Notes under the pieces: model-generated
What the model was told of the DNA's origin: nothing
The model's database searches: none
The model's input: only the letters and a program-made list of their open reading frames with translations
In this document: one piece after another, positions 1-1,237 of the stretch
Position numbering within the stretch: position 1 is the first letter of the stretch
Layout of the letters: every line of letters begins with the position of its first letter
Translations under genes and position numbers: made by a program
Source: Escherichia coli
GTDB lineage: Bacteria > Pseudomonadota > Gammaproteobacteria > Enterobacterales > Enterobacteriaceae
Assembly (NCBI RefSeq): GCF_003334315.1
Contig: NZ_QOWR01000119.1
Strand: one strand, 5' to 3'
Length of the DNA stretch: 1,237 bases

Positions 1-614
1 GCCTGCCGGGGCAGCAGTATGATGAGGAGTCCGGCCTGTATTACAACCGCCACCGCTATTATGACCCGCTGCAGGGGCGATATATCACTCAGGATCCGAT
101 TGGACTGAAGGGGGGATGGAACCTGTATGGATATCAATTGAATCCGATATCAGACATCGACCCCCTGGGTTTATCTATGTGGGAGGATGCAAAATCGGGG
201 GCATGTACTAATGGTCTTTGCGGCACACTATCCGCTATGATAGGTCCAGATAAATTTGATTCTATAGATAGCACCGCATATGACGCCTTAAATAAAATAA
301 ATAGCCAATCTATTTGCGAAGATAAAGAGTTCGCTGGTTTAATATGTAAGGATAATAGTGGCAGATATTTCTCAACAGCACCTAACCGAGGAGAAAGAAA
401 AGGATCATATCCATTCAATAGCCCTTGCCCTAATGGTACTGAGAAAGTATCAGCTTATCATACTCATGGTGCAGATAGTCATGGAGAATATTGGGACGAA
501 ATATTTTCAGGTAAAGATGAGAAAATAGTTAAAAGTAAAGATAACAATATCAAGTCATTTTATTTAGGTACGCCCAGTGGTAATTTTAAAGCAATAGATA
601 ACCACGGGAAGTAA
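1..614 (+). CDS. Rhs-family polymorphic toxin, 3' portion (5'-partial): end of the RHS repeat-associated core plus a variable C-terminal toxin domain
   Basis: Frame 3 is open from position 3 to the TAA at 612..614 with no upstream stop, so the gene starts outside the window. The translation begins [57 protein letters not shown], which is the hallmark C-terminal end of the Rhs core (YD repeat followed by the PxxxxDPxGL boundary motif). The start at 138 in the ORF track is an in-frame TTG (Leu), not a real start. Which Rhs paralog this is cannot be determined from the window. Confidence 0.93.
159..173 (+). other. DPLGL core/toxin demarcation motif of Rhs (predicted autoproteolytic release site region)
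   Basis: Codons gac-ccc-ctg-ggt-tta encode DPLGL at 159..173. A first DPIGL lies at 93..107. In Rhs proteins the conserved PxxxxDPxGL motif marks the junction between the conserved core and the variable C-terminal toxin. Confidence 0.85.
174..611 (+). other. Variable C-terminal (Rhs-CT) toxin domain, 146 aa, family unassigned
   Basis: This is the segment after DPLGL: [18 protein letters not shown]…[33 protein letters not shown]…NHGK. It is AT-rich (about one-third GC by eye, versus about 60% GC in the first 60 nt of the window). It contains 5 Cys and a His cluster (HTHGADSH). No HExxH, HNH or obvious deaminase motif was seen. Confidence 0.75.
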
Positions 615-627
615 ATAACAAACAGAA

Positions 628-632
628 AAGGA
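628..632 (+). promoter_or_regulatory. Shine-Dalgarno-like sequence (AAGGA) for the downstream ORF
   Basis: AAGGA at 628..632 lies 7 nt upstream of the ATG at 640, which is the first start codon after the in-frame stop at 616..618. Confidence 0.5.
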
Positions 633-639
633 TTACCTA

Positions 640-1023
640 ATGTCTGCAGAGTTCATGGTAATATGTAAAAAAATATTGTTTAGGAACTGTGTCATTGTAT
701 CTTTGTTTGTTTTTACATACAACACATGGGCGCAGTGTAATAATAATATTAAAATAATGCGCAAGTATGAAAGTGAAGGTAAATATACCGTTAGAAATTT
801 GGTTAAAAATAAAGCTATAGCATTGGAATTAGCTGAGATATATGTTAAGAATCGTTATGGACAGGATGCCGCAGAAGAAGAAAAACCATACGAAATCACT
901 GAGTTAACAACAAGTTGGGTTGTTGAAGGTACCATTCACTCAGACCAAATTGCTGGTGGGGTTTTTATTATAGAAATAGGCAAAAATGATGGGAGAATTC
1001 TGAATTTTGGCCACGGAAAATAA
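640..1023 (+). CDS. Putative cognate Rhs immunity protein (127 aa) with a signal-peptide-like or membrane-anchor N-terminus
   Basis: Complete ORF from ATG 640 to TAA 1021..1023, same strand and 25 bp downstream of the rhs stop, with the same AT-rich composition as the toxin domain. This is the canonical position of an rhsI immunity gene. The N-terminus (MSAEFMVICKKILFRNCVIVSLFVFTYNTWAQC) has basic residues followed by a hydrophobic stretch of about 11 residues and a possible signal peptidase I site (TWA|Q). The C-terminal half (…AEEEKPYEITELTTSWVVEGT…AGGVFIIEIGKNDGRILNF…) looks to me like the small NTF2-like/YbbC-type immunity proteins found beside E. coli rhs genes, but that is an unverified recollection. 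Confidence 0.7.
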   Translation: MSAEFMVICKKILFRNCVIVSLFVFTYNTWAQCNNNIKIMRKYESEGKYTVRNLVKNKAIALELAEIYVKNRYGQDAAEEEKPYEITELTTSWVVEGTIHSDQIAGGVFIIEIGKNDGRILNFGHGK

Positions 1024-1033
1024 GTATGTAAGG

Positions 1034-1056
1034 GGTGATGATGCCAACTTACTGAT
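1034..1056 (+). repeat. IS1 left terminal inverted repeat (IRL)
   Basis: GGTGATGATGCCAACTTACTGAT differs at one position from the canonical IRL I recall (GGTGATGCTGCCAACTTACTGAT). The exact start is ambiguous by 1-2 nt because of the preceding G run (1032..1035). Confidence 0.85.
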
Positions 1057-1088
1057 TTAGTGTATGATGGTGTTTTTGAGGTGCTCCA

Positions 1089-1237
1089 GTGGCTTCTGTT
1101 TCTATCAGCTGTCCCTCCTGTTCAGCTACTGACGGGGTGGTGCGTAACGGCAAAAGCACCGCCGGACATCAGCGCTATCTCTGCTCTCACTGCCGTAAAA
1201 CATGGCAACTGCAGTTCACTTACACCGCTTCTCAACC
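1089..1237 (+). CDS. insA: IS1 InsA (transposition repressor / N-terminal part of the InsAB' transposase), 3'-partial
   Basis: GTG at 1089 followed by codons for [48 protein letters not shown], the InsA zinc-finger region (CxxC…CxxC). The frame runs off the window end. Confidence 0.93.

Follow-up and report, generated by a model that had tools for sequence, protein, structure and literature searches.

[quoted passage not shown]

The domain encoded at nt 174-611 of the DNA studied here (a stretch of 1,237 nucleotides, to which we refer throughout as the window) is the C-terminal toxin (CT) of E. coli RhsB; its family, Tox-JAB-2, has been known since 2012, and is not a new one. We consider it likely that this toxin is a JAMM zinc hydrolase, and that it acts in the periplasm or envelope of the target cell rather than on cytoplasmic nucleic acids. 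The envelope is preferred as the site of action because an export signal is predicted for the immunity protein, not only in E. coli but also in distant phyla. That DUF4329 domains bind zinc, hydrolyse a substrate and are toxic is something that we infer.

The rhsB locus and its toxin family

The window, from E. coli, runs from the 3' end of rhsB through yhhH into the end of an IS1 element. In megablast its E. coli matches are 99.7-99.9% identical and are annotated as rhsB, yhhH and DUF4329; at least 80% of the window is present in 2607 of 5426 genomes. The features discussed below are the following, with CT residues numbered from Ser58 of the window translation, which is taken as residue 1.

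3..173, + strand: Rhs core end of rhsB, including the PxxxxDPxGL autoproteolysis motif (nt 144-173)
174..611, + strand: RhsB C-terminal toxin domain, DUF4329/Tox-JAB-2, 146 aa here and 164 aa in the normal allele
327..329, + strand: Glu52 codon, JAMM general-base position, in KEFAGLI (Glu in 111 of 111 homologs)
459..467, + strand: His96-Thr97-His98 codons, predicted HxH zinc-ligand motif (H96 and H98 each in 110 of 111)
507..518, + strand: Ser112-Gly-Lys-Asp115 codons, SxxD half of JAMM (S112 and D115 each in 111 of 111)
612..614, + strand: premature stop TAA, where the consensus is GAA (Glu147)
615..668, + strand: untranslated remnant with the last 17 toxin codons, ITNRKGLPNVCRVHGNM, and the original stop
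640..1023, + strand: yhhH, cognate immunity gene, 127 aa, Imm-NTF2-2 (Pfam PF15631, E=3.4e-26, residues 60-127)
640..732, + strand: predicted Sec signal peptide of YhhH, residues 1-31, with a KK/R n-region, the core CVIVSLFVFTY and a cleavage-type site between T-W-A and Q
1034..1237, + strand: IS1 left end, with the inverted repeat GGTGATGATGCC... and the insA start GTG at 1089

The reading frame that starts at nt 3 passes through the DPLGL segment, which ends at nt 173, and continues for 146 codons (174-611) up to the TAA at 612-614. Two NCBIfam profiles match its first part: RHS_core NF041261, of whose 1261 positions 1205-1261 are aligned (E=1.7e-30), and, with E=4e-21, Rhs_assc_core TIGR03696. 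Both profiles stop at residue 57 and the CT begins thereafter, so that it follows the Rhs core and PxxxxDPxGL in the position of the C-terminal module of a polymorphic toxin; G+C falls at this junction, from 53% in nt 3-173 to 30-39% downstream. An earlier, sequence-only reading of this DNA had described a 146-aa domain after DPLGL with five cysteines and the segments HTHGADSH and EYWDE, and the translation agrees in each of these points: the cysteines are CT residues 11, 16, 48, 58 and 85 (in ACTNGLC, SIC, LIC and PCP), HTHGADSH is CT 96-103, and EYWDE is CT 105-109. The limits that it gave to the domain (174-611) are right as codons, but nt 611 is not a natural end, since elsewhere GAA is found at 612.

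The same reading had left the domain in an unassigned family, as it saw no known toxin signature, and had suggested a profile search as a check. That search gives a confident match to a named family, which removes the novelty: Pfam DUF4329 (PF14220) matches the window protein with E=2.8e-38 and the full 164-aa form with E=4.6e-40, and the H-T-H seen by eye is the first half of the JAMM motif E...HxH...SxxD. The profile is matched by all 61 members of our alignment, and the family comprises 757 representatives at 50% identity. In AFDB50 the match is P16917 RhsB, with 100% identity; over the 146 residues present here the domain is thus the same as in RhsB of K-12, a strain that also has yhhH. 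DUF4329 corresponds to Tox-JAB-2, for which a motif E, H[ST]H, S, D and the immunity family Imm-NTF2-2 have been described (Zhang et al. 2012). All residues of that motif are present in the RhsB CT, which is thus like the published family in its motif, in its position after an Rhs core and in its Imm-NTF2-2 partner. In searches of mobile elements, tblastn found no match to the DUF4329 toxin in a phage collection, PHROGs gave one weak match (E=0.005) to a family without known function, and six records of a plasmid collection were matched, the sole informative one being from Tenacibaculum. Some DUF4329 proteins bear a Sec signal of their own.

Downstream of yhhH, IS1 is inserted 10 nt past the stop codon. 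Similarity to the reference E. coli locus stops after nt 1033, and the remainder is the IS1 copy of locus L001; an IS1 transposase is annotated in the megablast matches to this end, and the insA translation agrees with the annotation. In other genomes IS1 disrupts rhsB itself. Rfam, promoter and terminator scans of the window returned nothing relevant except a promoter-like site within the IS1 end.

The premature stop and the fate of this copy

The TAA at 612-614 had been overlooked in the sequence-only reading. In all other E. coli copies GAA stands at 612 and 18 further residues follow, EITNRKGLPNVCRVHGNM, with the stop at 666-668; the full-length homologs P0002-P0005 end in ...NHGKEITNRKGLPNVCRVHGNM, and the end of the RefSeq rhsB corresponds to nt 668. 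In the intact allele the toxin gene and the start of yhhH share 29 nt. The change from GAA to TAA is the sole difference from the reference E. coli locus across nt 1-1030. Among the 2513 E. coli complete genomes that carry the segment nt 585-640, none matches it exactly: 2512 differ at a single position (98.2% identity), and the remaining one has diverged further. An exact search of the GTDB species representatives for the TAA allele also found no occurrence.

What sets the window allele apart from the other RhsB proteins of the DUF4329/Tox-JAB-2 family is therefore the loss of its last 18 residues. With its stop after residue 146 of 164 the domain is incomplete, although it is otherwise a bona fide DUF4329 member; its Pfam match reaches position 108 of the 116 in the model, versus 114 for the full-length protein. 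The lost residues (147-164) include a predicted β-strand (147-152) and a sixth cysteine (Cys158), and in the AF2 model pLDDT averages 91 over the block 151-160 and 63 over residues 161-164. Because this strand and this cysteine go with the last 18 residues, the TAA copy is probably weakened or inactive.

Whether it is a decaying, non-functional toxin gene, in which the nonsense change and the adjacent IS1 mark pseudogenisation while the immunity gene is kept, we regard as a question with even odds. Such decay would agree with a stop codon that is unique among the 2513 genomes and the only difference in 1030 nt, with the removal of a high-confidence β-strand together with Cys158, with the shortened Pfam match, and with an IS1 just beyond yhhH, given that the same element breaks rhsB in other genomes. 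Against it, all five JAMM residues are kept, 146 of the 164 residues remain, and some family members terminate near the same point; furthermore, a sequencing error could account for the T at nt 612, and the upstream part of rhsB lies outside the window. Beside the truncated toxin yhhH is intact.

JAMM residues, predicted fold and cysteines

The assignment of the family as JAMM hydrolases can be followed in the conservation of its residues, which was counted in 111 homologs drawn from the 757 family representatives. As listed above, five positions (E52, H96, H98, S112 and D115) are invariant or nearly so in this set; E52, H96 and H98 are also invariant in alignment A2. The conjecture that the His cluster is a metal-binding and catalytic site has accordingly gained ground, and as part of a JAMM motif the cluster is probably both. 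Among the features singled out in the sequence-only reading (cysteines, His cluster, EYWDE) only H96 and H98 are family-wide; position 103, the last His of the cluster, is usually Pro.

The AF2 model of the CT (pLDDT 95, pTM 0.88) confidently predicts a JAB/MPN+ (deaminase-like) fold. In this model the motif is placed as expected for a JAB domain, with E52 just before strand 53-59, HxH at the end of strand 90-97, and SxxD where helix 113-120 begins; in the sequence, 13 residues separate HxH from S, versus 7-10 in the textbook JAMM. Direct matches to known JAB domains are faint: the Prok-JAB Pfam profile is matched weakly, below threshold, by 8 of 61 members (best 1.7e-3), and PDB sequences searched by phmmer and with a profile HMM yielded only C2H2 zinc fingers with E>1. 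Structure prediction, another check suggested at the outset, thus delivered a confident model, but only a marginal Foldseek match to the PDB (best E=0.014).

The characterized JAB/MPN+ zinc isopeptidases (AfJAMM, PfJAMM1, Rpn11, CSN5, AMSH/Sst2, BRCC36) are only 11-20% identical to the CT, which has in addition a helical region at its N terminus (residues 1-50) and strands at its C terminus. Those enzymes work on ubiquitin-like tails in the cytoplasm or nucleus, whereas the RhsB CT belongs to a secreted antibacterial toxin of bacteria without ubiquitin-like conjugates; the residues of the ubiquitin-tail tunnel are not conserved in toxin JABs (Zhang et al. 2012). The bacterial JAB proteins also differ from it: CBASS Cap3 and BilC are cytoplasmic regulators in E1/E2-like operons and not secreted toxins, while RadC-type JABs are intracellular, often fused to HhH or other DNA-related domains, and come without immunity partner or export context. 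Rhs proteins bear one other clade of JAB toxins, Tox-JAB-1, which is paired with Imm65 in Bacteroidetes and is separate from Tox-JAB-2, with a motif NxxxE and another immunity family. A signal peptide and a lipobox have been noted in the immunity protein of Tox-JAB-1 (Zhang et al. 2012), a parallel to what we find for Tox-JAB-2. A nucleotide or nucleic-acid deaminase toxin might come to mind here, as JAB domains have the same fold as deaminases and many Rhs proteins bear deaminase toxins; with the [HC]xE ... PCxxC signature absent from the domain and the invariant residues being those of JAMM (HxH ... SxxD), we hold this to be very improbable.

Cysteines make up 3.4% of the 146-aa CT, about three times the usual content of E. 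coli proteins (~1%). Three of them are restricted to an enterobacterial clade (C11 and C16 in 7 to 8, C48 in 8 of the 111 sequences), in which a terminal cysteine, Cys158 in the intact allele, is retained in 6 of 8 members. The remaining two are more widespread, C58 occurring in 47 of 111 sequences (elsewhere mostly Tyr) and C85 in 61, and they co-vary: both are Cys in 46 sequences, neither in 49, and only one in 16 (n=111). This co-variation fits the formation of disulfides in an oxidising compartment. A rule by which Cys-bearing toxins would have exported immunity proteins and Cys-free toxins cytoplasmic ones was also considered, and was rejected, as the partners of the Cys-free toxins at L010, L011 and L012 have signal peptides.

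The five cysteines, together with the His cluster, had led the sequence-only reading to propose a papain-like or NlpC/P60 cell-wall amidase whose Cys and His would lie towards the N and the C terminus, respectively, and a periplasmic context would suit a cell-wall hydrolase. In the 111 sequences, though, there is no cysteine conserved family-wide, the domain has no Pfam match to NlpC/P60, CHAP or any peptidase clan, and its predicted fold is JAB/MPN+. The family assignment is hence refuted, and we would give this activity hardly any chance, even less than that of a deaminase.

Predicted export of the immunity proteins and the proposed site of action

The immunity proteins bear on the choice between JAMM hydrolysis in the envelope and the activities usually named for the family. 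The yhhH gene, so annotated in RefSeq, is preceded by a Shine-Dalgarno-like AAAGGA at 627-632; an NCBIfam scan contained no model for YhhH. Its hydropathy (Kyte-Doolittle, 11 residues) has a maximum of 2.38 at residues 17-27, within the predicted signal peptide, and homologs that are 65-72% identical keep both the hydrophobic core and the W-A site. Signal peptides were judged by eye and from hydropathy, a measure that by itself flags a Rossmann motif as well, and at four loci the signal-like segment begins at an internal Met of the longest ORF. The pairing of toxin and Imm-NTF2-2 recurs at L003, L012, L013 and L053. Judged by eye, all of 21 full-length Imm-NTF2-2 homologs, including those from Acidobacteria and Armatimonadota, have classic signal peptides, as do the downstream ORFs of six diverse DUF4329 toxins; YbbC has a lipobox-like ILFAC.

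For an unbiased sample, genome contigs were scanned with a degenerate DNA pattern for HTHG...YLGTP, which gave 50 matches at 49 loci, 30 of them true DUF4329 ORFs. Of the 28 that could be evaluated, 19 are directly followed by an ORF whose product has a signal peptide or lipobox, and the other nine have only housekeeping neighbours; the partners predicted to be exported fall into about nine apparently unrelated immunity groups. At the Tenacibaculum locus the downstream protein (223 aa) has no signal peptide. One pig-gut locus is ambiguous as to the signal peptide of the partner, and L004, which seemed an exception with respect to exported immunity, is a mis-called start codon. The suggestion of a periplasmic target, first made from the Cys richness together with the signal-peptide-like immunity protein, thus receives good comparative support, since predicted signal peptides are found in YhhH, in distant Imm-NTF2-2 proteins and in most of the sampled DUF4329 partners.

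These comparative data point to action in the envelope, in contrast to the published description of the family, in which a nuclease is predicted. In the literature Tox-JAB-2/DUF4329 would be a metal-dependent nuclease or RNase of the target cytoplasm, by analogy to RadC-type JABs: the toxin JAB clades were considered divergent, without ubiquitin-tail tunnel residues, RadC-like and possibly nucleases (Zhang et al. 2012), a contextual argument had been made for RadC as a nuclease (Iyer et al. 2011), and later papers name DUF4329 an RNase or place it among nuclease toxins. Consistent with this, in a Salmonella study that used SignalP the partners of two Rhs-DUF4329 effectors are listed without signal peptide ("No/CdiI", "No/No"), as is the case in Tenacibaculum. 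The label, however, comes from analogy only, and in the literature searched we found no experiment on any DUF4329 domain, including one behind the nuclease or RNase name; in a review, Ma et al. (2017) are credited with testing only Rhs-CT1, CT3 and CT5, and CT5-CT8 are termed "putative RNase". Immunity proteins normally reside where the toxin acts, and for this reason the export predicted for YhhH, for Imm-NTF2-2 proteins in general and for the partners at 19 of the 28 loci argues against a cytoplasmic nuclease, as does the Cys58/Cys85 co-variation, which suits an oxidising compartment. We therefore think a nuclease unlikely, if clearly less so than a deaminase or a Cys-His amidase.

For an envelope-acting JAMM hydrolase the following course of events can be envisaged. 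The toxin would be delivered by a PAAR/Rhs, type VI-type route, and the CT released from the Rhs shell; once it is in the periplasm or envelope of the attacked cell, a disulfide would form between Cys58 and Cys85, and probably another between Cys11 and Cys16. The CT would bind Zn2+ through H96, H98 and D115, and would then hydrolyse an amide or isopeptide-type bond, the most obvious candidate substrates being, as a matter of speculation, the peptide cross-links of peptidoglycan or the link between Lpp and peptidoglycan. In type VI effectors that act in the periplasm, such as the amidase pairs Tae/Tsi, a toxin delivered to a neighbouring cell is blocked by a small immunity protein that is Sec-exported or a lipoprotein. 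This is no more than a working analogy for RhsB/YhhH, in which the cysteines of the CT could likewise form disulfides in the target periplasm; the Tae/Tsi-type folds (papain-like or NlpC/P60, and other amidases) are unrelated to the RhsB CT, and a cell-wall activity of DUF4329 is only speculative.

Tentatively, and with somewhat less than even confidence, we propose that the Tox-JAB-2 toxins, including RhsB and RhsD of K-12, are the first periplasmic JAB/JAMM metallohydrolases, which would cut an isopeptide-like bond of the envelope and be blocked there by exported immunity proteins, NTF2-like and others. The family is widespread and is routinely labelled "RNase" or "nuclease" in genome papers; for its immunity proteins, export is predicted almost without exception. 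If the reading as envelope metallopeptidases is true, annotations would be corrected in many catalogues of type VI effectors of E. coli, Salmonella and Xanthomonas, and the JAB/JAMM enzymes would gain a new compartment and a new class of substrates.

The RhsB tip, its family and its fold

The following features are recognized in the window; the first two were read from the translation.

nt 3-173, frame from nt 3: end of the Rhs core, closing in the DPLGL cleavage motif
nt 174-611: toxin codons (146), with TAA at 612-614
nt 627-632: Shine-Dalgarno-like AAAGGA of yhhH, intact
nt 640-1023: second ORF, yhhH, 127 aa
nt 1034-1237: left end of IS1, with the insA start at GTG 1089

Residues 1-57 of the first frame correspond to the extreme end of the RHS core models of NCBIfam (RHS_core positions 1205-1261 of 1261, E=1.7e-30; Rhs_assc_core, E=4e-21), and G+C, at 53% for the core, drops to 30-39% over the toxin and immunity stretch, a fall typical of Rhs tips. 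Identity to E. coli copies is 99.7-99.9% by Megablast; at least 80% of the window is present in 2607 of 5426 complete E. coli genomes, annotated as rhsB, yhhH and "DUF4329 domain-containing protein". AFDB50 matches to the toxin protein include P16917 (RhsB, 100%) and P16919 (RhsD, 51%). Another AFDB50 entry, A0A077ZH48 of "Trichuris trichiura" (1605 aa), carries a transposase domain alongside RHS, DUF4329 and Imm-NTF2-2 and shares 99% identity with the E. coli toxin; here contaminating E. coli sequence has almost certainly been fused into a whipworm gene model.

The C-terminal toxin domain (CT, numbered from the first residue after DPLGL) is a JAB-fold domain with a complete JAMM zinc-hydrolase motif, joined to the Rhs core through DPLGL and paired with an Imm-NTF2-2 protein. 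Although the sequence-only reading had left its family unassigned, Pfam places the CT in DUF4329 (E=2.8e-38) and the yhhH product in Imm-NTF2-2 (PF15631, E=3.4e-26). The claim of novelty is thereby refuted: neither the gene nor the domain family nor the pairing of toxin with immunity protein is new. In 2012 Zhang et al. (PMC3482391) had described "Tox-JAB-2 (DUF4329 in Pfam)" as an RHS-associated domain of deaminase-like fold, with E, H[ST]H, S, D as its motif.

An exhaustive HMMER search (E<=1e-3) gave 757 cluster representatives, 110 of which were aligned with the query by MAFFT. E52, S112 and D115 occur in 111/111 sequences, H96, H98 and S46 in 110/111, and G55, T133 and P134 are also near-invariant; the same residues are invariant in a 61-sequence DUF4329 alignment (A2). 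In the AlphaFold-type model of the CT, E52 lies just before strand 53-59, H96-x-H98 closes strand 90-97, and S112-x-x-D115 opens helix 113-120, which are the canonical JAMM positions of JAB structures. The initial description of the domain (coordinates, 146-residue length, HTHGADSH and EYWDE strings) is borne out by the translation, and because of this conservation and placement the His cluster, proposed as a metal-binding or catalytic site, is real and probably catalytic. The five cysteines are also present (CT residues 11, 16, 48, 58 and 85), but none is family-wide, so that a papain-like Cys-His hydrolase is unsupported. Cys58 (window 345-347) and Cys85 (426-428) co-vary in the alignment: both are Cys in 46 sequences and neither in 49, with C85 alone in 15 and C58 alone in 1, and Tyr/Val is the commonest substitute pair. 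This co-variation suggests a disulfide, as would be expected in an oxidising compartment, and so counts towards the periplasmic reading discussed below.

A premature stop and an IS1 junction in this copy

Position 611, taken initially as the end of the toxin, is not its natural end. Over nt 1-1030 a single base differs from a reference E. coli locus, T for G at 612, which turns GAA (Glu), the consensus codon, into TAA; homologous proteins run on with EITNRKGLPNVCRVHGNM, and the RefSeq rhsB stop is at the equivalent of nt 668. An exact match to nt 585-640 was found in 0 of the 2513 complete E. coli genomes that carry the segment, 2512 of them being 98.2% identical (one mismatch), and the TAA allele was not found in the GTDB species representatives. 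The change could be a true pseudogenising mutation or a sequencing error. It removes CT residues 147-164, a region that in the model includes a β-strand (147-152) and a confident block (151-160, mean pLDDT 91), only the final four residues being uncertain; a terminal Cys is retained in 6/8 members of the enterobacterial clade. The Pfam match extends to model position 108 of 116, versus 114 in the full form. All five JAMM residues are kept, while the loss of 147-164 leaves an odd number of cysteines and no edge strand, and this toxin copy is probably weakened or inactive. Where rhsB is intact, its final codons overlap the opening 29 nt of yhhH (640-668), an arrangement compatible with translational coupling; here rhsB translation ends 25 nt ahead of the yhhH ATG.

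IS1 sits 10 nt past the yhhH stop, in place of the usual HEAT-repeat/lyase remnant and yhhI, and the yhhH-IS1 junction as a single piece is absent from all 5426 complete E. coli genomes searched. Taken with the private stop codon, this suggests an IS-rich lineage not represented among them, possibly one such as Shigella. Several E. coli genomes carry IS1 within rhsB, a short way 5' of the DUF4329 region (for example locus L002, NZ_CM132249.1, 3173-4446), which makes the rhsB locus a recurrent IS1 target; what remains after the split is an intact yhhH and an orphan fragment annotated "DUF4329 domain-containing protein". Promoter-like sites in the window are fewer than expected from shuffling; one sigma-70-like match, ATGCCA-16-TATGAT at 1041-1068 (+), lies within the IS1 inverted repeat, the known site of the IS1 promoter.

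Predicted export of the partners of DUF4329 toxins

A periplasmic target had been suggested because the downstream ORF begins much like a signal peptide, and this suggestion holds up when immunity proteins are compared across loci (signal peptides were called throughout by eye and hydropathy, not with SignalP). Homologues of the yhhH product at 65-72% identity retain a hydrophobic core and then W-A followed by Q/N, despite divergence of the residues between, and YbbC, the RhsD partner, has a lipobox-like N-terminus, MKYSSIFSMLSFFILFAC. Zhang et al. 2012 (PMC3482391) marked Imm-NTF2-2, the immunity family of Tox-JAB-2, "E. coli only"; this label is superseded, since a profile search recovered members from Acidobacteria (Terracidiphilus, Granulicella), from Fimbriimonadales and from metagenomes. 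A classic signal peptide begins 21/21 full-length Imm-NTF2-2 sequences, such as MKKLLISFFIFTLLFTSFVFA before QQ and MRKTIILALFCIVAVSVIFA before SS. Beside DUF4329 toxins, always with an N-terminal signal peptide, Imm-NTF2-2 occurs in Acidobacteria, Armatimonadota, Bdellovibrionales and metagenomes.

Imm-NTF2-2 instances
DNA loci: L012 2580-2957; L013 2840-3184; L053
Proteins: P0282, P0291, P0297, P0302-P0308

Six diverse toxins (L004, L007, L010, L011, L012, L013) are adjoined by a downstream ORF with a signal peptide or lipoprotein-like start. At L004 (7141-7614), the ATG at 7141, in a 4-nt overlap with the toxin stop, yields a lipoprotein-like signal peptide, MKTKLLIFVLLLASISC, which the later database start at 7291 masks. 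Scanning the GTDB species representatives with a degenerate DNA pattern (HTHG...YLGTP) yielded 50 matches, spread over 49 loci; 30 of the matches are true DUF4329 ORFs by HMM, 28 of them with sufficient downstream DNA for evaluation. In 19/28 an ORF with a signal-peptide or lipobox-like N-terminus starts -80 to +13 nt from the toxin stop, the products forming about nine unrelated groups when sorted by eye. The remaining 9/28 lack a candidate immunity gene and have only a housekeeping-looking neighbour (FAD oxidoreductase in seven, MOSC protein in two). Against export stand a Tenacibaculum locus, whose 223-aa partner has no signal peptide, an ambiguous pig-gut locus, and a Salmonella study whose TM or signal-peptide entries for Rhs-DUF4329 partners read "No/CdiI" and "No/No"; mis-called starts like that at L004 could account for the published calls.

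Some gammaproteobacterial DUF4329 proteins (Acidiferrobacteraceae, Arenicellales and relatives) are not Rhs: they have 430-490 aa, with their own Sec signal peptide (by eye and hydropathy), an N-terminal domain of ~280 aa, a hydrophobic segment and a C-terminal DUF4329. Since in seven such loci FAD oxidoreductase is the only neighbour, without an adjacent candidate immunity gene, these proteins may not be toxins.

Loci with the non-Rhs architecture
L014, L017, L020, L023-L026, L031, L038, L052, L055, L057, L060, L062

Activity of the family

These results can be set against the labels in current use. DUF4329 is named an RNase in later in-silico papers, and another places Tox-JAB-2 among nuclease toxins; one of those using the RNase name had already modelled the EHEC RhsB tip, which came out similar to a 26S proteasome lid subunit. 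The source usually cited for the RNase label is Ma et al. 2017, in which, according to a review, CT5-CT8 are "putative RNase" and only Rhs-CT1, CT3 and CT5 were experimentally tested; our literature search, covering that work through the review alone, found no experiments on any DUF4329 domain. A nuclease or RNase, a label assigned purely by analogy and disfavoured by the comparative evidence, the predicted export of partners included, seems to us an unlikely identity for the toxin. We favour instead a tip that, freed from the Rhs shell and delivered to a neighbouring cell, would work as a zinc-dependent hydrolase; the predicted export of its immunity protein would place this action in the periplasm or envelope. 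The typical target of JAB enzymes is an isopeptide bond at an extended C-terminal tail, and by analogy the obvious candidate substrates would, speculatively, be the cross-links of peptidoglycan and its tether to Lpp. What is of remaining interest is thus not the gene, the family or the pairing, but the family's biochemical activity, so far inferred, for which the comparative data presented here run counter to the nuclease label that is spreading through annotation papers.

What the first reader, a model, noticed from the sequence alone, without database searches (positions are those of the whole stretch)
93..180. Sharp compositional break exactly at the DPxGL motif
GC content drops from about 60% (counted for 1..60) to about one-third (counted for 241..300) immediately after DPLGL, and stays low through the end of the downstream ORF at 1023. 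This is the signature of a horizontally acquired toxin/immunity cassette grafted onto a conserved Rhs core by recombination. The tandem motifs QDPIGL (93..107) and IDPLGL (159..173) bracket the region expected to contain the autoproteolytic release site.
Basis: partly seen in the sequence, partly recalled or inferred. Interest (0 to 1): 0.4.

Follow-up and report, generated by a model that had tools for sequence, protein, structure and literature searches.

The report
Rhs core-to-toxin junction in rhsB

Summary
The window is the 3' end of E. coli rhsB. It holds the core end, a Tox-JAB-2/DUF4329 toxin tip, the immunity gene yhhH and the left end of an IS1. Apart from the IS1, it is 99.9% identical to K-12.

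The GC drop is real: the core is 62% GC and 241-1023 is 34% (Fisher p about 1e-6 within the window). It is not sharp and does not fall immediately after DPLGL. Positions 122-240 are intermediate (47%), and 174-240 is still 49%. The GC change point can only be placed within 77-250.

DNA homology to the paralogues rhsA, rhsC, yibJ and ybfO ends after position 121 (support 117-121). That is 52 nt before the end of DPLGL, and third-codon-position GC starts to fall at the same place. Pooled over 23 rhs core ends, that measure switches at codon -18, which is window 120-122.

At protein level the conserved core does end at 173.

The two DPxGL motifs do not bracket the release site. Their aspartates, 22 residues apart, form the catalytic pair, and cleavage is expected after the second motif (173|174).

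The mosaic interpretation is correct but has been textbook knowledge since the 1990s. Interest is low.

The parts
3..173 (+). Last 57 codons of the Rhs core: the C-terminal aspartyl-autoprotease plug, sequence [57 protein letters not shown].
   Evidence: Translation. TIGR03696 scores 79.3 bits against a cut-off of 32.5, covering model positions 20-76 of 76. NF041261 RHS_core covers positions 1205-1261 of 1261. Both end at residue 57, which is 171-173. The stretch is 99.9% identical to K-12 rhsB.
93..107 (+). First DPIGL motif. Asp 93-95 (K-12 RhsB D1221) is predicted to be one half of the catalytic pair.
   Evidence: Sequence. It aligns with the D1324 motif of P. protegens RhsA. Mutation data are in PMC8765631.
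122..173 (+). Core-coding segment that travels with the toxin cassette. It is conserved at protein level ([18 protein letters not shown]), diverged at DNA level from rhsA/rhsC, and already has lower GC3.
   Evidence: The mismatch change point against rhsA, rhsC, yibJ and ybfO is after 121, with support 117-121 (99-121 for rhsC). GC3 is 0.70 for 3-122 and 0.47 for 123-173. The 118-173 variant is present once per genome in 2,729 genomes, close to the 2,657 that carry the core end plus this tip. By contrast, matches to 1-300, most of them to the core end only, occur at a median of 5 places per genome.
159..173 (+). Second DPLGL motif. Asp 159-161 (D1243) is the second catalytic Asp. Autoproteolytic cleavage is predicted after Leu 171-173, between 173 and 174 (L1247|S1248).
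   Evidence: The two Asp are 22 residues apart, with 17 residues between the motifs, as in P. laumondii Rhs1 (cleavage L1342|A1343) and P. protegens RhsA (density ends at W1350). Several deposited core chains end exactly at the aligned residue.
174..611 (+). C-terminal toxin domain, Tox-JAB-2 / DUF4329, with E, HTH, S..D motifs and conserved Cys residues. It is truncated in this allele.
   Evidence: Pfam PF14220, E = 2.8e-38. Family alignment and invariant residues. Classification in PMC3482391. GC is 0.37 and GC3 is 0.25.
612..614 (+). Premature TAA stop (GAA in K-12). It removes the last 18 residues of RhsB; the normal stop is at 666-668.
   Evidence: This is the only internal difference from K-12 and L001. 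None of 2,709 E. coli genomes holding this stretch carries the T.
640..1023 (+). yhhH, the cognate immunity gene (Imm-NTF2-2). AAGGA lies 7 nt upstream at 628-632, and the N-terminus has a hydrophobic signal-like segment.
   Evidence: ORF. Pfam PF15631, E = 3.4e-26. RefSeq annotation. GC is 0.333.
1034..1237 (+). Left end of an IS1 element: inverted repeat GGTGATG..., with insA starting at the GTG at 1089. It is inserted 10 bp after the yhhH stop, inside the tail of the cassette.
   Evidence: Window 1033-1237 is 100% identical to an annotated IS1 in L001. K-12 diverges from the window at 1034. GC is 0.51.

Best explanation
The window spans the junction of a mosaic polymorphic-toxin gene, E. 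coli rhsB.

Anatomy. The GC-rich part (to about 121) is the 3' end of the Rhs core shared almost identically by rhsA, rhsB and rhsC. From 122 to about 1075 (K-12 equivalent) lies an exchangeable AT-rich cassette. The cassette encodes its own copy of the last 17 core residues including the second DPxGL, then a Tox-JAB-2/DUF4329 toxin, then the immunity protein YhhH.

Mechanism, inferred from characterised homologues and not shown here. The Rhs repeats form a cocoon around the toxin. Asp 93-95 and Asp 159-161 form an aspartyl autoprotease that cuts after Leu 171-173 and frees the toxin. YhhH protects the producer.

Evolution. New tips are installed by homologous recombination within the conserved core 3' end (C-terminal displacement). 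The composition step is therefore a seam between two gene pools with long-separate histories. Its apparent softness has two causes. The seam lies upstream of DPLGL, and the first 22 toxin codons are rich in Gly, Ala, Cys, Ser and Thr, which raises second-position GC.

This allele. It is additionally decayed, with a nonsense codon at 612 and an IS1 at 1034.
For: - Identity: the window is 99.9% identical to K-12 rhsB-yhhH.
- Domains.
- Seam: in K-12, rhsA and rhsB are 99.2% identical up to about window 121-145, and homology resumes at window-equivalent 1076. The mismatch change point is after 121 for all four K-12 comparisons.
- rhsB against rhsD: identity is 0.825 for 1-120, 0.64 for 122-173 and 0.59 for 174-300.
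- GC: the core is 0.62, 122-240 is 0.47 and 241-1023 is 0.34. Each step is significant (p = 0.0015 and 0.0073).
- GC3 is 0.70, 0.47, 0.41 and 0.23 across 3-122, 123-173, 174-239 and 240-611. GC2 is 0.64 in 174-239.
- Generality: all five K-12 rhs genes have cores of 0.61-0.63, tips of 0.37-0.41 and immunity genes of 0.27-0.34. Pooled GC3 of 23 core ends switches at codon -18, which is window 120-122, with 2-lnL support on that codon only.
- An independent Rahnella pair breaks at -51/-52 nt.
- Cleavage geometry and the catalytic pair.
- Prior knowledge of the G+C-rich core and A+T-rich extension, and of tip displacement: PMC2935791 and PMC3150448.
Against: - Nothing here shows cleavage, toxicity or immunity for RhsB/YhhH. 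These are inferred from homologues.
- From my own knowledge, K-12 lacks a type VI secretion system, so delivery is uncertain.
- GC alone cannot place the seam better than 77-250. The GC3 change point for rhsB taken alone is noisy, at codon +4.
- Between distantly related cores the identity change point falls at about 0, the end of DPxGL. One close pair breaks at -1 and others at -27/-28. The -52 position therefore applies to this cassette and is not a universal rule.
- The 23 loci are not independent, and 17 of them were ascertained with a peptide pattern that ends at GGW.
Confidence: 0.9

Rival explanations
1. One reading: the recombination and composition boundary lies exactly at the end of the second DPxGL (173/174), and the release site lies between the two motifs.
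For: - Protein-level conservation and both curated core models end at 173.
- Comparisons between distant cores put the identity change point at about 0.
- One close Rahnella pair breaks at -1.
- The literature says that sequences diverge abruptly after DPxGL (PMC3150448).
- Position 173 lies inside the GC support interval.
Against: - For this gene, DNA near-identity to four paralogous core ends stops after 121, and GC3 has already fallen to 0.47 in 123-173.
- GC is still 0.49 in 174-240.
- Cleavage in characterised Rhs proteins is after the second motif, not between the motifs.
Confidence: 0.1
2. The GC drop has no separate ancestry behind it. It reflects only the amino-acid composition or functional constraints of the toxin and immunity proteins, or local mutation bias.
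For: Amino-acid content does shape the profile locally. GC2 is 0.64 in 174-239, which produces a GC bump.
Against: - The drop is strongest at synonymous third positions, from 0.73 in the core to 0.23-0.29.
- It coincides with a homology breakpoint.
- The same cassette sits at a different locus, rhsA, in strain ECE218.
- Unrelated tips all show the drop.
Confidence: 0.03
3. The cassette is a recent import from a low-GC donor species, and its AT-richness is a fading donor signature.
For: Tip and immunity gene GC (0.33-0.37) is far below the E. coli genome average, which is about 51% (the DGF-298 abstract listed gives about 51%).
Against: DUF4329 tips that are only 37-55% identical in protein sequence (rhsD, Phytobacter, Rahnella) have the same 0.34-0.37 GC beside 0.60-0.63 cores. 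The AT-richness is therefore an old, maintained property of the circulating tip pool in Enterobacterales. The core is as atypical as the tip, in the opposite direction (0.62).
Confidence: 0.1

Closest known systems
E. coli K-12 RhsB / YhhH (b3482 / b3483), one of the composite rhs elements described by Hill and colleagues
   Same: The window is 99.9% identical over 1-1033. It has the same core end, the same DUF4329 tip and the same immunity gene. The G+C-rich core and A+T-rich core extension are described in PMC2935791.
   Different: The window allele has a nonsense codon at 612, which shortens the tip by 18 residues. It also has an IS1 10 bp after yhhH. Neither feature was seen in the E. coli complete genomes searched.
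C-terminal displacement of rhs tips (Jackson et al. [quoted passage not shown] 2011)
   Same: An invariant core carries non-homologous tips, followed by a low-GC trough. The same tip occurs at different clade I loci. This was seen here for rhsA against rhsB and in strain ECE218.
   Different: Those papers place the divergence after DPxGL at protein level. Here the DNA-level seam for this cassette lies 52 nt upstream, so the cassette brings its own second DPxGL.
Structurally characterised T6SS Rhs effectors: P. laumondii Rhs1 (7PQ5), P. protegens RhsA (7Q97) and P. aeruginosa Tse5 (8CP6)
   Same: The core end aligns with E-values of 1e-16 to 3e-25. There are two DPxG[L/W] motifs with 17 residues between them, and the catalytic Asp residues are 22 apart. 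Deposited chains end at the aligned Leu/Trp.
   Different: The toxin domains differ. Cleavage of E. coli RhsB itself was not tested.
Tox-JAB-2 / Imm-NTF2-2 toxin-immunity pair (Zhang et al. 2012)
   Same: The Pfam matches and the E, H[ST]H, S, D motif are as in that classification.
   Different: No biochemical activity is known. The nuclease or RNase guesses in the literature fit poorly with signal-peptide-like immunity proteins and conserved Cys residues.

Membership tests
Rhs core protein (RHS repeat-associated core domain) | Match to TIGR03696 above its curated cut-off, ending at the core terminus. | tested here: met
   79.3 bits against a cut-off of 32.5. Model positions 20-76 of 76 end at the Leu encoded by 171-173.
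Rhs core protein (RHS repeat-associated core domain) | Full-length RHS element core (NF041261 equivalog, cut-off 2000 bits; YD-repeat cocoon upstream). | tested here: inconclusive
   The window holds only the last 57 core residues. They score 110 bits and align to positions 1205-1261 of 1261. The 99.9% identical K-12 gene is annotated as full-length rhsB.
Rhs C-terminal aspartyl autoprotease | Two DPxG[L/W/F] motifs separated by 17 residues (Asp to Asp 22), the second within PxxxxDPxGL. | tested here: met
   DPIGL at 93-107 and DPLGL at 159-173, with [11 protein letters not shown] matching PxxxxDPxGL. The spacing is 22 in 26 of 30 other loci.
Rhs C-terminal aspartyl autoprotease | Self-cleavage after the second motif that depends on the two Asp residues. 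| not testable with these tools
   This needs protein chemistry. It is inferred from the alignment to 7Q97, 8CP6 and 7PQ5.
Tox-JAB-2 / DUF4329 toxin domain | Pfam PF14220 match and conserved E, H[ST]H, S, D residues. | tested here: met
   E = 2.8e-38. Invariant E79, H123, T124, H125, S139 and D142 in the alignment. Definition in PMC3482391.
Tox-JAB-2 / DUF4329 toxin domain | Toxic activity that is neutralised by the adjacent gene product. | not testable with these tools
   No experimental report was found in the held library.
Imm-NTF2-2 immunity protein (YbbC/YhhH family) | Pfam PF15631 match, encoded immediately downstream of a Tox-JAB-2 tip. | tested here: met
   E = 3.4e-26 over residues 60-127. 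The gene starts 26 nt after the window's stop codon, and in K-12 it overlaps the toxin gene by 29 nt.
IS1 insertion sequence | Terminal inverted repeat and insA start identical to an annotated IS1. | tested here: met
   Window 1033-1237 is 100% identical to an annotated IS1B-family element in L001.
Horizontally exchanged cassette (mosaic gene) | A composition shift that coincides with a homology breakpoint against paralogues, with the cassette found in other contexts. | tested here: met
   Breakpoints after 121 and at the window-equivalent of 1076. GC3 falls from 0.70 to 0.23. The same cassette is at the rhsA locus in strain ECE218.

The most novel reading that the evidence does not exclude
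In rhs genes the DNA-level seam between the shared core and the exchangeable tip usually lies about 18 codons upstream of the cleavage site, right after DPxGL-xGGW, and not at the second DPxGL. Each toxin cassette would then carry its own second catalytic Asp and the residues just upstream of the cut. Half of the autoprotease active site would travel, and could co-evolve, with the toxin it releases.
Probability: 0.45. Interest if true: 0.3.

Novelty: already known. Interest (0 to 1): 0.1.

Why it matters
It matters little beyond correct annotation. The GC-rich core, the AT-rich tip and immunity gene, and tip exchange by recombination are the defining and long-published features of rhs elements.

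Three corrections are useful for anyone using composition to delimit toxin cassettes:
- In this gene the DNA seam lies 52 nt upstream of the protein-level boundary.
- The release site follows the second DPxGL rather than lying between the two motifs.
- The GC recovery at the right edge of the window is an IS1, not native chromosome.

The pooled GC3 switch at codon -18 is a small refinement. It suggests that cassettes carry their own cleavage motif.

Tried and rejected
- NCBIfam gave no family for the tip or for YhhH.
- PDB sequence searches found nothing for either protein.
- The word-indexed homologue search returned mostly fragments. The exhaustive representative search was more useful: 757 relatives, with the matched stretch at or near the C-terminal end of nearly all of the 150 listed.
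- Hit H67, whose match starts at window 116, looked like a cassette boundary. It is an IS3 insertion in the core of strain ECE218.
- Promoter, terminator and repeat scans of the window showed nothing above chance.
- Per-locus GC3 change points are too noisy to use singly. rhsB alone gives codon +4.
- Pairwise breakpoint mapping between cores that differ by 20-30% only recovers the protein-level boundary at about 0. It cannot resolve the DNA seam.
- Antisense ORFs (134-418 and others) were considered and dismissed. They lie within well-supported sense genes.
- I did not run structure prediction. The JAB-fold assignment is already published and is not central to the finding.
- The source organism of the window was not identified.
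- Two paper searches failed for lack of a queue slot and were repeated.

Full report
**What the window is.**

In the reading frame that starts at base 3, the window encodes [57 protein letters not shown], followed by a 146-residue tail. A second ORF lies at 640-1023.

Megablast against 5,426 complete E. coli genomes identifies the region as rhsB-yhhH at 99.6-99.9% identity, next to the nik operon. Window 3-1033 matches K-12 MG1655 rhsB/yhhH with a single mismatch.

- The core end matches TIGR03696 (79.3 bits, cut-off 32.5) and NF041261 RHS_core. Both models end exactly at the Leu encoded by 171-173.
- The tail is Pfam DUF4329 (E = 2.8e-38). Zhang et al. call this domain Tox-JAB-2, with conserved E, H[ST]H, S and D residues, and pair it with the immunity family Imm-NTF2-2 (PMC3482391). 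These residues are invariant in my alignment.
- The ORF at 640-1023 is Imm-NTF2-2 (PF15631, E = 3.4e-26).
- From 1034 onward the sequence is the left end of an IS1, 100% identical to an annotated copy.

**Checking the observation.**

The quoted GC values are correct: 0.600 for 1-60 and 0.317 for 241-300. GC stays low to 1023. Region 241-1023 is 0.338, and no 60-nt window there exceeds 0.467. The contrast is highly significant, with Fisher p = 8.6e-07 inside the window and a log-likelihood ratio of 103 once the identical K-12 core is added.

The drop is not sharp and does not occur immediately after DPLGL.

- 60-nt windows read 0.45 at 81-160, then 0.50-0.52 at 141-240, and about 0.32 only from 241.
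- A three-level description fits better: core 0.62, 122-240 at 0.47, and 241-1023 at 0.34. Both steps are significant (p = 0.0015 and 0.0073).
- The GC change point is after 235 (support 201-288) from the window alone. It is after 125 (support 77-250) with the K-12 core context.
- By codon position, GC3 is 0.70 (3-122), 0.47 (123-173), 0.41 (174-239) and 0.23 (240-611). The GC bump at 174-239 comes from second positions (0.64), because those codons are rich in Gly, Ala, Cys, Ser and Thr.

**Where the seam is.**

I aligned the window with the eight other core ends of K-12: rhsA, rhsC, rhsD, rhsE and the orphan fragments yibJ, yibS/W, ybfO and ylbH.

- Against rhsA, rhsC, yibJ and ybfO the window has 3-4 mismatches in 1-121 and 17-24 in 122-173. 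The maximum-likelihood change point is after 121 in all four comparisons, with support 117-121 (99-121 for rhsC).
- Those four sequences stay nearly identical to each other up to 146 and diverge from 147.
- At whole-locus scale, K-12 rhsA and rhsB are 99.2% identical through the core. They are unrelated across the tip and immunity gene. Homology resumes at L002 4836, the window-equivalent of position 1076, within the last 32 nt of rhsA plus yibA.

The rhsB-specific cassette is therefore about 122-1075. The IS1 in the window interrupts its 3' tail.

Two further results tie 122-173 to the cassette rather than to the shared core.

- The 118-173 DNA variant occurs once per genome in 2,729 genomes. 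That is close to the 2,657 genomes carrying the core end plus this tip. Matches to 1-300, most of them to the core end only, occur at a median of 5 places per genome.
- rhsB against rhsD, which carries a diverged DUF4329 tip on a different core subfamily, shows the same step: identity of 0.825 (1-120), 0.64 (122-173) and 0.59 (174-300).

**Is this general?**

- All five K-12 rhs genes have cores of 0.61-0.63 GC, tips of 0.37-0.41 and immunity genes of 0.27-0.34. Each has two DPxGL motifs 22 residues apart.
- A scan of one genome per species returned 53 loci. The Asp-Asp spacing is 22 in 26 of the 30 loci with long enough flanks. Mean GC falls from 0.575 in the bin -120..-61 to 0.458 in the bin -60..-1, which is before the motif ends.
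- Pooled GC3 over 23 core ends drops from 0.5-0.7 to 0.30 at codon -18 relative to the cleavage site. The 2-lnL support covers that codon only. Codon -18 is window 120-122, the Asn after GGW.
- Among pairs with closely related cores outside E. coli, Rahnella L013 against L033 and L045 breaks at -51/-52 nt. Trabulsiella L025 against L027 breaks at -28, and L033 against L045 at -1.
- Between distant cores the identity change point falls at about 0, because the inter-motif peptide is conserved at protein level.

So the protein-level boundary is the end of DPxGL, as the literature and the curated models say. The DNA seam of individual exchanges lies at -52, -27 or -1, and for this gene it is at -52.

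Two caveats apply. The loci are not independent. Seventeen of them were found with a peptide pattern that ends at GGW.

- 'Same tip with an AT-rich core' is not met. DUF4329 tips in rhsD, Phytobacter ursingii, Rahnella ecdela and E. albertii sit on cores of 0.59-0.63 GC. The tips themselves are 0.34-0.37.
- 'Breakpoint elsewhere' is met at DNA level, as described above.

Tips that are only 37-55% identical in protein sequence share the same low GC. AT-richness is therefore an old, maintained property of the tip pool. It is not the fading signature of a recent import. The core (0.62) is as atypical for E. coli as the tip, in the opposite direction.

**How it works (inferred).**

[quoted passage not shown] D1338N abolishes cleavage, and the toxin starts at A1343 (PMC8636562).
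- In P. protegens RhsA, D1324 and D1346 are the catalytic pair, and the density stops after W1350 of PxxxxDPxGW (PMC8765631).
- The window has exactly this geometry: 17 residues between the motifs, and Asp residues at 93-95 and 159-161.
- The core end aligns to 7Q97, 8CP6, 8QJ*, 8UY4 and 7PQ5. Several deposited core chains end at the residue aligned to Leu 171-173.

The predicted release site is therefore 173|174, which is L1247|S1248 in K-12 numbering. It is not between the motifs; the motifs supply the protease.

The remaining steps are taken from the same literature and from PMC3150448 and PMC2935791. They are encapsulation in the Rhs cocoon, delivery, and protection by YhhH. None was tested here.

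**Novelty.**

Hill and colleagues described the G+C-rich core and A+T-rich core extension of E. coli rhsA-E. Jackson et al. 2009 restated it together with the displacement model and the low-GC trough. The toxin and immunity families were catalogued in 2012. The finding is a correct recognition of a textbook feature, with imprecise placement of the seam and a wrong placement of the release site.

**Other observations.**

- The window's rhsB carries a nonsense codon at 612 that is absent from all 2,709 E. coli genomes holding that stretch.
- The IS1 junction at 1034 was not seen in the genomes searched.
- Immunity proteins next to DUF4329 tips all begin with signal-like hydrophobic segments, and YbbC has an LFAC lipobox. 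The toxin has conserved cysteines. This points to action in the periplasm rather than the nuclease or RNase roles guessed in the literature.

Noticed in passing
window 612-614: A G-to-T change turns GAA (Glu) into TAA. It removes the last 18 residues of RhsB, a tail that is conserved in homologues. It also abolishes the 29-nt overlap with yhhH seen in K-12. None of 2,709 E. coli complete genomes holding this stretch has the T.
   Followed up: yes
window 1034-1237: An IS1 left end (insA GTG at 1089) is inserted 10 bp after the yhhH stop. No listed hit among 5,426 E. coli genomes has this junction as one contiguous match, so the source strain is probably outside that collection, perhaps Shigella-like. 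The promoter-like site at 1041-1068 lies inside the IS1 end.
   Followed up: partly
window 640-740 (YhhH N-terminus); L005 4582-4950 (YbbC); ORFs after the tips in L012, L013, L014 and L015: Every immunity protein next to a DUF4329 tip starts with a hydrophobic signal-like segment, and YbbC has an LFAC lipobox. The toxin alignment has five invariant Cys residues. This suggests a disulfide-bonded toxin that acts in the periplasm, which conflicts with the nuclease/RNase labels in the literature.
   Followed up: partly
L002 4836-5234 against L003 4286-4684; L007 6001-7855: Downstream of yhhH the K-12 rhsB locus keeps the last 32 nt of an rhsA-type tip and a truncated yibA (yrhC). Strain ECE218 has the same RhsB-tip/yhhH cassette at the rhsA locus, followed by an intact yibA, with the core cut by IS3. 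The cassette therefore moved between loci and left behind an orphan immunity gene of the previous tip.
   Followed up: partly
protein P0002 (E. coli, 242 aa, seen on 8 contigs): The Rhs N-terminus (MSGKPAARQGDM...PLPF) is fused directly to IDPLGL plus the full DUF4329 tip. The entire roughly 1,170-residue core has been deleted in frame.
   Followed up: no
L009, L010, L011, L015 and similar short contigs: E. coli rhsB/rhsD tip sequences at 100% identity appear in assemblies labelled Lachnospiraceae, Flavobacterium psychrophilum and Alistipes. These are most likely binning contamination.
   Followed up: no
proteins P0043, P0083, P0087 and P0104: DUF4329 domains sit at the C-terminus of very large proteins (2,014-7,386 aa). 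Some lack any DPxGL near the domain and one contains VENN. The same toxin family is therefore carried by delivery scaffolds other than Rhs.
   Followed up: no

Follow-up and report, generated by a model that had tools for sequence, protein, structure and literature searches.

The near-identical ends of an Escherichia coli rhsB toxin gene and its immunity gene most probably reflect a coincidence created by a premature stop codon

Introduction

Exchange of toxin/immunity cassettes between Rhs loci is known (Zhang et al. 2012, PMC3482391). Toxins of the Tox-JAB-2 family have a conserved E, an H[ST]H motif, an S and a D, and their immunity partners belong to the Imm-NTF2-2 family (Zhang et al. 2012, PMC3482391). 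Tox-JAB-2 has been proposed to be a nuclease (PMC3482391). In E. coli K-12, toxins and immunity proteins of these families are encoded by rhsB-yhhH (b3482-b3483) and by the paralogous pair rhsD-ybbC. Our literature search on rhsB plus yhhH returned one genome announcement alone.

Here we analyse a stretch of 1,237 nt from an E. coli assembly (GCF_003334315.1, contig NZ_QOWR01000119.1), hereafter the window, in which two consecutive genes end in almost the same 13 nt. The window shares the DPLGL demarcation and the DUF4329 toxin region with K-12 rhsB-yhhH, and its yhhH matches that of K-12 at every base. It differs from K-12 in a G-to-T substitution at position 612 (G612T), which leaves RhsB 18 residues shorter, and in what lies 3ʹ of yhhH: the yrhC pseudogene and yhhI in K-12, but IS1, after ~10 nt, in the window. 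The toxin has the E, H[ST]H, S and D motif of Tox-JAB-2 and an Imm-NTF2-2 partner; in contrast, the published description of these families says nothing on a shared 3ʹ motif (PMC3482391). A preliminary description of the window, which noticed the matching ends, allowed for either a coincidence or a short repeat left at the junction by cassette recombination.

Results

The window contains the 3ʹ end of an E. coli-type rhsB gene, followed by yhhH and the end of an IS1 element (Table 1). Over its whole length, the window is 99.6-99.9% identical to E. coli chromosomes, and the features beneath these matches are rhsB, yhhH and IS1. At least 80% of the window is covered in 2,607 of the 5,426 complete E. 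coli genomes. A PxxxxDPxGL-type demarcation motif is present at 141-173, and the variable C-terminal toxin region (DUF4329) follows it. GC content is 49-58% in the core (before ~250) and falls to 26-41% in the toxin/immunity part (~200 to 1050). Hence, there is a break in composition, and the 5ʹ boundary of the cassette is visible as the DPLGL motif and the GC step near 173-250. RefSeq annotation and Pfam matches bear out the preliminary description in its view that an rhs C-terminal toxin is followed by its immunity ORF. The position of yhhH directly downstream of the toxin region, together with its family assignment, points to a cognate immunity gene with a putative protective role, and the AAGGA that precedes its start codon may function as a Shine-Dalgarno sequence.

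Table 1. Features of the window (positions in nt from the first base of the window)
Feature	Position	Strand	Basis
End of the Rhs core, finishing in the demarcation motif (DPLGL at 159-173)	1-173	+	Translation; rhsB annotation in matching genomes
RhsB C-terminal toxin domain (DUF4329 / Tox-JAB-2), cut after residue 146 of 164	174-611	+	Pfam, alignment, AlphaFold model
First copy of the 13-mer: last base of Asn, His-Gly-Lys, premature TAA	602-614	+	
G-to-T nonsense substitution, GAA (Glu) to TAA	612	+	Alignment to K-12 and AP025205
Native rhsB 3ʹ remnant ITNRKGLPNVCRVHGNM, now untranslated; native stop TAA at 666-668	615-668	+	RefSeq annotation, translation
AAGGA, Shine-Dalgarno-like, 7 nt 5ʹ of the yhhH ATG	628-632	+	Read from sequence
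yhhH immunity gene, 127 aa, Imm-NTF2-2	640-1023	+	Same as K-12 gene; Pfam PF15631
Second copy of the 13-mer: genuine yhhH terminus, Gly-His-Gly-Lys-stop	1011-1023	+	Homologue ends; Pfam model reaches the last residue
IS1 left end, inverted repeat GGTGATGATGCC..., insA from GTG at 1089	1034-1237	+	Identity to IS1B-family element in AP025205

The two copies of the 13-mer, ccacgggaagtaa (CCACGGGAAGTAA) and ccacggaaaataa (CCACGGAAAATAA), close the ORFs at 138-614 and 640-1023. They are identical at 11 of 13 positions and in the same codon phase, and both encode His-Gly-Lys-stop, as the preliminary description had it; the mismatches, at 608 and 611, are synonymous third-codon positions. The similarity is confined to this short stretch. 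Identity in the flanks is 13/60 upstream, which is below the random expectation, and 4/10 downstream, such that the similarity spans no more than 16 nt. The toxin and the immunity protein are not similar by BLASTP, and on these two grounds we rejected a shared origin of the two termini.

How unusual is the match? A second copy of the 13-mer with at most two mismatches is expected 0.01 times in shuffled sequence, a figure that comes from a post-hoc test on a word chosen in advance of it. Across the whole window, 11 or more of 13 bases are identical in 22 pairs of 13-mers, and the AT-rich cassette has 17 such pairs, compared with 12 ± 5.6 in shuffles. Hence, the quality of the match is ordinary, and only its placement at two stop codons is unusual. 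An imperfect tandem duplication of 24 nt at 499-546 (AAATATTTTCAGGTAAAGATGAGA / AAATAGTTAAAAGTAAAGATAACA, 75% identical) lies in the toxin coding region, where it encodes FSGKDEK and IVKSKDN; this is probably a chance product of AT-rich, Lys-rich sequence.

Alignment to other copies of the locus revealed the origin of the first stop codon. Of positions 1-1032, all but two (2 and 612) are the same in the window and in K-12 (1030/1032 identical), and position 612 is the sole difference from strain AP025205. Position 2 is a C/G polymorphism relative to K-12, with C common to the window and AP025205. We compared 40-mers centred on position 612, so that every 28-base megablast seed must contain that base. 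The G version is present in 2,603 of the 5,426 complete E. coli genomes, and the T version in none of them. All 14 other loci that we fetched with the same cassette have GAA; these include ten further yhhH-bearing contigs, none of which has the yhhH/IS1 junction. A 35-mer carrying the T was not found in JGI metagenomes. The “terminus” of the toxin gene at 612-614 is, thus, a premature stop codon private to this copy and not the native end of the gene. With G at position 612, as in the ancestral sequence, the match to the immunity terminus is 10/13 and lies inside the toxin gene rather than at its end. The HGK site is then the only in-frame site in the toxin gene that matches the immunity terminus at 8 of 10 positions, and three others match at 7 of 10.

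An alternative explanation for T612 is an error of sequencing or assembly, in which case the real toxin gene would be intact and would have no shared terminus. The difference is a single base, it is unique when set against 2,603 cassette-bearing complete genomes, and it is absent from the metagenome scan, all of which would fit an error. However, the GAA-to-TAA site is not in a homopolymer run. Furthermore, neither the 5,426 complete E. coli genomes nor the JGI metagenomes contain the yhhH/IS1 junction; the lineage of the window is therefore one that these collections do not sample, and private mutations are expected in it. We infer that T612 is a real mutation, and we consider an error unlikely; the conclusion on the 13-mer is the same in either case. 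The IS1 sequence itself (1034-1237) shows no difference from the IS1B-family element annotated in AP025205, and its GGTGATG... terminal inverted repeat is followed by insA. The window holds the left end of the element; the right end and the target duplication fall beyond it. The insertion, ~10 nt 3ʹ of the yhhH stop codon, replaces the yrhC/HEAT-repeat remnant found there in K-12 and other strains.

In K-12 and AP025205, RefSeq annotation extends rhsB by 18 codons (...HGKEITNRKGLPNVCRVHGNM-stop) to a TAA 54 nt beyond the stop codon in the window, and the native protein reads ...NHGK-EITNRKGLPNVCRVHGNM-stop past the turn described below. The native end of rhsB overlaps yhhH by 29 nt, with ...GLPNVCRVHGNM-stop read over MSAEFMVIC... 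in the other frame. This 29-nt overlap of toxin and immunity genes is kept in rhsB-like cassettes with immunity proteins that have only 68-71% identity to YhhH, which suggests a dual-frame constraint or translational coupling in the rhsB-like subfamily. In the paralogous rhsD-ybbC pair, a gap of 39 nt stands in place of the overlap.

The toxin region matches Pfam DUF4329 (E = 7.9e-40), and the HGK tripeptide (residues 176-178) is inside the match, which covers residues 65-183. Residues E52, H96-T97-H98, S112 and D115, in toxin-region numbering, are invariant in 22 aligned DUF4329 sequences. In a confident AlphaFold model of the native toxin region (164 residues; pLDDT 93.6, pTM 0.88), N143-H-G-K146, with HGK at 144-146, forms a β-hairpin turn between strands 137-142 and 147-152. 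The best Foldseek matches in the PDB are JAB/MPN proteins (BRCC36, EMC8, proteasome lid and SRU_2040), and these are weak (E 0.01-0.07, TM 0.3-0.4); sequence searches of solved structures found no relative of the toxin or of the immunity protein. The G612T substitution removes the last predicted β-strand, and with it a tail containing a cysteine that is conserved in the closer subfamily (PNVCRV, PSQCRV, PDRCVI). Most likely, rhsB in the window is an inactivated allele alongside an intact immunity gene, and the structural model suggests that toxin activity would be lost.

The toxin region (174-665) has six cysteines (in GAC, LCG, SIC, LIC, SPC and NVC). The N-termini of YhhH (640-740) and YbbC are hydrophobic and signal-like, and that of YbbC has an LFAC lipobox-like motif. 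Together, the cysteines and signal-like segments hint at a periplasmic site of action, which would fit poorly with the nuclease role proposed for Tox-JAB-2.

We compared gene ends in K-12 rhsB/yhhH, K-12 rhsD/ybbC, a Salmonella cassette and a cassette from sequencing-run assemblies; with the window, these make five distinct cassettes. The diverged cassettes were obtained by exact-protein look-ups. Identity between K-12 RhsD and RhsB is ~52% in the toxin region, and that between YbbC and YhhH is 48%, but RhsD ends ...ALNNKGEYIFIRNSVPGLSSVCIPYHD-stop (from the HGK site onward, NNKGEYIFIRNSVPGLSSVCIPYHD-stop), its last residues IPYHD lying upstream of ybbC without overlap. YbbC ends ...LNFLHSK-stop, the RhsD equivalent of HGK is in NKGE, and there is no shared terminus. 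In the Salmonella cassette, whose immunity protein is 71% identical to YhhH, the toxin ends ...DNKGKVINDKKGLPNVCRIHGNM-stop and the immunity protein ...FGHGR-stop. In the third cassette, from sequencing-run assemblies (immunity protein 68% identical to YhhH), the corresponding ends are ...DNKGQSITNRKGLPNVCRIHSSM-stop and ...FGHSK-stop. All of the diverged toxins run past the HGK site, where they read NKGE, NKGK or NKGQ. The preliminary description had proposed a search for the motif at the module boundaries of related loci; in none of these related pairs do the last 13 nt of the toxin gene resemble those of the immunity gene. In the wider DUF4329 family (757 representatives at E ≤ 0.001), none of the 26 representatives that we aligned ends at the HGK turn. 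The position is occupied in these 26 by a loosely conserved Gly in a turn, and there is always more sequence after it.

A profile scan of genome contigs with the immunity-protein alignment yielded three loci, all of them E. coli rhsB/yhhH or rhsD/ybbC DNA in MAG bins. These contigs (L004, L005 and L006) are in MAGs named Flavobacterium psychrophilum, Lachnospiraceae bacterium and Alistipes sp. L004 and L005 carry the rhsB-yhhH of the window at all but 1-2 bases, and L006 codes for the K-12 versions of RhsD (C-terminal region) and YbbC, with no difference in protein sequence. The E. coli cassettes in these MAGs are probably mis-binned E. coli DNA.

The end of the immunity gene has a different character. 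YhhH matches Pfam PF15631 (Imm-NTF2-2) with E = 3.4e-26 over residues 60-127, which correspond to positions 1-68 of the 68 in the model. Its homologues end F[GL]H[GS][KR]-stop, with H invariant and [GS][KR] conserved. Hence, the His-Gly-Lys-stop of yhhH is explained by its domain, since Imm-NTF2-2 closes with conserved H-[GS]-[KR] residues.

Discussion

Why do the two genes end alike? We conclude, with a probability of about 0.9, that the shared 13-nt terminus is a coincidence that arose through a premature stop codon, and is not a cassette junction. The immunity gene truly ends in His-Gly-Lys-stop, as the conserved end of its domain, and the toxin gene has an internal Asn-His-Gly-Lys turn, after which the G-to-T change at 612 turns the next codon into TAA in this copy alone. 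The native toxin continues for 18 more residues and finishes within yhhH. The decisive point is that the private G612T substitution makes one of the two stop codons. Thus, of the two readings in the preliminary description, coincidence stands, since the stop codon is private and the native end is 54 nt further on, and the recombination-junction repeat does not, since the toxin and immunity genes of every related cassette compared end differently.

Some observations count against coincidence. An end-to-end match would be uncommon if specified in advance: among pairs of in-frame 10-mers from the toxin and immunity genes, only 0.21% match at 8 or more of 10 positions, and an identical tripeptide occurs in 0.028%. 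Furthermore, G612T is one of 75 possible single-step substitutions that create a stop codon in the toxin region, and hence a stop directly after HGK is one of 75 such paths, although the match was noticed post hoc.

It is conceivable that the stop codon at 612 is non-random. It could be a selected, toxin-inactivating allele in a lineage in which IS1 is expanding (that such a lineage is Shigella-like would be a guess), with the immunity gene left as an orphan protector, or it could have been templated through the 10/13 microhomology. We regard a non-random origin as improbable.

A specific form of templating would be a very short conversion through microhomology, in which the immunity terminus (ccacgg.aa.TAA) served as the template for T612. 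The ancestral sites already matched at 10 of 13 positions, and CCACGG and AA flanked the base that changed. However, the neighbouring mismatches are unconverted (G versus A at 608, G versus A at 611 and A versus G at 615). The tract would be limited to 612-614 at most, with one base changed, which makes it indistinguishable from an ordinary G-to-T substitution. To our knowledge, there is no reason to expect conversion between imperfect 13-nt repeats that are 409 nt apart. Conversion is accordingly a very improbable source of T612.

The proposal that the 13-mer is a short repeated junction marking module boundaries, left by or used in cassette recombination, draws on the in-phase 11/13 match at two consecutive stop codons and on the known exchange of cassettes between Rhs loci (PMC3482391). 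Nevertheless, one of the two stop codons is a private point mutation, and the motif is not at the true module ends, since the native rhsB stop is at 666-668 and not at 612-614. The motif occurs at both boundaries in none of the related cassettes, the similarity stops within 16 nt, and the visible 5ʹ boundary of the cassette is elsewhere than the 13-mer. We give a recombination junction almost no credence. Least credible of all is a C-terminal His-Gly-Lys that serves both proteins as a functional tag (e.g. for processing or recognition) and arose by convergence: it would fit the invariant terminal H and conserved [GS][KR] of the immunity family, but no aligned toxin ends there except the copy in the window, the four closest toxin homologues that we compared have K in place of the H, and the site is a turn within the protein.

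Our conclusion that the matching ends are most probably coincidental strikes a candidate cassette-junction motif from consideration, and otherwise matters little. Annotation of the rhsB copy in the window should mark it as an allele truncated by a nonsense change, and the rhsB toxin gene has its true 3ʹ boundary 29 nt into the immunity gene.

What the first reader, a model, noticed from the sequence alone, without database searches (positions are those of the whole stretch)
640..1023. Candidate immunity protein appears to be exported or membrane-anchored
Most Rhs immunity proteins are cytoplasmic, but this ORF begins with a basic n-region (KK…R), a hydrophobic core of about 11 residues (CVIVSLFVFTY) and a plausible AxA-type cleavage site (TWA|Q). 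The Cys just after the site (AQC) does not fit a lipobox. Export would mean the toxin acts in the periplasm or on the envelope. The downstream part has a conserved-looking core (SWVVEG…AGGVFIIEIGKNDGRILNF) reminiscent of NTF2-like immunity folds.
Basis: partly seen in the sequence, partly recalled or inferred. Interest (0 to 1): 0.5.

Follow-up and report, generated by a model that had tools for sequence, protein, structure and literature searches.

The report
Exported immunity protein YhhH of RhsB
The ORF is the known E. coli gene yhhH, the immunity partner of the RhsB toxin, and it very probably carries a real export signal, which suggests the toxin attacks the cell envelope rather than RNA as the literature assumes.

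Summary
ORF 640-1023 encodes a 127-aa protein identical to E. coli K-12 YhhH (Pfam PF15631, Imm-NTF2-2). It lies just after the RhsB C-terminal toxin (DUF4329/Tox-JAB-2) and 10 bp before an IS1 end.

The N-terminus has the parts of a Sec/signal peptidase I leader: K10, K11, R15; an 11-residue hydrophobic core; T-W-A|Q. It has no lipobox. A Shine-Dalgarno sequence precedes ATG640 and none precedes ATG757.

A profile of the mature part alone found hundreds of relatives. By a rule calibrated on K-12 proteins, 90 of 130 remote representatives carry a leader or lipobox. The K-12 paralogue YbbC has a lipobox.

The modelled fold is one helix plus four strands, closer to PepSY/cystatin protease-inhibitor domains than to classical NTF2. 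The toxin models as a JAMM metalloprotease fold with an intact E/HxH/S/D motif. Intact relatives have six conserved cysteines.

Best reading: YhhH is a periplasmic inhibitor of a periplasm-acting JAMM-type toxin. This conflicts with the untested "RNase" label. The gene and family are already known. No SignalP run or experiment was possible.

The parts
3..173 (+). 3' end of the rhsB core, ending in the PxxxxDPxGL motif ([10 protein letters not shown], nt 144-173) that marks the border between core and toxin
   Evidence: NCBIfam RHS_core and Rhs_assc_core match residues 1-57 of the translation of 3-611. RefSeq genomes annotate the region as rhsB. GC is 58% here and falls to about 30% downstream.
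174..614 (+). RhsB C-terminal toxin domain (Tox-JAB-2 / Pfam DUF4329). The JAMM-type motif is E (327-329), H-T-H (459-467), S (507-509), D (516-518). The stop TAA at 612-614 is premature relative to K-12.
627..632 (+). Shine-Dalgarno sequence (AAAGGA) of yhhH, 7 nt before the ATG
   Evidence: The duplex with the 16S 3' end is -5.4 kcal/mol, the best of all in-frame start candidates.
640..732 (+). Predicted Sec signal peptide of YhhH (residues 1-31). The n-region has K10, K11 and R15. The h-region is residues 16/17-27. The c-region is N-T-W-A, with predicted cleavage after A31.
   Evidence: rule-based. W30 and A31 are nearly invariant in homologues. The leader is 42-58% identical against 73-77% for the mature part. 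The AF2 model shows a helix over residues 3-44 with lower pLDDT, separate from the domain.
733..1023 (+). Mature YhhH (residues 32-127) and the stop codon. It consists of a linker/helix (32-57) and the Imm-NTF2-2 domain (residues 60-127, nt 817-1020), which is one long helix, one short helix and four beta-strands.
1034..1237 (+). Left end of an IS1 element, inserted 10 bp after the yhhH stop. It is not part of the toxin/immunity module.
   Evidence: Alignment with K-12 IS1D and with the K-12 sequence downstream of yhhH. IS1 annotations appear in the hits.

Best explanation

Proposed mechanism (inferred):
- It is translated from ATG640 with a 31-residue Sec signal peptide.
- It is exported across the inner membrane.
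- It is probably cleaved by signal peptidase I after T-W-A, giving a soluble periplasmic protein of about 96 residues.
- Its C-terminal 70 residues form a one-helix, four-strand PepSY/cystatin-like domain. This domain binds and blocks the toxin.

The toxin is a JAMM/MPN-fold metallo-hydrolase with a complete E...HxH...S..D site. Because its inhibitor sits outside the cytoplasm, the toxin most likely acts in the periplasm or on the envelope of the attacked cell. A peptidase or isopeptidase activity on an envelope substrate is the likeliest. It is unlikely to act as a cytoplasmic RNase or nuclease.

Shown here: the ORF, the start-site support, the leader anatomy, family membership, gene order, the family-wide leaders, and both modelled folds.

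Inferred: actual export and cleavage, binding and neutralisation, the compartment, and the chemistry of the toxin.
For: Identity and context:
- The protein is 100% identical to K-12 YhhH.
- It matches PF15631, E 3.4e-26.
- It lies directly after a DUF4329 toxin.
- The same order recurs in remote relatives that have their own leaders: P0113 after a full Rhs-DUF4329, P0131 after an Rhs-CT with the same motifs, and P0072 after a 249-aa DUF4329 C-terminal domain.

Leader:
- SD sequence and start codon.
- The calibrated rule flags 0 of 23 cytoplasmic and 12 of 13 exported K-12 proteins. YhhH passes it.
- The leader diverges faster than the mature part yet stays hydrophobic, and W-A is kept.
- YbbC has a lipobox.
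- A profile of the mature part only gave 586 hits. Of 130 remote representatives, 65 have a leader with a -3/-1 site, 19 a lipobox and 6 an anchor-like segment.
- All 109 aligned members match PF15631.

Immunity fold:
- A designed cystatin fold scores 8.1.
- The periplasmic immunity proteins 4kt3_B and Cmi score 5.0-5.1.
- Eight of 109 family members give weak Pfam PepSY hits, the best at 3.4e-4.

Toxin:
- It has a JAMM fold and an invariant motif.
- Intact C-terminal domains have six cysteines at conserved positions, as expected for a disulfide-bonded extracytoplasmic protein.

Literature:
- Zhang et al. 2012 (PMC3482391) report that the immunity protein of the sister clade Tox-JAB-1 (Imm65) is a lipoprotein.
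- They also report that viral Tox-JAB-2 versions are secreted.
Against: - No dedicated predictor (SignalP, DeepTMHMM) and no experiment was available. The leader call rests on a home-made rule and on comparison.
- The h-region of E. coli YhhH is at the short end (11 residues), and R15 and N16 interrupt the preceding hydrophobic stretch.
- About 12 of 130 remote representatives are leaderless forms of about 75 aa. Two were checked and have no upstream in-frame extension. Cytoplasmic versions of the domain therefore exist.
- A Salmonella survey lists Rhs-DUF4329 effectors with CdiI-type immunity proteins lacking a signal peptide (PMC10469887).
- Zhang et al. predicted a nuclease activity for toxin JAB domains, and later papers call DUF4329 an RNase. 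None of the papers read here reports an assay, and the 2024 STEC preprint says the activity and substrate are still unknown.
- Immunity function itself is inferred from gene order only.
- In this window the toxin is truncated by a premature stop, so the pair may not be active here.
Confidence: 0.65

Rival explanations
1. The N-terminal segment is an uncleaved signal anchor. YhhH would be a type II inner-membrane protein with its domain in the periplasm, tethered rather than soluble.
For: The best 19-residue window (residues 7-25) has mean hydropathy 1.83, above the usual 1.6 threshold for a membrane helix. AF2 draws one continuous helix over residues 3-44, through the proposed cleavage site. 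Six of 130 remote relatives have a leader with no obvious -3/-1 site. The paralogue YbbC is membrane-tethered through a lipid.
Against: The uninterrupted hydrophobic core is only 11 residues in YhhH and 10-18 in close homologues. That is short for a membrane span. The polar c-region with small residues at -3 and -1 (T/G-W-A) is conserved in homologues. In this reading the domain still faces the periplasm, so the biological conclusion is unchanged.
Confidence: 0.17
2. YhhH is cytoplasmic. The hydrophobic N-terminus would be non-functional, or translation would begin at an internal codon (ATG757), giving a leaderless 88-aa protein that blocks a cytoplasmic nuclease or RNase toxin, as the literature assumes for DUF4329.
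For: Leaderless family members of about 75 aa exist. The published prediction is nuclease or RNase for Tox-JAB-2. Some Salmonella DUF4329 effectors are reported with immunity proteins that lack signal peptides.
Against: ATG757 has no SD (+0.9 kcal/mol) and is Leu in P0072. The upstream 117 nt stay open and keep signal-peptide features at 65-72% identity. Of the remote relatives, 69% have leaders by the strict rule and 78% by the lenient rule, against 0 of 23 cytoplasmic controls by the strict rule. None of the papers read here reports an RNase assay, and the cited source (Ma 2017) could not be read.
Confidence: 0.08
3. YhhH is an exported PepSY-like protein that is not an immunity protein. It might be a helper or a protease regulator that merely travels with Rhs C-terminal cassettes.
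For: Immunity has never been tested for this pair in the papers searched. Some family members sit away from any DUF4329 gene.
Against: The position is conserved immediately downstream of, or overlapping, DUF4329 C-terminal domains in E. coli, Salmonella and remote metagenomic relatives. This is the canonical Rhs toxin/immunity layout. Orphan copies in arrays of small ORFs fit immunity islands.
Confidence: 0.08

Closest known systems
E. coli K-12 YhhH (b3483) and its paralogue YbbC (b0498), Pfam PF15631 Imm-NTF2-2, paired with RhsB and RhsD Tox-JAB-2/DUF4329 (Zhang et al. 2012, PMC3482391)
   Same: The window protein is identical to K-12 YhhH. It has the same gene order after rhsB and the same Pfam family. 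YbbC is 47% identical and follows RhsD. The RhsD C-terminal domain is 52% identical to that of RhsB.
   Different: The source paper lists the family as 'E. coli only' and does not mention a leader. Here the family has 586 representatives at E<=1e-3, and most carry leaders. YbbC uses a lipobox and YhhH a signal peptidase I type site. In the window rhsB ends 18 codons early and IS1 follows yhhH.
Periplasmic immunity proteins of envelope-targeting T6SS effectors and colicins, for example the lipoprotein in PDB 4kt3 chain B (a P. protegens T6SS effector-immunity complex) and the colicin M immunity protein Cmi (PDB 2xgl)
   Different: There is no detectable sequence relationship. Their toxins are known cell-wall enzymes, whereas the activity of the JAMM-like toxin here is unknown.
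PepSY domains and metalloprotease propeptides (Pfam PF03413; YpeB, YpmB, FoxB, and the propeptides of fungalysin and vibriolysin)
   Different: YhhH itself gives no PepSY hit. The fold is small and common, so homology is not established. The target here would be a JAMM enzyme, not an M4 or M36 peptidase.
Imm65 / Tox-JAB-1 of Bacteroidetes (Zhang et al. 2012)
   Same: It is an Rhs-borne JAB-fold toxin whose immunity protein has a signal peptide and lipobox.
   Different: The immunity family and the toxin clade are both different. That paper called Imm65 the only lipoprotein immunity protein in its collection, yet YbbC of the Tox-JAB-2 system also has a lipobox.

Membership tests
Pfam PF15631 (Imm-NTF2-2, YbbC/YhhH family) | Significant match to the family HMM over its full length | tested here: met
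   E 3.4e-26, model positions 1-68 of 68, residues 60-127.
Pfam PF15631 (Imm-NTF2-2, YbbC/YhhH family) | Encoded immediately downstream of a Tox-JAB-2/DUF4329 toxin domain | tested here: met
   The DUF4329 domain ends at nt 608 and yhhH starts at nt 640. The same order is seen.
Pfam PF15631 (Imm-NTF2-2, YbbC/YhhH family) | Neutralises the cognate toxin | not testable with these tools
   The papers searched contain no experimental report.
Sec signal peptide cleaved by signal peptidase I | Positively charged n-region | tested here: met
   K10, K11 and R15 against E4, giving a net charge of +2 before the core.
Sec signal peptide cleaved by signal peptidase I | Hydrophobic h-region of about 7-15 residues | tested here: met
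   CVIVSLFVFTY, 11 residues, mean hydropathy 2.38. Homologues have 10-18 residues.
Sec signal peptide cleaved by signal peptidase I | Small neutral residues at -3 and -1 after a polar c-region | tested here: met
   N-T-W-A|Q. W30 and A31 are nearly invariant, and -3 is T or G in homologues.
Sec signal peptide cleaved by signal peptidase I | Positive call by a trained predictor, and experimental processing or export | not testable with these tools
   SignalP, DeepTMHMM and Phobius were not available. A rule calibrated on 46 K-12 proteins was used instead.
Bacterial lipoprotein (signal peptidase II) | Lipobox [LVI][ASTVI][GAS]C at the end of the h-region | tested here: not met
   YhhH has W-A-Q-C, with Q at -1, and the Cys is absent in homologues P0067, P0069, P0072 and P0074. 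The paralogue YbbC does have I-L-F-A-C.
Tat signal peptide | Twin-arginine motif (S/T-R-R-x-F-L-K) in the n-region | tested here: not met
   The leader has no RR. Its only basic residues are K10, K11 and R15.
NTF2-like fold | Cone of three helices packed on a curved sheet of five or six strands | tested here: inconclusive
   [not shown]
PepSY domain (PF03413) | HMM match, and an alpha plus four-strand fold in an extracytoplasmic protein | tested here: inconclusive
   [not shown]
JAMM/MPN (JAB) metallo-hydrolases, Tox-JAB-2 clade (the toxin partner) | E ... H-x-H ... S-x-x-D metal and catalytic motif on an MPN fold | tested here: met
   [not shown]
JAMM/MPN (JAB) metallo-hydrolases, Tox-JAB-2 clade (the toxin partner) | Zinc binding and hydrolytic activity on a defined substrate | not testable with these tools
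   No assay was found in the papers read here. One 2024 preprint states that the activity and substrate are still unknown.

The most novel reading that the evidence does not exclude
Rhs toxins of the DUF4329/Tox-JAB-2 class are not RNases. They are disulfide-stabilised JAMM-type metallo(iso)peptidases that act in the periplasm of the target cell. The substrate would be an envelope component, for example peptidoglycan stem peptides or the Lpp-peptidoglycan link. Their 'NTF2-2' immunity proteins are exported PepSY-like protease inhibitors. This would be the first JAMM enzyme with an extracytoplasmic antibacterial role.
Probability: 0.45. Interest if true: 0.6.

Novelty: already known. Interest (0 to 1): 0.35.

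Why it matters
The gene, its family and its pairing with the RhsB toxin are in the databases, so the locus itself is not new.

The consequence is what matters. About half of complete E. coli genomes carry this junction (2709 of 5426). Several papers label its toxin an RNase without a test.

An exported immunity protein, a lipoprotein paralogue, a lipoprotein immunity protein for the sister JAB clade, and six conserved cysteines in the toxin all point to an envelope target. That turns the question 'what does Tox-JAB-2 do' into a cheap experiment: compare periplasmic with cytoplasmic expression. It also suggests where to look for the substrate.

Tried and rejected
- Sequence search of YhhH and of the toxin against PDB chains gave no hit at E<=10.
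- NCBIfam and PHROGs gave nothing for YhhH.
- The word-indexed protein search returned only close enterobacterial relatives. The exhaustive profile search was needed.
- The first, lenient leader rule (h-region of at least 8 residues) flagged 5 of 23 cytoplasmic K-12 proteins. It was replaced by a stricter rule.
- I first read the alternative leader of P0055 as an independent, functionally conserved signal peptide. Alignment showed it is a recombination chimera in a locus whose C-terminal toxin domain was replaced. It is therefore not evidence of selection.
- Literature searches for YhhH, YbbC and RhsD found no functional work. The 'YbbC' papers concern an unrelated B. subtilis protein.
- Ma et al. 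2017, the source cited for 'RNase', is not held in the library.
- Tat signal and lipobox readings for YhhH were rejected on sequence.

Full report
**What the window is**

Megablast against complete E. coli genomes places the window at the rhsB-yhhH locus. Its layout is as follows:
- Bases 3-173 are the end of the Rhs core (NCBIfam RHS_core and Rhs_assc_core). They finish with the [10 protein letters not shown] border motif at 144-173.
- Bases 174-611 are the polymorphic C-terminal toxin (Pfam DUF4329, E 1.3e-38).
- Bases 640-1023 are yhhH.
- From base 1034 onward the sequence is the left end of IS1.
- GC falls from 58% in the core to about 30% in the toxin/immunity cassette, as is usual for Rhs tips.

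**The observation**

The 127-aa ORF exists as described. It is identical in protein sequence to K-12 YhhH.
- K10, K11 and R15.
- The core CVIVSLFVFTY. This is the most hydrophobic 11-residue window in the protein (mean 2.38).
- T-W-A|Q.
- A Cys at +2 that does not make a lipobox.

**Start codon**

- ATG640 is preceded by AAGGA at a 7-nt spacing (-5.4 kcal/mol with the anti-SD).
- ATG655 has a weak match (-2.4).
- ATG757 has none (+0.9).
- In homologue P0072 residue 6 is Ile and residue 40 is Leu. Only the first Met is therefore conserved as a start.
- Starting at ATG655 would still give a 26-residue leader that passes the rule.

**Is the leader more than chance?**

No trained predictor was available, so I wrote a rule. 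It requires an uncharged stretch of at least 11 residues with mean hydropathy of at least 2.0, starting by residue 25. The n-region must be net positive. A lipobox or a -3/-1 site must follow.
- A looser version of the rule gave false positives.
- The strict version flagged 0 of 23 cytoplasmic and 12 of 13 exported or lipoprotein products in 46 annotated K-12 genes.
- The strict version flags YhhH.

**Comparative evidence**

- Four full-length homologues at 65-72% identity keep the leader. One of them is from Salmonella.
- They are 42-58% identical to YhhH in residues 1-31 but 73-77% identical in the mature part.
- The core stays hydrophobic, and W30-A31 stay fixed with T or G at -3. This is the usual evolutionary pattern of signal peptides.
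- The K-12 paralogue YbbC, encoded after rhsD, begins MKYSSIFSMLSFFILFAC. That is a lipoprotein signal.

To avoid circularity I built a profile from the mature part only (A2) and searched 1.84 billion representatives.
- It gave 586 hits at E<=1e-3.
- Among the best 150 there are 130 remote, apparently full-length representatives.
- Of these, 65 have a leader with a -3/-1 site, 19 have a leader with a lipobox, and 6 have an anchor-like segment. That is 90 of 130 (69%) by the strict rule and 102 of 130 by the looser one.
- Several of the remainder begin inside a lipobox leader, for example MLLVSCSEGG and MFSCNN, which suggests miscalled starts.
- About a dozen are leaderless forms of about 75 aa. 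Two were checked and have no upstream in-frame extension.
- All 109 sequences I aligned match PF15631.

The source paper (Zhang et al. 2012, PMC3482391) lists this family as 'E. coli only' and does not mention a leader.

**Gene context elsewhere**

- P0113 overlaps the stop of a full-length Rhs-DUF4329 protein.
- P0131 follows an Rhs tip that carries the same GAC..G.C, SPCP and AYHTHG motifs as the window's tip.
- P0072 follows a 249-aa DUF4329 C-terminal domain.
- All three of these proteins have leaders. The pairing of a DUF4329 toxin with an exported PF15631 protein is therefore recurrent.
- The leaderless P0129 lies in an array of small ORFs with no DUF4329 gene called in the contig. The leaderless P0138 is on a 1.2-kb contig that is too short to judge.

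**Fold of YhhH**

- AlphaFold2 on the 109-sequence alignment gave mean pLDDT 86.5.
- The model has a helix over residues 3-44 at lower confidence, a linker, and then a confident domain over 58-125.
- The domain has one long helix, one short helix and four strands.
- Foldseek found nothing significant.
- A designed cystatin fold scores 8.1 and VirB8/DotI score 6-7.
- Classical NTF2-like enzymes score about 5. The periplasmic immunity proteins 4kt3_B and Cmi score 5.0-5.1.
- Eight of 109 relatives also give weak Pfam PepSY hits.
- The 'NTF2 fold' name is defensible only in the broad sense of a cystatin/NTF2-like fold. The nearest models are extracytoplasmic protease-inhibitor modules.

**The toxin**

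- Seven diverse C-terminal domains share invariant E53, H97-T-H99, S113 and D116, plus C59 and C86.
- The AF2 model has pLDDT 86 and pTM 0.83.
- Intact C-terminal domains (K-12 RhsB, K-12 RhsD, L002) have six cysteines at aligned positions.
- Zhang et al. predicted that toxin JAB domains are nucleases, because the ubiquitin-tail tunnel is not conserved.
- Later papers repeat 'RNase', citing Ma et al. 2017. One of them states that the activity and substrate are unknown.
- Zhang et al. also noted that Imm65, the partner of Tox-JAB-1, is a lipoprotein, and that viral Tox-JAB-2 proteins are secreted.

**Synthesis**

Both JAB toxin clades now have exported immunity partners. The toxin has an intact metalloprotease-type site and an even set of conserved cysteines. 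The immunity domain resembles metalloprotease inhibitors. The most economical reading is a periplasm-acting JAMM-type hydrolase blocked by a periplasmic inhibitor.

Export of YhhH is well supported. I estimate about 0.85 for export, and about 0.7 that the leader is cleaved rather than acting as an anchor. The compartment and chemistry of the toxin are inferences.

Counter-evidence:
- Leaderless family members exist.
- A Salmonella survey lists DUF4329 effectors whose CdiI-type immunity proteins lack a signal peptide.
- There are no experiments on this pair.

**Novelty**

The gene is K-12 yhhH, and the family and the toxin pairing were published in 2012, so the object is already known. Neither the leader nor its implication appears in any paper I could search. 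Automatic database annotation may well show the leader, but I could not check that.

**Other observations**

- The rhsB stop in the window (TAA, 612-614) is GAA in K-12. None of the 2709 complete E. coli genomes that carry this junction matches the window's 61-nt stretch exactly. The stop removes a conserved 18-residue tail that carries the sixth cysteine.
- IS1 lies 10 bp after yhhH. In strain MLI105, IS1 sits upstream of a shortened (109-aa) yhhH gene.
- In locus L013 the toxin tip and the immunity leader were replaced by unrelated sequence. The breakpoint falls exactly at the W-A-Q codons.

Noticed in passing
window 612-614: The rhsB stop codon TAA is GAA (Glu) in K-12 and in strain MLI105. 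There RhsB runs 18 codons further (EITNRKGLPNVCRVHGNM) and overlaps the yhhH start by 29 nt. None of the 2709 complete E. coli genomes with this junction matches the window's 61-nt stretch exactly. The lost tail is conserved in RhsD and in remote relatives and carries the sixth conserved cysteine. The toxin in this window may therefore be disabled.
   Followed up: yes
window 1034-1237: The left end of IS1 is inserted 10 bp after the yhhH stop, with one mismatch in the terminal repeat (GATGATGCC against GATGCTGCC). K-12 has no IS1 here. In strain MLI105 (L001), IS1 sits upstream of a shortened (109-aa) yhhH gene. No complete E. coli genome in the collection shows the window's junction as one contiguous piece among the best hits. 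The source may be a Shigella or an IS1-rich strain.
   Followed up: partly
L013 2500-3100 (aligned to window 120-730): In an E. coli rhsB locus, the C-terminal toxin domain and the first 31 codons of the immunity gene are replaced by unrelated sequence. The new C-terminal domain is cysteine-rich and the new leader is MKYIIFLFRAIWLALSLLILFFSMHRLSLWA. Identity resumes exactly at the TGG GCG CAG (W-A-Q) codons. The result is a chimeric leader joined to mature YhhH (P0055), which is unlikely to protect against the new toxin.
   Followed up: partly
P0129 (L007 4001-4228), P0138 (L019 299-526) and about 10 similar representatives: These are leaderless PF15631 proteins of about 75 aa. The two checked have no upstream in-frame extension. 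No DUF4329 gene is called near P0129; the P0138 contig (1.2 kb) is too short to judge. They could be cytoplasmic orphan immunity genes or serve another function.
   Followed up: partly
window 204-428 and the K-12 tail (cysteines at toxin residues 12, 17, 49, 59, 86, 159): Intact RhsB/RhsD-type DUF4329 tips have six cysteines at aligned positions, including a CxxxxC pair near the start. C59 and C86 are invariant even in the most distant tip compared. This suggests disulfides or extra metal ligands.
   Followed up: partly
[not shown]
   Followed up: partly
L005 4001-5171: A leader-bearing PF15631 gene is followed by an orphan Rhs C-terminal fragment. The fragment contains the core end, a DPxGL motif and a DUF4329 tip with a longer insert after the HTHG motif. 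This layout is typical of displaced Rhs tips.
   Followed up: no

Follow-up and report, generated by a model that had tools for sequence, protein, structure and literature searches.

We analysed a 1,237-bp stretch of Escherichia coli DNA (the window) and found that it is an entire draft contig. QOWR01000119.1, of assembly GCA_003334315.1, is 1,237 bp long, has its genes in the same layout, and is base for base equal to the window and to the locus that we fetched as L023. When we compared the window with 5,426 complete E. coli genomes, its left part proved to be rhsB-yhhH and its right part IS1 (Table 1). The contig opens inside the multi-copy Rhs core and closes at nucleotide 204 of the multi-copy IS1, and our data on this IS1 cover its nucleotides 1 to 204. 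Short contigs bounded by repeats are a common outcome for such loci in short-read assemblies. Contigs of other assemblies likewise start no more than 2 bp from window position 1. In the assembly collection, a protein identical to YhhH is listed for 40,955 index blocks, and 22,714 of these blocks are without any carrying contig of at least 2 kb.

TABLE 1 Features of the 1,237-bp window, in window coordinates
Feature	Position	Strand	Basis or remark
Rhs core, 3' end of rhsB	1..173	+	Translation; named rhsB or RHS element core protein in RefSeq
Variable C-terminal toxin region of RhsB	174..614	+	DUF4329 at about 270..608
yhhH, NTF2-fold cognate immunity gene, 127 aa	640..1023	+	Pfam Imm-NTF2-2; "protein YhhH" in RefSeq
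Native stretch 3' of yhhH, GTATGTAAGG	1024..1033		Same in all fetched loci, which read on into ATAATCAAAC
Candidate 9-bp target site TATGTAAGG	1025..1033		Within the native 10-bp stretch
23-bp terminal inverted repeat at the left end of IS1, with A at nt 8	1034..1056	+	Identical to the IS1 of L001
Promoter-like site ATGCCA-16-TATGAT	1041..1068	+	Consensus scan; overlaps the left repeat
insA, 5' part, GTG start	1089..1237	+	Ends with the contig at IS1 nt 204

In the rhsB part of the window, a motif of the PxxxxDPxGL type at 144..173 closes the Rhs core, and the DUF4329 domain comes after it (Pfam E value, 1.3e-38). Full-length homologues also have PF03527 RHS and YD-shell matches upstream of the toxin region. 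Directly 3' of the toxin domain lies yhhH, a small gene predicted from its Imm-NTF2-2 domain (Pfam E value, 3.4e-26) to encode the immunity protein; its TAA stop codon is at 1021..1023. Our search of NCBIfam found no family for either the toxin or YhhH, and the domain assignments come from Pfam.

We found that rhsB of the window carries a nonsense change, G612T, which converts GAA to TAA at 612..614. RhsB is thereby shorter by 18 residues than in other genomes, in which the stop codon is TAA at 666..668, and the 29-bp overlap of rhsB and yhhH is lost. Position 612 is a G in all 19 of the comparison loci L001 to L019. The rhsB-yhhH module is present at 99% identity or more in about 2,684 of the complete genomes that we compared, and the T612 allele was found in none of them; the best matches all had one mismatch. 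A look-up of the L001 RhsB cut at this nonsense codon likewise gave no record. We did find T612 in the draft contigs L020, L021, L022 (and three contigs similar to L022), and L024. Four of them are also the closest relatives of the window over positions 1 to 1033, with 0 mismatches in L020, L021, and L022 and 1 mismatch in L024.

The module occurs in two chromosomal contexts, nikR…yhhI-yhhJ and yibF…yibA-yibG-Imm57-yibH. Contigs with T612 come from both of them, and L020 and L021, which lie in different contexts, have the identical module sequence. The window is thus compatible with either context. Judging from these sequences, the presence of T612 in both contexts suggests that the two rhs loci have undergone exchange or conversion, or that the module has passed from strain to strain.

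We found that IS1 opens with GGTGATGATGCCAACTTACTGAT at 1034, ten bases past the yhhH stop codon. All 18 fetched loci without IS1 at this site read GTATGTAAGG followed directly by ATAATCAAAC; the breakpoint at 1033/1034 is therefore the exact first base of IS1. The first-pass annotation had placed the left end of IS1 10 bp past the immunity stop codon, and its coordinates and description are correct. The IS1 bases of the window match the complete 768-bp IS1 of L001 (NZ_AP025205.2) at 204 of 204 positions, and they match the copies in L003 and in L008 at 203 of 204, the difference being an A for a C at nucleotide 8. These matches rule out a chance resemblance. The left repeat begins with GGT and agrees with the usual repeat at 22 of 23 positions and with the repeat of the L001 copy at all 23. 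The variant with A at nucleotide 8 (A8; window position 1041) has 2,074 occurrences in 337 of the 5,426 complete genomes, with up to 37 copies in one genome. A variant present in so many copies evidently belongs to a transposition-competent subfamily.

The GTG start codon of insA is nucleotide 56 of IS1 (window position 1089), and insA shares the strand of rhsB and yhhH, as the first-pass annotation had reported. The 49 residues of insA that the window encodes match the zinc-binding domain of IS1/IS1595 (NF050000; E value, 5.5e-11), and further profile matches are to NCBIfam NF033558 and, for the called gene of L023, to PF03811 (Zn_ribbon_InsA). The insA promoter of IS1 is known to be located in this part of the element, and the promoter-like site at 1041..1068 is presumably that promoter. 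Taken together, the left repeat, the promoter-like site, the insA start, and the zinc-ribbon N terminus liken these 204 bp to IS1 of the IS1A/IS1B type of E. coli and Shigella, as do the AT-rich target and the neighboring copies with duplications of 8 to 9 bp. The differences are one base of the left repeat (A8) and the insertion site, since the site at +10 after yhhH is used in no complete genome that we searched. Copies elsewhere that share the 204 bp of IS1 seen in the window are 768 bp long.

The junction of yhhH with IS1 was found in one piece in none of the 5,426 complete E. coli genomes. Three single-piece matches with at least 80% coverage were unrelated IS1 junctions at 86 to 87% identity, and we rejected them. 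The exact 52-nt junction pattern had no match in the GTDB representative genomes and none in the JGI metagenome contigs, and none of the ten long contigs from a context look-up of YhhH had the junction. A junction absent from all three of these sequence collections, in a draft contig of 1,237 bp with a repeat at both bounds, could be a chimeric join, in which the assembler attached an IS1 read to the yhhH flank where a short contig ends. We consider such an artifact very improbable. The switch falls exactly at nucleotide 1 of IS1, as in real transposition, and the flank and IS1 have no common sequence that could mislead an assembler. In addition, the contig holds as much as 204 bp of IS1, and the same contig was reported in two samples.

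The IS1 site is empty in the T612 contigs L020, L021, L022, and L024. Since the closest relatives of the window all have an empty site, the IS1 event is recent and lineage specific. From the distribution of T612, impairment of the RhsB toxin gene may predate the arrival of IS1.

We also looked at other IS1 copies around yhhH. IS1 has entered the DNA 3' of yhhH repeatedly: in 18 complete genomes it lies no more than about 560 bp past the gene, in the same orientation as in the window in 8 and in the opposite orientation in 10. With these counts, we rejected the idea that IS1 prefers one orientation with respect to rhs. Sites of copies in the opposite orientation were taken from match spans rather than read from the sequence, and these spans suggest that the +154 and +482 sites have each received IS1 in either orientation, depending on the strain. 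We read nine same-orientation copies, those of L001 to L006 and L009 (which stand for the eight genomes), of L008 (+644), and of the draft contig L015 (+624). IS1 target duplications are 8 or 9 bp long (PMC12428005). Among the nine copies, all within 650 bp downstream of yhhH, we found clean duplications of 8 to 9 bp in eight. The GC content is 26 to 41% across window positions 201 to 1050 and 35% in the 600 bp that follow. Elsewhere, we observed an IS1 within yhhH itself (L028, 3218..3970), and in other strains IS1 divides the C-terminal region of rhsB, which is then annotated as rhsB and a separate "DUF4329 domain-containing protein."

The ninth copy, the IS1 of L001 (5342..6109; +318), has no duplication, and blastn showed that 1,348 bp of adjacent sequence is missing. 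The deletion spans the yibA remnant from this IS1 onward, together with most of yhhI. The left junction of this copy, at +318, is the same as that of the insertion with a duplication in L009 (4369..6484). The first-pass annotation had raised the possibility that IS1 mediates deletion here, and L001, with its 1,348 bp lost, provides a precedent at this locus. We found no evidence for the mobilization of the module that the same annotation had raised.

We consider it probable that the junction arose by a simple IS1 insertion that duplicated (T)ATGTAAGG. According to this model, the lineage of GCA_003334315.1 would have acquired a 768-bp IS1 of the active A8 subfamily by transposition into the AT-rich sequence that directly follows yhhH, with duplication of TATGTAAGG, or 8 bp thereof. 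The right end of the element, …AAGTTGGAGTCATTACC, would then be followed by (T)ATGTAAGGATAATCAAAC, and the expected right junction would read ...CATTACC-TATGTAAGG-ATAATCAAAC. Consistently with this, the break lies at nucleotide 1 of IS1, eight of the nine neighboring copies have duplications, and the site is empty in all comparison loci, including the four T612 contigs with 0 or 1 mismatch. The coding sequences of rhsB and yhhH are unaffected by IS1.

The junction could also come from an IS1-mediated rearrangement, in which an older downstream IS1 (such as the one at +318 in L001 and L009) deleted leftwards to +10 or recombined with a second IS1. This would leave one IS1 with unmatched flanks, and the yibA remnant would be partly or wholly gone. 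In favor of this reading, the IS1 of L001 has both the A8 repeat and the first 204 bp in common with the window, and position 612 is the one difference in its left flank. L001 already carries an IS1-associated deletion of 1,348 bp without a duplication. The window aligns to L001 at 99.9% identity in two pieces that are 308 bp further apart in L001 than in the window. Against this, L001 has G612, and in every contig with T612 the site is empty and the available sequence contains no IS1. A8 is common (2,074 copies), so that its presence in both says little about descent, and eight of the nine neighboring copies are simple insertions. We therefore regard a rearrangement as unlikely and favor a simple insertion.

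To see what IS1 separates from the module, we compared rhs loci that lack IS1. We found that yhhH is followed by a 104-bp spacer and then by yibA or a yibA-like HEAT-repeat gene, an arrangement that is continuous in 2,973 genomes. In the yibF-yibH context (L007, L010, and L021), yibA is intact (280 aa) and is followed by orphan rhs C-terminal (CT) fragments, yibG, and the Imm57 gene. In the nikR-yhhJ context, about 351 bp of yibA is left, with an internal stop codon that makes it a pseudogene, and yhhI, the transposase gene of ISEc1, comes next. The relevant gene downstream of the module is thus yibA or its remnant. The first-pass annotation had proposed that the insertion may have separated the rhs locus from orphan CT/immunity modules further downstream, and it was right in kind. 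A simple insertion would place 768 bp of IS1 between rhsB-yhhH and the yibA-type orphan immunity gene. On the nikR side, it would cost little function, as yibA is a pseudogene there even without IS1.

The spacer itself appears to have a history of displacement. Its last 60 bp or so (L007, 5919..5978) is homologous to the region upstream of yibA in L027 (1493..1552). In L027, yibA comes directly after the Rhs core, and the homologous part consists of the 3' tail of an rhs CT and the 20-bp gap before yibA. By this homology, the end of the spacer is the remnant, or signature, of an older displaced CT.

We also asked what ends transcription downstream of yhhH. A prediction scan of the + strand found no terminator-like site in either the window or the spacer that natively joins yhhH to yibA. 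RNA folds across the junction were no more stable than those of shuffled sequences (z scores, −0.9 and −0.55), and Rfam had no structured RNA at the junction. These results agree with the earlier observation that no terminator separates yhhH from IS1. The further suggestion that IS1 displaced the native terminator was not borne out, because a window and a spacer without a predicted terminator leave no obvious intrinsic one for IS1 to displace.

IS1 is a classically polar element, and we infer that the copy in the window would be polar on the downstream yibA. Transcripts leaving yhhH would run straight into the left end of IS1 and reach insA 65 nt later. Read-through into insA is plausible and has precedent in the literature, where flanking transcription is known to modulate IS1. 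In the work of Machida et al. (1983), as cited in PMC12428005, read-through repressed cointegration. In a 2025 study, a terminator placed upstream lowered insAB' transcription and transposition (PMC12428005, section 2.5). These published effects, repression in 1983 and stimulation in 2025, are opposite in sign, and the direction here is therefore not predictable from the sequence. With the IS1 copies that depend on flanking transcription (Machida et al. 1983; PMC12428005), the window shares a co-oriented insA and no terminator between the flanking gene and IS1.

The rhsB-yhhH module has the same domain order as the described module with an orphan yibA, which is an example of Rhs C-terminal displacement (Jackson et al. 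2009, Poole et al. 2011, PMC3150448). Shared with this architecture are a core ending in DPLGL, DUF4329, and Imm-NTF2-2; intact loci add the tail remnant of an older CT and yibA. The window differs from the intact rhsB-yhhH-yibA chain in the IS1 at +10 and in the premature stop codon, which takes 18 residues of RhsB. We concluded that the junction of the window is an ordinary strain-specific IS1 polymorphism at a well-known locus, seen in a public draft contig, and that no new mechanism is needed to explain it.

A broader reading is that IS1 recurrently targets the AT-rich end of the module, yibA remnant included, in E. coli populations and that the Rhs module of this strain is decaying stepwise. 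The nonsense mutation in the toxin gene would have come first, and the uncoupling of the orphan immunity gene by IS1 would have come second. We offer this reading tentatively and hold it to be doubtful. If it is true, IS1 is a regular agent of rhs locus turnover and not a random passenger.

The significance of the finding is mainly for annotation. The contig is a repeat-bounded rhsB-yhhH fragment with a strain-specific IS1, and the gene that IS1 cuts off is yibA or its remnant. According to work by Vlazny and Hill (1995), as cited in PMC3150448, yibA neutralizes the C-terminal toxin of RhsA. Should yibA be intact in this strain and be cotranscribed with rhs, the strain could be left unprotected against the RhsA-type toxins of neighboring cells.

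What the first reader, a model, noticed from the sequence alone, without database searches (positions are those of the whole stretch)
1034..1056. IS1 IRL differs by one base from the canonical sequence as recalled
Position 8 of the IRL is A here (GGTGATGATGCC…), where I recall C in canonical IS1 (GGTGATGCTGCC…). The rest of the visible IS1 left end matches my recollection. This may simply reflect one of the known IS1 isoforms. IRL bases contribute to transposase and InsA binding, so it could affect activity.
Basis: partly seen in the sequence, partly recalled or inferred. Interest (0 to 1): 0.2.

Follow-up and report, generated by a model that had tools for sequence, protein, structure and literature searches.

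The report
Common natural variant of IS1 end
The single-base difference at the left end of this IS1 insertion sequence is real, but it is an ordinary natural allele found in about 2,000 other mobile IS1 copies in E. coli genomes.

Summary
IS1 starts exactly at window 1034, and base 8 of its left inverted repeat (window 1041) is A. All six K-12 IS1 copies and the IS1 of plasmid R100 have C there. The other 203 visible IS1 bases are identical to K-12 IS1A/E.

The A is not a private oddity. The exact A-type 40-mer occurs 2,072 times in 336 of 5,426 complete E. coli genomes, up to 37 copies per genome. It also occurs in 98 plasmids of Escherichia, Salmonella, Klebsiella and Enterobacter. The C-type occurs at least 56,294 times, T 331 times and G 9 times.

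Nine of 12 sampled A-type copies are one identical 768-bp isoform, which equals the R100 IS1 with only C8A. Six of 11 full-length copies carry perfect 9-bp target duplications at different sites, so the allele is transposition-competent.

IS1's own right repeat already has A at position 8. That position lies outside the IHF-like core. It is the first base of the -35-like hexamer, where neither C nor A matches consensus.

Verdict: a minority natural IS1 isoform of low interest. A quantitative effect on activity is untested.

The parts
1..614 (+). 3' end of rhsB: the end of the Rhs core (PxxxxDPxGL motif, 144-173) followed by the AT-rich C-terminal toxin tip (DUF4329). It ends at a premature TAA at 612-614.
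   Evidence: RefSeq hits annotate it as rhsB. Pfam families RHS and DUF4329 are recorded on the homologous genes. GC falls from 0.53 to about 0.30-0.37 after about position 200.
640..1023 (+). yhhH, the cognate immunity gene (Imm-NTF2-2), intact at 127 aa.
   Evidence: The ORF is listed. The exact protein is found in many genomes with PF15631 recorded. RefSeq annotates it as yhhH.
1025..1033 (.). The 9 host bases next to IS1 (TATGTAAGG). This is the expected target duplication if this is a simple insertion. The second copy would lie beyond the window.
   Evidence: Comparison with the empty site gives ...GTATGTAAGG|ATAATC. The 9-bp duplication rule was seen in sister copies. This part is an inference for this copy.
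1034..1237 (+). Left 204 nt of IS1. The element runs off the window end.
   Evidence: 203 of 204 positions match K-12 IS1A/E, and 204 of 204 match the ATCC 8739 copy. Exact 204-nt matches occur in many genomes and plasmids.
1034..1056 (+). IS1 left terminal inverted repeat (IRL, 23 bp), GGTGATGATGCCAACTTACTGAT.
1041..1041 (+). The variant base: A at IRL position 8, where canonical IS1 has C.
1041..1068 (+). Promoter-like site for insA/insAB' that overlaps the IRL: -35-like ATGCCA (1041-1046), a 16-nt spacer, and -10-like TATGAT (1063-1068).
   Evidence: This is a consensus scan result. Published work states that the weak IS1 promoter partially overlaps the IRL (PMC12428005). The exact hexamer assignment is the scan's and is not experimental.
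1045..1057 (-). IHF-consensus-like core (AATCAGTAAGTTG, fitting WATCARNNNNTTR) at IRL positions 12-24. The variant base lies 4 nt outside it.
   Evidence: Pattern match. That IHF binds IS1 ends is established knowledge (Gamas et al. 1987) and was not tested here.
1089..1237 (+). 5' part of insA (GTG start; [16 protein letters not shown]...), encoding the zinc-ribbon N-terminus shared by InsA and the transposase InsAB'.
   Evidence: The K-12 annotation places insA at IS1 nt 56-331. The sequence is identical over this stretch.

Best explanation
Window 1034-1237 is the left end of an ordinary IS1 element. It lies 10 bp downstream of the yhhH stop codon in the rhsB-yhhH toxin/immunity locus of an E. 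coli or Shigella-type genome. The A at IRL position 8 is an inherited allele of a minority but widespread natural IS1 lineage. Most carriers are a 768-bp isoform identical to the IS1 of plasmid R100 except for C8A. The lineage is mobile, so the base is functionally tolerated. The transposase InsAB' and the repressor InsA already recognise an A at this position in the right repeat. The base lies outside the IHF-like core. In the -35-like hexamer it replaces one non-consensus base with another. Shown here: the sequence, the element boundary, the allele frequencies, isoform identity, and target duplications in sister copies. Inferred: this particular copy inherited the A from a donor copy in its own genome, and its activity is roughly wild-type.
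For: Boundary and base. Canonical C in all six K-12 IS1 copies and in R100. The exact A-type 40-mer occurs at 2,072 places in 336 of 5,426 complete E. coli genomes, with a median of 3 and a maximum of 37 per genome. The C-type occurs at 56,294 or more places in 4,305 genomes, T at 331 places and G at 9 places. A-type copies are in 98 plasmid records: 69 Escherichia, 25 Salmonella, 2 Klebsiella, 1 Enterobacter and 1 uncultured. Nine of 12 sampled A-type copies are identical 768-bp elements, and they differ from the R100 IS1 only at nt 8. They encode the same transposase accession, WP_095033700.1, as R100. Six of 11 full-length sampled copies have perfect 9-bp target duplications at six different sites: gatB, a sel1 gene, an O-antigen glycosyltransferase, pdeB, a fructose PTS gene and an IncX3 plasmid. 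The IRR has A at position 8, and 8A lowers IRL/IRR mismatches from 5 to 4 over 23 bp. The -35-like hexamer is ATGCCA against canonical CTGCCA, both 4 of 6 to consensus. The IHF-like core covers positions 12-24.
Against: The right end of this copy is outside the window, so its completeness, its isoform body and its target duplication are unknown. The exact junction occurs in none of 5,426 complete E. coli genomes, in no GTDB species representative and in no JGI metagenome contig. I therefore could not confirm that sister A-type copies exist in the source genome. No experiment compares the activity of 8A with 8C. Abundance reflects history as well as activity. ISfinder could not be queried, so I do not know whether the allele has a catalogue name.
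Confidence: 0.9

Rival explanations
1. The A at 1041 is a private point mutation of this one copy, or a sequencing or assembly error. It was not inherited from an A-type donor.
For: The source genome was not found, so no sister copies could be inspected. The same window carries another private base, the nonsense change at 612. This shows the source has some unique substitutions.
Against: The very same allele exists in 2,072 copies in E. coli genomes and in 98 plasmids. It is about 230 times more frequent than G at that position. A coincidental hit on the commonest alternative allele is less likely than inheritance.
Confidence: 0.07
2. 8A is functionally significant. By making the IRL more like the IRR, or by changing the -35 region or InsA operator, it measurably alters transposition or autorepression. 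On this view it helped this lineage expand.
For: 8A removes one IRL/IRR mismatch. PMC12903888 speculates that the higher IRL/IRR similarity of IS1F explains its greater mobility when transposase is supplied. Some genomes hold 25-37 A-type copies. The base is the first position of the -35-like hexamer.
Against: Neither C nor A matches the -35 consensus T. C-type copies are 27 times more numerous and reach 65 per genome. Expansions can be explained by founder effects in IS1-rich lineages. There is no experimental comparison, and the hypothesis in PMC12903888 is itself untested.
Confidence: 0.12
3. The yhhH|IRL junction in the window was made by an IS1-mediated adjacent deletion, not by a fresh insertion. 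The deletion would have started from an A-type IS1 that already lay a few hundred bp downstream.
For: Strain 2017.04.03CC differs from the window by 1 nt over 1,033 host bases. It has an identical A-type IS1 in the same orientation 308 bp downstream of the window's junction, itself without a target duplication. Four of 10 full-length sampled copies lack duplications, as does the further copy. IS1-associated rearrangements are therefore common.
Against: There is no direct evidence because the right end is not visible. Several independent IS1 insertions occur in this intergenic or orphan region in other strains, so an independent insertion is equally plausible.
Confidence: 0.3

Closest known systems
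IS1 of plasmid R100 (called IS1R in ISfinder by my recollection; NC_002134 nt 21225-21992)
   Same: The common A-type 768-bp isoform is identical to it at 767 of 768 positions and encodes the same transposase, WP_095033700.1. The window's 204 nt match it at 203 of 204.
   Different: The only difference is position 8 of the IRL: A here and C in R100.
E. coli K-12 IS1A/IS1E, called the 'consensus' mobile IS1 in PMC12428005
   Same: Identical to the window over IS1 nt 1-204 except position 8. The IRL, promoter region and insA start have the same layout.
   Different: C at position 8. The body of the common A-type isoform differs from IS1A at 7 further positions beyond nt 204. The window cannot show which body it has.
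E. coli K-12 IS1B/IS1C
   Same: NCBI names the A-type transposase 'IS1-like element IS1B family'. The A-type isoform is 3 nt away from K-12 IS1B.
   Different: K-12 IS1B has C at position 8 and T at nt 127, where the window has C. It also has A at nt 704, which gives Leu to Gln in InsB.

Membership tests
IS1 (IS1 family insertion sequence) | A terminal inverted repeat that starts GGTGATG...CCAACTTACTGAT and lies exactly at the break with host DNA. | tested here: met
   22 of 23 positions match the K-12 and R100 IRL. Host identity ends at 1033 when compared with empty sites.
IS1 (IS1 family insertion sequence) | insA reading frame starting at nt 56, encoding the zinc-ribbon N-terminus. | tested here: met
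   Window 1089-1237 is identical to K-12 insA nt 1-149. Only the first 49 codons are visible.
IS1 (IS1 family insertion sequence) | A 768-bp element with a matching IRR, the A6C frameshift site and the insB' DDE domain. | not testable with these tools
   The window ends at IS1 nt 204, and the source contig was not found. All of these features are present in identical-IRL sister copies.
IS1 (IS1 family insertion sequence) | 8-9 bp direct target duplication. | not testable with these tools
   The right junction is outside the window. Six of 11 full-length A-type sister copies have perfect 9-bp duplications.
A-type (8A) IS1 isoform = R100 IS1 + C8A | A at IRL position 8, with nt 1-204 otherwise identical to the R100 IS1. 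| tested here: met
   204 of 204 positions match the ATCC 8739 copy and the other A-type copies.
A-type (8A) IS1 isoform = R100 IS1 + C8A | R100-type body at nt 262, 298, 301, 304, 393, 396 and 444, as opposed to an IS1A-type body. | not testable with these tools
   These positions lie beyond the window. Two of the 12 sampled 8A copies have IS1A-like bodies, so the body is not certain.
Named ISfinder isoform | Exact match of the IRL to a catalogued ISfinder entry. | not testable with these tools
   ISfinder is not available here. Literature searches for isoform names returned no IR sequences.

The most novel reading that the evidence does not exclude
The C8A change, which makes the IRL more like the IRR, raises transposase binding or synapsis, or weakens InsA repression. 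On this reading it contributed to the expansions of 25-37 copies seen in some E. coli lineages, and it would be a natural hyperactive-end allele of IS1.
Probability: 0.08. Interest if true: 0.3.

Novelty: already known. Interest (0 to 1): 0.06.

Why it matters
It matters little. It shows that position 8 of the IS1 left repeat is naturally polymorphic: about 96% C, 3.5% A, 0.6% T and traces of G. The A allele marks a mobile sub-lineage of the R100-type IS1. That makes it usable as a lineage marker when tracing IS1 copies in genomes and plasmids. If the allele did change end activity, it would be a simple natural handle on how IS1 ends are recognised, but nothing here requires that.

Tried and rejected
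1. I looked for the source genome and the element's right end. The exact junction is contiguous in no complete E. coli genome: only 8 records cover at least 80% of the query, and all do so as two separated pieces. It gave 0 hits in GTDB species representatives and 0 in JGI metagenome contigs.

2. A 44-mer around the private nonsense base also gave 0 hits in both collections.

3. A look-up of contigs encoding the exact YhhH protein returned only uninterrupted sites or sites interrupted differently.

4. I tried to name the isoform from the literature. A search for the 12-mer GGTGATGATGCC returned only unrelated primer sequences. A search for ISfinder isoform names returned resistance-plasmid papers without IR sequences. 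The Mahillon and Chandler review is not held.

5. I rejected sequencing error as the main reading, because the allele recurs thousands of times.

6. I rejected loss of function, because of the target duplications and the copy numbers.

7. I considered an outward hybrid promoter from the IRL into yhhH. The scan found no minus-strand promoter-like site.

Full report
**What is in the window**

The 1,237-base window holds three things.

- Positions 1-614 are the 3' end of rhsB. This covers the end of the Rhs core with its PxxxxDPxGL motif ([11 protein letters not shown], nt 144-173), followed by an AT-rich C-terminal toxin tip.
- Positions 640-1023 are yhhH, a 127-aa immunity gene.
- From 1034 to the end of the window lies the left end of IS1.

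RefSeq E. coli genomes annotate the matching DNA as rhsB and yhhH. The homologous genes carry the Pfam families RHS and DUF4329 (toxin) and Imm-NTF2-2 (immunity). GC content falls from 0.53 in the core to about 0.30-0.37 in the tip and the immunity gene. It rises again in IS1.

**Checking the observation**

Ten genomes with an uninterrupted locus read ...AAGTATGTAAGG|ATAATCAAAC. The window reads ...AAGTATGTAAGG|GGTGATGATGCC. Host DNA therefore ends at 1033 and IS1 starts exactly at 1034.

- K-12 IS1A, B, C, D, E and F all have C at position 8.
- The IS1 of plasmid R100 also has C there.
- Over the 204 visible nucleotides the window differs from K-12 IS1A/E only at this base.

**Is the A unusual?**

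It is not. I searched for the first 40 nt of the element, keeping exact matches only, in 5,426 complete E. coli genomes. I ran the search with each of the four bases at position 8.

| Base at position 8 | Places | Genomes | Copies per genome |
|---|---|---|---|
| C | 56,294 or more (a lower bound, because the 40-piece limit was reached in 225 records) | 4,305 | up to 65 |
| A | 2,072 | 336 | median 3, up to 37 |
| T | 331 | 180 | up to 15 |
| G | 9 | 9 | 1 each |

The shares are roughly 95.9% C, 3.5% A, 0.56% T and 0.015% G. In the plasmid collection the A-type 40-mer is in 98 records: 69 Escherichia, 25 Salmonella, 2 Klebsiella, 1 Enterobacter and 1 uncultured. The whole 204-nt stretch also has many 100% matches.

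**What the A-type copies are**

I fetched 12 A-type copies from different places.

- Nine are one identical 768-bp element.
- This element differs from the R100 IS1 by exactly one nucleotide, position 8. It encodes the same transposase accession, WP_095033700.1.
- It is 3 nt from K-12 IS1B and 8 nt from K-12 IS1A.
- Two further 8A copies have IS1A-like bodies, and one is truncated by IS26.

The window's 204 nt cannot tell the R100-type body from the IS1A-type body, because the two are identical over that stretch apart from position 8.

**Is the allele active?**

- Six of the 11 full-length sampled copies are flanked by perfect 9-bp direct repeats. All six are at different sites: gatB, a sel1-repeat gene, an O-antigen glycosyltransferase, pdeB, a fructose PTS gene and an IncX3 plasmid. 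That is the signature of IS1 transposition.
- Up to 37 copies occur per genome. The 8A end is therefore a working end.
- The copies without duplications sit at truncated genes or next to other IS1 copies. This is consistent with IS1-associated deletions or recombination.

**Why one would expect tolerance**

- IRL and IRR of canonical IS1 differ at positions 4, 8, 9, 10 and 19 of the 23-bp repeat, and the IRR has A at position 8. InsA and InsAB' bind both ends (PMC12428005 and PMC12903888). An A at position 8 is therefore already part of a recognised end. 8A merely lowers the IRL/IRR mismatches from 5 to 4.
- An IHF-consensus-like core (AATCAGTAAGTTG) covers IRL positions 12-24, so position 8 lies outside it.
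- A consensus scan places a promoter-like site at ATGCCA (1041-1046), a 16-nt spacer, and TATGAT (1063-1068). This agrees with the published statement that the weak IS1 promoter partly overlaps the IRL.
- The variant is the first base of the -35-like hexamer. The consensus there is T, so C to A swaps one non-consensus base for another.
- The hexamer assignment is a scan result, not an experiment. No experimental comparison of 8C and 8A exists in what I could read.

**A possible functional twist**

PMC12903888 speculates that the greater IRL/IRR similarity of IS1F explains its higher mobility when transposase is supplied in trans. By the same logic 8A could slightly raise end activity. The data here neither require nor exclude this. 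C-type copies remain 27 times more numerous, and copy number reflects lineage history. I give this reading about 0.1.

**Context of this particular copy**

The yhhH|IS1 junction is found contiguous in none of the 5,426 complete E. coli genomes. It is also absent from GTDB species representatives and from JGI metagenome contigs. The source is therefore unidentified. It could be a draft E. coli or a Shigella-type genome, but that is a guess.

The closest host match is strain 2017.04.03CC, with 1 difference in 1,033 nt. That strain has 25 A-type copies. One of them, the identical isoform, lies in the same orientation 308 bp further downstream and has no target duplication. The window's junction may thus be a fresh insertion, with expected duplication TATGTAAGG. 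It may instead be an IS1-mediated adjacent deletion from such an ancestor. Only the right end, which is outside the window, would tell.

**Comparison with the known, and verdict**

This is IS1, with the left end of a minority natural isoform that is best described as the R100 IS1 with C8A.

- Features met: the IRL, the boundary and the insA start.
- Features that cannot be seen in the window: the IRR, the frameshift site, the DDE domain and the target duplication.
- Not checked: whether ISfinder lists the isoform by name.

The finding is ordinary.

Noticed in passing
window 612 (codon 612-614): The window has T where 11 of 11 fetched comparators have G. None of the 2,709 complete E. coli genomes that hold this region has the window's exact 66-mer. 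The change is GAA to TAA. It truncates the RhsB C-terminal toxin by 18 residues (...DNHGK* instead of ...DNHGKEITNRKGLPNVCRVHGNM*). It looks like a private nonsense mutation, consistent with decay of the toxin gene while the immunity gene stays intact.
   Followed up: partly
IS1 IRL position 8, other alleles (E. coli complete genomes): T at position 8 occurs 331 times in 180 genomes, up to 15 per genome, so it is another amplified allele. It would turn the -35-like hexamer into TTGCCA (5 of 6 to consensus). G occurs only 9 times, always as a single copy.
   Followed up: partly
L003:9164-9931 (K-12 IS1B) compared with L027:21225-21992 (R100 IS1): K-12 IS1B/C differ from the R100 IS1 only at nt 127 (no change to the InsA protein) and nt 704 (Leu to Gln in InsB: SVELHDK becomes SVEQHDK). 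PMC12428005 suggests that L81F may explain why IS1B, C and D are immobile. However, the F81 transposase WP_095033700.1 belongs to elements that have clearly transposed. The Leu to Gln change is therefore the better candidate for IS1B/C.
   Followed up: partly
L028:3842-4609 (E. coli 2017.04.03CC, NZ_AP025205.2): An identical A-type IS1, in the same orientation, lies 308 bp downstream of the window's insertion point and has no target duplication. On its right it abuts a truncated gene near yhhJ. Several other strains have independent IS1 insertions in this stretch after yhhH, so the region seems to be a frequent IS1 landing and rearrangement zone.
   Followed up: partly
L002:724-2268 (E. coli ATCC 8739): Two IS1 copies of different types lie head to tail and are separated by only 9 bp (ctatgcaac). 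One is IS1F-like with an IRL starting GGTAATGC, and the other is the A-type isoform. No target duplication flanks the second copy.
   Followed up: no
L022 and L023 (E. coli A134_1EC and strain 300081): Two 8A copies have IS1A-like bodies, 4-6 nt from IS1A and 5-7 nt from the common A-type isoform, and both have perfect 9-bp duplications. This suggests either gene conversion between IS1 copies or an independent C8A mutation.
   Followed up: no
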